Shown: in pieces, positions 1 to 64,000 of the stretch
Position numbering within the stretch: the stretch's first letter is position 1
Layout: each line of letters begins with the position of its first letter
Source of the DNA: an uncultured delta proteobacterium
GTDB lineage: Bacteria; Myxococcota_A; Polyangia; Palsa-1104
NCBI GenBank assembly: GCA_963785725.1
Contig: CAWAWS010000016.1
Coordinates: 192,001 to 256,000, forward strand
Direction of reading: 5' to 3'
DNA length: 64,000 bases
Program-made: the position numbers and the translations under genes
Notes under the pieces: model-generated
Told to the model about the DNA's origin: nothing
Databases searched by the model: none
Seen by the model: only the letters and a program-made list of their open reading frames with translations

Positions 1-326
1 TCGCCGTCGAGCCCGACGACGCGCTGCACGGCCTCGAAGGGCTCAAGCATCTGCAGTCGTCGCTGGTGCCGGCGATTTGGCGTCCCGAGGGCATCGTCGA
101 TCGGCGCTTGCCGATGGGCACCGACGAAGCCTGGGACACGTCCGAGCGGCTGGCGCGCGAAGAGGGGCTGTTCGTCGGCCACTCGGCCGGCGCCGCCGTC
201 GCCGGCGCGCTGCGCGTCGCCAAGGAGCTGCCCGCCGACGAAAAGGCGGTCATCGTGACGCTGCTGCCGGATCGCGGCGATCGCTACTTCGTGCCGCTAA
301 AATGGGAAAAGACCTATGAGTGGTAG
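1..326 (+). CDS. PLP-dependent cysteine synthase family protein (CysM/CysK-like), C-terminal part, truncated by the window edge
   Basis: Frame open from position 3: AVEPDDALHGLEGLKH...LAREEGLFVGHSAGAAVAGALRVA...IVTLLPDRGDRYF, typical of a cysteine synthase C-terminus. Confidence 0.85.
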   Translation, partial: AVEPDDALHGLEGLKHLQSSLVPAIWRPEGIVDRRLPMGTDEAWDTSERLAREEGLFVGHSAGAAVAGALRVAKELPADEKAVIVTLLPDRGDRYFVPLKWEKTYEW

Positions 327-758
327 CCTGCCCCGCGCCGTCCTCGACGACATTTATGCCCACGCCCGCGCCGGTTATCCGGAAGAAGTGTGCGGCCTCA
401 TCATCGCCGGCGACGAAGCGCGCCGCTGCGAAAACCGGCAGAACGCGCTGCACGCCGAGGATCCGCAAGTCGTTCCCGCGCGACGCGCGCACGGCCTACA
501 ACTTGGGGCCCAAAGATCTGTTCTTCCTCGACAAGAGCCTGCGCAGCGCGCGGCCGGTGCAACATCATCTATCACTCGCACGTCGACGTCGGCGCCTACT
601 TCTCCGACGAAGACGCGCGCGCCGCGACGTCCGAAGGCGAGCTGCTCTACCCCGTCGATTACCTGGTCGTCGACGTGCGCGCCGACGGCGTCAAGGGCAG
701 CAAGTTGTTCCATTTCAGCGGCGGGCAGTTCGTCGAAGTCGCGAGCTTCGGCCCGTGA
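316..758 (+). CDS. JAB/MPN+ (JAMM, M67) metallopeptidase, Mec-like; split by about 2 indels
   Basis: Stitched across three frames: ...HARAGYPEEVCGLI... / FPRDARTAYNL... / IIYHSHVDVGAYFSDED, giving the JAMM motif E...HxH-x7-S-x2-D. Confidence 0.8.
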
Positions 759-1366
759 GCTTGGCGCTCGGCATCCTGGTCGCCGACCCGGAGATGCTGA
801 CGCGCGCGCTCGATCTGTGCCGCGGCTGCGACGACGCCCAGCTGTTCCTGATGGACGAGGGCGTGCGCGCGGCCGGCGACGCGCGGCTGCGCGCGGCCAT
901 CGACGACGGCCTGGACGCGGCCTTATGCGCAATGGACGCCGAGGCGCGCGTCATACCCGCCGTCGCCGGCGGGCCGCGCTTCGGCTCGCAGTTCGACCAC
1001 GCCGTCATGGTCCGCGAGGCCGCGCGCGTCGTCGCCATGACCGGCGGGCGTATCGACGACAACGAGGCCGCGCTCTTGCACGCGTCGCGCGCTACCCTCG
1101 CCCGCCGGCGCGTCGCCGTGCGGCTGACGCGCGCCGCCGAGCACGCCAAGACGGCGCAGGCGCTGCGCAGCGCGGTCGGTTATGCTGCGGTCGAGCTCGA
1201 CGTGACGCTCGTCGTCGAGCCGGCGGCGCGCGCGCTCCTGACGCGCGACGACCACGCGGCGCCGCTCCTGCGCGCGCTCGGCACCTTGCGCGCGCTCGGC
1301 CATCGCGTCGTCGAGGTCGCCTCGCCGTCGACGCGGGTCAGCTGCGACGTCGAAGTCAGCTGGTAA
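755..1366 (+). CDS. DsrE/DsrF-like sulfur-relay protein, apparently two fused DsrE/F-type domains
   Basis: GTG at 755 overlaps the upstream TGA. LFLMDEGV and LCAMDAEAR resemble DsrE/TusD; the second half (AQALRSAVG...DVTLVV) resembles DsrF-like proteins. Confidence 0.6.
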   Translation: MSLALGILVADPEMLTRALDLCRGCDDAQLFLMDEGVRAAGDARLRAAIDDGLDAALCAMDAEARVIPAVAGGPRFGSQFDHAVMVREAARVVAMTGGRIDDNEAALLHASRATLARRRVAVRLTRAAEHAKTAQALRSAVGYAAVELDVTLVVEPAARALLTRDDHAAPLLRALGTLRALGHRVVEVASPSTRVSCDVEVSW

Positions 1367-1394
1367 GCGTCGTCGGCAGCGCTAAAATGAGCCG

Positions 1395-1679
1395 ATGAGC
1401 GCGGAGCAGCCGGAGCTATTGGACCTGGCGGGTGAAGTTTGCCCGTACACGTTCGTGCGCACCAAGCTGCGCCTCGAGGAGCTGCCGCTCGGCGCCGAGC
1501 TGCACGTGCTCGTCGACCACGCGCCGGCGGTCGACAGCGTGCCGCGCTCGCTGCGCGCCGAGGGCCACGAGGTGCGCTCGGTCGAGCCGGAGGACGGCGG
1601 CCCGCGCGCGCGCTGGCGCATCGTGACCATCAAGCGGTCGACGCGCCCGCCACTTTTGCGCCCCGCGAACGAGCTGTAA
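1395..1679 (+). CDS. tusA: TusA/SirA-family sulfurtransferase
   Basis: LDLAGEVCPYTFVRTKLRLEELPLGAELHVLVDH; N-terminal CP motif; 94 aa. Confidence 0.85.
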   Translation: MSAEQPELLDLAGEVCPYTFVRTKLRLEELPLGAELHVLVDHAPAVDSVPRSLRAEGHEVRSVEPEDGGPRARWRIVTIKRSTRPPLLRPANEL

Positions 1680-1715
1680 CGTGGCAATAACCCTCAACGA
1701 TGCTATGAAAGCGAC

Positions 1716-2537
1716 ATGAGCCCGAGCCTCGACGAAAAGCTGACCACGCTGCGCCGCGTCGTCCGCGGTTATGGCAGCGCGCTGGTGGCTTTTTCGGGCG
1801 GCGCCGACTCGGCGCTCGTGCTCAAGGTGGCCAGCGACGAGCTCGGCGGAAAGGCGCACGCGCTGACGGCCGTCTCGCCGACGATGGCGCGGCGCGAGCA
1901 AGCCCGCGCGCGCGCGTTCGCGGCCAGCCTCGGCGTCGGCATCGACGTCGTCGACTCGCACGAGCTCGAGCGGCCCGGCTTCGCGATGAATCCGACCGAT
2001 CGCTGCTATCACTGCAAGGCCGAGCTGCTCGACGTCGCGCAGCCGCTCGCCGATCGCCTGGGCCTGGGCGCGGTACTGCTCGGTACCAACCTCGACGACT
2101 TGGGCGACCATCGGCCGGGCTTGGCGGCGGCCAACGAGCGCGGCGCGCGCCATCCGCTCGTCGAGGCCGGGCTGACCAAGAGCGACGTGCGCGCCGTGTC
2201 GCAGACGCTGGGCCTGACGACGTGGGACAAGCCGCAGCTGGCCTGTCTGTCGTCGCGCTTTCCCTATGGCACCGAGATCACGCCCGAGAAGCTGAGCCGC
2301 ATCGATCGCTTCGAGGAGGGCCTGTACGATCTCGGGTTCCGCCAGCTGCGCGTGCGCTATCACGACACGATCGCGCGTCTGGAGCTGGAGGACGGCGCGC
2401 TGGCGCTGGCCGTCGAAAAGCGGAAACAGATTATCGCGCTCGGGAAATCGAATGGGTTTACCTATATCGCGCTCGATCTCGAAGGCTTCCGCTCGGGCGC
2501 GATGAACGAGACGCTGACGCAGCTGCGCCGGCGCTGA
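1716..2537 (+). CDS. larE: LarE-family ATP-dependent sulfur insertase (PP-loop)
   Basis: AFSGGADS PP-loop, RCYHCK, GTNLDDLGDHRPG, ACLSSRFPYG, GFRSGAMN. Confidence 0.9.
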   Translation: MSPSLDEKLTTLRRVVRGYGSALVAFSGGADSALVLKVASDELGGKAHALTAVSPTMARREQARARAFAASLGVGIDVVDSHELERPGFAMNPTDRCYHCKAELLDVAQPLADRLGLGAVLLGTNLDDLGDHRPGLAAANERGARHPLVEAGLTKSDVRAVSQTLGLTTWDKPQLACLSSRFPYGTEITPEKLSRIDRFEEGLYDLGFRQLRVRYHDTIARLELEDGALALAVEKRKQIIALGKSNGFTYIALDLEGFRSGAMNETLTQLRRR

Positions 2538-3149
2538 TGATGCCGTTGTTGCCGACGCTGCTCGTGCTCGCCGGCCTCGGCGTCGCGCCCGGCGGCGACG
2601 CCCCGAGCGCCGACGCCGTCGAAGAAGGAGGCGTGGCTGAGCGACAAGGCCGCGCGCACCGCGGTGCATTTGGAGCACGCGCCCACGCTAGGCGGCGCGC
2701 CGGTGTTGACGCTGCACAACGTGTGGACCAACGAGTCGCTGCCGGTCGTCCTGCAGCCGACGGCGAAGGGCGCGCCGATCGCCGAGCCGGCGGCCTCATT
2801 CGAGGAGCTGGCGCGCGATCACTACACCAACCAAGCGGCGCCGATGGACGCGCGGCTCTTCGACACCGTCGTGCGCGCAGCCAGCCAGTTTCACGCACGT
2901 TATGTCGAGATCGTGAGCGGCTTTCGCGCGCCCAAGTATCAGCTCATGCTGCGCAAGAAAGGCCACGAGGTCGCGCGCGAGTCGCAGCATCCGCTCGGCC
3001 AGGCCGTCGACTTCCGGATTCCGAATGTGGCGACGAAGGTGCTGTTGCGCTGGGTGCGCTCGCTGCATTTGGGCGGCGTCGGCTACTACCCGGAGTCGAA
3101 GTTCGTGCACGCCGACGTCGGCCGCGTCCGCTTCTGGCGCGGCCACTAA
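2537..3149 (+). CDS. YcbK/DUF882 peptidase M15 family exported protein; probable indel near 2600-2660
   Basis: Signal-like MMPLLPTLLVLAGLG at 2537 lies in a different frame from the catalytic part IVSGFR...SQHPLGQAVD...GGVGYYPESKFVHADVG (ORF 2664-3149). Confidence 0.8.
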
Positions 3150-3766
3150 AGCGTCGGCGGGCTCCAGCCGTCGAGCACGCGCGCGACGAGCGCGAGCCGA
3201 TCTTGTCCCCAAAACAGCTGCTTTCCCACGGCAAAAGTCGGCACGCCGACGACGCCCGATGCGATCGCCTCCTCGGTCGAGTCGATGAGCGCCTGCTTGA
3301 TCTTGGGATCGGGCTCGAGCGCGCGATCGATCGTCGCAGCCGCCAATCCGGCGGCGCGGCCAATCGCGCGCACGACTTCGACGTCAGCGAGATCGCGATC
3401 GTCGACCCAATAGGCGGCGAACGCCGCGTGCACGAACGCGATGGCCGCCGCATCGCCGGCGTCTTCGGCCGCGGCCAGCGCCAGCCTGAGCGGCGCGACG
3501 GTGCGCATGGGAAAGCGCGACGGCCAGCGAAACGGCACCTGCCAATGGCTCGCCCAATGCTGAATGTCGCGCGTCAAATACGCCCGCTTCGGCGCCGGGA
3601 AGTTGTCGAGCGGCACATCCGGCGTGCCGATGCGGCGAAACAGCGCGCCGACCAAGATCGGCCGCCACCCGATCTCCGCGCCATGCTCGCGCGCCACGCG
3701 CTCGATCTGCGTCGCGCCCAAATAGGCATATGGCGACGAGAAGTCGTAATAGAACGTCAGCTTCAC
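3146..3766 (-). CDS. 2-hydroxychromene-2-carboxylate isomerase / GST-kappa (DsbA-like) protein
   Basis: VKLTFYYDFSSPYAYL...GVVGVPTFAVGKQLFWGQDRL; GTG start overlaps the upstream TGA. Confidence 0.88.
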   Translation of the reverse strand: MKLTFYYDFSSPYAYLGATQIERVAREHGAEIGWRPILVGALFRRIGTPDVPLDNFPAPKRAYLTRDIQHWASHWQVPFRWPSRFPMRTVAPLRLALAAAEDAGDAAAIAFVHAAFAAYWVDDRDLADVEVVRAIGRAAGLAAATIDRALEPDPKIKQALIDSTEEAIASGVVGVPTFAVGKQLFWGQDRLALVARVLDGWSPPTL

Positions 3767-4350
3767 GCCGGCACCTGCCAGCCGCCGAGCGCCTTCTCGA
3801 CGAAGAGCATGCGATCTTGGCCCCAGAACAAGAGACGACGCCCCGCTTGCTCGACGATGAACGCGGGCACGCCGAAGACGCCGTCGGCCACGGCGCGATC
3901 GGTCGCCGCGTGCAGCGCCGCCTTGATCGCCGGCTCGTCGATGCGCGCGACCGCACCGTAATCGGCGAGCACGGCGCGGTCGGAGATGTCGCGGCTCTCG
4001 ACGAAGTGCGCGCGATAGAGCCGATGCATCAGCGCCACCTGCGCGGCGCCCGACACCGTGTGCAAGAGCCGCATGACGTCGACCGTGCGCAAGGGATGAC
4101 GCGGATGCATCTTGAGCGGCACGTCGTAGAGCGCGGCATAGCGCTGCAAGTCGAGCTGGCCGAGCGCGATCTTCGCCGCCGGCTGCGCGCGCGCCGGCTG
4201 GTCCGACTGCCCGATGGCGCGAAAGACGCCGCCCAACAATATGGGCTCCCATATGATTTCGGCACCGGCGCGCGCCGCCAACGCTTCCACTTGCGTCGAC
4301 GCCAAGTACGCATACGGGCAGACGATGTCGTAATAGAACGTGAAGCGCAT
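3763..4350 (-). CDS. Second HCCA isomerase / GST-kappa (DsbA-like) paralog
   Basis: MRFTFYYDIVCPYAYL...GVFGVPAF...LFWGQDRM. Confidence 0.88.
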   Translation of the reverse strand: MRFTFYYDIVCPYAYLASTQVEALAARAGAEIIWEPILLGGVFRAIGQSDQPARAQPAAKIALGQLDLQRYAALYDVPLKMHPRHPLRTVDVMRLLHTVSGAAQVALMHRLYRAHFVESRDISDRAVLADYGAVARIDEPAIKAALHAATDRAVADGVFGVPAFIVEQAGRRLLFWGQDRMLFVEKALGGWQVPA

Positions 4351-4355
4351 TTGGA

Positions 4356-5576
4356 TTAGCGGCAGCTTAGCGCGGAATCGGTGGGCGCGTGGCAGCGCAA
4401 ACAGACGCGGACGTTGCGGTCGGCGAGCGACTGGCAGCGCGACGAGCCGCGCCAATCGGGCGGATGCGGGTTGACCCACATCTTGCCGACGGCGCCCGCG
4501 GCCGAGTTGTTGGTGGCGTGGCATTCGAGGCAGGTCTCCTGACGATGACAAGAGACGCACTGCTTGATGTTGCGCTCCGCCTGCCACTTGTGATGATTCG
4601 GTCCGGCCACGGGATCGGCCCAGCCGTTGGGGTGAAACTGCCGTCCCGTGCCGGGGCCGAACGCGGTCGTGCCGGTGGCGGCGTCGACGATGCCGAGCCG
4701 CTCGTGGCAGCCGAGGCAGAAGCTCTGCAGACGATGGCAAGAGTCGCAGCGCGGCTCGTTCTTGCGCGCTTCGATGGGGTGGATCGAGATGTAGTCGTTG
4801 CCGTGGAAATCGAGCGGCTTGATGACCCCGTTGTGGCAGTCGAGGCAGAACTGCTGGCGATGGCAGTTGTTGCAATACTTCTCGTCGTTGCCGGCGACGG
4901 CCGCGTGATGCGTGCGAAAATCGAGCGTGTGCGCATCGCCGCGCAAGTTGCCCGACGGCGTCAGCACCCCCGCCGGCAGCTGCGTCTCGAGCGTGTTGTC
5001 CGGCTTCATCAGGTGGCAGGTCGCGCAGCGCGACGGGCCGTGCAGGCTCCCGGCTCTCGTCGATGGCGCGTTCTTGTGCGAGTCGTGGCACTCGAGGCAC
5101 AGCGGCATCGACGGCAGCTGCGCGCGCGTCGCCAGCTCCAGCCGATCGACCTTCTCGTGACAGCGCAGGCACGGCACGCCTTTGTCGACGTGGACCGCGT
5201 GATCGAACTTCAGGCTCGGCGGCAGGATGACCGCACGCGCCACGTCGACGCCGACCTTGAAGCCGGGATGGCAGCGCGCGCAGCCCATGGCGTTCTTGTC
5301 GTCGCGCTCGGGATGCTCGCGCTCGATGGGATGGCAGGTCGAGCACGCCTCTTCGGTCGGCAGCAGATTGTCCGACGACTTGTGCGAGCCCGGCGCCTTG
5401 TCGTGGCAGAAGTCGCAGGCGATCTTCTTGGCCAAGTGGCGCGCGTGGCTGAACGTCAGCGGCAGCGACTGCGCGGGAAAGATGACCTCCGACGGCGCCG
5501 CGCTCGCGTTGTGCGCATGCACCATCAAGATGTGCAGCTGCACCACGAGGATCAACAGCTGATGACGCGAACGCAT
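4356..5576 (-). CDS. Exported multiheme cytochrome c with 13 CxxCH motifs, ~406 aa
   Basis: Signal-like N-terminus (...HNASA-A). Motifs: CDFCH, CSTCH, CARCH, CLRCH, CLECH, CATCH, CNNCH, CLDCH, CDSCH, CLGCH, CVSCH, CLECH, CLRCH. Cytochrome c3/c7-like FSHxxH and FDHxxH. Confidence 0.93.
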   Translation of the reverse strand: MRSRHQLLILVVQLHILMVHAHNASAAPSEVIFPAQSLPLTFSHARHLAKKIACDFCHDKAPGSHKSSDNLLPTEEACSTCHPIEREHPERDDKNAMGCARCHPGFKVGVDVARAVILPPSLKFDHAVHVDKGVPCLRCHEKVDRLELATRAQLPSMPLCLECHDSHKNAPSTRAGSLHGPSRCATCHLMKPDNTLETQLPAGVLTPSGNLRGDAHTLDFRTHHAAVAGNDEKYCNNCHRQQFCLDCHNGVIKPLDFHGNDYISIHPIEARKNEPRCDSCHRLQSFCLGCHERLGIVDAATGTTAFGPGTGRQFHPNGWADPVAGPNHHKWQAERNIKQCVSCHRQETCLECHATNNSAAGAVGKMWVNPHPPDWRGSSRCQSLADRNVRVCLRCHAPTDSALSCR

Positions 5577-7036
5577 CAAAATCCGCTCCACGGCTGCGAA
5601 CGGCGATTGCCGCGCGGTTTCTGGCCGAGCCAATAGGACAGATCGAGCACGGCCAAGAGGCGCAGCTGGCTCTTGTAGAGGCGATTGACGTTCTCCTCGA
5701 CCAGGCCGTGGACGATGACGCCGGGTGTCGGCGTGTAGCGCAGGCCGGCCTGCACGCCGAGGCTGTCGGCGCGATCGGCGGCGCGGATGTCGTCGCGGAA
5801 GTCGGCGTAGGAGACGCGGCCTTCGGCGAAGATGCCGTCGACGACGTGGCCGGCAAGGCGAATGCGCGCCGAGCCGTCGACGCCGGCGCGGCGGCCGCCG
5901 TAGCCGTCTTCGTAGTAGCCGTCGAGGCGCGCGTAGCCGCGGCTGCCGAGCTCGACGCGGCCGCCGGCGTTGCCGCCAATCGACTGCGAGCGGCCGTTGT
6001 CGTCGAAGAAGAAGCGGGCGAAGGCGCGCGCGTAAGCCGAGAAGCGGCCCCACGACAGGTCGTAGCCGAGGCGGAGATCGTCGAACGCCTGCGCGGCGAA
6101 GACGTTCCAGATGCTGTCGCCGTCGAACGTGGGCGCGGCCAGGACGTACTCGGCGCTGATGGAATGGCGGCCCAATTGGGCGCGCAGGCCGGCGTAGACC
6201 TCGTCGAGGCGGCCGACCAAGAGATCGTAGCGGAAGGCGAACCACGGGATGAGGCGGCCGCCGAAGAGCCGGCCGCGCGCGGTCAGGCCGACCTTCTCGT
6301 CGATGACGCCCCAGCTCGGCTCGCCGGGCGCGAGCGCGCCGCCCGTCGGTGACATGGTGCGATCGTAGGAGACGCGCACGGTCAGATCGCGCATTCCGAC
6401 GGTGCGCACGGCGACGCCGAACGTCGGCTGCGGCTCCTCTTCTTGGCGCGCGCTCAAGGAGCCGTTGGGGTTGCCGCCGAGCGCCGAGCCGTCGACGCGA
6501 TAGAGCGGCGAGTCGAAGATGTCGGCGCCGGAGACGGCCAGACCGCCCCAGGCTTCGGCGGCGACGTGAAAGCGCGTGCGCGCCTGGATGTGCAAGCCGT
6601 CGAAGGAGGTCCAGTCGTAGAGGTCGACCATGATCTGGCGGCCGAGCTGGAAGTCGAAGAAGCCGAAGAGATCGTTGCCGCCCAAGTAGGCATAAAGCAG
6701 ATCGAGCTTCTCCGGGAACAGCTCGCGCTCGGGCGTGCGGCCGGAGATGTCGTCGAGCTGCGCGAAGTCGCCCAGGTCGGCGTCGAAGCGCAGCGCCGCC
6801 GAGAGGTAGAACTGATTGTTCGGCAGCGGGCGGCCGAGGTCGTCGGTGCGGCCCATGTTGAAGATGGAGAGGCCGAGGTATTGCGTCAGGCGGCGGCGAT
6901 TGACGAGCGTCGAGTCGGCGGCGCGCAGCTGATAGGCCTGGCCGATGGTCTGCGCGTCGATCTCGAAGTCGTAGGCGTGCGCCGGCGACGGGATGAGCAG
7001 CCCCAGGGTTGCGACGGTGAATGCGACTGCGCGCAC
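5576..7036 (-). CDS. Putative outer-membrane beta-barrel protein, translationally coupled to the multiheme cytochrome
   Basis: Signal peptide (VRAVAFTVATLGLLIPSPAHA-Y), many alternating Gly/aromatic amphipathic strands, barrel-like terminal strand LLAVLDLSYW; TGA overlaps the cytochrome ATG. Confidence 0.65.
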   Translation of the reverse strand: MRAVAFTVATLGLLIPSPAHAYDFEIDAQTIGQAYQLRAADSTLVNRRRLTQYLGLSIFNMGRTDDLGRPLPNNQFYLSAALRFDADLGDFAQLDDISGRTPERELFPEKLDLLYAYLGGNDLFGFFDFQLGRQIMVDLYDWTSFDGLHIQARTRFHVAAEAWGGLAVSGADIFDSPLYRVDGSALGGNPNGSLSARQEEEPQPTFGVAVRTVGMRDLTVRVSYDRTMSPTGGALAPGEPSWGVIDEKVGLTARGRLFGGRLIPWFAFRYDLLVGRLDEVYAGLRAQLGRHSISAEYVLAAPTFDGDSIWNVFAAQAFDDLRLGYDLSWGRFSAYARAFARFFFDDNGRSQSIGGNAGGRVELGSRGYARLDGYYEDGYGGRRAGVDGSARIRLAGHVVDGIFAEGRVSYADFRDDIRAADRADSLGVQAGLRYTPTPGVIVHGLVEENVNRLYKSQLRLLAVLDLSYWLGQKPRGNRRSQPWSGF

Positions 7037-7105
7037 CGGCCGGCATCGTAGCGGAGTCGGGGCGCGGGCGCGACAATGACGCAGCCGACGCGGCCGAATG
7101 CGCGG

Positions 7106-7159
7106 CGCGTCAGCGGGTCGCCGCACGCGTCAGCGGGTCGCCGCGCGCGTCAGCGGGTC
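7106..7159. repeat. Three-copy tandem repeat with 20-bp period (core CGCGTCAGCGGGTC) that duplicates the stop-codon end of the Kelch gene
   Basis: cgcgtcagcgggtc occurs at 7106, 7126 and 7146. Confidence 0.85.
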
Positions 7160-9090
7160 AAAATGGGCGCGGCGAAGACGGTCGTGCCGTGCAGCGCGCC
7201 CATGCCGACGCGGCCGCGCGGAATGGCGGCCGCGCCCGGACGGCACGACAGCAGCGTGCGCGCGCTCGTGAGCGTCAGGCGGCCGCTGCGCCACGCCAGC
7301 GTCAACGGCGTCGTCGCGCCGTCGGGCAGTTCACTGTCGGCGAGCGTCGCGCCGCTGCAGGCGGCGACGGGCGCCGCGAGCGTCTGACCGGCGCGCGGCG
7401 CAGTCACCGTCCACAGCGCCACCGGCTGGCCGGGCGCGATGACGACGAATGCATAAGCCGCGTCGGACACGAAGCCGAGCAGCAGCGCGGCGGCCGCGTC
7501 GCCGCGCCGGCCGGCGGTCAGCGTCAGCGTGAAATCGGCCACTTCGGCGCCGGCCAAGAGCGACCACTCGGCCGGTGAATTGTCGGCGCGCGCGGCCGCG
7601 GCCGTGACGACGAGCTGCCCCGCCACCGCCGCCGCGCGATCGGGCCGCCGCGGCAGCAGCGGATCGTCGGGCGTATCGAGCGTCAGCGGCGGCAGGTTCG
7701 CGTACGGCGACAGCTGCGAGCGAAAGTAGATGGTCGCGCGCGCCGACGGCACGCCGGCCGCATCGGCGCCGCCGAGCAGGAGCACCGTGCCGTCGGCGAG
7801 CAGCGTCGCCGTGTGGCCGCGCGCGTCGAACGTCGCCGCCAGCGGCGCGAGATCGCCGCGACCGTCGTAGACATAGAGCGGCCCCGAGCCACCGCCGGCG
7901 ACGAGCGCCGCGCCGTCTTCGAGCGTCGTCACCGTCGGCGCTTGGCGCGGGTCGGCGAGCGCGGGCAGCGGCAGCGGCGCTTCGTCGGGCGACAGCCACA
8001 AGGCCGTCGTCGTACTGGGCGCGCCGACGCCGCCGGCCACGAACGCCGCGCCCGTCGGCAACAGCGCGGCCGCGCCGGCGACGACGCCGCTGTCGAAGCT
8101 GCGCGCCTCGTCGGGATCGACGACCTCGGCCGGCAACACGGCGCCGCCCTCGCCCACGCCGCCGACGATGAGCACGCTCCCGTCGCCGCGCAGGAGCGCC
8201 GTGTGGCCCCAGCGCGCATGGTCGAGCGGCGGTCCGTCGCTGAACGCGTCGTTCGCCGGATCGTACAGGCTCGTCGTCGCCAGCGTCGCGCCCGCGACAC
8301 AGCTGCCGGCAGCGAGCTGCGTGCAGCCGCCGGCGATGAGGACGCGCCCGTCGGCCAGCGTCGTCGCCGTGTGGCCGGCGCGCGGGTCGGGCAGCAGATG
8401 CGGCTCGCCGACGAGCTCGCCGTTGGCGTCATGCCGCGTCGCGCCTTGGGACGCGATGCCGTCCGGCTGACCATCGGTGCCCGCCGACACGCCGCCCGAC
8501 AACAGCGCGCCACCATCGGCGAGCGCAGCCACGGCGTGGAGCAAGGCCGCGCGCGGCTCGAGCGTGGCATTGACCAGCCGAAACTGCGCGTTGCCGTCGC
8601 TGGCGTCACCATTCGGCAGGTAGAGCTCGAGGTTGGTCGCCGGGCCGTCGCCGTCCCAGCCGCCGGTGACGAGGACGGCGCCCGACCCGAGCCGCGTCGC
8701 GTGATGGCCGCTGCGCGCGACCGCCGGCGCCGCCGTCGCACACAGCCCGTCGGGTGGACCGAAGGCGACGCCGATTTTGCCGCCCACGACGTCATCGAGC
8801 GACAAGGGCGCCGTCCGCCCGAACGCCGCCAGGCCGGCCGCGCCGAAGCCGTCGACGGCGACGACGCGCGTCGCCCGTGGCAAATCGAGCGCGGCGTCGG
8901 CGAGCGCGGAGGCCGACGCCGTCAGCGGCGCCGCCGGCGGGAAGTCGCCGAGCGCCGTCACGCGCAAGCTGTTGACGGCGCCGGCGGCCACGCAGCGCGG
9001 CAGCGTGGGCACGATGGCCAGCGTCCGATGCGGCGACGAGCAGCCGGCGAGCCCGGCCAGCGCAAGCGCTGCAGCGACGGAAAAGCGCAC
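7150..9090 (-). CDS. Kelch/galactose-oxidase-type beta-propeller lipoprotein
   Basis: Lipobox LAGC; repeated R-x-GHTAT-x-L-x-DGxVLxxGG units. Confidence 0.85.
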   Translation of the reverse strand: MRFSVAAALALAGLAGCSSPHRTLAIVPTLPRCVAAGAVNSLRVTALGDFPPAAPLTASASALADAALDLPRATRVVAVDGFGAAGLAAFGRTAPLSLDDVVGGKIGVAFGPPDGLCATAAPAVARSGHHATRLGSGAVLVTGGWDGDGPATNLELYLPNGDASDGNAQFRLVNATLEPRAALLHAVAALADGGALLSGGVSAGTDGQPDGIASQGATRHDANGELVGEPHLLPDPRAGHTATTLADGRVLIAGGCTQLAAGSCVAGATLATTSLYDPANDAFSDGPPLDHARWGHTALLRGDGSVLIVGGVGEGGAVLPAEVVDPDEARSFDSGVVAGAAALLPTGAAFVAGGVGAPSTTTALWLSPDEAPLPLPALADPRQAPTVTTLEDGAALVAGGGSGPLYVYDGRGDLAPLAATFDARGHTATLLADGTVLLLGGADAAGVPSARATIYFRSQLSPYANLPPLTLDTPDDPLLPRRPDRAAAVAGQLVVTAAAARADNSPAEWSLLAGAEVADFTLTLTAGRRGDAAAALLLGFVSDAAYAFVVIAPGQPVALWTVTAPRAGQTLAAPVAACSGATLADSELPDGATTPLTLAWRSGRLTLTSARTLLSCRPGAAAIPRGRVGMGALHGTTVFAAPILTR

Positions 9091-9135
9091 GCGCGTACAG
9101 TATCACGAGGCGCCGGCGTGCTACACTGGGCGACG

Positions 9136-10842
9136 GTGCAGGGCCTCACTTTCGGCAAATACTCGCTCCAGGAGCGGCTCGGCGAAGGCGGAATGGCCGT
9201 CGTCTGGCGCGCCAAGCTATTCGGCCCCGGCGGCTTCGAGAAGACGCTCGTCGTCAAGCAGATCCGCGACGAGCTGGCCCAGCGCCGCGAGTTCATCGAC
9301 CTGTTCGTCGCCGAAGCCAAGCTGACCGTCTCCTTGACGCACGCCAACATCGTCCCCGTGTTCGAGCTGGGGATGGTCGAGGGCACCTATTTCCTGGCGC
9401 TCGAGCTGGTCGATGGCCCGCCCTTGTCGGAGGTGATCGACCAAGGGCCGATGCCGCCGCCGTTGTCGGCCTACGTGGTCGAGCAGGTCTTGCGCGGGCT
9501 CGACTACGCCCATCGGCGCGGCGTCGTGCATCGCGATTTGTCCTCGGCGAACGTGCTCTTGTCACGCGAGGGCGAGGTCAAGATTGTCGACTTCGGCATC
9601 GCCGCGCCCGTCGACGCGCGCGGCCCGGCCGGCGGCTCGCGCGGCTACATGGCGCCCGAGCAAGAGGCCGGCGGCGCCGCCGACGCGCGCAGCGACTTGT
9701 ACGCCGTCGGCGTGCTGTTGTGGGAGCTGACGAGCGGGCGCCGCTTCGACGGGACGTCGCTGTTCGTGCCCGCGCTGCAGACGATTGTCGACAAGGCGAC
9801 GGCCGCCGACCCGGCCGAGCGCTACGCGGATGCGGCGGCCATGCTGGCGGCGGTCTCGCGTTTTTTGCGCTCGGCGACGGGCGCGACGACGCAAGCCGAG
9901 CTGGGCACGCTCGTGCGGCGCCGCGCGCCCGACCGACCGCTGCCGCGCGACGGCGACGAGCGCGCCGACGATCGCGCGCCGGTCGTCGACGGTCCGCGCA
10001 CGCGGCCGATCGCGCGCGCCGGCAACGCCAAAGCCGTCACGTTCGCGACGCGCATCGGCGCGGCGACCGCCGACGTGCCGCGCTCACGCTGGCGCGCACG
10101 CCTGGCCCTCGGCCTCGGCGCGGCGTTAGCGCTGGCGGCCGTCGCGTTTGCGGTCCTGCGCGTGCGTTCGGGCGAGCCGGCCTTGCCGCGCCTGACGCGC
10201 TCTGCGCACCTCACGCTTTCCGCCGATCCCGCCGACGCCACCTTCACCGTCGACGGCAAAGCGGCGGCGGCGGGAACGCTCGAGCTGACAGCCGGGCATC
10301 ACGTCGTCGTCGCCAACGCCGCCGGTCGCGACGCGCAAACCCGCGCCGTCGACGTCGCCGCCGGCGCGACCGCGGCGGTGACGCTGACGTTGCCGCCGGC
10401 GCGCGTGCAGCTCATCGTGCGCTCCGATCCGCCCGGCGCCGACGTGACGCTCGGCGATCGGCCGCTCGGCCCGACCCCGCTCGACGTCACGCTGGCCATC
10501 GATCCCCACGCGCGGCTCAAGCTGCGCAAGCGCGACTATGTGCCCGTCGATCGCGCGATCGGGCCGGTCACCAACGGCGTCGCCGCCATCGACGCGCATC
10601 TGACGCCGCTGCCGCGCGGCGAGCTGACCTTGGGCGCGCTGCCGTGGGCGCACGTGACCATCGACGGCGACAAGCGCCCCGACACGCCGCTGGCCAAGGT
10701 GCCGCTGGCCGCCGGCGCGCATCAGGTGCGCTTGACCTGTCCACCGACGGGCCGCGAGCTCAAGTTCACGGTGCAAATCGAGGCCGGCAAAGAGACGCGC
10801 AAGGTCGCCGACCTGCGCGGCGCGCCGCGGCTCGTCGAGTAA
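9136..10842 (+). CDS. Membrane Ser/Thr protein kinase with C-terminal PEGA-like domains
   Basis: LGEGGMAVV, VVK, HRDLSSAN, DFG, YMAPE, DLYAVG; TM helix; repeated S-D-P-x-G-A PEGA-like units. Confidence 0.92.
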   Translation: MQGLTFGKYSLQERLGEGGMAVVWRAKLFGPGGFEKTLVVKQIRDELAQRREFIDLFVAEAKLTVSLTHANIVPVFELGMVEGTYFLALELVDGPPLSEVIDQGPMPPPLSAYVVEQVLRGLDYAHRRGVVHRDLSSANVLLSREGEVKIVDFGIAAPVDARGPAGGSRGYMAPEQEAGGAADARSDLYAVGVLLWELTSGRRFDGTSLFVPALQTIVDKATAADPAERYADAAAMLAAVSRFLRSATGATTQAELGTLVRRRAPDRPLPRDGDERADDRAPVVDGPRTRPIARAGNAKAVTFATRIGAATADVPRSRWRARLALGLGAALALAAVAFAVLRVRSGEPALPRLTRSAHLTLSADPADATFTVDGKAAAAGTLELTAGHHVVVANAAGRDAQTRAVDVAAGATAAVTLTLPPARVQLIVRSDPPGADVTLGDRPLGPTPLDVTLAIDPHARLKLRKRDYVPVDRAIGPVTNGVAAIDAHLTPLPRGELTLGALPWAHVTIDGDKRPDTPLAKVPLAAGAHQVRLTCPPTGRELKFTVQIEAGKETRKVADLRGAPRLVE

Positions 10843-10845
10843 CCG

Positions 10846-12228
10846 ATGAAGCCGACGTCGCCCGTGCAGCGCAAGTCCGAGGTCTCGACCATCGTCGACC
10901 TCTTGCGCGCGCCACCGACGGGGCTGAGCGTCTGCGCCATCAGCGGTCCGGGCGGCGTCGGCAAGACGTTTCTGCTCGACTTGGCGCTGGAGTCGCTCGA
11001 TCTCGACGCCGCCGGCTATCTGCACCTCGCCGTCGACGGCGCCAACGTGCAGGCGCGCGGCGACTTCTTCGCGACGCTGGAGGCGCTGTTTCCGCGCAGC
11101 CTGCCGCCGCCCGCCGACAGCGGCAAGGACTACTTCCCGCGTCTGCGCGCGCTCGCCGCGAGCTATCGCGCGCTCGTGCAAGAGGCGACGGCCGAGCTGC
11201 AGAAGTCGGGCGCGCCCGAGCCGGTCAAGCGCGCGGCGGTCGCGCTGTTGAAGGTGGCCGGCATCGTCAACTCGCTGTCGCGGACGCCGAATAAGCAGCT
11301 CGCCGCCATCGACGCCAAAGTCGAAGACAAGGATCTGCACTCGACGCTCGATACGGCCTGGGATCTCGTGCGCGGGCTCGGCTCCTTGCAATCGAGCGCG
11401 CTGCGCATCGGCCCCTTGCGCGATCTGCTCGGCATCACGCGTCGCAACCGCATGCGCAGCGATCTGTATCGGCTGACGGCGCAAGAGCTGCGCACCGATC
11501 TGTCGGCGGCCATCGGCGGCTACGAGGCCAAAGATGTCGCGAAGTTCGTGCACGGCAAGATCCCCGGCCGCCGCCGCCTGCTCCTCGTGCTCGACGACTA
11601 CGAAGTCTTGAGCCCACTGCTCGCCGAATTCCTCGTCGGTGCGCTGGTCCCCGAGCTGGCGGCGGTGCGCTTCGACACCGTGCTCGTCATCTTGTGCCGC
11701 GACGATCTCGACACGACGCATCCGGGCTGGGCGCAGCACGCCAAACGCTACCTGCGCGAGCAGATTCGCCTGGCGCCCTTCGACGCCGCGATGGCCGCCG
11801 AGTTCCTTGCCGCCGCCGGGGTGCCCGAAGCGCGCCGCCAAGCCATCTTCGACGCCACGCAAGGCTACCCGTTCCTGCTCAACCTGCTCGTCGAGGAGTC
11901 GGCTTCGGGCGGCGCCGATTCGGCCCTCTTTTTACGCAAATTCTTCGAGCGAACGACGCGTTGGATGACCGAGCGCGAGCAAGAGTGGTTCCTCAAGATC
12001 TGCTATCTCGAGCGCGTCAACGAGGACACGCTGGCGCTGCTCTTCCCCGCCGACGAGATCGCGCGCATTCAGGATTGGTTCGAGAGCGAGCCGTCGGTGC
12101 GCGATCCGATGGCGGCCGACTTCCGCGTGCGCCCGCTCATTCGCGACAAGGTGTTGCGTTACGAGTCGATTCGCGCGCCGCGTCGCCACCAAGAATTGCG
12201 CGAGCGCGCCGCGGGCTCGGGATCGTAG
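10846..12228 (+). CDS. P-loop NTPase (AAA_16/STAND-like)
   Basis: Walker A GPGGVGKT, Walker B LLLVLDDYE, STAND-type TQGYPFLL (GxP). Confidence 0.75.
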   Translation: MKPTSPVQRKSEVSTIVDLLRAPPTGLSVCAISGPGGVGKTFLLDLALESLDLDAAGYLHLAVDGANVQARGDFFATLEALFPRSLPPPADSGKDYFPRLRALAASYRALVQEATAELQKSGAPEPVKRAAVALLKVAGIVNSLSRTPNKQLAAIDAKVEDKDLHSTLDTAWDLVRGLGSLQSSALRIGPLRDLLGITRRNRMRSDLYRLTAQELRTDLSAAIGGYEAKDVAKFVHGKIPGRRRLLLVLDDYEVLSPLLAEFLVGALVPELAAVRFDTVLVILCRDDLDTTHPGWAQHAKRYLREQIRLAPFDAAMAAEFLAAAGVPEARRQAIFDATQGYPFLLNLLVEESASGGADSALFLRKFFERTTRWMTEREQEWFLKICYLERVNEDTLALLFPADEIARIQDWFESEPSVRDPMAADFRVRPLIRDKVLRYESIRAPRRHQELRERAAGSGS

Positions 12229-13449
12229 TCAGCGACTGAGCGCGAACTGGTTGAAGCCGATCGTCGCCGAGTAGGTGGGCGCGCGCGGCCAGGCCACGAC
12301 ACCCACGACGACCCCGACCGCCAGCGCGCTCACCACCGTCGTCCACAGCCACGGCCGCTGCCACAGCGGCATACGCAAGGCCGGCCGCGCTTCGTCGTCG
12401 ATGCGCTGCTGACGCGGCATCGTCAGCTTCGGCGTCGGCGAAAGCTGCAGCGGCCGCGGGCTCACGATCGCCGGCGCCTCGAGCACCCCCAGCCGCGGCT
12501 CGCCACAGGGCGCGTCGTCGAGCCGCTTGACGAGCGCGGCCGCGCGCACCTCGGTCACGACCGCGCTCGCGCAGCGCGTCTGCAGCCGCTGCGCCGCGTA
12601 GGTCAGCGTGCCACCGTCGAGGCTGACGGCCGCCACGAAGACGGCGTCGACGCCGAGCGCCGCGCGCGCCGCCGCCACGCCGTCGACGCTCGGGCGCGCC
12701 GTCAAGCCGGCGATGGCCGCGGCCGCGCCGTCGCCGGCGGGCGCCTCCAGCGTCACGGTCGCGCCCGCCGCCGGCACGTCGACGAGCCGCGCGACGCCAT
12801 CGGCACGCACGAGATGCTCACCGACGGCAACGCCGACCGCCACGCCATTTTCGTGCGCATGCCCATCGATCGTAAACGCCGTCGTCGCCGTCACCGTCAG
12901 CGGCGCCGTCTTCGGCGTACGCGGCTTGACCGCGAGCAAAAAGGCGCGCGCCGCGTCCGGCCGCACCATCGCCTCGGTCAACTCCGTCGCCGGCTCGAGC
13001 GCCACCGCCCGTCGCCAGGCGCGCTCGGCCTCGCCGCGCCGGCCGAGCTCGAGCAGCGCCACGCCGCGCCACAGCGCCGCCGTCGCCGCTTCGGCCGCGA
13101 CGCCCGGTCGGGCCAGCTCGGGCGCGTACGCCGCTTCGGCCGCGCTCAATTCGCTCTCGGCGCGCGCCAGCTCCACGCGCGTCAACGCCTGCCGCCCCTC
13201 CGCGACGTGCGCTTGAGCACGCGCGAAGAAGGCGAGCTCGCCGCGATCGACCCAGCCGCCCGCCTGCGCCGCCGTCGCCGCGGCCACGGTGCGCTCGAGA
13301 TCCTCGGCGACGACTTCGGCACCGCTCGCCCTGACGGCGGCCACGAGCGCGCGCTCGGCCTCCGCTCGCCGCGCCGCCGCCCCGCCCGAGTCGGGCGCGT
13401 AGACCATGACCGCCACGGTCAACAGAAAGTGCACGCCCGACGATATCAC
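12229..13449 (-). CDS. Exported/membrane TPR-containing protein
   Basis: Hydrophobic N-terminus, TPR-like ALWRGVALLELGRRGEAERAWRRAVALEP, C-terminal TM after PLWQRPWLW. Confidence 0.65.
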   Translation of the reverse strand: MISSGVHFLLTVAVMVYAPDSGGAAARRAEAERALVAAVRASGAEVVAEDLERTVAAATAAQAGGWVDRGELAFFARAQAHVAEGRQALTRVELARAESELSAAEAAYAPELARPGVAAEAATAALWRGVALLELGRRGEAERAWRRAVALEPATELTEAMVRPDAARAFLLAVKPRTPKTAPLTVTATTAFTIDGHAHENGVAVGVAVGEHLVRADGVARLVDVPAAGATVTLEAPAGDGAAAAIAGLTARPSVDGVAAARAALGVDAVFVAAVSLDGGTLTYAAQRLQTRCASAVVTEVRAAALVKRLDDAPCGEPRLGVLEAPAIVSPRPLQLSPTPKLTMPRQQRIDDEARPALRMPLWQRPWLWTTVVSALAVGVVVGVVAWPRAPTYSATIGFNQFALSR

Positions 13450-13467
13450 GCGCTATGATCGACGACC

Positions 13468-14730
13468 ATGGAGCGCCCTCGCCTGCGTCCGTTGGAAGCC
13501 TTCCCCATCGACAAGCCGGGACAGAAGCTGCTCGGCCTGCGCGACCCGTCGGGGCTGACCGACTCGGTGGCGACGCTGCCGCCGGCCGCCGTCGCCGTCG
13601 TGCAGCTGTGCGACGGCGACACGACGCGCGACGAGATCTGCGCCGAGTTCTTCCGCCGCTACGGCTCGCCGCTCGCGCGCGCGCGACGCTCGATCGGCTG
13701 CTCGAGCAGCTCGACGACGCCTATCTGCTCGACTCGCGAGCGCTTTCGCAACCACTCGGCGTCGCTCTTCGGCGAGTTCGCGCGCTCGCCGGTTCGCGCC
13801 CGCGCATGCTGGCCGGCAAGAGCTATCCCGGCGACGCCGGCCAAGCTCGCCGGCGAGCTCGACGCGCTACTTCGCGCCGCCGCGCGGTCCCGGGCAAGCC
13901 GAGCGACGCTGCGACCGCTGCCGCGCGCCATCATCGCGCCGCACATCGACTTCGCGCGCGGCGGGCCGGCCTACGCGTGGGCCTATCGCCGCTCGCGCAA
14001 GCGTCGCGGGCGGCCCGAGCTGGTCGTCGTCTTCGGCACCGATCACAACGGCGCCGAGCAGCCGTTCACGCTCACGCGCAAGCACTACGAAACGCCGCTC
14101 GGCGCAGTGCGACACCGACGTCGCGCTCGTCGACCAGCTGGTCGCGCGCTACGACGAGCAGCCGGGCCGGCGCCGTCGCAGGCGCTCTTCAAGCGACGAG
14201 TATCATCATCGCGGCGAGCACTCGATCGAGTTCCAGATGGTGTGGCTGCGCCATATCTGGGAGCGCGCGCTGACGTCGATCAAGGTGCTGCCGATCCTGT
14301 GCGGCTCGCTGCAGGACTTCATCGACTCGGCGCGCGATCCCGCGCTGCCGATCGCTGTCGCGTCTTCTTCGCGACGCTCGACGACGAGCGTGGCCGGGCG
14401 GCAAGCGCGCCTGTGGATCGCCGGCGCCGATCTGGCGCACGTCGGCCCGCGCTTCGGCGACAAGGAGCCGCTCGACGACGACGACGCGACGTCGCTCGAG
14501 AAGTCGCGATCAGGCAGACACTGCGTCGCCTGCGCCGCGGCGACGCCGCCGCCTGGTTCGAAGAGCTGCGCAAAGAGCGCGATCGCCGTCGCGTCTGCGG
14601 TTTACCGCCGATCTTCGCCATGCTCGAGTGCGCCCAGCCGGGCACGGGCGAGCTCGCCGTTTACGCGCAGTGCCCCGCCGACGAGTCCGGCGGATCGCTC
14701 GTGTCGATTGCTTCACTCGTCTATCGCTAG
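13468..14730 (+). CDS. MEMO1 / AmmeMemoRadiSam system protein B family with N-terminal extension; several indels
   Basis: IIAPHIDFARGG, VFGTDH, EHSIEFQMVWL, ADLAHVGPRFGD and VCGLPPI are distributed over three frames. Confidence 0.8.
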   Translation: MERPRLRPLEAFPIDKPGQKLLGLRDPSGLTDSVATLPPAAVAVVQLCDGDTTRDEICAEFFRRYGSPLARARRSIGCSSSSTTPICSTRERFRNHSASLFGEFARSPVRARACWPARAIPATPAKLAGELDALLRAAARSRASRATLRPLPRAIIAPHIDFARGGPAYAWAYRRSRKRRGRPELVVVFGTDHNGAEQPFTLTRKHYETPLGAVRHRRRARRPAGRALRRAAGPAPSQALFKRRVSSSRRALDRVPDGVAAPYLGARADVDQGAADPVRLAAGLHRLGARSRAADRCRVFFATLDDERGRAASAPVDRRRRSGARRPALRRQGAARRRRRDVAREVAIRQTLRRLRRGDAAAWFEELRKERDRRRVCGLPPIFAMLECAQPGTGELAVYAQCPADESGGSLVSIASLVYR

Positions 14731-14758
14731 TGGGGGCTGATCGGTTAAGGTAACGCGC

Positions 14759-15001
14759 ATGTTCACCTGGGACGAGAAGCCGTCCACGTTCAAGCGCGCC
14801 TCCGAACGCCGTCGCGAGATGTATCGCCGTGAAGTCGCCGAGCGGGCGTCGCTGCTCATGCGGCTCGGTCACAAAGCGGCCGACGTCAAGACGCGCCTAG
14901 CGAAGACGGTGGCCTGGGACTTCGATCTGCAGGCGAACCCGGAGCACGCCGGCGAAGTCGATTCGATCGTCGACGACGTCTACAAGCGCAACCAGAAGTA
15001 A
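14759..15001 (+). CDS. Small hypothetical protein (80 aa)
   Basis: Strong GC3 codon bias, protein-like composition, fills the intergenic gap. Confidence 0.7.
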   Translation: MFTWDEKPSTFKRASERRREMYRREVAERASLLMRLGHKAADVKTRLAKTVAWDFDLQANPEHAGEVDSIVDDVYKRNQK

Positions 15002-15028
15002 AAGTCCAAGTCAGTCTACGGAGGCACG

Positions 15029-15832
15029 ATGAACACAACGAAGGCGATGGCGTTGTTGGTCACGGCTGCGCTGGTTGGCGGCTGTGGCATCGACAAAGAA
15101 GTGTACGACGCCAAGGTGGCGGAGCTGCAGAAGACGCAGAACGAGCTCGATCAGCAGCGCAAAGACGCCGCCGAGGCCAAGCGCAAGTGCGACGAGCGTC
15201 AAGCCGAGCTCGACAACGAGAACCTGGCCATGAAGACGCGGCTCAAGGCGCTCGGCCAGGACATGTCGAAGATGTCGGGCGACATGGACGCGCAGAAGAA
15301 GCAGATGGCCGAGATGCAAAAGCGTCAGGAAGCGGCCGAGAAGCGCGCGCAGCAGTTCCGCGACATGATGGCCAAGTTCCGCTCGATGATCGACGCCGGC
15401 AAGCTGCAGGTCGAAGTGCGCAACGGCCTCATGCTCGTCAAGCTGCCGGACAACATCCTCTTCGACCCGGGCAAGACCGAGATCAAGCAGGCCGGCAAAG
15501 ACGCGATCGCGCAAGTGACGCAGATCTTGTCGGGAATCGAGGGCCGCAAGTTCCAGGTCGCCGGCCACACCGACAACATCCCGATCAAGAGCGCCAAGTT
15601 CAAGAGCAACTGGGAGCTGTCGACGGCGCGCGCGGTCGAGGTCACCAAGCTCATGATCGGCGACGGCATGGATCCGAAGCGCCTGTCGGCCGCCGGCTTC
15701 GCCGACGAGCTGCCGATCGGTGACAACGCGACCGACGAAGGCCGCCGCTCGAACCGCCGCATCGAGATCGTCGTGCAGCCGAACATCGAAGATCTGCCGG
15801 CGATGGACGATCTGAACAAGCCCGCCGCCTAA
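15029..15832 (+). CDS. OmpA/MotB-type peptidoglycan-binding lipoprotein with coiled coil
   Basis: Shine-Dalgarno GGAGG, lipobox LVGGC, coiled coil, AGHTD, NWELSTARA, NRRIEI. Confidence 0.9.
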   Translation: MNTTKAMALLVTAALVGGCGIDKEVYDAKVAELQKTQNELDQQRKDAAEAKRKCDERQAELDNENLAMKTRLKALGQDMSKMSGDMDAQKKQMAEMQKRQEAAEKRAQQFRDMMAKFRSMIDAGKLQVEVRNGLMLVKLPDNILFDPGKTEIKQAGKDAIAQVTQILSGIEGRKFQVAGHTDNIPIKSAKFKSNWELSTARAVEVTKLMIGDGMDPKRLSAAGFADELPIGDNATDEGRRSNRRIEIVVQPNIEDLPAMDDLNKPAA

Positions 15833-15878
15833 GCTCGCCTCGCGTCACCTTCCGACGCACGTTTTCCCGCACAACGCA

Positions 15879-16184
15879 ATGCAGCACCCCACCTTGACAT
15901 TCACAGGCGGGCCGGTTAAATCGGCTCCGAACTGTTTCGAGGCCCACTGCTTGAGTACCAATGCCTTTGCCGAGCTGGCGAACGTACCTTCCCTGCAAGA
16001 TCGGTGGGTTGCAATCGATCCCCGCGGTTCTGGTCGCGATAAAGACACGCCGCTTCGCGTCGCTTTGACGTCCGGCGCCGTGGTCGTCGACGCCGACGAC
16101 GAGCTCGATGTGCTCTGCGCCCGCTTGAAGGAAGCGCGCCGCACGTCGCTCACCATCGTGTACTGCGGCACGCGCCGCGACTGA
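15879..16184 (+). CDS. Hypothetical protein (C-terminal half resembles DUF5678-like small domains)
   Basis: DRWVAID...GAVVVDADDELDVLCARL; start position uncertain. Confidence 0.5.
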   Translation: MQHPTLTFTGGPVKSAPNCFEAHCLSTNAFAELANVPSLQDRWVAIDPRGSGRDKDTPLRVALTSGAVVVDADDELDVLCARLKEARRTSLTIVYCGTRRD

Positions 16185-16192
16185 TTTCCCGC

Positions 16193-16765
16193 CTACGGCT
16201 GCGGCGCCGGCGCCGCGTCGAAGATCTCCGTCCGCGTCGTCTTCTCCGTCCGCTTCAACGTAAACGGCAAGTCGTTTTCGACCTTGTGTCCCTTGAACGG
16301 CGGGAACTTCAAGTCGTTGACGACGCCGCGCGCGCACTCCTGCACCGCCGGCGGCGCGCTGCCGCTGACCGTGATCCCGCCCGTATAACCCGGCGACTCG
16401 ACGATGTAGTGCACGACGATGCCGTATTCGCCCGCCGGCAGCTGGTCGAAGCAGGCGCGCACGAGCGGCAAGGCGCCGTCGACGACGCGGTTGAAGTCGG
16501 CCGCGCGCGGCCCCTGCGCGTCGCCGTTGAGCGTGCCGCCGTCGGGCATGCGCGGGCCCGACGCCACCGGCGGCAACGACGGCGCGGGCGCGGCCAGCGC
16601 CGCATCCACCGACGGCACCGCGACGGGTACGACGTCGCCGGGCGCGGCGACCGGCGCTTCCGGCTCGGCTTCGGGCGGCGCGTGATGACGGCGACAGCCT
16701 CCCGCCGCCGTGAGCGCGACGGCACCCAAGAACGACGCCGATAGCGACGATAGACGAACCCTCAT
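16193..16765 (-). CDS. Lipoprotein with Pro-rich linker and AgmX/PglI (TonB_C-like) C-terminal domain
   Basis: Lipobox AGGC; LVRACFDQ...VQECARGVVNDLKFPPFKG...LPF. Confidence 0.7.
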   Translation of the reverse strand: MRVRLSSLSASFLGAVALTAAGGCRRHHAPPEAEPEAPVAAPGDVVPVAVPSVDAALAAPAPSLPPVASGPRMPDGGTLNGDAQGPRAADFNRVVDGALPLVRACFDQLPAGEYGIVVHYIVESPGYTGGITVSGSAPPAVQECARGVVNDLKFPPFKGHKVENDLPFTLKRTEKTTRTEIFDAAPAPQP

Positions 16766-16832
16766 GGTTCCACCGTAAACGGCCCCGCCGCGACACGCAA
16801 ATGCGCCCATGCTGTGCTAGCCTTGATGCGCT

Positions 16833-18470
16833 TTGCTCATCTGCCCCACCTGCAAGTCGCACTTCCAGGGCGAGGAGCACTTCTGTCCCCGCGATGGGTC
16901 GCCGTTGGCTGCGTCGCTGCGGCGGTCGGAAGCCGGCGAGCCGACCGATCCCTTGCTCGGTCGCGTGCTCGGCGGTCGCTATCGCCTGCTCGAGCGGCTC
17001 GGCCAAGGCGGCATGGGCACCGTCTACCGCGCGACGCACACGCTCATGGAGAAGCCGGTCGCCGTCAAGATCCTGCGGCCGGAGATGGCGACGGACGCCG
17101 AAGCCATCGCTCGCTTTCACCGTGAAGCGCGCTCGGCGTCGCGGCTCGACCACGATCACTGCATCCGCGTCACCGACTTCGGCCAGTCCGACGACGCCCA
17201 CCTCTTCCTCGTCATGGAGCTGCTCGACGGCGTCAGCCTGTCGCACGTGACGCGCCGCGGTCCGGTGCCGCCGGGACGCGCGGCCGCGGTCGGTGTCGCC
17301 GTCGCCGAGGCGCTCGCCCACGCGCACGAGCAGGGCATCATTCACCGCGACCTCAAGCCCGACAACGTCTTTCTGGCCCGGCGCGCCAAAGGGCGCGAGA
17401 TCGTCAAAGTCCTCGACTTCGGTCTGGCCAAGCTGGCGTCGGACTCGGCGCTGGGCCCTTCGATCACCCGCGACGGCACGGTCTTCGGCACGCCCGAATA
17501 CATGGCGCCCGAGCAGGCCGAGGGCGAGAAGCTCGACGGCCGCACCGATCTCTACGCGCTCGGCGTCATCCTGTATCAGCTCGTCACCGGCGAAGTGCCG
17601 TTCAAGTCGCCGAATTTTGTCGCACTTTTGACCAAGCAGGTGACCGAGACGCCGCAGCCGCCACGCGAGCGCCGGCCCGATCTCGACATCGATCCCGGGC
17701 TCGAGCGGGTGATCATGCGCTGCCTGTCGAAGCGGCGCCAAGATCGCTTCGCGACGGCCGGTGAAGTCGCCGACGCGCTCGAGCCGTTCGCCGCCGCCGA
17801 TACGTCGCAGTCGTCGCTGCTCCTGCCGACGCGCGAGCTCGGGCACTCGGGCTCGATGTCGCAGCTCGTCTTGGCCACGACGCGCGACATGACCGCGCCC
17901 ACGCCGTCGCCGCAGCCGCCGCCCGACGAAAATACGCCGGCGAGCGGCGAGATCGCGCCGGCGCCGCGCACGTTCGCGCGCAGCCTGGCGCTCGGCCTGG
18001 GCGGGCTGGCGCTGCTCGTCGGCACGGCGTCGCTCGGCTTCGTCTTCGTCGGGCGTGCGCGCCGCCATCCGCCGGCGCCGCAAAATCAGCAGCCGACGTC
18101 CGTGGAGTCGCCGCTCGTGCGCGCCAAGCAGCTCCTCGGCGAAGGTGACGTCGACGGCGCCGACCAAGTGCTGCGCGCGGCGCGGCAGGCGGGCGACTCG
18201 GCCGAGCTGCAAGAGGCGATGTCGGAAGTGGCCGAGCAGCTCGGCAATCGACTGGGCGCGCTGGCGCATCTGCACCGCGCGGTCGCGCTGTCGCCGACCG
18301 ATGCCGAGCCGCGCGCGCGCCTGGCCGCGCTCTTGTTACGACTGGGACAGCCGGGCGAAGCCTGCCGTCAGGCGCGCCGCGCGCTGTCCATCGACGCCGG
18401 CCCGCGCGCGACCGCGGCGCGCTCCGTCGTCGCTCACGCCAAGTGCACTCTGCCGAAGGAGACTCCATGA
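16833..18470 (+). CDS. Ser/Thr protein kinase with N-terminal Zn ribbon, TM helix and TPR C-terminus
   Basis: CPTC...CPRDG; LGQGGMGTV, VAVK, HRDLKPDN, DFGLAK, GTPEYMAPE. Confidence 0.95.
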   Translation: MLICPTCKSHFQGEEHFCPRDGSPLAASLRRSEAGEPTDPLLGRVLGGRYRLLERLGQGGMGTVYRATHTLMEKPVAVKILRPEMATDAEAIARFHREARSASRLDHDHCIRVTDFGQSDDAHLFLVMELLDGVSLSHVTRRGPVPPGRAAAVGVAVAEALAHAHEQGIIHRDLKPDNVFLARRAKGREIVKVLDFGLAKLASDSALGPSITRDGTVFGTPEYMAPEQAEGEKLDGRTDLYALGVILYQLVTGEVPFKSPNFVALLTKQVTETPQPPRERRPDLDIDPGLERVIMRCLSKRRQDRFATAGEVADALEPFAAADTSQSSLLLPTRELGHSGSMSQLVLATTRDMTAPTPSPQPPPDENTPASGEIAPAPRTFARSLALGLGGLALLVGTASLGFVFVGRARRHPPAPQNQQPTSVESPLVRAKQLLGEGDVDGADQVLRAARQAGDSAELQEAMSEVAEQLGNRLGALAHLHRAVALSPTDAEPRARLAALLLRLGQPGEACRQARRALSIDAGPRATAARSVVAHAKCTLPKETP

Positions 18471-18937
18471 AAACACTGCAGATCGGCGTCATCGCCGTCG
18501 CGGTAACGGTCGCAACCGCAGCCTTCGCCTCGAATTACGCGCTGGAAGAGATCCCGCAGGCGATCCCGACCGACGCGGCGACGAAGCTGAAGGGCGCCGG
18601 CATCACGACGACGTTCCAGCTGCTGGAAAAGGCGAGCGATCCCAAGACACGCCACGAGCTCGCGCACACGACGAAGCTGCCGGAAAAGACGCTCGAAGGC
18701 TGGGTGCAGATGGCGGACCTCCTGCGCATCAAGGGCGTTGGGCCGGACGTCGCACATCTGCTGGCGGCGTGCAGCGTGCGCACGGTCGCGCAGCTGAAAA
18801 CCCAAGACGCGGCCAGGCTCAACGACGAGATCATGAAAGTAAATTCGAGGCTGCACTTGAGCGAGAATCCGCCCTCCGTCGAGCACTTGCAGGCATGGAT
18901 CGCGCAGGCGCAGACGTTACCGATTGTCTTGAAATGA
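18467..18937 (+). CDS. Exported DUF4332-like helix-hairpin-helix protein
   Basis: Signal peptide (AFA-S); KLKGAGITT, WVQMADLLRIKGVGP, WIAQAQTL. Confidence 0.8.
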   Translation: MKTLQIGVIAVAVTVATAAFASNYALEEIPQAIPTDAATKLKGAGITTTFQLLEKASDPKTRHELAHTTKLPEKTLEGWVQMADLLRIKGVGPDVAHLLAACSVRTVAQLKTQDAARLNDEIMKVNSRLHLSENPPSVEHLQAWIAQAQTLPIVLK

Positions 18938-19039
18938 CGTCGGCTTGGTAACGCGCCGGACACATGAAGACACATGCCGCTCGTCGCCGATTTGACGTGC
19001 AATGACGAAACTCAGTCGTGATATGCTTCCGCGGGTCCT

Positions 19040-21043
19040 ATGGAAATGACGTTCGACGGCCCCGCCCGCGGCGGTTCGCAGCCCGCGGCCGGGAGGTCGA
19101 GCCAACGCCTCGCCCCCGGCGTACGGCTCAATGATCGTTACGAGATCGAGGAGCTCCTCGGCCCCAGCCCCTACGGCGAGAATTATCGCGCCCGGGATTT
19201 GGCCTCGGGACAGCTGGTCGCCATCAAGGCGCTGGCCCCGGGCTTGGTGGCCGATGCGCCGACGATGGAGCGGCTGACGGCCGAGATCGCCGTCGCCGCC
19301 CAGCTCGATCACAAGAACATCGCCACGACCTACGGCCTCTTCGGCGCGCAGGTCGGCAACGATCCGGTCGCGTACATCGCCGGCGAGTTCGTCGACGGGC
19401 AAAGTTTGCGCGAGATGCTCGACAAGAAGCGCGCGACCGGCCGCGCCTTCTCGCTCAAGGGCGCCTACAACGTCATCGCTCACCTGTGCAACGCGCTCGT
19501 CTACGCGCACGGCGCGACGGTGCACGGCGCGCTCACGCCCGACGCCGTCATGGTCAATTCGGCCGGCCGCGTCAAAGTGTGCGACTTCGGCCTCGGCCGC
19601 GCGCTCAAGCCGACGTTCGACCCCGGCTCGCTGGCCGCGCTGGCGCCCGAGTCGAGCCGCGGCCCCGACGCGCTCGACGCGCGCGCCGACGTCTACTCGG
19701 TCGGCGTCATCCTGTTCGAGCTGCTGACCGGCCTCGTGCCGGCGCCGGCGACGACGAAGGCGCCGAGCTTGGCCGCGCCGGGCGTGGCGCCGTCGGTCGA
19801 TCCGGTGGTCGAGCAGTGCTTGCAGGTCGCGCCCGATGCCCGCTTCGCCGACGCGCAGACGCTCAAAGACGCGCTGCAGACGGCGTTGGCGGCCGATCTC
19901 GCGGGCCCGAACGCGCAGGCCGCCGCGGCGATTCCGGCGGCCAACAAGCCGCAGCCGAACGCGAGCGCCATGTCGTCGGCCCCGAAGCAGCCGTCGGCGC
20001 CCATGAAGCCGATGCCGATGGTGAACACGCCGACGCCGCCGCCCAGGCCGGTGGTGACGCCGACGCCGCCGCCGATCTCCTCGGCGCCCAAGCCGCCGAT
20101 GCCGCAGCGGCCGCCGCAGACACCGCCGCCGCAGCAGCAGCTGGCGCCGGGACAGTCGGGATCGATGTCGCGGCCGCAGCTGCCGTCGGTGCCGAAGTCT
20201 TTCAACGTCGACGCCGCGCTCTCCGCCGTCGACGACACGAGCGAGCGCTGGCTGATTCAGAAGGACAAGCTCGACTTCGGGCCCTTCAACATGCGCGAAG
20301 TGCGCTCGCAGATCGAGACCGGCAAGATCCAAGGCGAGCACGTCATCATCGACACCGAGAACGGCGAGCGGCGCAAGGTCAAGGACCACCCGCAGCTGCG
20401 CGCCGCCGTGACCGAGGCCGAAGCCCGCCTCTCGCTCGAGCAGCGCGAAAAAGAGGAAGCCTCCGAGCGCAAGAAGCACCGCGGCATGATCACGGTCTTG
20501 CTCGCCGGCATCTTCCTCGCCGTGATCTTCGGCGGCGGCGGAATCTTCTGGTATTACCAGCATCACCAGAAGGTCGTCGTGCAAAAGGAGCTGGTGCGCG
20601 ACGACTCCTACGACTTCATGAAGGGCGTCGAGATCTCGATGAAGGTCGATCCGCCCGCGCCCAAAAAGCCCGGCGGCGGCCACTCCGGTCCGCGCAAGTC
20701 GAAGAACGGCAAGGACGAGTTCAGCGACGTCACCAACTTGGGCGACGCGTCGGAGGGCGGCGGCGAGGAGACGCTCGGGCAGGACGTCGTGCAGCGCGTG
20801 ATGACGCAGAACTTCCGCGTCCTCGTCGGCTGCATCTCCGAAGAGCGGCGGCGCAACTCGTCGCTGCACGCCGTCGACATGGACTTCATCATCAAAGGCT
20901 CGGGCCAGGTCTCGGCGGTCAAGGTCAACGGCTCGACGTCGTCGACGCTCGCCGGCTGCATGTACGGCAAGATGCAGTCGGTCGCCTTCCCCAAGTTCAA
21001 CGGCAACAAGACGCACGCAAGCTTCTCGCTGGCCCTCAAGTAG
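19040..21043 (+). CDS. Kinase-fold (probable pseudokinase) + Pro-rich linker + GYF-like + TM + AgmX/PglI(TonB_C)-like protein
   Basis: VAIK and DFG are intact; Gly loop reads LGPSPYG and catalytic loop HGALTPDAV. WLIQKDKLDFGPF is GYF_2-like. C-terminus GC...LAGCMYGKMQSVAFPKF. Confidence 0.8.
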   Translation: MEMTFDGPARGGSQPAAGRSSQRLAPGVRLNDRYEIEELLGPSPYGENYRARDLASGQLVAIKALAPGLVADAPTMERLTAEIAVAAQLDHKNIATTYGLFGAQVGNDPVAYIAGEFVDGQSLREMLDKKRATGRAFSLKGAYNVIAHLCNALVYAHGATVHGALTPDAVMVNSAGRVKVCDFGLGRALKPTFDPGSLAALAPESSRGPDALDARADVYSVGVILFELLTGLVPAPATTKAPSLAAPGVAPSVDPVVEQCLQVAPDARFADAQTLKDALQTALAADLAGPNAQAAAAIPAANKPQPNASAMSSAPKQPSAPMKPMPMVNTPTPPPRPVVTPTPPPISSAPKPPMPQRPPQTPPPQQQLAPGQSGSMSRPQLPSVPKSFNVDAALSAVDDTSERWLIQKDKLDFGPFNMREVRSQIETGKIQGEHVIIDTENGERRKVKDHPQLRAAVTEAEARLSLEQREKEEASERKKHRGMITVLLAGIFLAVIFGGGGIFWYYQHHQKVVVQKELVRDDSYDFMKGVEISMKVDPPAPKKPGGGHSGPRKSKNGKDEFSDVTNLGDASEGGGEETLGQDVVQRVMTQNFRVLVGCISEERRRNSSLHAVDMDFIIKGSGQVSAVKVNGSTSSTLAGCMYGKMQSVAFPKFNGNKTHASFSLALK

Positions 21044-21045
21044 CA

Positions 21046-22836
21046 ATGCAAATTCGCGATCGACCCAAGGCCGGAGCGTGGTTGGGCTTCGCCTTGAGTG
21101 TCCTGTTCGCGTCGGTGCTGGTCCCGCTGACCACGTTCGAGCTGTGGCAGGACCGCGCCGTCGACGCCGCCGGCCGCGCCGTCTTCACGGTGCGCTTGCC
21201 GGAGATGGGCGTCTGGCGCGACACGCTCGTCGGCAGCCGCTTCGAGCATCGGCGCGTGCTCGTGCCGCGCGGCGAATTGGTGGACGCGGCCGAGCGGCGG
21301 CTCATCAACGCCTACGAAATCGGGCGCCGGCCGCCGTCGCTGGGCCTGCTGCTCGGTCTGGCGATCGCCTACTTCATGCTGGGCATGCTGCTCACGTCGT
21401 ATCTGCGCAACTTCGGTTATCGCGGACGACGATTACGCACGCAGATCGTCATGCTCGCCTGTCTCGTCGCCGCGGCGGCGATCTACAAGGCGTACCTGCT
21501 GCTGACGCCCTACCCCGCCTATTGGCTGCCGATTGGCGCGTTCTCGATCGCGGTCGCCGTTCATCATGACCGGCAGGTCGCCTTCGCGGGCACCGTGGCT
21601 TTGTCGTTCCTGGTCGGCTCGCTCATCCCGTTCGATCTCGGTCTGGCGCTGGTGCTACTGCTGCAAGGCTTTGGCGCCATCATGTTCTTGAGCCACCCGC
21701 GGCGTTGGTGGGGCTTGGTGACGGCCGGGCTCGGCGGCGGCATGCTGGCTGCGCTCGGCTACCTCGCGCTCTACTGCCTCGTGCGCGGCCGCCTGCCTGA
21801 CGAGGACACGGCGTCGCTGATGACGTCGGGCTTGGCCGGCGCGTTCGGCGGCGGCGTCGCGGCGGGCCTGCTCGCCATCGTCGTCGCGCCGCTGCTCGAG
21901 CGCGCGCTCGGCGAGGTCTCGCGCACGACGCTGCTCGAGCTGACCGATCTGAATCACCCGCTGCTCAAGCGCATCGCCACGGCCTCGCCGGGAACGTGGG
22001 CGCACTCGCTGGCGATGGCGAACATGGCCGAGCTCGCCGCCACGGCGATCGGCGCCAATGCGCTGCTGACCCGCGTCGGCGCCTACTTTCACGATCTCGG
22101 CAAGTCGTCGGCGCCGCAGTATTACATCGAGAACTTGCACGCCGGCGAGCCCTCGCCGCACGACGCGCTCGATCCCGACGTCTCGGCCGACGCCATCTTC
22201 GCCCACTGTACCGAGGGTGTGCGGCTCGGACGCGGCGCGGGAATTCCCGAGCCGGTGCTCGACTTCATGCACATGCATCACGGCAACGGGCTGCTCGAGT
22301 ACTTCTGGCACAAGAATCAGGAGCTGGGGAACCCGAAGCGCCTGTCGGAGAAGGCGTTCCGCTATCCGGGCCTGCCGCCGCAGACGAAAGAGACGGCGAT
22401 TTTGGCGATCTGCGACGCGGTCGAAGCGGCCTCGCGCACGCTCAAGCAGCCGGCGGAGCGCGATCTGACGAACCTCGTGCAGCGCATCGTGTTCGGAAAG
22501 CTGCGCTTGGGTCAGCTCGATCAGTCGGGGCTGACGTCGGCCGACCTGAAGGCGCTGTGCAACTCGCTCGTCGACACGCTGAAGAACTCGTTCCACGTGC
22601 GCATCGAGTATCCGTGGCAGAAGGAAGAGCGCGCGGCGCAGGCCGCCGAAGCGGCCGCGCAAGCCGCCGCCGCGCCTGCCGAGGCCGGCGGACAAGCGGA
22701 TGCGACGGCGCACCCGAGCGTCGAAGCGCCCGGGCCGACCATCACGCAGCGGCTGTTCGTCGAAGAGCGGCTGGACTCGGCCGATTCACCGCGGCCGAAT
22801 CCCGAAGCCAAAGCTGCGAAGACTAAAGTTTCGTAA
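21046..22836 (+). CDS. 7TM-HD (HDIG) membrane phosphohydrolase, PgpH-like
   Basis: About 7-8 hydrophobic segments, then LLELTDLNHPLL, PGTWAHS, FHDLGK, H, HHG, FRYPG, ICDAVEAASR. Confidence 0.88.
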   Translation: MQIRDRPKAGAWLGFALSVLFASVLVPLTTFELWQDRAVDAAGRAVFTVRLPEMGVWRDTLVGSRFEHRRVLVPRGELVDAAERRLINAYEIGRRPPSLGLLLGLAIAYFMLGMLLTSYLRNFGYRGRRLRTQIVMLACLVAAAAIYKAYLLLTPYPAYWLPIGAFSIAVAVHHDRQVAFAGTVALSFLVGSLIPFDLGLALVLLLQGFGAIMFLSHPRRWWGLVTAGLGGGMLAALGYLALYCLVRGRLPDEDTASLMTSGLAGAFGGGVAAGLLAIVVAPLLERALGEVSRTTLLELTDLNHPLLKRIATASPGTWAHSLAMANMAELAATAIGANALLTRVGAYFHDLGKSSAPQYYIENLHAGEPSPHDALDPDVSADAIFAHCTEGVRLGRGAGIPEPVLDFMHMHHGNGLLEYFWHKNQELGNPKRLSEKAFRYPGLPPQTKETAILAICDAVEAASRTLKQPAERDLTNLVQRIVFGKLRLGQLDQSGLTSADLKALCNSLVDTLKNSFHVRIEYPWQKEERAAQAAEAAAQAAAAPAEAGGQADATAHPSVEAPGPTITQRLFVEERLDSADSPRPNPEAKAAKTKVS

Positions 22837-23107
22837 AGCCGGCGCCGCCGAGCTTGTGGCGCGACTCGGCGCCGCCGAACTTGAAGCCGACGACCTGATC
22901 GGCGCTGAAGTAATAGCGCTCGCCCTTGTGGGTCAAGAACACGACTTCGCTGCCGATCTCGATGCGCGAGATGCGCGCGATCTGCAGCGTCTCTTGGCCG
23001 AGCGAGATGTAGGCGTTGGCCTCGACCTCCTCGGGAAACACGTAGCCGTTGCCGTCCTTCTTCACCATCGGGGCGGTCGTCAGGACTTTTTCGATCGATA
23101 GCGCCAT
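22823..23107 (-). CDS. Small hypothetical protein (94 aa)
   Basis: Good codon bias, protein-like composition; TATTGT lies 6 nt upstream of the ATG. Confidence 0.75.
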   Translation of the reverse strand: MALSIEKVLTTAPMVKKDGNGYVFPEEVEANAYISLGQETLQIARISRIEIGSEVVFLTHKGERYYFSADQVVGFKFGGAESRHKLGGAGFTKL

Positions 23108-23465
23108 GGGGCGACAATAAGGCGGAACCCAGCGCGCGTCCAGCAGCCGCGCACGCCCGCGATTGGCGCGTATTTACGGATACGAATCGCGCCAACCGAC
23201 GTCCGGCGCTACTTTGCATGTGTCGTTCGCAGAAGTTCGCTCGACACGCGAGCTAGCCGAGCTGAATCGCGCTCAGCCGCATGGGACGGCAACTTGCGCG
23301 ATCGGGGCCGATCGAGCGCGTGGCCCAGCGCGTTGCAACGGACGGATATCCCCAGGGTGTGAATTCCCGTGGGAAACTTTTTCATCATCGCAGTGACCCG
23401 ATCGAGGCGCGCGAAATCGTTGGCGACGGCGGTCAGTTCACAGTTGTGGACAGCCTGTGCGGCGC

Positions 23466-23494
23466 TTGCGTCGGCGGAGGCGCGGTCCTACTCT
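23466..23494 (+). promoter_or_regulatory. Sigma70-like promoter for the putative large ncRNA
   Basis: TTGCGT (23466-71) - 17 nt - TACTCT (23489-94). Predicted +1 near 23501 coincides with the first base of the closing helix. Confidence 0.65.
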
Positions 23495-23500
23495 CATCGA

Positions 23501-24113
23501 GTCGGGCGGTACGACGACGAGCCAAGAACCTCGCAGGGGGATCTCGACCTCGGAAGAGGACGAGACTGTCGGCGGCGAAGCAGACTCTGGAGCGCAGGAC
23601 GCGGGCGACTTTGGCCGCCGGCCTCGAAAGCGCACGAGAGGTGACGCCCAAAAGCGTCCATCGCCACCGGTCGGCAATCCCTCAGGGAGGACACGGCGAC
23701 GGCAGCGGGCCGGCAATCTAAACCGTCGCAGGCAGCGCAGCGTTGACGCAACATCCCACGCACCACGCTGAAAATGCGTGGGGGCGCGGTGGTGGGAAAC
23801 CTCAGGAGAGGCGCCCGTGGAGGCGGGCAAGGCGGCTCGGCAAGGACCCTGAAGGAGGCTGCAACCGCAAGAGAGGATCGCCGACTGGTCAAACGGTCGG
23901 ACGAGGGACGACGAGGGAACACCGCGAAGCGTGGGACGATGTCCGAGCGCATGGCGGGAGCGGCGAAAACCTGAGCCGCTACTTCACGTCCCGATAAGAC
24001 TCTGCAGCGGGCGGTAACTTCACGAGGGGCGCGGCGGCTCACGAGCGATCGGGAGCGCCGGCCGAGTACGCTGAAGTCTCTGGAGAGGCGGCTCGTCGTC
24101 GTGGCGCGCCGGC
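23501..24113 (+). ncRNA. Putative large (~610 nt) structured non-coding RNA, class unassigned
   Basis: Perfect 13-bp pairing ACGACGACGAGCC (23511-23523) / GGCTCGTCGTCGT (24090-24102), extendable to 23501/24113. At least 7 internal helices, repeated motifs, own promoter, no credible ORF. Confidence 0.75.
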
Positions 24114-24136
24114 GTATGCCGGCGTAGACTGCGGGC

Positions 24137-26548
24137 GTGAAGCGCTTGGGCCTCGTCGCTGCGCTGTCGCTGTCCGCACTCTTGTCGCGACGCGCGTCGA
24201 CGGCCGAGCTCTTCTCGAGCCTGGACGCGCTGGCCGGGCAGCTCAAGAACGGCGACTCGGTGCAGCGGCGCGAAGCGGTCGACAAGCTCGACGCCTATGG
24301 TGCCGACGATGCGCGACCGCTCCTCTTGCGCGCGCTCGGCGACAGCGACACCGACGTGCGGGTGCACGCGGCCACGGCCATTGGGCGGCACCATGTCGCC
24401 GAGGCCACGGCCGGGTTGACGGCGGCGCTGGGCGACTCCGATTCGCGCTTGCGGACGAGCGCGGCGGAGGCGCTGGGCCTCGTGCTCGAAGGGCCGGCCG
24501 CGGGCGATCCGCCGGCGACGACCTTGCGCGCGGTCGATGCGCTCGAGCGCGCGCTCGGCGACGGTGAGCACGAGGTGCGCGAGGCCGCGGTGGGCGCGCT
24601 CGGGCGCTTGCCGGCGACGATGGGACGCCGCGCCGCGGTGGCGTTGACCGGTCGGCTCGACGACGAAGCCGCCGGCGTGCGCCAGCGCGCGGCCGAAGTC
24701 TTGGGCCGCATGGGCGAGACGCGCGCGACGGTGCCGCTGTTGGCGCGGCTCGGCGATCCGACGCGTGAGGTGCGCGCGGCGGCGCTCGAGGCGCTGGCGC
24801 TGCTCGGCGATCCGCACGCGGTGCCGGCGATGGTGCGCATGCTGCGCGATCCGGCCGACGACGTGCGCGCGACGGCGGTGACGGCGCTCGGTCGGCTGCG
24901 CGCAGCGACGGCGATTGGGCCGCTCGACGAGACGATGCTGCACGGCCAGCCCGACGCCCTGCGCGTGCGTGCGGCCTATGCGCTCGGTCAAATCGCCAGC
25001 GCTGGCGCCCGCAGCGACAACGCCAGCGCCAACGGTGTCACGGCGGTCGACGCGCTCTTGAGCGCGCTCGGACGCGATGAGCTGAGCGCGGCGGCGAGCG
25101 AAGCCTTGGTGCGCGCCGGCGGCGCGGCGGTTCCGGCGCTGCTGGCGCGGCTGCCCGAGGCGTCGAACGAGCGCGCGACACTGTATCTCGACCTGCTGCG
25201 CCAAATCGGCGACACGCGCGCGACGCCGGCCCTGCTCGACGAATTGGGCCGTGGCCGCATCGGCGAGGAGCCGATCGTCGACGCCTTGGGCGCCATGTTG
25301 CACGCCGGTGACAAGCGGCCGCTCGTCGAGCTGGTGGCGCGGCTGGGTTCGTCGTCACCGTCGCTCAGGCGGCATGCGGCGCTGGCGTTGCAAGGTGTCG
25401 TCGACACGCGGGCGACGGCGGCGTTGACGGCGGCGGCCAGCGACACGGAAGCGCCGGTGCGCCTCATGGCCATCGGCGAGCTCGGTCGGCTCGGCGCGCG
25501 CGACGCCTTGGCGACGCTGGCGCGCGTGCTCGCCAGCGGCGACGACGAGACCGCCGCGGCCGCCGCGCACGCGCTCGGCCAGCTCGACGATCGGCGCGCG
25601 ACCGCCCCGCTCGTCGCCGCGCTCGGCCGACCGGAGCGACGGGTGCGGCGAGAGGCGGCCGACGCGCTGGCGCACCTCGGTGACGCGTCGGTCGCGCCCG
25701 CGATCATGCGCGCCGTGCGCTCGAGCGCGCCCGATTGTCGCGCCGGCGCCATCGTCGCGCTCGGCGGCGTGCTGCGCCATCACAGCGACAGCTCGGCGCG
25801 CGAGCTGCTGCTCGGTTACGCCGAGGGCAGCGACGCCGCGGCGGCGTTGGCCGCCATCGACGCGCTCGGCGCGATGGGCGACGCGACCGCCGCGCCGCGC
25901 CTCGTGCACCTCGTCGACGGTCGCGCCGACACGGGCTTGCGGCAGCGCGCGCTGGCGGCCCTCGGCAACCTCGACAGCGACGACGCCACGCGCACGCTCG
26001 CCGCGATCCTTGCCGCCGACGTCGATCCCCGCCTGCGCGCCGAGGCCGCTTGGGCGCTCGGCAAACGCGCGCGCGCCGCCGCGACGACAACGCCGCTCTT
26101 GACCGCGGCGCTGCAGTCGCCGACGCCGGCCGTGCGCGCGAACGCGGCCGCCGCGCTCTATCGGCTGCAGCGCGCGCCCGGCCTGCTTACGCGCCTCATC
26201 GACGATCGGGATCCGGCCGTGCGTGGCAACGCGGCGCTGGCGCTCGCGCACACGCCGGCTGCGCATGCCGCGCTGGCGCGTCTGGCCGCTGAGGACGACG
26301 ATCGACTGACCCGCGCGGCCGCCAAATCGGCCCTGCAAGCGCATTCACCGGTGACAGGTAACGACTGGATCGCGCTCGATGTCGTCGACTTCGACGGCTC
26401 GCCCTTGAGCGACGCGCGTTACCGCTTGGCGCTGCCCGATGGTCTCGTCAAAGTGGGCGTGACCGATGAACGCGGCGTCGTGACCGAGGAAGCGCTGCCG
26501 ACCGGCGGCTGCGCGCTCGTGCTCGACGAAGCCGCGGCCGCGCGCTAG
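24137..26548 (+). CDS. Exported HEAT/PBS-lyase repeat protein (803 aa)
   Basis: Signal peptide; about 20 repeats of L-x-D-x-D-xx-VR-xx-AA-x-ALG. Confidence 0.9.
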   Translation: MKRLGLVAALSLSALLSRRASTAELFSSLDALAGQLKNGDSVQRREAVDKLDAYGADDARPLLLRALGDSDTDVRVHAATAIGRHHVAEATAGLTAALGDSDSRLRTSAAEALGLVLEGPAAGDPPATTLRAVDALERALGDGEHEVREAAVGALGRLPATMGRRAAVALTGRLDDEAAGVRQRAAEVLGRMGETRATVPLLARLGDPTREVRAAALEALALLGDPHAVPAMVRMLRDPADDVRATAVTALGRLRAATAIGPLDETMLHGQPDALRVRAAYALGQIASAGARSDNASANGVTAVDALLSALGRDELSAAASEALVRAGGAAVPALLARLPEASNERATLYLDLLRQIGDTRATPALLDELGRGRIGEEPIVDALGAMLHAGDKRPLVELVARLGSSSPSLRRHAALALQGVVDTRATAALTAAASDTEAPVRLMAIGELGRLGARDALATLARVLASGDDETAAAAAHALGQLDDRRATAPLVAALGRPERRVRREAADALAHLGDASVAPAIMRAVRSSAPDCRAGAIVALGGVLRHHSDSSARELLLGYAEGSDAAAALAAIDALGAMGDATAAPRLVHLVDGRADTGLRQRALAALGNLDSDDATRTLAAILAADVDPRLRAEAAWALGKRARAAATTTPLLTAALQSPTPAVRANAAAALYRLQRAPGLLTRLIDDRDPAVRGNAALALAHTPAAHAALARLAAEDDDRLTRAAAKSALQAHSPVTGNDWIALDVVDFDGSPLSDARYRLALPDGLVKVGVTDERGVVTEEALPTGGCALVLDEAAAAR

Positions 26549-26557
26549 ATTCGCCGG

Positions 26558-27325
26558 ATGAGCTGGGCCGCCGTCGTCATCCCGATGATCCCCGGCGTCA
26601 TCTGGCTCTGGATCTTCTACCGCACCGATCAGTACGAGCCGGAGCCGAAGCGCCTCGTGTTGGCGACGTTCGCGCTCGGCGTGCTCGCGATCCTGCCCGC
26701 GTACGGCGCCGAGCAGCTCATCGGCATGGCCTACCCGTTCCTCGATCAGATCGAGCACGCGGCACAAAGTGGCAGCGGCTCGGCGTGGCCCATGCTCGTC
26801 GGCTGCTTCTTCATCATCGGCCCGTGCGAAGAGCTGGCGAAGTTCCTCGCCGTGCGCCTCTTCATCTACCGCCACAAGGAGTTCAACGAGCCGCTCGACG
26901 GCATCATCTACGCCGCCGCCGCCGCGCTCGGCTTCGCCAGCCTCGAGAATGTCCTCTACGTCTTCGATTGGCACACGGCGCACTTGAACTGGAGCGCGCT
27001 CGGCATTCGCTCGCTGCTCGCCCTACCCGGCCACGTCATCTTCGCCACGACCTGGGGTTACGCGCTCGGCCGCCAGAAGTTCGACGCGAAATATCGCGTG
27101 TGGCCGATGGTGATCGTGTCGATGATGCTGCACGGACTCTACGACTTCTTGGCGATGTACGGGCCCACGCGCCGCTTCGTGCTGCTCTACATGTGCGTCA
27201 TGGTGCCGGTGATCGTGCGGCAGATTAGGCTACTGCGCGCTGATTCGCCGTTTGCACCCGGCTTGGCGGAGCTGCCTCGGCCGCGTGCCGCAGCCGACGC
27301 CGCGCGCGGTGAAGACGCGACATGA
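26558..27325 (+). CDS. prsW: PrsW-family intramembrane glutamic protease
   Basis: DQYEPEP, GPCEELAK, DGIIY..AAALGFASLEN, PGH, LHGLYD. Confidence 0.9.
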   Translation: MSWAAVVIPMIPGVIWLWIFYRTDQYEPEPKRLVLATFALGVLAILPAYGAEQLIGMAYPFLDQIEHAAQSGSGSAWPMLVGCFFIIGPCEELAKFLAVRLFIYRHKEFNEPLDGIIYAAAAALGFASLENVLYVFDWHTAHLNWSALGIRSLLALPGHVIFATTWGYALGRQKFDAKYRVWPMVIVSMMLHGLYDFLAMYGPTRRFVLLYMCVMVPVIVRQIRLLRADSPFAPGLAELPRPRAAADAARGEDAT

Positions 27326-27749
27326 CCGTGCCGATCGGGCAATCGAGCGCGCGCGCGATCTCGCGGTAGCTCAGCTCGTCGACGTCGGCCAGCTCGATCA
27401 TGCGGCGCTCGGCCGGCGCCAGCGCCGACAGCGCGCGCACGAGCGTGCCTTCGTCGATCTCGTCGTGCGGCTCGGCCACCGTCGGCTCGGCCGAGCGGGT
27501 CAGGACGCGCGTGCGCAGCCGCTCGTCACGCGCGCGCCGGCGCTGCTCGCTGACGGCCAGGTTGCACAAGATGCGCATCAGCCAGGCGCGGCCGTTGGTG
27601 CCGCTGCGATAGCGATGGCGCGCCGTCAACGCGCGGGCGAACGTCTCCTGCACCAAATCATCGGCGTCGGCGTAGGACATGCGCCGCGCCAGACGCAACA
27701 GCGCCGGACCATGCGGCATCAGCTCGGCTTCGAACTCTTGCAGCTCCAT
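27225..27749 (-). CDS. ECF RNA polymerase sigma factor
   Basis: DADDLVQETF, AWLMRILCN, LSYREIARALDCPIGTVMSRLHRARRRL. Confidence 0.92.
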   Translation of the reverse strand: MELQEFEAELMPHGPALLRLARRMSYADADDLVQETFARALTARHRYRSGTNGRAWLMRILCNLAVSEQRRRARDERLRTRVLTRSAEPTVAEPHDEIDEGTLVRALSALAPAERRMIELADVDELSYREIARALDCPIGTVMSRLHRARRRLRHAAEAAPPSRVQTANQRAVA

Positions 27750-27762
27750 GCGACCTGCCTTG

Positions 27763-27778
27763 AGCAACTGGCGTGCCG
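27763..27778 (-). promoter_or_regulatory. Sigma54-like -24/-12 promoter upstream of the ECF sigma gene
   Basis: Minus strand CGGCACG-CCAG-TTGCT, with GG-N10-GC spacing matching the TGGCACG-N4-TTGC consensus. Confidence 0.55.
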
Positions 27779-27820
27779 CGTGTCATTTCAGCGAGTTAAC
27801 CAGCGGTCGCTGCCAATCTG

Positions 27821-29332
27821 TCAGTGGCTGCCGAGCAGATGTGGCAATGCGTCGACGAGGTCGCCGGCCATGAGGCCGGTCTGGCTGCGCGCGGCGGCGG
27901 CGAAGTCGCCGGCCGCGCCGTGCAAGTAGACGGCGGCGCAGGTGGCGGCGAAGGCGTCGGTGCGCGTCTCCGCGCCTTTGCCGCTCGTGCGCGCCAAGGC
28001 GGCGGCGACGACGCCGGTCAAGACGTCGCCGGTGCCGCCCGTTCCGATGCCCGGATTGCCGGTCGGGTTGATGGCGAGGCGGCCGTCGGGCGACGCGATG
28101 ACGGTGCGCTCGCCCTTCAAGACGCAGATGGCGCCGTAGTGCTCGGCGATGGCGCGCGCCGAGCCGATGCGATCGGCCTGCACGGCTTCGGTGTCGCGTC
28201 CGAGGAGCCGCGAGGCTTCGCCGGGATGCGGCGTCAGCACCGTCGGCGCCGCGCGCTTCGGCAAGAGCGACGGCTGCGCGGCCAAGAGCGTCAGCGCGTC
28301 GGCGTCGACGACGAGCTGCAGCTCCGACGCGCCCAGCTCACGCAAGCGCGCCTTGGCGAGGTCGTCGCGACCGATGCCGGGGCCGATGGCGAGCGCGCGT
28401 TTGCCCTCGATCAGCGCCGCGAGCTCGCCCTTGTCTGCCGCTCAAGCGCTCGATCATGAGCTCGGGAATGCGGCCCTCGACGATGTCGGCGGCGTCGCTC
28501 GACATGGCGACGGTGCACAGGCCGGCGCCGCTGCGTAAGACGGCGCTGCCGCACAGGAGCGCCGCGCCCGTCTTGCCGCGTGAGCCGGCGACGACGAGGA
28601 CGTGGCCGTGCGTGCCTTTGTGGCCGCCGGCTTCGCGGACGCGCAGCGGATCGAAGATGCGCGGCGTCGAGCAGCTCGGCTTTGACGCCGCGGGCGCGCG
28701 CCAGCCGCTCGGGAATGCCGATGTCGTGCACGTGCAGCTTGCCGACGAGCGGCAGCGCGCCGGCGCCGACGAGGCCGAGCTTGGCGAACGCGAACGTGAT
28801 CGTGTGATCGGCGCGCACCGACGGGCCGATGATGCCGCGATCGGCGTCGACGCCCGACGGCACGTCGACGGCGAACACCGGGCCGCGATGGGCGCGCATG
28901 CGGGCGATGGCGTCGCGCGCGCCGCCGGCCTCGACCGGTCGCGACAGGCCGGTGCCGAAGAGCGCGTCGACGACGATGTCGTTGCGATGGAGCAGCGCGG
29001 CCGGCGCGTCGGCGATCTTCACGCCCGAGCGCTCGGCGGCGTCGAAGCAGGTGCGCGCATCGCCCGCGATCTTGCCGCGCTCACCGACGAGCGCGATGGT
29101 CACTTCGGCGCCGCGCGCGTGCAGATGGCGAGCGACGACGAAGCCATCGCCGCCGTTGTTGCCGGTGCCGCAGAAGGCGACGACGCGCGCCTTGGCTAAT
29201 GTCGCTGTGCGCGCAGATGACGTCGACGACGCCGCGGCCGGCCGATTCCATCAAGACCACGCCGGGAACGCCTAGAACGTCGATGGTTTCGCGATCGAGC
29301 GCGCGCATTTCGGCAGCGGTGACGAGCAACAT
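27821..29332 (-). CDS. nnr: Bifunctional NAD(P)H-hydrate epimerase/dehydratase (YjeF); several indels
   Basis: [61 protein letters not shown] spread over several frames. Confidence 0.88.
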
Positions 29333-29336
29333 GCGG

Positions 29337-29708
29337 TCAGCTTTCCGCGACGACGAAGGCCATGGCCGAGTCGTCCGCGTGGGTGATCGACAGGTGCAGC
29401 TTACGAATTCCCGCGCGCGTCGCCGCCGCCGCGGCGTTGCCGCTCAGGCGAAACGACGGCGCCCCACCCGCTTCGTTGACGACCTCGAGCTCGTGCCAGC
29501 GCAAGCCTTCGGGCACGCCCAGCGCCTTCAAGAGCGCCTCTTTGGCGGCGAAACGGGCGGCGAAGTGCTGCCCCGAGTTGGCGCGCGCGCGGCAATAGGC
29601 CCGCTCGGCGTCGGTAAACAGCCGCGCCTCCAGCCGCTCGGGATGCGCGTCGAACGCCCGCTGCATGCGACTGATGGGCGTCAGATCGACTCCCACGCCG
29701 ACGATCAC
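29337..29708 (-). CDS. acpS: Holo-[acyl-carrier-protein] synthase
   Basis: [29 protein letters not shown]. Confidence 0.95.
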
Positions 29709-30461
29709 GCGCGCACGGCTCCGCGGCCGCGATCGATGGCGGCGCGCATTTCGCGGACGGCGCGCTCCATGCCGACGAGCACGGCGCGCGCGACGATGGC
29801 GTGACCGATGTTGAGCTCCTCGATCTCGGCGATGGCCGCGACGGCGCCGACGTTCAGATAATCGAGCCCATGGCCGGCGGCGACGTGCAGGCCGAGCTCG
29901 GCGCCGCGCGTGGCCGCGCGATGAATGCGCGCCAGCTCGGCGTCGCCGGGCGCGTGGTCGATCGGACGCACGCGCTCGCAGTAATCACCGGTGTGCAGCT
30001 CGACGCGCGGCGCCCCGAGCTGCTTCGACGCCTGCACCGCCTCCTCCGACGGATCGATGAAGAGGCTGACTTGGATGCCGTCCGCCATGAGCCGCTCGAT
30101 GGCGCGGCCGACGGCGCTGTCGCCTTGGCCGCGGGCGCCGAGGACATCGAGCCCGCCTTCGGTCGTCCGCTCTTGGCGCTTTTCGGGCACCAGCGACACG
30201 ATGTCGGGCTTCACCTCGCGGGCGATCGCCACCATCTCGTCGGTCGCCGCCATCTCCAGGTTCAATGCGCCGCGCACCGTCTGCCGCAAGAGCCGGACGT
30301 CGCGATCTTGAATATGGCGACGATCTTCGCGCAGATGCACGGTGATGCCGTCGGCGCCGGCGAGCTCGACGAGCGGCGCGGCCCACAGCGGATCGGGATA
30401 GCGTCGTGCCGCGCGCCTGCCTGAGCGTCGCCACGTGGTCGATGTTGACGTGCAGCTTCAT
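29705..30461 (-). CDS. pdxJ: Pyridoxine 5'-phosphate synthase; indel near 30380-30400
   Basis: [57 protein letters not shown]. Confidence 0.93.
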
Positions 30462-31012
30462 CAGTAGGTCCATACTCCGCAAGTGGTCGCCGGCGCGCAC
30501 TGACCGGCGACGAAGCCGTCGTAGCAGCAGTCGGTGGCGACGCATTCGTGGTTCGTGCCGCTGGCGCAGCTGTCGCTGCAGGTGCAGAAGCCGGGCGGCG
30601 GCGGCGTGGGCGCGGTCGAGCCGGCGCAGCTGCCGTTGACACAGCTGACGCCGTCGGGACAGGTGACGCCGCAGCCGCCGCAGTTGCGAATGTCGCTGCC
30701 GAGGCTGATGCAGCCGTTGCTGCCGCAGCAGGTCTGGCCGGTGCCGCAGATGTCGCCGAAGGGCGGGCAGCCGCACTTGCCGCCGATGCAGATGTCCCCG
30801 TCGGGACAGACGGTGCCGCAGGCGCCGCAATTGCGCGGGTCGCGGCCGATGTCGATGCAGGCCGTGCCGCAGCACGTAAGGCCACAGGCTTGGCCGTTGA
30901 GCATGCAGGTGCCGCCGTCGCCGGAGGATTTGTCGCCGCTGCGGCTGCTGAGACCGCAGCCGGCGACCGTTAGCGACAGGAGAACGCCGAGAACGACAGA
31001 GATGCGCGCCAC
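30461..31012 (-). CDS. Cys-rich lipoprotein with Stig1/myxobacterial Cys-repeat units
   Basis: Lipobox VAGC; two C-x-D/S-x3-D-x-RNCGxCGxxC units; more than 25 Cys in ~183 aa. Confidence 0.8.
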
Positions 31013-31043
31013 GCGGCGACGGTAACGCCACGCGCGGCTGGGA

Positions 31044-32444
31044 TCAAGCCGCGCCGCAGGCCTGCTCGAGCGCGTGCGCGATCTCGTCGGCGTAGCCGCG
31101 AATGACGCACCTCGTCCGGCCCTTCGACCATGACGCGCGCCTTGTGCTCGGTGCCCGAGTAGCGCACGAGCACGCGCCCATCGGTGCCGAGCGTCTGCTC
31201 GACGCGGGCGATGAGCGCGTTGACCGTCGCCAATTCGCCGAGCGGCCGCTTCTCCTTGACCTTGAAGTTCACCAGCACCTGCGGATAGCGCGTCATCACG
31301 CGGCGCAGCTCCGACAGCGGCTTGCCGCTCTCCAACATCACCGCCAGCACCTGCAGCGCGCCGAGGACGCCGTCGCCCGTCGTCATGTGATCGAGGAAGA
31401 CCAAGTGGCCCGACTGCTCGCCGCCGAAGTTGTAGCCGTTGGCGCGCATCTCCTCGACGACGTAGCGATCGCCGACCTGCACGCGCGCCAGTTTGCCGCC
31501 CATCTTCGTCGATCGAGCGCTCGAGACCGAGGTTCGACATCACCGTCGCCACCAGCGTCTTGTGCTTGAGCTCGTCGCGCTCGATCATGCGGCGCGCGCA
31601 CATGGCCATGATGGTGTCGCCGTCGACCTCGTCGCCGTGCTCGTCGCAGATGATGACGCGGTCGGCGTCACCGTCGAGGGCGATGCCGAGCTGCGCGCCG
31701 CGACTTGACGACCGCTTGCTGCAGCTTCTGCGGATGGAGCGCGCCGCAGTCGTCGTTGATGTTGGTGCCGTCGGGGCGAATGCCGAGCGCGATGACGTCG
31801 GCGCCGAGCTCGCTGAAGACGGCGGGCGCGACTTTGTAGGCGGCGCCGTTGGCGCAATCGACGACGATGCTTCAGGCCCTCGAGCGTCAAATGGCGCGGA
31901 AACACGCTCTTCAAGAACACGACGTAGCGGCCGCGCGAGTCTTCGATCTTCGTCGCCTTGCCGATGTCGGCGCCGTGCGGGCGGTTGCGATCGAGCTCGT
32001 CCGGAGGCCATCAAGTCCTCGAGGTGCGCCTCGAGCTCGTCGGGCAGTTTGAACCCGTCGGCGGCGAAGATCTTGATGCCGTTGTCCTCGATACGGGTTG
32101 TGTGAGGCCGAGATGACGACGCCGGCGTCGGCGCGCATCGACGACGTGATGAAGGCGATGCCGGGCGTCGGCAAGCGGGCCGCAGAGCATGACGTCGGCG
32201 CCCATCGAGCAGATGCCGGAGGCCAAGCGCGGTCTCGAACAGATAGCCCGATAGGCGCGTGTCCTTGCCGATGACGATGCGACCGCGACCGCTCTTGTGC
32301 TTCGAGCGAAAGTGGTAGGCGACGGCGCGTCCGAGCCGCAGCGCCATCTCGGGCGTCATCGGATCGTACGTTGGCGACGCCACGAACGCCGTCGGTGCCG
32401 AAGAGTTGGCGTTTGGCGGGCGGGGCTTTATCGGCAGCGGACAT
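31044..32444 (-). CDS. glmM: Phosphoglucosamine mutase; multiple indels
   Basis: [62 protein letters not shown] across frames. Confidence 0.93.
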
Positions 32445-32461
32445 GGGCTCCTCGGGCGTGG

Positions 32462-33392
32462 TCAGTCGTGCTTGCGACGGGTTATAAGCATGGTCGTGTC
32501 CGGCTGCACCTCGGCCGCGACGCCCGCCGGCAATCCGGTGACGGTGATATTGCGAACGTAGCGCGCCGGCGGCCGCGTATCGACGAGCGCCGCGTCGACC
32601 TGCAGCCCCGGCTCGCCCAAGCCCTTGAGCAGCACCGACGGACCGCGCAGGATGAGCCGGCCGGCCGCCGGATCGACGGTCCCCTCCAGCCGCGTCAGGC
32701 CGGTCACCGTGATCGGCACGGCGTCGAAGCTGCGCTCGACCATCGCCGGCATGATCTCGGCCGTCACGGTCACCGCCGTCGCGTCGACGAAGCGCGTATG
32801 CAAGGGCGGCGGCTCGAGCGCGGCGCTGCCTTCGACCGGCCCGTGCGCATCGGCCACGCGCAAGGGCCGCGTGGGCGCGCGCAGCATGGCGTCGACCGCG
32901 CTCTTGGCGCCGTCGATGCGCACGTGCGCCGGCGCGGCCGTCACTTTGGCGACGCGATAGCCCTCGCCCGGCTCGCCTTCGAGGATCGGCTGCACCGGGA
33001 TCTCGCGCGTCGCCCGCGGCTCGGTCGCGACATGCACCTCCGACGGCACGATCGACGCCACGCGCACGCCCGCCGGCACTTTGATCATGTCCTCGTCGAG
33101 GCGCACGTCGGGCGTCTGTACGCGGGTCAGGTCGATATGGATCGGCTCGAGCGCGCGATCGAGCCGCTGCAGCTTGCTCCACGGCCCGCGCACGCCCACT
33201 TTGACCTCGAGCGGCGGATCGGACACGAGCACGCGATCTTCGGGCAGCGTGTACACGACCTTGACGTAGGCGCCCGACGACGGCGTCCTTGTCGTTGCGC
33301 ACGAGCATGAACAGCGTCAACGCCAGCACCATCGACAGCACCTTGATCGGCAGCTCGTCGACGAATACGCGAACGAAAAAGGGGCGCGCCAT
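32462..33392 (-). CDS. cdaR: CdaR/YbbR-like regulator; indel near 33275
   Basis: N-terminal [17 protein letters not shown]; YbbR-like V-x-V-x-G-P repeats and G-x-P-x-EGY; lies between cdaA and glmM. Confidence 0.8.
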
Positions 33393-33395
33393 CGG

Positions 33396-34448
33396 CTAGG
33401 ACTCGGCCGTCTTGGCCGCCTCGCGCGCGGCGGCGCGACCCTCGTCGCGATTCTCGTCGTGGGCGCCGGCGCCGGCGTCACGCGCGTCGGCGGCGTCGGC
33501 GGCGCCGCTGGCTCGCTCGCGCGTCGGCGCGGCGGCGTCGGCATCGGCTTCGACGCGCGCGGTGGCGAGCGGATCGGCCTCTTCCGGCGGCTGCGGACGC
33601 TCGAACGGCAGCGCCTCGAGCGCCGTCGGCACTTCGCGCTCCTTCGGCTTCGGCGTCGCTTTGCGCTTCTGCTTCTGGAAGAGGCCGAGCAGCGCCTTAC
33701 GCAGCGTCGGCGAGTCGAGATCGCGGGCGATGTTGCCGCCGAAGCACAGCGAAATCGAGCCGCGCTCCTCGGACACCACGACGACCACCGCGTCCGTCTC
33801 CTCGGTCACGCCGATGGCCGCGCGATGACGCGTGCCGAGCGCCTTGTCGAGCCGCGCGTTGGCCGACAGCGGCAACACCGCGCCCGCCTGCGCGATGCGC
33901 AGGTTCTTGATGATGACCGCGCCGTCGTGCAGCTTGTTCTCGGAGTCGGGCAGGAACAGCGAAACCAGCAGCTCCTCGGACACCTTGGCGTCCATCTCGA
34001 CGCCCGACTCGTTCAGGTAGTCGACCAGATCGGCGTCGCGCTCGAGCACGATGAGCGCGCCGACGCGCGAGGTCGCCAGCCGCTCCGTCGCCTTGATGAC
34101 CTCTTCGAACACCGAGGTCTGCTCGTACGGTCGCGCATAGATGAACAGGTTCTGGCCGACGCGCATGAGCCCGCGGCGAATGTCATGCTGGAAGATGACG
34201 ATGAAGAAGATGATCGAATAATTGATCAGGTTATCGAGCAGCCAAGACAGCGTCGTCAGCTCGAGCAGCTTGGCCGCGAAGAAGCCGGCACCGACGAGCA
34301 CGATGCCGATCAGCATCTGCGCCGCGCGCGTGCCTTTGATGAGCAAGAGCGTGCGATAGATGACGTAGTAGACGATGAGGATGTCGAAGGCTGCCGTCAG
34401 CCACTCGCGCACCGTCAGGCTATGCAAGAGCGACTTCAGCGCGTGCAC
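33396..34448 (-). CDS. cdaA: Diadenylate cyclase CdaA
   Basis: Three N-terminal TMs, IFQHDIRRGL, GALIVLER, LHDGAVII, LGTRHRAAIG, VVSEERG. Confidence 0.95.
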   Translation of the reverse strand: MHALKSLLHSLTVREWLTAAFDILIVYYVIYRTLLLIKGTRAAQMLIGIVLVGAGFFAAKLLELTTLSWLLDNLINYSIIFFIVIFQHDIRRGLMRVGQNLFIYARPYEQTSVFEEVIKATERLATSRVGALIVLERDADLVDYLNESGVEMDAKVSEELLVSLFLPDSENKLHDGAVIIKNLRIAQAGAVLPLSANARLDKALGTRHRAAIGVTEETDAVVVVVSEERGSISLCFGGNIARDLDSPTLRKALLGLFQKQKRKATPKPKEREVPTALEALPFERPQPPEEADPLATARVEADADAAAPTRERASGAADAADARDAGAGAHDENRDEGRAAAREAAKTAES

Positions 34449-35287
34449 GACGCCCTCTTGATCGCGTCGGCGACGATGACGGCGTCGCGTTGGCGGGCGA
34501 CGTCGTGGACGCGGACGACGTTGGCGCCATGCAAGACGGCGGCGGTGTCGGCGGCGGCGGTCGCGAATTCGCGCTCGCCGACGTCGCGGCCGGTGAGCCG
34601 GCCGAGGAACGACTTGCGCGACGCGCCGACGACGATGGGACAGCCGAGCGCGCGCAGCTCGCCGAGACGCGCCAGCAGCGTGACGTTGTGCGCCGCGTGT
34701 TTGGCGAAGCCGAGGCCGGGATCGACGAGGAGCCGCTCGCGCGCGATGCCGGCGGCGACGGCGATGTCGATACGATGGGTGAGCTCGGCCAGCACGTCGC
34801 GCGTTACGTCGCCGTAGTCGGCGCGATCGTTCATGTCGGCGGGCGTGCCGCGCAGGTGACCGATGACGAAGGCGGCGCCCGTCTGCGCGACGACGCGCAA
34901 GATGTCGGCGTCGAGCGCGCCGCCGGCGACGTCGTTGACGATCTCGGCGCCGGCCGCGATCGCCGCCGCCGCGACGGTGGACTTGCTGGTGTCGATGGAG
35001 ACGACGCCGCGCTCGGCCAGCGCGCGCACCACCGGCGCGACGCGCGCCACCTCGGCGTCAGCCGCCACCGCCGCCGCGCCCGGCCGCGTCGACTCGCCGC
35101 CGACGTCGACGATGTCGGCGCCGTCGGCGAACAGCGCAAAGCCGTGGCGAATGGCCGCGTCGGCATCGCCGGCGAAGGCGCCACCGTCGGAGAACGAATC
35201 GGGCGTCACGTTGACCACGCCCATTAGATACGTCCGTCCCCAGTCGAACGTCGCCCGCCGAAATTCAAGCGGACGCAACTCGACCAT
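34436..35287 (-). CDS. folP: Dihydropteroate synthase
   Basis: MGVVNVTPDSFSDGG, DVGGESTRPG, SIDTSK, DPGLGFAK, GASRKSF, RVHDV. Confidence 0.97.
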   Translation of the reverse strand: MVELRPLEFRRATFDWGRTYLMGVVNVTPDSFSDGGAFAGDADAAIRHGFALFADGADIVDVGGESTRPGAAAVAADAEVARVAPVVRALAERGVVSIDTSKSTVAAAAIAAGAEIVNDVAGGALDADILRVVAQTGAAFVIGHLRGTPADMNDRADYGDVTRDVLAELTHRIDIAVAAGIARERLLVDPGLGFAKHAAHNVTLLARLGELRALGCPIVVGASRKSFLGRLTGRDVGEREFATAAADTAAVLHGANVVRVHDVARQRDAVIVADAIKRASCTR

Positions 35288-35358
35288 GGGATGACCTCCG
35301 AATTTAAGCGGTAAGAAAACCTTCTTTACTGTAGGTCGCGAAATAACCGGAGGGAAAC

Positions 35359-35384
35359 AAAAAACGTGAAGGTTTACGCCTTCG
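35359..35384 (-). terminator. Possible intrinsic terminator after ftsH
   Basis: Minus strand GAAGG-CGTAAA-CCTTC followed by ACGTTTTTT; the stem is short. Confidence 0.4.
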
Positions 35385-37320
<1,936 letters not shown>

Positions 37321-37362
37321 AGTGACCTCTCTTCTTCTCACAGGGGCAAAGGCGAGCATTCA

Positions 37363-38649
37363 TTATTGCACAGCACCTTTGCCAGTCAATCGAAGGCCTT
37401 GCACCCACATCACGTCGCTGCCGCGCGCCAACACCGGCGTGCGGGCGCGCTCGGGCCGAGGGACCTTGGCGTCGACCAACACATCTTGCAGCTTGCGCCT
37501 ACGCATGCGATCGCCGGGACGCACGTGCCGCAACGTCAGCGGCGCCGAGCCCAGCGCTTCATACAGACCGCTACTGACTTCGATAGGCATTTCCTCCAGA
37601 AGGTAAAGCCCGGCAGCGCCAACCGCCACCTCCAGTGTAACGTTGGACGCCGATTTTTCGGACTGCGCGCCGAATTGCAGCCGGTCGTAGCGGCGCTCGG
37701 CGGTGCGCGCGCCGGGCAGATCGAGCGAACGCGTGCCGCGACGGTCCGCGCACAGCCGTGCCAGCGCCGCCACGTGCACGGCGCCGAGCGGAACGGTCGC
37801 GGCGCGCCCGACGACACGGGCAAACAGCGCCTCCGGCAGCGCCGCCAGCGCCGCCGCGTCGAGGCTGCCGTCGGCGGCGCATAGGTGTTCATAGGCGTCG
37901 GCGGCGATGGTGTCTAGCGCGTCGGCCTCGGCGCGCAGGCGGTCGCAGGTCTCGGCCAGCGCGCGATCGACGTCGGGCCGCTCGCGCCGCAAGAGCGGCA
38001 GCACCTCGTGACGCATGCGGCTCCGGCGATAGTGCAGGTCCTCGTTCGTCGGATCGCGCACGACGTGCAAATTACGCGCGCGCACATAGTGCTCGACCTC
38101 GTCGCGCGCCACCGACAAGAGCGGCCGCGCCAGCACCAGATCGCCGGTCGCGTCGACGTAGCGCTCGCGCGCCATCGCGCCCAAGCCGCGCACGCCCGCG
38201 CCACGCACCAGCCTGTCGAGCAGCGTCTCCGCCTGATCCGTCGCCGTGTGCGCCACCGCGATGCCCCCCGCACCCACGCGCCTGGCCTCCGCCGTCAGCG
38301 CGTCATAACGAGCGCGGCGGGCAGCGGCCATCGAACGTTTGGGAAGATGCACACGCAAAACGGTCGCCGCAATGCCTCGCCGCAACACTGCTGACACCAC
38401 GGTGGCAGCTTCATCGGCGGATGCTGCCCGCAGACCATGATCGACCGACGCCACCTGCAATTCGAGCCCGTTCGTTGCTGCCAAGGCTTCCAGCGCGTCG
38501 AGGAGCGCCGTCGAATCGGGGCCGCCCGAACAGGCGACGAGCCAGCGCCGCCCGGCCTTTTGCGCCAGCGGACGGGAGAGCGCGAGCGCGACCTCGCGCC
38601 GCAGCCCGGCGATGGGATCGTGGCGATCCCTGCGCTCCTTCGGGGCCAT
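37363..38649 (-). CDS. tilS: tRNA(Ile)-lysidine synthetase
   Basis: ACSGGPDS, VDHGLR, ARRARY, AHTATDQAET, RPLL, DPTN; directly upstream of ftsH. Confidence 0.93.
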   Translation of the reverse strand: MAPKERRDRHDPIAGLRREVALALSRPLAQKAGRRWLVACSGGPDSTALLDALEALAATNGLELQVASVDHGLRAASADEAATVVSAVLRRGIAATVLRVHLPKRSMAAARRARYDALTAEARRVGAGGIAVAHTATDQAETLLDRLVRGAGVRGLGAMARERYVDATGDLVLARPLLSVARDEVEHYVRARNLHVVRDPTNEDLHYRRSRMRHEVLPLLRRERPDVDRALAETCDRLRAEADALDTIAADAYEHLCAADGSLDAAALAALPEALFARVVGRAATVPLGAVHVAALARLCADRRGTRSLDLPGARTAERRYDRLQFGAQSEKSASNVTLEVAVGAAGLYLLEEMPIEVSSGLYEALGSAPLTLRHVRPGDRMRRRKLQDVLVDAKVPRPERARTPVLARGSDVMWVQGLRLTGKGAVQ

Positions 38650-39774
38650 CTACGCGACGATACGCCGGGTCCGGCGCGCATACCACGCGGCGCACGCCGT
38701 CGCGGCCAGCGCCGCCACTGCCGCGCAGCGATAAAGCAGGCAGCCGCCGCCGGCGTCGAGCAGCGCGCCGGTGACGTTCATGCCGACGAGCGCGCCCAAG
38801 CCGAGCGCGGCGGCCAGGAGGCCTTGGGCGGCGGTCGGCGCGTGATGCCCGCGCTCGCGCACCAGCGTCACGGCGGCGACCCAAAAGAGGCCGAACGTGA
38901 CGCCGTGGAGCGGCTGCAGACACAAGATCGCCGTCGCCGACGTGACATACGAGAGGAGGAGCCAGCGCACGACCGCCGTCGCGAACGCCAGCGTCAACAG
39001 CTGCGCTGCGCCGATGCGCGCGATGATGCGCGACGACAATGCCATGAGCGCGATCTCGGCGGCGACGCCGATGGCCCAGGCGACACCGACGAAGCGGCCG
39101 GCAAAGCCGAGCCGCGCCAGGTGCAGCGAGAAGCCGGAGTCGTAAGCGGCCGTGGCCAACTGACCGAAGACGATGGCGGCGAAGAAGATCCACCAGTCGG
39201 CGCTATCGAGGAGCGCGAGCCAGGCGCCGACGACCGGGCGATGGGCGACGGGCGGCGCCGGCATGACCCAGGCGCAGACGGCGCACAGCGCGGTCGCCTG
39301 GGCCGCGGCGGCGACGATCGACGTCGGCCCCACGCGCTCGAGCAGGACGCCGCCGAGCGCAACAGCGACGAGAAAACCGAGCGAGCCCCACAAGCGCAGC
39401 CGACCATAGCTGCCGCCGTGACGCCGCACGTACTCGAGCGCCACCGCGTCGCTGAGCGGAATCAAGGGCGAGCGAAACAGCGCGAAAGCGATCGTCGTCC
39501 CATAGAGCGCGAGACGGGTGTGCGCGAAGAAGAAGCCCAAGAAAGCGACGAACGTCAGGAGCGAGCAGCCGCGCAGGAGCCAGACGCGGGCACGACGCGC
39601 GTCGGCCCACAAGCCGAACAGCGGCGGCGCCAGCAGCGACATGAGCGGCGTCATGGCCAGGATGCGCGTGGCTTCCGTCGCCGTCAGCCCTTGACCGACG
39701 AGCCACAACGAGAAATAGGGCAGAAAAACGCCGAGCGCCGCGAAGAAGCCGAAATAATAGAGCGCCACCAACAT
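38650..39774 (-). CDS. MFS transporter (MFS_1_like / HcaT-like)
   Basis: About 12 TMs; YFGFFAALGVFLPYF, YGRLRLWGSLGF, LQPLHG. Confidence 0.88.
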   Translation of the reverse strand: MLVALYYFGFFAALGVFLPYFSLWLVGQGLTATEATRILAMTPLMSLLAPPLFGLWADARRARVWLLRGCSLLTFVAFLGFFFAHTRLALYGTTIAFALFRSPLIPLSDAVALEYVRRHGGSYGRLRLWGSLGFLVAVALGGVLLERVGPTSIVAAAAQATALCAVCAWVMPAPPVAHRPVVGAWLALLDSADWWIFFAAIVFGQLATAAYDSGFSLHLARLGFAGRFVGVAWAIGVAAEIALMALSSRIIARIGAAQLLTLAFATAVVRWLLLSYVTSATAILCLQPLHGVTFGLFWVAAVTLVRERGHHAPTAAQGLLAAALGLGALVGMNVTGALLDAGGGCLLYRCAAVAALAATACAAWYARRTRRIVA

Positions 39775-39836
39775 CGGAAAGCGGTGCAGACTAGCATGCT
39801 TGACGAGAGACGGCTCCCTACTTAGCGTGCGGCTTC

Positions 39837-41120
39837 ATGGCTGAATCCGACGAAAGCATCATTCCGCTCAGTCGCTGGCGCGCGGCGTTGGCGCGGGCGC
39901 GTCGCGGCCACAAGGCCGACGCCATCTTGAGCGAGCCCGACGCGGCGCAGCTCGTGCCGCGCTTGCCGGTGCAGGATCTCTTCTACGCCATCAAAGAAGT
40001 GGGCCTCGCCGACGCGCAGGAGTTGGTGGCGCTGGCGACGCCGGAGCAGCTGCAAGGCTTCGTCGATCTCGACGTCTGGGATCGCGATCAGATCGACGAA
40101 GTGCGCGTCAACGCCTGGATGGAGACGCTCGCCGACGCCGGCTTCGAGACGCTCGGCAAAGCCGTCGAAGTCATGGACTCGGAAGTGATCGCGCTGTGGA
40201 TTCAGCGGCAAGCGGTCGTCTACGACTTGACGATCGAGCAGCCGCCCGACGAGCCGCAAGGCCACTACTTTCCGACGCCCGATCGCTTCTTCCTGCTCGA
40301 CATCATCGTCGGTGAAGAGGACGGCAAGGCGCTCGAGCGCTGCATCGATTGGATCTATCGCTTCGACATCGAGCTCGGCCGCCGCGTCATCATGAGCGCG
40401 AAATGGGAGCTCGCCTCCGACCTCGAGGAGCACGCCTATCGCTGGCGCGCCGGTCGCATGGCCGACATGGGCTACGTCGACTTCTACGAGGCGCTCTCCA
40501 TCTATAGATACCTCGATCCGACGACGGTGCATGCGGACGAGCACACGATCCAAGCCTCGCCGCCGGCGACTCCGACCGAGCTGCCCGCGGTCTTGGCCGG
40601 CGCGCTCGACGAGGCCGGCTTCTTCGGCAGGGCGCTGGCGACGCTGCCGTCCGACGCCGACGTCGAGCGGCTGCACGCGTCGCTGCTCCTGCTCGTCAAC
40701 AAGGCGATGGCCGCCGACCTCGTGCCGCCCGGCGACACCGACGCGGGCAAGGTCGCGCTCGTACGCGCCGTGGCCTATCTCGGCCTCGGGCTCGAGTTCC
40801 TGTCGCGCGGTGACGTGGCGCGCGCCGGGCTGGCGCTGTCGTCGGTGGCGCTCGAGCGGCTGTTCCGGCTCGGCTTCTCGCTCACGGTGCAGCTCAAGAC
40901 GCTGGCCGACACGCTCGTCACCAAAGGCGGCGTCGATCCGATCGCGCTCGAGACGCCCTGGGACGACGTGTTACGCGCGTTGCGTCAGCGTCGCCCAGAG
41001 TTTCCGCGTAGCCTCGACGACAAGCCAGTCGAAGGAAATCGCCCGTTTCAGACGCTAGCGGACGTGGCCAAGGCAGCGTCGGCCATCGAAAAGATCGCCA
41101 CCATGCGACCTCGGGAATAG
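39837..41120 (+). CDS. Conserved hypothetical protein (DUF6178-like)
   Basis: IKEVGLADA...ATPEQ...DLDVW, EEHAYRWRAGRMADMGY; strong codon bias. Confidence 0.7.
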   Translation: MAESDESIIPLSRWRAALARARRGHKADAILSEPDAAQLVPRLPVQDLFYAIKEVGLADAQELVALATPEQLQGFVDLDVWDRDQIDEVRVNAWMETLADAGFETLGKAVEVMDSEVIALWIQRQAVVYDLTIEQPPDEPQGHYFPTPDRFFLLDIIVGEEDGKALERCIDWIYRFDIELGRRVIMSAKWELASDLEEHAYRWRAGRMADMGYVDFYEALSIYRYLDPTTVHADEHTIQASPPATPTELPAVLAGALDEAGFFGRALATLPSDADVERLHASLLLLVNKAMAADLVPPGDTDAGKVALVRAVAYLGLGLEFLSRGDVARAGLALSSVALERLFRLGFSLTVQLKTLADTLVTKGGVDPIALETPWDDVLRALRQRRPEFPRSLDDKPVEGNRPFQTLADVAKAASAIEKIATMRPRE

Positions 41121-41183
41121 CTTGCGAAGGCCGTCTGTTCGGCGCTACAAAAATCGGCGCCAAAGGTAGGGAGTATTCCGTTC

Positions 41184-42173
<990 letters not shown>

Positions 42174-42175
42174 CG

Positions 42176-42886
42176 ATGCGCAATACCCTGACCATCGCCA
42201 AACGAGAGTTCGGCGCCTACTTCAACTCGCCCATTCCGTACGTGTTGGTGGCGGGTTTCGTGGGGCTGAGCGGCATCTTGTATTTCCGCGATCTGTTCGT
42301 GAGCCGGCAGGCCGACATGCGGCAGTTCTTCTCGCTCTTGCCGCTGCTGTTCGCGATCCTCGTGCCGATGCTGACGATGCGGCTCATCGCCGAAGAGCGT
42401 CGTGAAGGCACGCTCGAGCTGCTGCTGACGATGCCGGTGAGCGACACGCAGCTCGTCATCGGCAAGTTCCTGTCGGCGCTCGGCGTCACGGCCGTGATGC
42501 TCGGGCTCACCCTCGCCTTCCCGATCACCGTCGCCGGCCTCGGGCCGCTCGACAAAGGCTCGACGACGGCCGGCTACATCGGCGGCCTGCTCATGGGTGG
42601 CGCCTTCTGCAGCATCGGCGTCATGGCCTCGGCGTTGACGCGCAATCAGATGCTCGCCGCCATCGTCGCCTTCCTCATCAACCTGAGCCTGCTCGCCTGC
42701 GACATGCTGGCGCGCATCTCCGGTCCGACGTTGGGGCCGATCTTGTCGACGATCGGAATCGGTACGCACTTCAACAACATCGCGCGCGGCGTCATCGATA
42801 CGCGCGACGTCCTCTACTACCTGTCGATCATTTCGGGCTGCCTCCTCGTGTCGCAGACGGCGCTCGATAGCCGGAGGTGGCGCTGA
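42176..42886 (+). CDS. ABC-2 permease (GldF-like)
   Basis: REFGAYFNSPIPY, TMRLIAEERREGTLELLLTMP, IGKF, ARGVIDTRD. Confidence 0.92.
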   Translation: MRNTLTIAKREFGAYFNSPIPYVLVAGFVGLSGILYFRDLFVSRQADMRQFFSLLPLLFAILVPMLTMRLIAEERREGTLELLLTMPVSDTQLVIGKFLSALGVTAVMLGLTLAFPITVAGLGPLDKGSTTAGYIGGLLMGGAFCSIGVMASALTRNQMLAAIVAFLINLSLLACDMLARISGPTLGPILSTIGIGTHFNNIARGVIDTRDVLYYLSIISGCLLVSQTALDSRRWR

Positions 42887-44580
42887 TGGCTACGGAACGC
42901 TCGAAGACCAAGACTGGCGCCAATGCCGTGCTGTTCGCGGCGTTGGTCATCGCCGGCATCATCCTCTTCAACATCGCCCTCTATAAGAAGGGCTTCAAGC
43001 GCGTCGACTTCACGGCCGATCACGTCTACACGCTGTCGCAGCCGTCGAAGGATCTGGTGGCCAAGCTGCCCGATCAGCTGACGGTCAAGGCGTTCATCTC
43101 GAACGACTTGCAGCCGCCGTTCTCGCAGACGGCGCAGTACGTGCGCGACATGCTCGACGAGTACGCGCACGCCAACAAAGACGGCAAGTTCAAGTGGGAA
43201 GCGATCGATCCGGGCGAGGACTCGAAGCTCGAAGAAGAGGCGACCAAGCTCAAAGTGCCGAAGAATCGGCGCGGTCGCGTCAGCAACAACAAGGTCGAGA
43301 TCGGCACGAGCTACCTCGGCATCGCCTTCCAATATCAGGGCAACATCGAGTCGATCCCCGAGATCAACGCGACCGAGGGGCTCGAGTATTCGATCGACAA
43401 GATCATCCGCCTGCTGACGCAGAAGAAGACGAAGATCGCGGTGGCGGCGTCGGAGGGTGAGCTGTCGACGCAAGGTCAGCAAGGTCAGCCGGGCGGCCTG
43501 TCCTACTTGAAGCAGAGCGCCGACTTCTTCGATCTCGTGCCGGTCAAGCTGAACGAAGGCGCCAAGCCGATCCCCGACGACGCGGTGGCGCTCATCATCG
43601 CCGGGCCGAAGCAGCCGTTCACCGATCGCTCGAAGTTCGTCATCGACCAGTTTCTGATGAAGGGCAAGTCGGTGGCCTTCTTCGTCGACGGCATGATCCT
43701 CGAGCAGCCGCAGCAGCAGATGAAGATTCCGGGCCAGGCGGAGACGCCGCGCATCGGCCGCAAGAACGACACCGGCCTCGATGACCTGCTCGGCAGCTAC
43801 GGCTTCGCCATTCACGACGACTACGTCATGGAGCCGATCAAGAACGTCGTCGGCCCGATTCCCGTCGCTGGGCAGATGCAGGGCGCGAACTATCCGGCGT
43901 TCCTCGCGACCGACACGATCGCCAAGTCGAGCCAGATCTTGGAGGGCTTGCCGCTCCTGATTCTGCCGTGGTCGTCGTCGGTGGAGCTGCTCAAGGACAA
44001 GCAGGCCGGGCTCGTCATCACCGAGCTGGCGACGTCGTCGGACAAGTCGTGGCGGCAAAAGGGCTTCTTCTTGTTCAACCCCGAGCTGCCGTTGAAGCCG
44101 AGCGACGAGCGCGGTCCGTTCCCGCTGGCGTACGCGGCCGAGGGCAAGTTCAAGTCGTTCTACGCCGGCAAGCCGCATCCCGACGACAAGGGCGTGATGG
44201 TGCCGCCGGGCGACAAGAACGTGTCGCTGCCGCCGGGCACCGAAGTGGCGATCGATCAGGCAGAGCAGCCGGGTCGGCTGCTCGTCGTCGGCAGCTCGAC
44301 GTGGGTGAGCGATCAGAACATCGGGCTCATTCGCTACGTGCAGTCGTATCAGGTCGATCTCATGCTCGGCCTGAACTCGCTCGATTGGCTGGCGCAAGAT
44401 CGCGCGCTGTCGACGGTGCGCAACAAGTCGATGACGCAGCGGCCGATCGCGCTCTCGTCGGACACGACGCCGGGCGTGCTGGAGGCGATCAACGTCGGGC
44501 TGGTTCCGCTGATGTTCCTGCTGTTCGGTGTCGGCCGTTGGCGGTTGCGTAAAGCGCGTCGCGCCCAGGCCAAGCTCTAG
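42886..44580 (+). CDS. GldG-like ABC auxiliary component
   Basis: N-terminal TM, RVDFTADHVYTLS, LIIAGPKQP, IDQFLMKG, LNSLDWL, C-terminal TM. Confidence 0.88.
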   Translation: MATERSKTKTGANAVLFAALVIAGIILFNIALYKKGFKRVDFTADHVYTLSQPSKDLVAKLPDQLTVKAFISNDLQPPFSQTAQYVRDMLDEYAHANKDGKFKWEAIDPGEDSKLEEEATKLKVPKNRRGRVSNNKVEIGTSYLGIAFQYQGNIESIPEINATEGLEYSIDKIIRLLTQKKTKIAVAASEGELSTQGQQGQPGGLSYLKQSADFFDLVPVKLNEGAKPIPDDAVALIIAGPKQPFTDRSKFVIDQFLMKGKSVAFFVDGMILEQPQQQMKIPGQAETPRIGRKNDTGLDDLLGSYGFAIHDDYVMEPIKNVVGPIPVAGQMQGANYPAFLATDTIAKSSQILEGLPLLILPWSSSVELLKDKQAGLVITELATSSDKSWRQKGFFLFNPELPLKPSDERGPFPLAYAAEGKFKSFYAGKPHPDDKGVMVPPGDKNVSLPPGTEVAIDQAEQPGRLLVVGSSTWVSDQNIGLIRYVQSYQVDLMLGLNSLDWLAQDRALSTVRNKSMTQRPIALSSDTTPGVLEAINVGLVPLMFLLFGVGRWRLRKARRAQAKL

Positions 44581-44615
44581 TCGCAACTCCCGATCCAGAT
44601 ACGAGGCACGAGACG

Positions 44616-45969
44616 ATGGAAAAACGAACGTTGTACGCGCTCCTCGCGGTGCTGGCCGTGGGCGCGCTGGTGTTGGTCGTGCAGCGCTCGCCGGAAAAGG
44701 GGCAGCGCAAAGGGCCGCCGCCGCGGCCGGTGCCCGAGCTCAAGGTCGATCAGAATCGCCAAGCTCGAGCTGACCAACGAGAAGCAGGAGCACACGACGC
44801 TGGAGAAAGCTTCGGCGACGGAGTGGCGCGTCAAGCAGCCGGGCGATTGGAAGGCCGATCAGTCGGGCATCAAGCAGCTGCTCGACGCCATCGGCAAGCT
44901 CGGCTTCGCCGACACGGTGACCGAGAGCGTCGAGAAGCACGCCGAGCTCGGCGTGGCCGACGGCAAAGGCGCGCATCTCGTCGTCAAAGACGCGGGCGGC
45001 AAGGCGCTGGCCGACTTGCTCATCGGCAAGAGCGTCGGCGGCTTCACGATGGTGCGCGTCGCCGGCAAGAACGAGGTGTGGCAGGCGACGGGGATCTTCC
45101 CGTACACCATCGCGCGCGAGCCGAAGGCTTGGCGCGACCACACGATCTTCGACTTCGCGGCGGCGGACGTGGACAAGCTGACGGTGGAATCGCCCGGGCA
45201 GAAGCTGGTGCTCGAGAAGCTGCCGGCGGACAAGGACAAGCCGAACGACGCGCAGTGGAAGATCGTCGAGTCCCAAGGCGCGGCGCCGAAAGCGGGCGAC
45301 GTGCTCGACATGCACCAGGCGACGGCGACGGCGCAGGGCTTGGCGAGCTTGCACGCGGCCGATTTCGCCGACGACAAGAAGAAGGACGACGTCATCGGCA
45401 AAGGCGAGGCGATGACGTTGACGGCGATGGCCAAAGGTCAGGCGCACACGCTCTATGTCGGCGAGCCCAAAGGCGACGATTTGTATCTCGCGACCGCCGA
45501 TCAGCCGACGGTGTTCACGATCAAGAAGTACTCGCTCGATCGCATCGCGCGCCGGCCGGTCGACTTCCGCGACAAGACGTTGGCGAAGGTCAAAGTGGCG
45601 GATCTCGCGTCGCTGGAGATCACCAACGGCACCGAGACGACGACGCTGACGCAGAAGGACGGCAAGTGGACGGCGGCCAAAGGCACCGTCGACGACGCCA
45701 AGGTCAAGCCGGTCGTCTCGGCGTTCGAGAACTTCCAGGCCGACGGCTTCTCCGACGAGCGCGACGCGGCCAAGACCGGCCTCGGCAAGCCGACCGGCCA
45801 GGTCGTCGTGCGCGGCAAGGACAAGCAGACGATCACGATCAAAGTCGGCGCCGCGACGAAGGACGGCGACTATTACGTCACCAAAGTCGGCTCGCCCGAT
45901 GTCTTCCGCGTCAAGAAGTACGCCGTCGACCGCTGGCTCAAGAAGCCGGCCGACCTCACCAAGAAGTAG
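44616..45969 (+). CDS. DUF4340-like periplasmic protein with three repeated domains; indel near 44750
   Basis: N-terminal TM in one frame; continuation IAKLELTNEK...DRWLKKPADLTKK in another; typical fourth gene of GldAFG-like cassettes. Confidence 0.75.
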
Positions 45970-46197
45970 CTATTTTTCGGGAGACGACTCGGCGCGCTGC
46001 ACGATGAGGCCGCGCGTCGGGTCGTAGCTCGCCACCGCCACCGTCACTTTATCGCCGAGCACGATGCGCGTCGCGCGCAGGCTCTTGACGCGCTCGGCGA
46101 TGATCCAGTGTCCGTCTTTGACCTCGACGCGATAGTGGCCGTTGGCCAGCACTTCCTTGATCAGCCCCGGCATCTCCACCAGATCGGCGCGCGTCAC
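45970..46197 (-). CDS. Divergent translation initiation factor IF-1-like (S1/OB) protein
   Basis: G-x-I-x-EVL-x-N-xx-YRV...RIVLGDKVTV...YDPTRG; lacks the canonical AHISGKMR and GRI-x-YR residues. Confidence 0.75.
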   Translation of the reverse strand: MTRADLVEMPGLIKEVLANGHYRVEVKDGHWIIAERVKSLRATRIVLGDKVTVAVASYDPTRGLIVQRAESSPEK

Positions 46198-46200
46198 TGT

Positions 46201-46935
46201 TCAGGCTTTGGGCGCGCCGCTCTGGGCGTCGTCTTCGTCGAGCGCGCGCAGCGCCAGCTCGGCGGCGCGCTGCTCCGCTTCCTTCTTGTTCTTGCCCACG
46301 CCGCGCGCCAGCTGGCGGTCGCCGACCCAGGCCGCGATGTCGAAGGTCTTGTCGTGGTCGGGCCCCTCTTCGTGCACGAGCTGGTAGCGCACGGGCTGAC
46401 GGCGCCGCGCGGCCCGCTCTTGCAGCCGCGTCTTGAAGTCGTGCATGCCGGCGGCGCCCGCCGACGCGACGCGCCCGCCGAACAGCTTGCGCACGACGCC
46501 GAAAGACGCCTCGAAACCGCCGTCGAGATAGACGGCCGCGACGAGCGCTTCGCAAGCGTCAGCGAGCACCGACGGCTTGCGCCGGCCGCCCGACTGCTCC
46601 TCGCCGCGACCCAAGAAGAGCCACTCGCCGAGACCGAGCTCGAGCGCGACGTCGGCCAAGCCCAGCTCGTTGACGATGGACGCGCGCGTCTTGGACAGCT
46701 CGCCCTCGTTGCGCTCGGGCGCGGCGTCCATGAGCAGGTGGCCGACGACCAAGTCCAAGACCGCGTCGCCCAAGAACTCGAGGCGTTCGTTGTCGGGCCG
46801 TCCCCAAGTCGGGTTCTCGTTGACGTAGGACTTGTGCGTGAGCGCCGATTCGAGGCGAGAGCGATCGCGGAAGGCGTAGTCGATGATCGCCTCCAAACGC
46901 GCGTACGGGCTGCCGCTCTCGTCGTCCTCGTCCAT
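46201..46935 (-). CDS. rnc: Ribonuclease III
   Basis: ALTHKS, NERLEFLGDAVL, ADACEALVAAVYLDGG, dsRBD DFKTRLQE...GKNKKEAEQ. Confidence 0.97.
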   Translation of the reverse strand: MDEDDESGSPYARLEAIIDYAFRDRSRLESALTHKSYVNENPTWGRPDNERLEFLGDAVLDLVVGHLLMDAAPERNEGELSKTRASIVNELGLADVALELGLGEWLFLGRGEEQSGGRRKPSVLADACEALVAAVYLDGGFEASFGVVRKLFGGRVASAGAAGMHDFKTRLQERAARRRQPVRYQLVHEEGPDHDKTFDIAAWVGDRQLARGVGKNKKEAEQRAAELALRALDEDDAQSGAPKA

Positions 46936-47001
46936 GTGGGTCCACGATATCACAGCGACTCTGTGTTATCGTGAGGCACCCTTTTTGTCAGGAGCGTCGG
47001 C

Positions 47002-47415
47002 ATGAACTTGACGTGCGTGAAGTGCACTTCGGTCCTCGACAAGGCGCGGGTCGGCGACGTCGAGGTCGATCTGTGCCCGAGCTGCGGCGGCTTGTGGCTC
47101 GACCACGGCGAGATCGAGCGGCTCGGACACGGCAAGCCCGAAGACCTCGGCCGCCTGCGCACCGCGCTCACGGGAACGGCGACGCCCGAGGCGATGTCGG
47201 AAGCGAGCACGTCGTGTCCGGCGTGTGCGGGTCAGCTGCTCGAGGTCGAGCTCGGACCGGTGCACATCGAGCACTGCAACAAGTGCTATGGCATCTTCCT
47301 CGACCGGGGCGAGCTCGACGAAGCGGTGCACGCCGTGTCGGGATCGACGGTGCGCCAGGTGATGACGCTCGCCGGCTCGTTCGCCCGCGAGCTCGCCGGC
47401 AGCGCCCGCTCGTAA
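47002..47415 (+). CDS. Tandem zf-TFIIB-like zinc-ribbon protein
   Basis: Shine-Dalgarno AGGAG; CVKC...CPSCGGLWLDHGE and CPAC...CNKCYGIFLDRGEL. Confidence 0.88.
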   Translation: MNLTCVKCTSVLDKARVGDVEVDLCPSCGGLWLDHGEIERLGHGKPEDLGRLRTALTGTATPEAMSEASTSCPACAGQLLEVELGPVHIEHCNKCYGIFLDRGELDEAVHAVSGSTVRQVMTLAGSFARELAGSARS

Positions 47416-47637
47416 GCAGCCGCGAAGACGCCTTCATTCCTCGCTAAACCAACGCAGCGCTGACGTTATCGACGAATCGCGTGCGCCCAATTCGCCGATT
47501 GTAAAGAGCCGCCGCAAATGTGAATTCGGGGAAACCAATCGGACATCTTCGACGTCAAATCGGTGTGGGCGCGAGTCCTCCCGAAGTGTTCTTTTGGTAT
47601 CGCGCGCAACATCAATCCCTAGCCCAAAGACTTTAGT

Positions 47638-47877
47638 GTGATGTCTATGACGCTCCGTGCAGTGGCTTGTGCCTGGTGCGCCGCCGAGATGAAGGTCCCC
47701 GACCCAGTCGCCGGCGCAGATGGCTACTTCGTGCTCCCCCGCCGCTGCCGCGCCTGCGCCGGCAACAACGTCATCGAGCTCGACGGCGCCCGCTCGGTCG
47801 TCAGCCAGCAGCGACGCGGTCGCCGGCGCTCGACCGGCACGCAGCGCATGCAAGCCATCAAGCCGCTCGCCAGCTAG
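47638..47877 (+). CDS. Small putative Zn-finger protein with basic tail
   Basis: CAWC...CRAC, tail QQRRGRRRS; start position uncertain. Confidence 0.55.
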   Translation: MMSMTLRAVACAWCAAEMKVPDPVAGADGYFVLPRRCRACAGNNVIELDGARSVVSQQRRGRRRSTGTQRMQAIKPLAS

Positions 47878-47908
47878 ACCCTAATTTCCCGATCGAAATG
47901 TGAGCGGT

Positions 47909-48970
<1,062 letters not shown>

Positions 48971-48999
48971 CGCGGCGGAAGATGTATTACTTTCATCGT

Positions 49000-50346
49000 G
49001 TGCGCAAGGGCGATCGGTTACGCCTGCACCTGGCCGGGCTCGACGAAGAAGCGGCCGGCTTAGGGCTGCAGGACGACGTGCGCGTACACGTCGCCGGCGC
49101 GCTGCCGGGCGAAGAGGTCGAGGCGGTCGTGGCGCACGTGTCACCGCATCGGCCGGACGCGTGGGCGGAGCTGACGGCGATCGTCAAGCCCTCGTCGCTG
49201 CGCGTGGCGCCGGTGTGCCCGGCGTACGGCGAGTGCGGCGGCTGTACGCTCGAGCACCTCGCCTACGCCGAGCAGCTGCGCTGGAAGTCGGCGCACGTGC
49301 AAGCGGAGCTCGACCGCGTGCCGGCGCTCGGGGGGCTCAAAGCGGCGCCTTGTGTCGCCTCGCCGCGCCCGCTCGGCTATCGCAACAAGTCGAAGCTGGT
49401 CTTCGCCGTCGACGAGGCCGGGCAGCCGCTGCTCGGCGCCTACGCGCCGCGGTCGCATCGCGTGGTCGACTTGAGCGGCTGCCGCGTGGCCGAAGCGCCG
49501 CTCGACGACGTGGCCGTGGCGCTCAAGTCGCTGCTCGGGCAGCACCACATCGCGCCCTATGACGAGCGGTCGCAACAAGGCCTCCTGCGTTATGCGATCT
49601 TGCGCGTCAATCACATCGGCCAAGTGCTGGTGACGCTGGTGACGGCGATGGAGCAGTTTCCCGACGGTGAGACGATCGCGCGGGCGCTCATCCAAGCGCG
49701 GCCGGAGGTGCTCGGCGTCGTGCAGAACATCAACGTCAGCCGCGGCAATACGCTGTATGGGCCGGAAGAGCGCTTGCTGGCGGGCGTCTCGGAGCTCGAA
49801 GAGCGCGTCGGGCCGGTGCATTTGACCTTGTCGTCGACGGCGTTCTTCCAGGTCAATCGCGACATCGCGGCGCGGATTTACGACGACTTGGCGCAGGCAG
49901 CGGCCTTGACCGGACAAGAGCGCGTCGTCGATGCCTATGCGGGCGTCGGCGGCATCGCGTTGACGCTGGCGCGCGGCGCGGGCGAGGTCATCGGCATCGA
50001 GGAGCACGCGCACGCCGTGTCCGATGCGCAGGCGGCGGCGCAGCTGAACCACGCGACGCGGGCGCGGTTTGCCGTCGGTGACGTGGCGCAAGTGTTGACC
50101 GGGCTGGACGCGGCGGATGTCGTCGTCTTGAACCCGCCGCGACGCGGCTGCGCGACGAGCGTGCTGCAAGCGGTGGCGCGTCTGAAGCCGCGGCTCGTCG
50201 CCTACGTCAGCTGCGCGCCGGAGACGCTGGCGCGCGATCTCGGCATTCTGGCGAGCCTCGGGCTGACGACGCGATCGGTGCAGCCGTACGACATGTTGCC
50301 GCAGACGCCGCACGTCGAGTCGCTGGCGCTCCTGACGCCGGGCTGA
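49000..50346 (+). CDS. rlmD: 23S rRNA (uracil-C5)-methyltransferase RlmD/TrmA family
   Basis: TRAM-like ALPGEEV, CPAYGECGGC, YRNK, FFQVN, DAYAGVGG, NPPRRG, YVSC, HVESL. Confidence 0.93.
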   Translation: MRKGDRLRLHLAGLDEEAAGLGLQDDVRVHVAGALPGEEVEAVVAHVSPHRPDAWAELTAIVKPSSLRVAPVCPAYGECGGCTLEHLAYAEQLRWKSAHVQAELDRVPALGGLKAAPCVASPRPLGYRNKSKLVFAVDEAGQPLLGAYAPRSHRVVDLSGCRVAEAPLDDVAVALKSLLGQHHIAPYDERSQQGLLRYAILRVNHIGQVLVTLVTAMEQFPDGETIARALIQARPEVLGVVQNINVSRGNTLYGPEERLLAGVSELEERVGPVHLTLSSTAFFQVNRDIAARIYDDLAQAAALTGQERVVDAYAGVGGIALTLARGAGEVIGIEEHAHAVSDAQAAAQLNHATRARFAVGDVAQVLTGLDAADVVVLNPPRRGCATSVLQAVARLKPRLVAYVSCAPETLARDLGILASLGLTTRSVQPYDMLPQTPHVESLALLTPG

Positions 50347-50370
50347 CGCCAACGCCTACGGCGGCGCCGG

Positions 50371-51483
50371 TCAAGCTTGCCGAATGCGCGCCAGCAGCGA
50401 CGGCAATCGGGCCAACACGGCGTCGACTTCGGCGGGCGTGTTGCCGCGGCCGAACGAGAAGCGCACGGCCTCCTTCGGATTGTGCCCGATGGCGACGATG
50501 ACCGGCGACGGCGCGCGCGTGCCGGAGCTGCAGGCGGCGCCGGTCGAGACCGCGAAGCCGTCGATGTCGAGCGCCTCCATGAGCAGCTCGCCGTCGACGC
50601 CGGCAAACGCGACGTTGCTGGTGTTGGCCACGCGCGCGCCGCCGCCGCCGTGAACGCGGGCGCCGAGCGCGACGGCGCCGGCTTCGAAGCGGTCGCGCAG
50701 CGCGCCGGACAAGGGCGTGACGCTGGCCGCGGCCGCGCCGAAGCCGACGATGCCGAGCGCGTTCTCGGTGCCCGGCCGCCGCTCGCGCTCTTGATGCCCG
50801 CCGCGCAACAGCGACGGCAGCTGCAGCTCGCGCGCGACATAGAGGGCGCCCGCGCCTTTGGGCCCGCCGATCTTGTGCGCCGACAGCGTCAACGCGTCGA
50901 CACCGAGCGCGCGCACGTCGACGGCGATCTTGCCGGCCGCTTGCACGGCGTCCGAATGCAGATGCGCGCCGCGGGAGCGCGCCAGCGTCGCGAGCTCGGC
51001 GATCGCCTGGATGGTCCCGATCTCGTGGTTGGCGAGCTGGACCGTCACCAGCGCCGTCGTGTCATCGAGCCGCGCCGTCAAGCGGTCGCGATCGACGCGC
51101 CCTTGTCCATCGACGGGCAGCCGCTCGACGACGAAGCCGCGCGCCGCCAACGCCGCGCACGGCGCGTCGACGCAGGGATGCTCGATCGCCGACAGCAGCA
51201 CGCGCACGCGCCGCGAATCGTTGGCCCGCGCGTGCTCGGCCAGCGCCGTCACCGCCCAATTGTTGGCTTCCGTGCCGCCCGAGGTGAACACCAGATCTTC
51301 GCGCCGCGCGCCCACCAACGCGGCCACTTGATCGCGGGCGCGCTCGACGGCATCCCGCGCGCGCCGACCTTCGGCATGAAGCGACGACGGGTTGCCGTGC
51401 ACGTCGAGGAACGCCAACATCGCCGCGCGCGCGTCGGGCGACAGCGGCGTCGTGGCGTTGTGATCGAAGTAGACCCGCGTCAC
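50371..51483 (-). CDS. Cysteine desulfurase (IscS/NifS group I)
   Basis: YFDHNATTP, FTSGGTEANN, NHEIGT, HSDAVQ, SAHKIGGPKG, RPGTEN, STGAACSSG. Confidence 0.95.
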   Translation of the reverse strand: MTRVYFDHNATTPLSPDARAAMLAFLDVHGNPSSLHAEGRRARDAVERARDQVAALVGARREDLVFTSGGTEANNWAVTALAEHARANDSRRVRVLLSAIEHPCVDAPCAALAARGFVVERLPVDGQGRVDRDRLTARLDDTTALVTVQLANHEIGTIQAIAELATLARSRGAHLHSDAVQAAGKIAVDVRALGVDALTLSAHKIGGPKGAGALYVARELQLPSLLRGGHQERERRPGTENALGIVGFGAAAASVTPLSGALRDRFEAGAVALGARVHGGGGARVANTSNVAFAGVDGELLMEALDIDGFAVSTGAACSSGTRAPSPVIVAIGHNPKEAVRFSFGRGNTPAEVDAVLARLPSLLARIRQA

Positions 51484-51532
51484 AGCCGTGCACCTTGACA
51501 TGGCGCGCGGCGACGTCAAACATGAAAGCACG

Positions 51533-52895
51533 ATGGCCGAGACGCCCGGTGCGCTGCTCCTGCGAGCAGGAGTCCTGCGGGCGAAGGATCTGGCCGCTGC
51601 GACCGTGCTGCACGAGCGTGACGGCGGCTCCTTCGGTGAGTGTCTCGTTCGCCTCGGCTTGATGGACGAGGAGCGGCTCGCCGACTTCTATCAGTCGCGC
51701 CTCATGATTTCGCGGCTGCCCGATCATCGGCTGGTGACACTGTCGAAGGCGGCGCTGGCGCTGGTGTCGGCGGACATGGCGGCGGAGTTTCGCGTCGTGC
51801 CCGTCGATCTCGACGGCGAAGGCGGGCTCGTCTTGGCGATGGCCGATCCGACGGACAATCACGCCGTCGACGAAGTGGCCTTCTTTGCCGATCACTTCGT
51901 CGTGCGCGTCGTGGCGACCGAGAGCGGCATTCGCGACGCCATCGAGCGGCATTATGGCGTGCGCTTCACGTCGCCGCGCGCGGCCGATGCGGTCGCGGCG
52001 CCGGCCGTCAAGACGCCGGCGCCGACGGTGGTCGCGCGGCCGCCGGTCAAGCCGGGACCGACGACGGAGGCGCCGTTGACGCGGCCGCCGAATCCGTCGC
52101 CGCCGCCGCCGAGCTATCGTCGCGTGCCGCCGCTGCCGGCGAATGACCACGATCCGCCGCCGCATCAGAACGTGCACATCGCGCCGCAGCCGGAGCACGA
52201 CGAAGCCGAAGTCGTGCTGCTGACGAAGGTGAAGTACTCGGACCAGACGCCGCTGCCGATGCCGGTGCCGCCGCCCGACGACTACGCGCCGGCGTATCTC
52301 GCCGAACGGCTGCCGCCGGCCGAAGATCCGGCGCACGACGAGCCGATCTTGCTGACGGAGCCGAAGATCGCGGCGCCCAATCGACCGCGACGCGACACGC
52401 TGCAGGGCCTACAGCAGATGACGGTGCCGGATCCGCCGCTGGCGCTCCTGCGCGCGGCGCAGCACCGCGACGAGATCGCGCACGCCGTCCTCGACTACAT
52501 GGCGCTCTTGTTGCGGCGCGCGACGTTCTTCGTCATGAAGAAGAAGATCCTGGCCGGCTATGACGCGCGCGGCGGCGAGCTGGAATCTGGCGCAAGTGCG
52601 CAAGCTCGTCATCAGCGTCGAGGCGCCGAGCCTGTTTCGCGACGTGATCGCGTCGCGGCTGCCCTATCGCGGGCCGCTGCCGGAGACGCCGGCCAATCGC
52701 GCGTTCGCCTACGCCATCGGCGGCATCGACAGCGACGTGCTGCTCATGCCGATCGCCGTGCGCGATCGCGTCATCGCCGTGCTCTTCGCCGACGGCGCCG
52801 CGCAGCCGCTGCCGGACGCGGCGCTGCACGCGACGGTGCGCGAGGCCGGGCTGGCGTACGAGCGGCTGCTGCTCGAAGCGAAGCGGTCTACCTAA
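51533..52895 (+). CDS. T2SSE_N/MshEN-like + Pro-rich linker + GAF-like protein; indel near 52585
   Basis: GALLLRAG...FGECLVRLG, VVPV...LVLAMADP; C-terminal LLMPIAVRDRVIAVLFAD in the second frame; no ATPase motifs. Confidence 0.75.
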
Positions 52896-52912
52896 GCTCG
52901 ATCTCCGCCCCG

Positions 52913-54851
52913 TCAGACCAGATAGAACGTGTCGCTCTTGCGCGCCTCGCCCGTCAGGATGGCGTGGTTCGCCATCTCCCGCCGCTCGGCCTCGGTGCGC
53001 AGCTGATCCCACAGCACCGGATGCTGCGACGCCATCTCGTAGAAATCTCGCGGCGGCAGCTGCACCGCCTCCGTCATGCGCGTCGCCCGCACCGTCGCCG
53101 ACGCCACGCCGCCGCGCAGGAGCGACATCTCGCCGAAGTAGCTGCCTTCGCCGAGCATGCCGAGCTTGACGACCGCCGGCTCCTTGTCGCCCGGCTTCGG
53201 CTTGGCCGCGCGCACGACCTCCACTTCACCGACGAGAATCAGATACAGCCCACCGCCCGGCGCGCCCTCTTCGATGATCTGCGCGCCGCGACCGAAGCGC
53301 CGCGGACGAAACCGCTCGGCGATGCCGGCGCGCTCCTCGTTCGTCAGCCGCTGAAAGAACGGCGCCGTCGCCATCAGCGTCGCCAACAGCCGCTCGCGAT
53401 AGAACGTCCGCAGCGTGCGCGCCACGCCCGGGATGCTCCGCCACCAGCTCGTCGATGAGATCGCGACGAATCTCGAGCAGCTCCGTGGGCTCGATCGTCT
53501 GCACCGACGCGTGGCGCCGCTGATCCGACAGCACCGCGAACTCGCCGAAGAACGCGCCCGGTCCGAGCTGCGCCACTTCGACGCCCGCCTTGGTCACCCG
53601 CACTTTGCCGGACGCGATGAGATAGCAGGCGTCGCCGGCCTCACCTTCGCGCAACACCGTCTCCTCGGCGCGGAGCTGCAGGACCGAGAGGCGCGCCAAG
53701 AGATCGACGAAGGCCGCGCGCGGCAGCTCCGACAAGAGCGGGAACGGCGGCGGCTCGACGGTCAATTCCGGCCGCGGAAACGGGCCCGACAATACGTCTT
53801 CGAGCAGCGCCGCGCCCGAGTCCTCGTCGCCGAACGTCAGCTCGGCGGGCGGCGCCGGCAAGCGGCCCGACTCGATCGGCCGCGACGGCAGCCGCAATGA
53901 CAGTGCGGCCTCGGCGGCGACAATCTCCTCCACGGCCACCGTCGACATGCGCTCGGTGTCGCGCCGCAGCGCCGCGTCGTGCTCGGCCAGCGTCTCCGGC
54001 GCCGGGTCCGACAGCTCGAGCAGCATGTTGCCGCGCGCCAGCCGCTTGGTCTCCTCGGGAAAATCGAGCGCCTGGCGCGCCGTCAACGCCTCCGCCGCTT
54101 TTAGCGCGCGCCACTCGGGCGAGCTCTGCCGGCGCTTGCGCTCGATCGATCCAGCGCGCGTCGCCTCGGGATCGCCGCCCGTCAAGGTCTGCTCGCGATC
54201 GGCGCCCGTGCGCGTCGGCTCGATTTCGGCGGGCTCGACGTCGGCCTCGCCAATGCGCGTCACCGGCTCGGGCGCGTCATCCTCGTCGTACACCGAGCGC
54301 ACGCGCCAGCCGAGCGGATGATCGCCGACCGGCGTCTGATCCCCTTCGGCGATGGGCGCATCGGCGATGACGTCGGCCTCGAAGTCGAGCTCGACGTGCG
54401 CCTCGGCCGGCGTCGCCTCGTCGTCGAACAGCGTCGGCAGCGGAGCCGGTGGGCCCAAGCCCGACTGCGTCTTGCGCACCGACGCGTTCCAGCCGACCAC
54501 CGGCGCCACTTCCGGGACGGCCGGGCGGCTCGGCTCGCGCGGCAGCGGAATCGGCGGCCGCCGATCGCCCTCCAACCGCCGCGCCGCCAACGTCGCCAAC
54601 ATCTCCAGCGTGTCGCGATGCGCCGGATCGATGTCGAGGATCCCCTTGCAAACCGCCATCGCCTGCACGAGCCGGCCGTCTTCGGCGTACGCCTCGGCCA
54701 CGCCGCGATAGAGCTCGATGGCGTCGCCGGCGCGGCCCGCTTCACGCAGCGCCGCCGCCAGCTCCAACCGCTTCGGAATCGAGCCCGGCTCGGCTTTGAG
54801 AGCCGCGGCCAGCTCCTTCAGGCGACGCTTGATGTCGCGCGGCCGCTCCAC
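52913..54851 (-). CDS. TPR + tandem cyclic-nucleotide-binding domain protein; indel near 53430
   Basis: N-terminal TPR-like region; LREGEAGDACYLIASG...FFGEFAVL...RHASV and IEEGAPGGGLYLILVG...YFGEMSLL. Confidence 0.88.
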
Positions 54852-54858
54852 GTGTTGG

Positions 54859-55395
54859 CTACTTCGCCACCAGGTTCACGGGCTGCTCGAACGCCACCGG
54901 GTCGCCTTGGAACGCCGGGAACTTCCACTTCTCCATCGTTCCCGCCATGCACTTCTCCATCTCCGCGTCGGTGTGCGGCGTGAAGCTGACGCCGCGCGCC
55001 ACGCCCACGTTCTCGACCGAGAAGTGTGCCGTCACCGTCGAGACATACTGCAAATCGGGCTTCCGCTTGAGCGCCTTTTCGTAGCACGCGCGCAGCCCGC
55101 CCGAGTTCTGCCGCACGACCTTGACGACGGCCTCGGGCGCGACGTTGCCCTCCATGTGCTTCTGGCCCGCGTTCGACGCCTTCAAGTCGAGCGGCTCCAG
55201 CTGTGTCGTGTGCGCCTCTTGCAACTTGGTCAGCTGCGCTTTGGCTTCGGCGAGCTGATCCTTCAAGTTGCTCAAGTCGTTACGGCACTGCACGAGCTCG
55301 GTGGCCAGCTTGGCTTTCGACTGATCGTTATCGGCGCCGCCCGAACAAGCCGACAGACCGAGACCCAGACCCAGGACCAGGAACGATATCCGCAT
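54859..55395 (-). CDS. Lipoprotein with coiled coil and AgmX/PglI (TonB_C-like) domain
   Basis: Lipobox LSAC; LRACYEKALKRKPDL...CMAGTMEKWKFP. Confidence 0.8.
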   Translation of the reverse strand: MRISFLVLGLGLGLSACSGGADNDQSKAKLATELVQCRNDLSNLKDQLAEAKAQLTKLQEAHTTQLEPLDLKASNAGQKHMEGNVAPEAVVKVVRQNSGGLRACYEKALKRKPDLQYVSTVTAHFSVENVGVARGVSFTPHTDAEMEKCMAGTMEKWKFPAFQGDPVAFEQPVNLVAK

Positions 55396-55418
55396 GATGG
55401 TCCCTGATTTTACCACAG

Positions 55419-55766
55419 TCACTTACGTTGCGTGAGCTCGACGAGCGGTCGCCCTTTGGCGACGTGCTCTTCGAGGATGCGGCGCGCTTCGGCCGGCTCG
55501 ACGCGGTGATAGAGCGACGCGCGCCCGCCCGACGTCGGCATGAGCTTGAGCATCATGGCGTTGTCGGTCGGTAGATTTTCGCGCACCAGGACGTTGACGC
55601 CGCGCTGACACTTGCCGAAACAGCTGTAGAGATCGAGCGTCACCGAGTTGCCGTCGAGCGGGCAGGTGGCGAGCTCGCGTTTGAAGGCGGCGTGCACGTC
55701 GGCCGAGTGGCGCTTGTCGCCGCACTCGGGTCCGCGGCAGACCAGGATCGTGTACTTTTTCGGCAC
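55419..55766 (-). CDS. Thioredoxin-like [2Fe-2S] ferredoxin
   Basis: ILVCRGPECG...SCFGKCQRG...YHRV...RILEEHV.KGRP. Confidence 0.85.
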   Translation of the reverse strand: MPKKYTILVCRGPECGDKRHSADVHAAFKRELATCPLDGNSVTLDLYSCFGKCQRGVNVLVRENLPTDNAMMLKLMPTSGGRASLYHRVEPAEARRILEEHVAKGRPLVELTQRK

Positions 55767-55789
55767 GGCGGCGCCGACAATGTTAGCAC

Positions 55790-57719
55790 CTATTGCGGCT
55801 TTTCGGTCGCGCCGCGTGGCTCCTCGCGGTCCTTGTCTTTCTCTTTATTTGGCGGGCCCGGATCGGCATTCGCGCCCGGATCGGCCGCCGGCGCGCGTTC
55901 ATGCTCGGCGCGGTCGATCTCGCCCTCTTTGTGCTCGCGCGACGCTTGCAGCGCCGTTCGCAGCTGGCGCGCCAGCGGCGCCAGCGTGCGCGGATCGTCG
56001 GCGACATAGACGGCCGCGCGCCGCGCCTCCACGCCGCCGGCTTTGACGAGCGCCTCGGCCGCGATCGCCAGCGGCGCCGGATCGAGCGCGAAGTCGGCGT
56101 CCGCGTGATACTCGAGCAGGAACTCGGTCAGCGCCTGCGTCGCCTGCGGGCCGCCGAGCGACGCCAGCGACGCCGTGATGTCGCGCAGCGCCGCTTCCGG
56201 CGTCTCGTGGTCGGCGAGCTGCGCGGCCAAGAGCGGCACGGCGTCCTTGGCGTCGAGCGCGGCCAGCGCGCGCGCCAGCACGTCGAGGCCGCGCGGCTGC
56301 TTGTCGTCGAGGAAGTCGTAATGCTCGGCGAGCGCGCTCAACAGCTCGGGCGCGGCCAAGCGATCGCGACGCGTCACCAGCTCTTCGCCGGCCTGCTTCT
56401 GCGCCGCCGGCGGCGGCCCGCTCGGTCCCGGCTGCGCGCGCACGATCTTCAGCAGCGCCATCGACACCGGCAGGCCGCTGACGTCGCCGAGCGCGTCGAC
56501 GGCGAAGACCTTGACGGCGCCGAAGCGCGCGTCGTGATCCCAGACGATCTGCTCGAGCGTGCGCGCGACCTCGGTCGGCGTCGGCTGCGTGGCCGACGCG
56601 CCGGCGACGAAGCCGTCGGCGTCGAAGCTGGCGCCGGCGATGCGCAAGCCCGTGCGCTGCACGATGCGCGCGGCGCCCGACTGCACGTCGACGACGCCGA
56701 GATCGCCGTCGGCGCTGGCGAAGACGATGGCGCTGCCCGCGTCCTCGCTGGCGACGACGTCGGTGCGCGGATGCGCGTAGACCCAGCGCAGCTTGCCGAG
56801 GCGCGCGTCGAAGGCGAAGAAGAAGCGATAGCTGTGCAACACGGCCAAGTCGTCGCGGAAGCCGGCGCCGACGTCGCGGCCGCGCCACAAGAGGCGGTTG
56901 CGATCGAACGCGCCCAGCGCCGCCTGCGCCGGCTGGTAGCCGTCCCACGAATAGGCCGTGCGCACTTGCTCGCCGGTCAGCTTGGCTTCGGCGTACGACG
57001 AGCCGGCGCGGCTGCCGGCGGCGCTCTTGTCGTCGAGCCGATAGACGCCGCGACCACCGCCGTAAAAGAGCCCTTCGGGCATGGCTCTAACGAAGGCGAT
57101 CGCCTCGTCGGTGGCACGCACGCGCGCCAGCTCCTTGCCGGTCAATCCGTCGATGAGCGCCAGGTTCTGATGCGCGAACGGCACGGCCACGAGCCCGCCG
57201 CGCGCGGCCGGCGCGCCGACGGCATCGGCGGTCGCGATGCGCCACAGCGGCTTGCCGGCGCCGTCGATCGACACGACCGCCGCCCGCTTGTCGCTCGTTT
57301 GCACGGCGTAAACTAAGCCGATCGCCATCGAGCGTGAGGCCGACAAAGGTCTCACCTTCAGCGAGCGTCACGCGCGTCCGCTCGGCGCCGCTCGCCTCTT
57401 GCCGCACGACGATGTCGCGATCGCCCTGCCGATACGCCAAAAGGCCGTCGCCGACGACGACGCGCGAGCGCACGTCCGACGACTGCTCCCAGGCGATGTG
57501 CCCTTCGGCCAAGTCATAGCCGACCAGCTTGCCGTCGGTGACGAGGAACGCCATCGGGTGGCCGCTGCGCTGCGCCGGCGCCGACGCATGCGCCAACGCG
57601 CGCGCCAAGTCGCCGACGTCGTTGTCGCGCGTGTGCTGCGAGAACGCCGGCTCGGCACAGCCCGCGGCCAGGCCCGCGAACGCCACGCCGAACGCCACAT
57701 TGATAGGCAGTCGCGTCAC
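55790..57719 (-). CDS. Lipoprotein with PQQ-like beta-propeller and HEAT-like C-terminus; indel near 57330
   Basis: Lipobox AAGC; repeats GYDLAEGHIAW, SIDGAGKPLW, AFDARLGKLRW; helical C-terminus. Confidence 0.7.
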
Positions 57720-58562
57720 TGGCGGCTCCGCTCGTCGACGACCTTCTGCGCTTCCAGCCGCGACGGCCGATTCCTGTCCTTCTCGGTCGCCGCCACGTAC
57801 TCCAAGAGCGCCGTCGTCGAATCGGCGCCCGGCACCTTGGCCAGCGTCCGCACCACTTCGACGCGAATGGGCTCGGGCCCGAAGTCGTTGCGCTTCAACA
57901 TCTCGCCCAAGGCCGAGCACAAAATCGGATCGGGCACGCTGCCGAGCATCTCCGACAGCCGATGCGCCAGCTGCGGCGTCCCGATGGCGGCGAGCGCGCC
58001 GGCCGCCGAAGGATCGCGATGCTCGAGCAGCTTCACCAGGCGCTCCTCGGCGCCGCTCTCACGCCGCGCGCCGATACACTGCGCGGCCTCGGCGCGCACG
58101 TCGACGTCGGAGTCGCCGAGCGCGGCCTCGAGCGCCGGCAGCGCGCGCTTGTCGCCCGGCGGCAGCGCGCTCAGCGCCGCCAGCGCCGCCTTGCGCACCT
58201 CGGGCGTCCGATGGTGCGCGTAGCGCTCGAGCATCGTCACCGCGCGCGAATCCGTACGACCGGCCAGCGCTTGCAAGAATCGCCGCGTCGACCTTGGGCG
58301 CCGCGCCGTGGCCGAGCGCGTCGACGAGCGCGTTCACCGCCGCCGTGTCCGTCGGCGCCGCTTGGCTGAGCGCGCGCGCCGCGTCGATGGCGCGCGGCTC
58401 GTCATTGGACTCGAGATCCTGCAGCCGCTCCGGCGTCGCCGGCGACGGCACCGGCGGCGGCGGCGGCGCGACCAGCTTGGGCTTCGTCTTCTCCGCGCGT
58501 GCCATCCCCGACGTCAGCGGCATCGTCGCCGCCAACGCTCCCCACAGCGCCCAGATTCGCAT
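57716..58562 (-). CDS. Exported HEAT-repeat protein; indel near 58277
   Basis: Signal peptide MRIWALWGALAA...ARA; ALGDSDVDVRAEAA-type repeats. Confidence 0.75.
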
Positions 58563-58570
58563 ATCGCCTC

Positions 58571-59125
58571 TTATTTGCTGTCGCCGTCGGCGGGCTTGTC
58601 GCCACCGCCGGCGGCCTTGGTCTCGTCGTCGCTGAAGTTGACCTTGCCCGAGTACTTCGGCCCTTCCTCGCGCAAAATGAACGTGCCCGAGGCGATGACG
58701 CGACGGCGATCCTCGATCGTCATCAGATACTTCTTGTTGCCCTCGATATCCTCTTTGTCGAAGACGACCGAGTTGAAGAGCACCCGATCGCCGCGCGTCA
58801 TGAACTGCTCCGTCGAGACCTTCTGCTGATGCGCGCCGGCGGTGATGTCGTAGAGCACCAGCATGACCTGCACGTCGTTGACCGGCTGCGCGAAGAAGGC
58901 CGCATACTGCACCGTCAGCTTGCCCGACTTTTTGTCGTACCACATCGAGCCCTTCGACATGCCCTTGAGCTGCGACACGTACGACGACACCGAGTTCCAG
59001 CTCGTCGGGATGTGCTTGTCGGTGATGATGATGCGCCCCTTCAACGAATCTTCGGGAGCGGCGCCTTTGGCGTGGGCGCTGCCGGCGAGGAGGAGCGCGA
59101 AAATGAACGCGGCGAGCTGTCTCAT
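58571..59125 (-). CDS. Secreted hypothetical protein (184 aa, beta-rich)
   Basis: Signal peptide ending SAHA; strong codon bias. Confidence 0.8.
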   Translation of the reverse strand: MRQLAAFIFALLLAGSAHAKGAAPEDSLKGRIIITDKHIPTSWNSVSSYVSQLKGMSKGSMWYDKKSGKLTVQYAAFFAQPVNDVQVMLVLYDITAGAHQQKVSTEQFMTRGDRVLFNSVVFDKEDIEGNKKYLMTIEDRRRVIASGTFILREEGPKYSGKVNFSDDETKAAGGGDKPADGDSK

Positions 59126-59272
59126 GCGCCGCAGGCTACCGCACTCGCGCGCGCCCGGTAAAGCGCCAGAACATCGACAAATGCAGGTTCACGCGCGGCG
59201 CAAACTGCGGTTTGCAGCTGGTCAGCCGCCGTCGATCGAGGGCGGCTTGGCTGCCGTCGATACGAGGCGGCT

Positions 59273-60136
59273 TTAGCCGCCGTCAACCAAGAGCGCGGCG
59301 ATGCGCACCAGCGCGTCACGCCCGGCGCGCCCTTTTTCGACGGCGACCTTGGCCACGCGCCGCGCCGTCGCCCGATAGAGCGCCGCCAGCTCGGCGTGCG
59401 ATCTGAGCGCCAGCAAGTGGCGCGCGACGACCGCGACGTCACCGCGCGCGATCGGCCCCGTCAGCGCGTCGGGTAGCCCGACCGAGCCCAAGTTGCGCGC
59501 CGTCGACGCCAGCAGCGACGCCAACGCCCCCGTCGCCTGCGCGCGCGGCAGGCCGAGCGAAGCCAACAGCTCGACGCCGGCATCGACGAGCGCCACCGCG
59601 TGGTTCGACACCAGCGCCGCCGCCGCGTGGTACTTCGGCAGCTGCGCAGCGTCGAGCATGAGCGGCACGGCGCCCAGCCAATCGGCGAGCCTGAGCGCGG
59701 CTTCGCGACCGAGCACGTCGCCTTCGATCGCGAACACGACGCCGCCGAGCTCGCTGTCTTCGGGCGCGCCGGCGAGCGAACGCAGCGGATGCAGGACGCC
59801 CATGCCGAGCGGTCGCCGCGCCAAGGCCGCGAACGCCTCCGCCGACGGCAGCGCCCCCGAGCAGTGCAAGAGAATCGGCGGCGTCGCCTCGTCGGCCACG
59901 CCCGCCATCACCAGCGCCGCCACCTCGGCAATCGCTTCGTCGCGCACGGCCAAGACGACGACGTCGGCCACCGGCAGCGGCAAGCCCGCGCGTCGCCACC
60001 AGCGCTGCGGCGCGCCGCCCGTTCGCGTCAGCCCCGTCGCCAACGCGCGCGCCACCGGCCCGTCGCCGACGATGAGCAGCCGCTCGAGACTCGGCGGCCG
60101 CAGCGGCAGCGGCTGCGTGCGCGAGCTCTCGCTCAT
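59273..60136 (-). CDS. Rossmann-like + DUF2520 oxidoreductase (PanG-like ketopantoate reductase family)
   Basis: IVGDGPVA, LAVRDEAI, LHCSGA, LHPL, YHAAA.LVSNH, ALTGPIARGD. Confidence 0.85.
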   Translation of the reverse strand: MSESSRTQPLPLRPPSLERLLIVGDGPVARALATGLTRTGGAPQRWWRRAGLPLPVADVVVLAVRDEAIAEVAALVMAGVADEATPPILLHCSGALPSAEAFAALARRPLGMGVLHPLRSLAGAPEDSELGGVVFAIEGDVLGREAALRLADWLGAVPLMLDAAQLPKYHAAAALVSNHAVALVDAGVELLASLGLPRAQATGALASLLASTARNLGSVGLPDALTGPIARGDVAVVARHLLALRSHAELAALYRATARRVAKVAVEKGRAGRDALVRIAALLVDGG

Positions 60137-60690
60137 GGCCGGCTCTCGTCGCGATAGAGCCGCTGTTCGACGATGTACTGCAGAACGTCGGCATCGACGA
60201 TGTCGTCGACCGGTTTGCCGCGCCCGATCCACTCGCGCACCAGCGTCGACGAGATCGCCGGCAGCTCCAGCCCGCCCGTCGCCGGCGCGCCTTGCCGACC
60301 GACGACGATGAAGGGGACGAGCTCGCGCAGCTCCGGCCAACCGTGCCAACGCTCGCGCTCCGCCACCAAGTCGGCGCCGATGACGATCGCAAACGCGTGC
60401 GTCGGATGGCGCGCTTGCAACGCGCGAACGGTCCTGAGCGTGTAGCTCTCGCCGCTCAATTCCTCTTCGATGCGATTGACGCGCACCTTGCCGGCCGCGA
60501 ACGGCGCCAGCGCCAGCTCGCACATGCGCGCCCGATCGGCGAACGGCGCCAAGGCCTTGTCGAACGGATGCTTGAACGTCGGGACCAGCCACACTTCGTC
60601 GACCCGCGCCGTCGCCAGCACCCACGTGATGGCCAGCTGGTGCGCCAAATGCGGCGGGTTGAAGCTGCCCCCATAAATCGCCACGCGCAT
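60133..60690 (-). CDS. nadD: Nicotinate-nucleotide adenylyltransferase
   Basis: YGGSFNPPHLAH, SYTLRT, VIGAD, ISSTLVR. Confidence 0.92.
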   Translation of the reverse strand: MRVAIYGGSFNPPHLAHQLAITWVLATARVDEVWLVPTFKHPFDKALAPFADRARMCELALAPFAAGKVRVNRIEEELSGESYTLRTVRALQARHPTHAFAIVIGADLVAERERWHGWPELRELVPFIVVGRQGAPATGGLELPAISSTLVREWIGRGKPVDDIVDADVLQYIVEQRLYRDESRP

Positions 60691-60748
60691 CGACGCTCGA
60701 CGCTAGCACGATTTTGCGCGCCTCGTCTGCGCGTGCGATCGTCGCCGC

Positions 60749-61405
60749 ATGCCTCGACGGCTCCGCGCGCGCGCCAGCGGCCAGCTCGATCTGGCCGTCG
60801 CCGGCCACTTTCAGGCGACGCTCTTGAGCGGCCGCGCGCTGTACGACGAGGTCATCGCCGACGGCATCGCGCGCGCCAAGAAGTCGGTGTGGATCGCGAC
60901 CGCCAACGTCAAAGAGCTGTTCGTCGAGCGCAAGGGATCGCGCGGCGGCGTCGGCAGCATCGTCGGCATGCTCGCCGAGCTGCACGACCGCGGCGTCGAG
61001 CTCAAGCTCTTGCACGCCGAGGTGCCGTCGCGCCGCTTCCGCGCCGCGTTCGACCGCCATCCCGCGCTCGTGCAGGGTGGCTTGCGCATGAAGCAGTGCC
61101 CGCGCGTGCACATGAAGGCCGTCATCCTCGACGGCACGCGGCTCTACTTGGGCTCGGCCAACTTCACCGGCGCCGGCCTCGGCATGAAGGGCGACGACAA
61201 GCGCAACTTCGAGCTCGGCTTCTTGACCGAGGATTTCGAGCTGCTCGACCGGGTGCAAGGGCTCTTCGACGCCATCTGGCGCGGCGAGCCCTGCCCGAGC
61301 TGCGCGCTCAAAGACGTGTGCCCCGATCCCGGCGGTTACGGCGCGGGCCGCGTCATCGCCAGCGCAAATTTAGTGAAGGTAAAGGCGAAGTCGAAGGCGA
61401 AGTAG
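60749..61405 (+). CDS. Single-HKD phospholipase D/nuclease-superfamily protein
   Basis: HMKAVILD...GSANFT...NFELG; C-terminal CPSCALKDVC. Confidence 0.85.
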   Translation: MPRRLRARASGQLDLAVAGHFQATLLSGRALYDEVIADGIARAKKSVWIATANVKELFVERKGSRGGVGSIVGMLAELHDRGVELKLLHAEVPSRRFRAAFDRHPALVQGGLRMKQCPRVHMKAVILDGTRLYLGSANFTGAGLGMKGDDKRNFELGFLTEDFELLDRVQGLFDAIWRGEPCPSCALKDVCPDPGGYGAGRVIASANLVKVKAKSKAK

Positions 61406-62860
61406 CTACTGAATCGGATAGGGCTTGAGCGTCGTCTGCCCGTTCTTGACGACGACCTTGAAGCGCACCAGCCGCGCGTTGTACTTCTTGCGCAGGCCGA
61501 GCTCGTTCTGCTGCAGCTTCTGCGCAAAGCCGTCGAAGTTGAGCCCTTCGGCGCCCTCGCCCGTCTGCAGCCGCGCGGCCACGTACTCGTCGTAGACGCG
61601 GCGCAGATACGTGGCTTCCGGCTCTTCGGCGAGCGCCAACACCTCGGGCGTCGTGTGCGGCCCCGTCGCCGACGGGTCGACCGTCAGCTCGCCGCCCCAC
61701 CGCTGCTGCTGCCCGCTGTCGTCGCCGGCATCGCTCGAGCCGAGCTCGTCGTCCGACGGATCGGGCCGGCCCAGCAGACGCGCCAGCATGACGTTGAGCG
61801 CGTTGGCCAAGCCTTCGAAGTCCTTCGACGGCGTATCGAACGAGTAGTCGCGATTGCCGTTGATGACCTCGGCGACGCCGCCCTCGATCTTGTCGAGCGG
61901 CGACAAGAAGCGCAGCGCCGTCAACACCGCAGCGCCGACGGCCACGAGCAGCCCAACCAGCCCGAGCACCGCCACCAGCATCGCCACCGAGCCGATGTTG
62001 GCGTGTGCCGCCGTCAGCGACGCCAGCACGACGAAGCCCGACTTGCCGCGCGTCAGATTGCCCGGCAGCGGACCGGCCGCGGCCAAGAACTCGTCGCCGT
62101 TGATGCGCACGACGGTCGGCTTCGTCATCTGCCCCGTGCCTGCCGCGTCCGCCAAATGCGCGCCGTCGAACAGCTCCTTCGACAGATCGACCTCTTCTGC
62201 CGACTGGCCGCCCTGCTTCGAGAAGCTCGACGCGCGAATCTTGCCGTCGAGGAAGAAGGCCACTTCGGTGCCGAGCTTGTCGCAATCGGCCGCCGCCTCC
62301 ATGCCCGACGCCACGAAGCCGACGATGAGCGCGCCCGCGACCGCGCCCGTGCGCGCGCGAATCGGCGCCGCGCCGACGCGATAGAGGTGCCCGTCGAAGT
62401 TCCACACGTCCTTGTTGGCGACACCGTCGAGCGCCTTGCCCACCGACGGATAGCGCGCCTTCAAGTCGTCGTCGTACATGGCGTTGATGTTGAGATCGCG
62501 CGCCACGACGTGCCCGTTGGCGCTGACGACGGCCACCAGGTCCGGCTTGTGCCCGTCGTTCTCGAGACGCGCCGAGCGCGCCGACACGGCTACGAACGCC
62601 GCTTGGCGCTGCTCGTCGCCGCCCGCCTTCTGAAAGACGGTGCCGAATTCGTCCTCACGCGCCAGCTTCGCGGTCTCGTTGGTGAGGTCGATTCCGCGTA
62701 ACAGATCGAGGGAGGGCCAAGTCGCCTGCGCCCGCTCCACGCGCTTCTGGACTTCCGACTCGGCGCTGCCTGACAGCGTCGAACGGACTGAAACCAGTAC
62801 GAAAATCGTGATGACCGCGATGAGGGCCGCGGCGGCGAGCGGGATGCGAGCACGGTACAT
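61406..62860 (-). CDS. Membrane sensor-like protein (TM-Cache-TM-HAMP) with MXAN_5187-like C-terminal domain
   Basis: Two TMs flanking a periplasmic region, HAMP-like PLDKI..V..GN, C-terminus VYDEYVAAR..TGE...VRFKVVVKNGQTTLK. Confidence 0.7.
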   Translation of the reverse strand: MYRARIPLAAAALIAVITIFVLVSVRSTLSGSAESEVQKRVERAQATWPSLDLLRGIDLTNETAKLAREDEFGTVFQKAGGDEQRQAAFVAVSARSARLENDGHKPDLVAVVSANGHVVARDLNINAMYDDDLKARYPSVGKALDGVANKDVWNFDGHLYRVGAAPIRARTGAVAGALIVGFVASGMEAAADCDKLGTEVAFFLDGKIRASSFSKQGGQSAEEVDLSKELFDGAHLADAAGTGQMTKPTVVRINGDEFLAAAGPLPGNLTRGKSGFVVLASLTAAHANIGSVAMLVAVLGLVGLLVAVGAAVLTALRFLSPLDKIEGGVAEVINGNRDYSFDTPSKDFEGLANALNVMLARLLGRPDPSDDELGSSDAGDDSGQQQRWGGELTVDPSATGPHTTPEVLALAEEPEATYLRRVYDEYVAARLQTGEGAEGLNFDGFAQKLQQNELGLRKKYNARLVRFKVVVKNGQTTLKPYPIQ

Positions 62861-63136
62861 CCAGACCCCTCCCAAATGACGGAATTCGTAGACTTGCCGC
62901 GCGGGACTATCGCACCCGACCCAGGCTAAGTCAAAGGAAATGCCGGAACCGACTTCCTCACAAGTTATCCCCAGCTTGGGTGCGGCGCCTGCCCCGGTTC
63001 ACCTACAGCTTGCGACACTGCGAGTTAACCACCTGCAGTCACTGACGAATTCGAGCCCTGCGCGATCTCTCCAGCGTCGTCCACAGCGACGGTGAACGAT
63101 TATTTACGGTCCCGTCGGAGAGCGGCTGTGGATAGA

Positions 63137-64000
63137 TTATTTGGGGTGTTTGAGATTGTAATAGCCCTCAAACTTTTCAGCGAGCTGAAGTATGTCGTCG
63201 TTGGAAAGCGACTGCACCGGTGTCAGCACGTGTAGGGCGACGCCGTACGGCAGATCGCGGTGGGCAAAGCCCGTCGAGTCGTTGACGAACAGCGTCCGCT
63301 TGGCGGGCAAGTAGCGCGAGGCGTAGGTGCTGTTCGCCGAGAGCTTGAAGTCCGGCCACAACGACGGCGTGTCGAGCGTGGCCTGCGGGACGACGACGAG
63401 GTTGAGCGGCGGCGCCGAGAACTTGGCCGCCAGCGCGCGCGCGGCCGGCACGTCGCTCGCGGCCAAGAACGTCCGCAGCTCGCCGAGCACGCTGCGATAG
63501 GCGTCGCGCACGAGCGCCGGATCGCGCCGCGCCGTCGACTGCACGCGCACCCCGTCGGCCTTGAACGTCTCGTCGGTGGCCAGCGTCTCGCCGGCCACGG
63601 CGTGCGGGACGAGCCAAGCGGCCGGCTTCGGCGGCGCCGGCTTGACCGGCGGCGCTTTCGGCGCGGCGGAGCCCGAGCCCGCGCCGGTCGTGACCGCAGG
63701 CTTCGTCGGGTGCGCCATCTGCCGCGCCAGCAAGAACGTCGCGCCCGTGCCGCCGGCGACGAGCACGGCCAAGCCCAACGCCGGCGCCACTCGGCTCTTT
63801 CGCCCCGCCGCCGCCGCGCCCGCGTGCGCCGGCGTCACGTCGGGCAGCACCGCCTCCAACGCCTGTCGAAACGCCGCCGCGTCGACATACCGGTCGTCGG
63901 CGTTCTTCTCCAGCGCCACGAGCAGCGCCTTTTCCAGCGACGCCGGCACCGCGACGCCCATCTTGGCCAGCGCCGGGGGCTTATTGCGCAGGTGCTGCTG
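63137..64000 (-). CDS. C-terminal part of a membrane Ser/Thr kinase, truncated by the window edge
   Basis: QQHLRNKPP...LEKALLVALEKNADDRY (kinase subdomain XI), TM helix, Pro-rich linker, extracytoplasmic domain. Confidence 0.75.
   Translation of the reverse strand, partial: QQHLRNKPPALAKMGVAVPASLEKALLVALEKNADDRYVDAAAFRQALEAVLPDVTPAHAGAAAAGRKSRVAPALGLAVLVAGGTGATFLLARQMAHPTKPAVTTGAGSGSAAPKAPPVKPAPPKPAAWLVPHAVAGETLATDETFKADGVRVQSTARRDPALVRDAYRSVLGELRTFLAASDVPAARALAAKFSAPPLNLVVVPQATLDTPSLWPDFKLSANSTYASRYLPAKRTLFVNDSTGFAHRDLPYGVALHVLTPVQSLSNDDILQLAEKFEGYYNLKHPK

Follow-up and report, generated by a model that had tools for sequence, protein, structure and literature searches.

The question raised by this locus is what kind of gene, if any, fills the gap between two divergent protein-coding genes in the window (that is, the whole stretch of 64,000 nucleotides analysed here, which belongs to genome G000). 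A preliminary description of this DNA had placed there an independently transcribed large non-coding RNA (ncRNA) of a class that it could not name, and this claim is now borne out by: (i) the lack of an Rfam match; (ii) covariation among homologs; (iii) the lack of a conserved reading frame; (iv) RNA-library contigs confined to the element; and (v) changing neighbours. It is practically certain that 23501-24114 (plus strand) constitutes a stand-alone structured ncRNA gene, present in one copy in G000, whose strand and exact ends we infer from the sequence. The features of the locus are the following:

22823..23107, minus strand: divergent gene for a 94-aa hypothetical protein (a neighbour, not a partner; no Pfam match)
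23445..23453, minus strand: DnaA-box-like site, 56 nt upstream of +1, with one mismatch here
23466..23494, plus strand: sigma-70-like promoter (-35 at 23466-71, -10 at 23489-94; positions kept in 10/10 close homologs; under the scanner threshold)
23501..24114, plus strand: large structured ncRNA gene, ~614 nt (conservation boundaries, covariation, RNA-library contig)
23501..23523, plus strand: closing helix, 5' strand (helices 1-2 of the alignment, 93-99.5% of cells paired)
24090..24113, plus strand: closing helix, 3' strand (fold and covariation alignment)
24098..24119, plus strand: RNA 3' end, integration site in relatives (att-like duplication; 18-22 nt duplicated in G001 and L050)
24137..26548, plus strand: downstream HEAT-repeat protein gene (Pfam HEAT_2, E 1.8e-71), starting 23 nt downstream of the RNA

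The gap had been described as lacking a credible ORF and as purine-rich on its plus strand. Both statements hold: purines make up 60% of that strand, and a 263-codon minus-strand frame lacks a Pfam match and is absent as a conserved frame in the homologs. No protein-coding frame is kept among the homologs, in which codon-position periodicity was not detected either (0.106, 0.090, 0.131). Since only 3 of their 88 indels are multiples of three (85/88 being frame-breaking) and no common frame exists, the region is not a coding gene. Upstream, the proposed promoter TTGCGT-N17-TACTCT is indeed in the sequence, and TTGC..N17..TA...T and the +1 G occupy the same place in 10/10 close homologs; nevertheless, a consensus promoter scanner called no site here. 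Sequence conservation among homologs begins at 23501 and stops near 24114. These limits coincide with those of the end-to-end helix described earlier (23501-23 with 24090-113, including a perfect 13-bp core), which is present. No intrinsic terminator was found at the 3' end of the window RNA.

The fold of the 613-nt sequence has a z of -3.85 (20 shuffles), and the RNA reaches -310 kcal/mol versus a mean of -270 and a best value of -287 in 100 shuffles. In any case, folding energy carries little weight here, because random windows of this GC-rich genome fold equally low (100 windows: mean -292, down to -364 kcal/mol). Covariation is more informative of the pairing itself. The close-homolog alignment consists of 13 rows with a pairwise identity of 72-100% (L051 duplicates G004), and 95.5% of its cells pair. 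Changes on both sides, which had been named as a check of the RNA, affect 45/204 pairs versus 17.4 in shuffles (0/500 as high) and 9-17 with slid partners, these counts being inflated by kinship and the structures being derived from the same alignments. In eight Planctomycetota RNAs, both-sided changes were counted in 106/205 consensus pairs, the shuffle maximum being 56. The earlier observation that helices use G-U pairs on the plus strand also stands, with 180 G-U cells versus 29 A-C cells for a structure that was predicted on that same strand.

Regarding the internal helices proposed earlier, the homologs support 23542-65, 23643-58, the outer TCCCAC/GTGGGA, 23813-28, 23881-900 and AGCGGC/GCCGCT, but they do not support GCGACGG/CCGTCGC (23696-729) or the alternative CCCACGCA/TGCGTGGG. 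As for GGGACG/CGTCCC, the partner of CGTCCC is the GGGACG at ~23906 and not the copy at 23933. Altogether, two or three of those internal helices differ from the conserved ones. A complementarity scan of unpaired columns for kissing-loop or pseudoknot partners gave only one 4-bp candidate. Three hairpins deserve mention:

23763..23781, plus strand: hairpin with a near-invariant 7-nt YGAAAAU loop (12/12 rows)
23813..23828, plus strand: near-invariant hairpin with a GGAG loop (alignment)
23958..23979, plus strand: hairpin with a GAA-N4-URA loop, seen too in the distant members L152, L158 and L172

The close homologs belong to one narrow group. By BLAST, the element is present in 4/4 genus mates (75-77% identity) and in 0/10 other genomes of the family, and a metagenome pattern returned 13 loci, nine of them homologs and four unsupported. 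Their records belong to Polyangia, Myxococcales or delta proteobacterium, and the 12 close homologs form one genus-level clade, across which the RNA is single-copy and syntenic. Within the order, the RNA is present in 5/42 genomes; the 37 others gave no match, at limited sensitivity, and in 25 other genomes no RNA homolog lies upstream of the 94-aa gene. When L057 was used as BLAST query against 401 Myxococcota genomes (E 0.01), 104 genomes matched, and the 29 non-self loci fetched were unsupported by profile. Phage (50,697) and plasmid (72,556) records gave no match to the RNA, again at limited sensitivity, while five viral-contig patterns returned one chimeric record and three false matches. 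The collection of homologs from Myxococcota, suggested earlier as a check, thus yielded genus mates, metagenome loci and two more Myxococcota genomes.

Is this DNA transcribed? Between 21 and 34% of the sampled words occur in 20 RNA runs, each from a separate study of soil, root, rhizosphere or litter, and some of these runs comprise only 24-60 million letters. Contigs from four of the 22 listed runs, chosen because they hold the element, were compared with the window. In 4/4 of these soil or plant metatranscriptomes, the contigs, which come from close relatives and show neither strand nor level, cover 23512/13 to 24080-24111, one measuring 599 nt (23512-24111) and another 575 nt. The promoter and the 94-aa gene have no RNA contig cover in the four runs, and stray fragments with unrelated loose ends fall on the HEAT gene in one run only, the gene start being uncovered. 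For the discrete ~610-nt plus-strand transcript predicted from 23501, the contigs are thus confined to the element, and their 5' ends (23512-13 in 4/4 runs) lie 11-12 nt inside the predicted +1.

Some assembled records join the RNA to foreign sequence. Two metagenome contigs link it to eukaryotic large-subunit rRNA (L048:1-756) and to RNase P RNA (L054:699-1075), with junctions ~9-11 nt inside the predicted 5' end. Likewise, an IMG/VR record of 2237 nt (L135) contains an RNA-phage replicase fragment and a Planctomycetota-type copy, ends 4 nt past the closing helix, and is probably an assembly chimera. We interpret all three records as chimeric joins between abundant RNAs; in this guise, RNAs of the present kind go unnoticed in assemblies, one of them filed as a virus.

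Three traits were overlooked in the preliminary description: the module that is repeated six times, the DnaA-box-like site and the existence of relatives in another phylum. Concerning the first, the consensus contains six symmetric 3x3 internal loops that read GNA on one side and ANG opposite it; most copies of module 1 show NGG instead of ANG. Each loop is flanked by two helices, one of 4 bp and one of 3-4 bp, and the junction that adjoins it carries an A-rich linker and a hairpin. The modules and the internal duplicate are located as follows:

23533..23686, plus strand: module 1 (loop 23533-35 / 23684-86; 3' side varies, NGG in most homologs)
23589..23636, plus strand: module 2 (loop 23589-91 / 23634-36; on a 63-65 nt arm)
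23804..24084, plus strand: module 3, the terminal module (loop 23804-06 / 24082-84)
23851..24024, plus strand: module 4 (loop 23851-53 / 24022-24)
23869..24006, plus strand: module 5 (loop 23869-71 / 24004-06; missing with its subdomain in L057)
23926..23953, plus strand: module 6 (loop 23926-28 / 23951-53)
23859..24015, plus strand: internal duplicate of the 5' domain (23523-23695) (model R1: 26.8 bits, E 3.9e-5)

The minimum free energy fold contains five modules on the plus strand, none on the opposite strand and none in the RNase P of the genome; no shuffle and no random genome window (100 of each) contained more than one. In both phyla, the terminal GNA half starts 39-54 nt before the 3' end in 22/23 loci (the 3' ends of four distant loci were placed by eye), and module-2-type arms measure 62-68 nt in 27/29 extracted copies, a constancy of length that suggests a geometric constraint. 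At one aligned position, the loop is GNA/ANG in two and flipped to ANG/GNA in six of the eight Planctomycetota RNAs; such a turn by 180 degrees is what a self-contained 3D motif would be expected to allow. The idea that the loop is a k-turn was discarded, since the k-turn consensus misfits the register kept by covariation.

Model R1, built from the 5' domain of the RNA, matches a second copy in the 3' half, which indicates that the RNA grew by internal duplication. Among the 12 close homologs given, 11 have a match at the place of the duplicate; the exception is L057, a 511-nt homolog without the subdomain that bears modules 5 and 6. In G000, a half-motif count of at least 5 per 900 nt was reached only by the window RNA and one tandem repeat. 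The latter, a module-rich candidate for a second copy (C3, ~72300-72500), was rejected as a 17-nt tandem repeat: the locus (L183, G000:C3:72324-72490) contains ~10 head-to-tail copies of the 17-nt unit followed by inverted GC-rich repeats, flanked by tautomerase-like and efflux-like genes (by eye).

Relatives recognised by their modules, 0.5-1.4 kb long, occur in two further Myxococcota and ten Planctomycetota genomes, which brings the family to seven Myxococcota and ten Planctomycetota genomes and its length range to 511 to ~1370 nt. All these relatives have an end-to-end closing helix, and the terminal module is common to nearly all. They were collected by the following searches: (i) a GTDB module pattern, whose 45 loci comprised 4 genus mates, 2 Planctomycetota RNAs (R1: 41.6 and 43.9 bits) and 39 unsupported loci; (ii) BLAST from one Planctomycetota RNA, which matched 6/201 genomes of its class (two copies in one of them) and yielded RNAs that measure 860-964 nt, share 58-91% identity and have a closing helix of their own; (iii) the single-arm model R2, which added L162 (871 nt, profile E 1e-100), L158 from another Polyangia family (1138 nt, E 3e-18, its first 12 nt identical to those of the window RNA), and L152, L153 and L154 (~1370, 890 and 1040 nt); and (iv) a junction pattern, which added L172 from another Myxococcota class. 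L152, L153, L154 and L172 were assigned by module density, terminal module and closing helix, profile support being weak for L152 and L172. Genome G627 carries two diverged RNA copies (L139, L142) on different contigs. In an R1-fitted alignment of both phyla and both internal copies, both-sided changes occur in 41/49 pairs, an alignment that, being fitted, leans to the model.

Among the loci set aside, the R2 matches L163, L164 and L173 are coding DNA, and L174 and L175 have no module clusters. Per 900 nt, the 12 scored members contain 3-15 half-motifs, compared with 0-3 for 11 loci that were rejected. Wide searches relied on a 64-position, 8-pair model, with which true and false weak matches overlap at 30-34 bits. 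The junction pattern matched 0/261 Acidobacteriota and 0/5 single genomes of other phyla, blanks that weigh little because the pattern matches just 13/23 known loci. R2 gave one weak false match in 150 Verrucomicrobiota, and a short hairpin pattern gave 7 matches versus 8 for its reversed control.

As for the surroundings of the gene, a DnaA-box-like 9-mer lies at -57/-56 in 10/10 close homologs and is perfect in nine. Such a site occurs in 2.0% of 3000 random 300-nt windows, and the 8.9 Mb genome holds 11 perfect boxes, one of which precedes a gene with a DnaA-looking N-terminus (by eye). The ten homologs are not ten independent cases, because they form one genus-level clade, and in distant loci the site lies within 350 nt in only 6/13. 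Elsewhere in the genome (G000:C5:262434-262475), two perfect DnaA-box-like sites stand 33 nt apart before a lysyl-tRNA-synthetase-like gene (by eye). In 8/8 main Planctomycetota loci, a boxA-like sequence lies just before the closing helix, the pattern having been written from the same sequences.

The gene for the 94-aa protein, whose atlas neighbours are exclusively hypothetical, unnamed Myxococcota clusters, was dismissed as an obligatory partner, since it occurs far wider than the RNA (36/42 versus 5/42 genomes of the order). At the RNA 3' end, an integrase-bearing island is attached in G001 (L095:3050-4369, L008:1501-1522) and a 1.3-kb insert in L050 (L050:1157-2470); mobile DNA has thus integrated at this point twice. 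Further along the window (~27800-33400), several genes of housekeeping type (by eye a phosphoglucosamine mutase, pyridoxine synthase and carbohydrate kinase) look split over frames, suggesting indel errors in the assembly.

What, then, could such an RNA do? Its anatomy argues for a trans-acting structural RNA, and on balance we judge it probable that it works as an abundant multivalent RNA scaffold, similar to ROOL and GOLLD in working and a member of neither. The family would have arisen as a single tertiary module was duplicated again and again. In this module, which is located at a multi-way junction beside a hairpin, an A-rich linker leads into a 4-bp helix, and a 3x3 GNA/ANG purine loop separates the latter from a second helix. 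If each module is a rigid docking unit, the RNA would fold into a compact multivalent scaffold, which might pack on itself or on other copies to give a ROOL/GOLLD-like particle, or may offer repeated sites to one protein. In this genus, DnaA would set transcription of the RNA, and its level would thereby be tied to the replication state. The constant arm length, the invertible loop, the fixed terminal module and the variable module number best fit a multivalent scaffold. Against it stand the patchy distribution and the lack of a conserved kissing-loop set in our scan, unlike what the covered part of the literature describes for ROOL/GOLLD cages. A more ambitious version is put forward only tentatively and is rather doubtful: a superfamily of 0.5-1.4 kb RNAs that grow by the invertible GNA/ANG unit, form an RNA-only or RNA-protein particle, and have their level set by DnaA.

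The same modules could instead be the binding sites of one protein, the RNA being a sponge that titrates a regulator with CsrB-like logic and a different protein. Six near-identical sites, a copy number that varies by species, an apparent abundance and an own promoter are what such a sponge would display, and a peptide could find room in a groove widened by the purine-rich loop, where G lies opposite G and A opposite A. Nevertheless, CsrA was found in 0/5 carrier genomes searched (G000 88% and G003 99% complete), which discards it as an obligatory partner; no further GNA/ANG module that could mark an mRNA target was found in the rest of G000; and the sites form part of a rigid, branched frame and keep a conserved terminal position, more than a sponge would require. 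We regard this reading as unlikely.

Next to the Planctomycetota loci, NYN-domain genes recur (5/11: L138, L140, L141, L142 and L153), in two arrangements whose proteins are only 25-31% identical to each other, with a weak OST-HTH/LOTUS match in two cases. This neighbour raises the idea of a ribozyme or a processed precursor, in which the conserved terminal core is catalytic or is itself excised by a partner nuclease such as the NYN protein, an idea that the high conservation of the 3' core and the contig starts 11-12 nt inside +1 in 4/4 runs also favour. NYN was not found, however, in the Myxococcota carriers G000, G003, G004 and G790, and it was dropped as an obligatory partner; conservation is spread across the repeated modules and not over one unique core; and the libraries themselves may account for the 5' offset. 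Altogether, catalysis or excision seems distinctly improbable.

It is very unlikely that the locus is a selfish or mobile RNA element, or else a DNA-level element (a DnaA-titrating site) with an incidental transcript, even if its patchiness over two phyla, the two copies in G627 and the DnaA-like sites upstream point that way. Actually, the element is single-copy and syntenic across the genus, no transposase or reverse transcriptase was found among the examined neighbours, the phage and plasmid collections held no match, and both the G-U pairs and the flipped loop point to selection at the RNA level.

Could it belong, in very divergent form, to a class already described (OLE, ROOL, GOLLD or a motif published but missing from Rfam 15)? 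Size and ornate fold are similar, and the comparison covered the literature minus most subscription papers and supplements; we nonetheless consider this highly improbable. Rfam 15 gave no match in the window at the gathering threshold, OLE, ROOL and GOLLD included, and up to E 10 only a chance match of a miRNA model upstream (E 0.59); over the bodies of 19 related loci (E up to 0.5-1), nothing exceeded chance level. The earlier statement that RNase P, tmRNA and group I/II intron signatures are missing agrees with these results and with zero ARAGORN predictions. The housekeeping RNAs have other loci in the carriers: RNase P in 4/5 (in G000 at C7:409901-410273, 296 bits, RF00010), 6S RNA (RF00013) over cut-off in 4/5 and SRP RNA (RF00169) in 5/5, both elsewhere in G000, and canonical tmRNA in 3/5 (G002, G003 and G004), all with this RNA; tmRNA over the Rfam cut-off (RF00023) was not found in G000 (88% complete) or G001. 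The sequences define a new RNA family of myxobacteria and planctomycetes that matched no Rfam family or searched paper. No description of the family was found in the literature covered, although supplements, subscription papers or the motif papers of 2009 and 2017 could contain one. Term searches of the main texts of PMC11109978 and PMC8632094 gave no mention of Myxococcota or Planctomycetota.

Finally, a cis-acting leader or antiterminator for the downstream gene is hardly credible: while the window lacks an intrinsic terminator, the HEAT gene starts 23 nt downstream and the boxA-like sequence precedes the closing helix in 8/8 main Planctomycetota loci, a terminator-like hairpin and U-run follows the RNA in 6/13 distant loci, downstream neighbours vary (the next gene is convergent in L057, L139, L140, L142 and L158, and L057 has another gene in place of HEAT), inserted DNA parts the RNA from the HEAT gene in G001 and L050, and the start of the HEAT gene is without RNA cover.

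Bacteria have few classes of large structured RNA, and where a role is known (RNase P, tmRNA, introns), it is a central one. The present family spans two phyla and occurs in many soil and root metatranscriptomes. It offers direct handles for structural work, i.e., the 65-nt arm (NMR or crystallography), the 511-nt minimal form L057 and the 0.9-1.4 kb forms (cryo-EM), and a natural RNA frame built from repeats would matter for RNA structure prediction and design. Furthermore, the DnaA-linked promoter provides a testable tie between an abundant RNA and replication. The superfamily, if true, would be a natural RNA architecture made from a repeated brick and linked to replication control.

Compared with known systems, the RNA resembles RNase P, tmRNA, 6S and SRP RNA in its housekeeping-like layout, with a promoter of its own, an end-to-end helix and a 3' end at which DNA integrates, but those RNAs have other loci in the carrier genomes. 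Group I and group II introns were ruled out, there being no Rfam match and the flanks consisting of a promoter and a separate gene, which are variable. Retrons, DRT, OMEGA and bridge-type guide RNAs were likewise rejected, as no reverse transcriptase, nuclease or recombinase was found among the Pfam-scanned neighbours (1-2.5 kb flanks); the sole recombinase-type neighbour, an integrase, belongs to the G001 island. The sponge RNAs CsrB and RsmZ are stand-alone RNAs with a small motif repeated in GGA hairpin loops. The window RNA likewise stands alone and repeats one small motif, but its sites are internal loops in a branched frame, only 1/10 hairpin loops is GGAG, and CsrA is present in 0/5 carriers.

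OLE RNA, as described in part of the cited texts, is ~600 nt long, highly structured and conserved (PMC9723947, PMC12054373). The window RNA resembles it in these three respects; in contrast, OLE has a constant partner gene and a Gram-positive host, while here the hosts are Myxococcota and Planctomycetota and the neighbours vary. ROOL and GOLLD, according to the parts of the sources covered, are large (550-830 nt), ornate, orphan bacterial ncRNAs with multi-way junctions and a size-variable periphery (PMC12990946), form RNA-only multimers (PMC12990946; 10.1101/2024.12.08.627333), and build cages that depend on contacts of the kissing-loop or pseudoknot type (PMC12990946), their homo-oligomers being held together by kissing loops and by contacts in the minor groove. 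The window RNA differs from them in lacking an Rfam match, in its single repeated module, in its phyla and in the lack of conserved kissing loops in the scan, and also in its setting, which is not that of a tRNA array, prophage or megaplasmid (no tRNAs in the window, no phage or plasmid match). In any case, it is to ROOL and GOLLD that it is similar in size, ornate fold, multi-way junctions and variable domains.

Follow-up and report, generated by a model that had tools for sequence, protein, structure and literature searches.

A conserved 613-nt bacterial RNA with six predicted copies of one internal-loop module, and the wider family to which it belongs

We identified a conserved 613-nt non-coding RNA in the window (the whole 64,000-nt stretch of DNA that was analysed), whose predicted fold holds six copies of one module, a 3x3 internal loop in which 5'-GNA-3' faces 5'-ANG-3' between two 4-bp helices. 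The analysis established its conservation, its non-coding pattern of change, the covariation of its fold, its presence in RNA libraries and the existence of a wider family in four phyla. We regard the feature as real and the family as a new large ornate RNA family with a new recurrent loop; no description of it was found in the literature covered, which lay largely outside subscription journals and outside supplementary candidate lists, where an earlier listing is possible. With its six predicted joints, each consisting of a 4-bp helix, the GNA/ANG loop and a second 4-bp helix, the RNA may be a rigid and possibly self-assembling scaffold, a reading to which we give an even chance.

To our knowledge, the large bacterial RNA classes described so far are few, and several of them proved to form RNA-only particles. 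The present family is as large as or larger than the known classes, spans four phyla, is represented by RNA-sized environmental contigs and is absent from Rfam 15. Its module is a new recurrent RNA motif for which nature supplies hundreds of variants, with joint purine exchanges and an inversion among them. Searches of Rfam 15 (4,227 families) by gathering threshold and by E-value gave no match for the window RNA, with two chance hits at E-values up to 10. The family members searched gave none in L025, in 15 sources or, except for rRNA pieces, in a set of 7 sources.

The RNA locus and evidence of transcription

The RNA gene is intergenic (Table 1). Its upstream neighbour is a divergent ORF of 94 aa (22823-23107, minus strand), whose product matched no Pfam or NCBIfam family, and a HEAT-repeat gene on the same strand as the RNA (24137-26548) begins 23 nt 3' of it. 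Gene neighbours are constant across all genus members, in which one or two RNA copies occur per genome; the 94-aa ORF stays next to the RNA throughout the genus. The RNA is present in 4/4 same-genus genomes at 75-77% identity, two metagenome contigs extend this set, and a BLAST search of 61 genomes found full-length copies confined to the genus. One further match (R1, genome G011, E 0.027) lay inside coding sequence and was discarded. A protein-coding reading of the RNA was rejected, as indels of 1, 2, 19 and 20 nt break the frame in 6/6 homologs. The plus strand was inferred because of the promoter and because it folds better (-310 vs -284 kcal/mol for the minus strand), the contigs described below carrying no strand information. 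Several genes at 13400-14700 and 27800-33400 of the window are split over more than one frame in a manner that resembles long-read indel error, and single-base differences in the window RNA hence need caution.

Table 1. Features of the RNA and of its upstream region, in window coordinates
Feature	Position	Strand	Evidence or remark
9-mer taken to be DnaA-box-like, 5' of promoter	23445-23453	+	one mismatch in this genome; TGTGGA core at the same place in relatives
Predicted sigma-70-type promoter, TTGCGT / 17 nt / TACTCT	23466-23494	+	conservation in 5/5 genomes
Non-coding RNA gene	23501-24113	+	fold z -6.8; homologs; frameshifting indels; covariation; RNA-library contigs
Terminal helix, 5' arm	23501-23523	+	pairs with 24090-24113; all 22 pairs formed in 100% of cells; 18 invariant
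Module 1 A strand, loop GCA	23529-23539	+	partner 23680-23690
Module 2 A strand, loop GGA	23585-23595	+	partner 23630-23640
Module 2 B strand, loop ACG	23630-23640	+	consensus fold
Module 1 B strand, loop AGG	23680-23690	+	least conserved loop strand; CGG in 4/7
Hairpin loop with CUAA, conserved	23718-23724	+	alignment; present in long forms too
Hairpin, UGAAAAU loop, invariant; not a module strand	23766-23778	+	alignment
Module 3 B strand, loop AGG	23800-23810	+	partner 24078-24088; outermost pair broken in 6/7
Module 4 A strand, loop GAA	23847-23857	+	partner 24018-24028
Module 5 B strand, loop AAG	23865-23875	+	partner 24000-24010; in G001 both facing A are changed to G
Module 6 A strand, loop GAA	23922-23932	+	partner 23947-23957; absent from the sequence-only reading
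Module 6 B strand, loop AUG	23947-23957	+	consensus fold
Hairpin with 10-nt loop, after module 6	23959-23980	+	counterpart at the same place in long forms
Module 5 A strand, loop GCA	24000-24010	+	consensus fold
Module 4 B strand, loop ACG	24018-24028	+	consensus fold
Hairpin tip, GCGA tetraloop	24042-24051	+	GNRA (mostly GUGA or GCGA) at this place family-wide
Module 3 A strand, loop GGA	24078-24088	+	consensus fold; absent from the sequence-only reading
Terminal helix, 3' arm	24090-24113	+	consensus fold/alignment; pairs with 23501-23523

The promoter is called from conservation, TTGC, TA and the final T of the second hexamer being invariant in 5/5 genomes (TTGC-17-TANNNT), since a consensus scan for promoters and terminators at the RNA locus returned 0 sites and the conserved promoter scores under its threshold. 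Metatranscriptome contigs cover the RNA in 8/8 runs examined, drawn from eight studies, with identity of up to 99%; such contigs cannot show strand, level or true RNA ends. They start at 23512-23516, that is, 11-15 nt inside the predicted start, and, as contigs lack true ends, this shared start within the terminal helix gives a weak hint of a processed or trimmed 5' end. No joints within the RNA were found in the contigs of the eight runs, in which contig cover of the flanking genes was absent or scattered and not informative on relative expression. Contigs of another form of the family, type 1 (L119, L134), start about 9 nt inside their own predicted RNA start.

The 9-mer upstream of the promoter, which we take to be DnaA-box-like, has counterparts within 350 nt upstream of 12/36 family loci under a strict pattern (among them L271, L272, L282, L281, L270, L107 and L124), compared with 0.001 per 350 nt genome-wide in the source genome (G000). 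These 9-mers may link transcription to replication or may merely mark AT-richer intergenic DNA.

Predicted fold and rules of the repeated module

The consensus fold of a seven-sequence alignment comprises 208 pairs with 95.6% of cells paired. Double changes occur at 37/208 pairs, against 13.4 in shuffles (0/500 as high) and 2-10 in slid controls, and unconstrained RNAalifold recovered 47/48 module pairs. The modules are mostly nested and long-range, with two in the 5' domain and four nested in the 3' domain. Most module helices are invariant within the genus, so that their pairing is tested only via the distant forms.

The sequence-only reading had described two short motifs, A and B, repeated along this stretch, and every string it named was found where it had been placed. 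Within 23500-24115, the motif-B core has four copies against a mean of 0.25 in dinucleotide shuffles (0/2000 reached 4) and motif A as written has five against 0.12 (0/2000 reached 5). Because the patterns were picked after viewing the sequence, these figures overstate the enrichment, and conservation in homologs is the better test: across 7/7 aligned homologs, the four core B strands at 23630, 23800, 23865 and 24018 hardly vary, and neither do the strands with which they pair. Homologs and consensus fold thus uphold a repeated module within a large structured RNA, though in a different form from the one proposed. Motifs A and B are indeed repeated and do pair with each other, but as opposite strands of a single 3x3 internal loop rather than as free-standing elements, and what had been described as motif B followed by a hairpin is an internal loop inside nested helices. 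The presumed motif-B variant at 23527-41 is an A-type strand, and ACGCTGAA, taken for motif A at 23765-72 and 24068-75, falls in a hairpin loop and in a junction strand, respectively, neither of which is a module strand. Three local A-then-B pairings had also been suggested; that of 23582 with 23628 stands, while in the remaining two the strands exchange partners (23847 with 24018, 23865 with 24000). One A strand (24078-88) and the entire sixth module had been overlooked.

In the predicted folds of 70 family RNAs, 307/372 3x3 loops carry the GNA/ANG motif, compared with 8/106 in 70 shuffles, up to one of the 307 per RNA being imposed by the search pattern. The form best sampled, type 1, has ten modules whose helices are 93-100% paired, and its consensus (1,035 columns, 28 sequences, with L200 and L205 excluded from the fold as outliers) shows covariation at 88/333 pairs. 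The type-1 module consensus reads CNCU[GNA]GNNN facing NNNC[ANG]AGNG, the middle being any base pair or mismatch. Base preferences differ by module position, the second pair being C-G, U-A or G-C depending on the module, as expected of tertiary contacts. Measured over 227 loops, module arms are exactly 4 bp, and an unpaired A is found six places before the A strand in 87% and both four and five places before the B strand in about 80%. The step next to the loop is usually CU/AG.

The purines that face each other on the G-C side of the loop switch jointly. The folding-based count (n=284, from related and hence not independent sequences) gives A-A in 227 cases, G-G in 47, A-G in 4, G-A in 3 and other combinations in 3. 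A joint change from A-A to G-G with so few mixed pairs (7/284) is expected of a symmetric purine pair, a geometry that we infer. The type-1 alignment gives a weaker signal at this position (A-A 392, G-G 7, G-A 6), and the G-G pair on the other side of the loop is near-fixed (399/405). The same double change is found within the genus, in the relative G001. Type 1 has module 1 in the order B-then-A, type 2 and the window RNA have it as A-then-B, and GNG/GNG intermediates occur in other lineages; the loop thus behaves as pseudo-symmetric.

Members and distribution of the family

A search with a model of the 5' domain led to a relative of about 945 nt in another genus. One two-strand pattern yielded 40 genome loci and at least 120 distinct metagenome loci (estimate, about 500 stretches), and profiles confirmed 34/40 genome loci and 118/120 of the metagenome loci listed. 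The genome loci L109, L112, L115, L126, L131 and L138 and the metagenome loci L187 and L235, which had no profile support, were set aside as chance. By taxon, the 34 genome loci comprise 19 from Myxococcota or Deltaproteobacteria, 7 from Gemmatimonadota, 4 from Planctomycetota, 3 from Eisenbacteria and 1 from another bacterium; as the genomes are mostly metagenome-assembled, single assignments may be binning errors, L107 being from a whole chromosome. A profile that combines 30 unrelated contigs of about 1,030 nt matches the 3' domain of the window RNA (E 6e-8).

The window RNA is the smallest member seen, and closed forms measure 770-1,080 nt. Many metagenome contigs of the family are RNA-sized with paired ends, 18/29 type-1 contigs share their start base, and in L206 the RNA is fused to out-of-order 23S pieces; from these features together, the RNA-sized contigs probably come from RNA libraries. 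L206 had been considered as an intron in 23S and was rejected as an out-of-order rRNA chimera, and a second match in L161, considered as a tandem copy, proved to be a chimeric tail.

Within the order, the family is patchily spread, being found in 13/42 genomes (besides G000, 9/14 in the taxonomic family f1, 3/4 in f2 and 0/23 in f3). It occurs in 9/51 genomes of the class of G061 and in at least 3/401 genomes of the phylum, the latter a lower bound from one exact pattern. Scans of viral sequences gave 0, 1 and 67 loci, with a 2.2-kb contig (L025/L044) as the sole clear member (1/67 in the loose scan); this contig resembles the Planctomycetota form and may be host DNA. A neighbour survey of 42 loci found no protein common to more than 9/42 and no universal partner gene, and the genes downstream of the RNA vary by lineage. 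A PhoH2-like gene (NCBIfam NF053827, under the cut-off) lies a few hundred bases upstream at 9/42 loci from two phyla (L100, L107, L108, L117, L118, L124, L132, L137 and L198). Additional copies were observed in three places: copies in tandem, 84% identical, flank an acetyltransferase-like ORF in L121, G010 has two tandem copies (L269/L281), and G300 has copies on two contigs (L264/L267).

Each of the genomes G001-G004 holds a second family match elsewhere. The second copies examined, in G001, G002 and G003, are about 945 nt long and 71-72% identical to the RNA of G012. This paralog (L271, L272, L282) sits between an amidohydrolase-like gene and purF, as named from translations, the next gene being either purF or a gene on the other strand. 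In G000, the paralog-flanking genes are adjacent, about 100 bases apart and with the RNA absent (contig C5, 265130-265260), and one family copy only was found, that of the window. Since relatives carry the extra copy of about 945 nt, missing from G000 at that locus, the window RNA appears on sequence comparison to be a reduced paralog and the sole copy in this assembly.

Candidate roles of the module and relation to known RNAs

As an architectural joint, each module would set the angle between helices and receive adenines from loops and junctions, resulting in a rigid folded scaffold. The outer loop pairs (G-G on one side, A-A or G-G on the other) would be symmetric purine pairs in trans Watson-Crick geometry, putting a kink in the backbone and making the groove wider, and the A-rich linkers 4-7 nt before the strands, along with the GNRA hairpin and the UGAAAAU hairpin, which is presumably T-loop-like, may dock on the CU/AG side of the module. 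The RNA would then act in trans as a free-standing particle, possibly a multimeric one. A-A and G-G trans W:W pairs are described in 10.1101/098723 as isosteric and as producing a sharp backbone turn, GUGA loops are described in PMC3494683 as docking on AG/CU receptors, and large RNAs of similar size form, according to PMC12286853, RNA-only multimers through A-minor contacts. We favour the architectural joint on account of the fixed arms and A-linkers, the position-specific sequence, the conserved GUGA/GCGA hairpin together with the CU/AG steps, and the lack of a co-located partner gene. Counted against it are the inversion of module 1 and the variable number of modules, which a fixed architecture should tolerate less readily than an array of protein sites, as well as the lack of kissing-loop covariation, the genus-invariant helices and the weaker alignment-based A-A/G-G signal.

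The module could instead be a repeated site for one protein, in a multivalent sponge or an assembly scaffold, where the purine pairs would make the major groove wider so that a basic helix can enter, on the model of stem IIB of the HIV RRE; we hold this to be possible but rather unlikely, and it is compatible with the scaffold reading. In stem IIB, G48-G71 and G47-A73 are described as widening the groove (PMC4488727), and A-A/G-G exchange is tolerated, according to 10.1101/098723, where only the backbone is read, as at the Rev site. The module undergoes the same exchange, keeps its G-G side nearly invariant, varies in number with one inversion and gives no kissing-loop signal. It shares with the RRE site, and with the purine-purine trans W:W sharp-turn motif, a purine-rich internal loop in which G-G is replaceable by A-A, but it is symmetric (3x3), its two homopurine pairs enclose a free N-N, and it recurs within a bacterial RNA. 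However, no candidate protein accompanies the RNA from locus to locus, the PhoH2-like gene being upstream at a minority of loci, and both the position-specific sequence and the fixed A-linkers are signs of RNA contacts. We consider it improbable that the modules are pockets for a small ligand or metal in a multi-aptamer leader or store, which may regulate the downstream HEAT-repeat gene. That gene lies on the same strand, a terminator scan found none in between, and the module strands are, as we take it, loosely like those of the glycine riboswitch; against this, no Rfam riboswitch matched at E-values up to 10, genes and gene functions downstream are not constant between lineages, the ~945-nt paralog is followed by purF or an opposite-strand gene, and contigs of the family are in many cases units the size of an RNA whose ends pair. 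A glycine or other riboswitch was accordingly rejected.

The chance that the RNA is a selfish or mobile element, whether intron-like, retro-element-like or a viroid-like circle, seems to us very small. Its patchy spread, the tandem copies in L121 and G010 and the clean absence of the long copy from G000 fit such an element, as does L194, in which a 123-nt terminal repeat (1-123, 973-1095) joins the 3' end to the 5' end across the terminal helix and which is either a circle or a reverse-transcription artefact. However, this repeat was seen in 1/78 contigs, genus neighbours and copy number are stable, the RNA has its own predicted promoter, and RNA contigs of 8 runs hold no joints. Neither reverse transcriptase, nuclease nor transposase is among the 22 largest neighbour clusters listed, and one clear member stood among the 67 loci of the loose viral scan. 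Group I and II introns, ribozymes and viroid-like RNAs were rejected in view of the intergenic location, the lack of an Rfam intron or ribozyme match and the rarity of the repeat. A CsrA/RsmA sponge, raised by the sequence-only reading because GGA is frequent, is hardly credible. The RNA does contain 20 GGA triplets, some loops read AGGA, and CsrB and RsmZ likewise repeat a short motif many times within a single RNA, but neither GGA (20 vs 19.8) nor ANGGA (5 vs 4.3) exceeds its count in shuffles. The motif here is two-stranded and internal, with a free middle base, a dispensable GGA and GGAs in internal rather than hairpin loops, and csrA was found neither in G000 (88% complete) nor in 4/5 other carriers (present in 1/5).

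With OLE (577 nt), ROOL (550-600 nt) and GOLLD (700-830 nt; PMC12990946, Table 1), the window RNA shares a large, free-standing, many-junction bacterial architecture with covarying helices and conserved A-rich junctions, as these are described in PMC12286853. The large many-junction fold with covariation was found here as well. However, the covariance models of these three classes in Rfam matched neither the window RNA nor the family members searched, the family occurs in other phyla, one loop is repeated six to ten times, and no oapA-like partner gene adjoins. A mutual-information scan of 51 type-1 sequences, a small set, found no convincing non-nested helix of the pseudoknot or kissing-loop kind, whereas such contacts are described in PMC12286853 as covarying in OLE, ROOL and GOLLD. 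Divergent RNase P, SRP or 6S RNA was rejected because canonical genes score above cut-off elsewhere in G000. A divergent tmRNA was likewise rejected: ARAGORN found no tRNA or tmRNA, and no tRNA-like domain, in the window, and canonical tmRNA is present in 4/5 other carriers. Neither G000 (88% complete) nor G001 yielded a tmRNA gene, although G003 and G012 each have one.

A kink-turn is defined by tandem G-A/A-G pairs after a 3-nt bulge. Like the module, it is a recurrent purine-rich loop able to bend RNA and bind protein; unlike it, the module is symmetric (3x3) and without tandem G-A pairs. The A that follows the module loop forms a Watson-Crick pair and changes to G when its partner changes, the closing U-A becoming C-G in 47/48 sequences at module M7, and the kink-turn reading was rejected because this A pairs and becomes G opposite C.

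More broadly, and somewhat short of an even chance, the family may be an overlooked class of abundant RNAs of 0.6-1.7 kb, carried by bacteria from soil and sediment that belong to four phyla. Such RNAs would be modular polymers of a single new 3D motif, pseudo-symmetric and open to addition, loss or inversion, and would either assemble into an RNA particle or gather one protein in six to ten copies or more.

As the smallest member seen, the 613-nt copy should be the most convenient one for transcription, probing and imaging, through which the scaffold and protein-site readings can be tested directly. At the other end of the size range, contigs of 1,600-1,760 nt with shared ends suggest longer members, and L141, L171, L180, L190, L191, L173 and L213, of 1.6-2.8 kb with shared or complementary ends, hold the 3' core of the family and are possibly much longer members.
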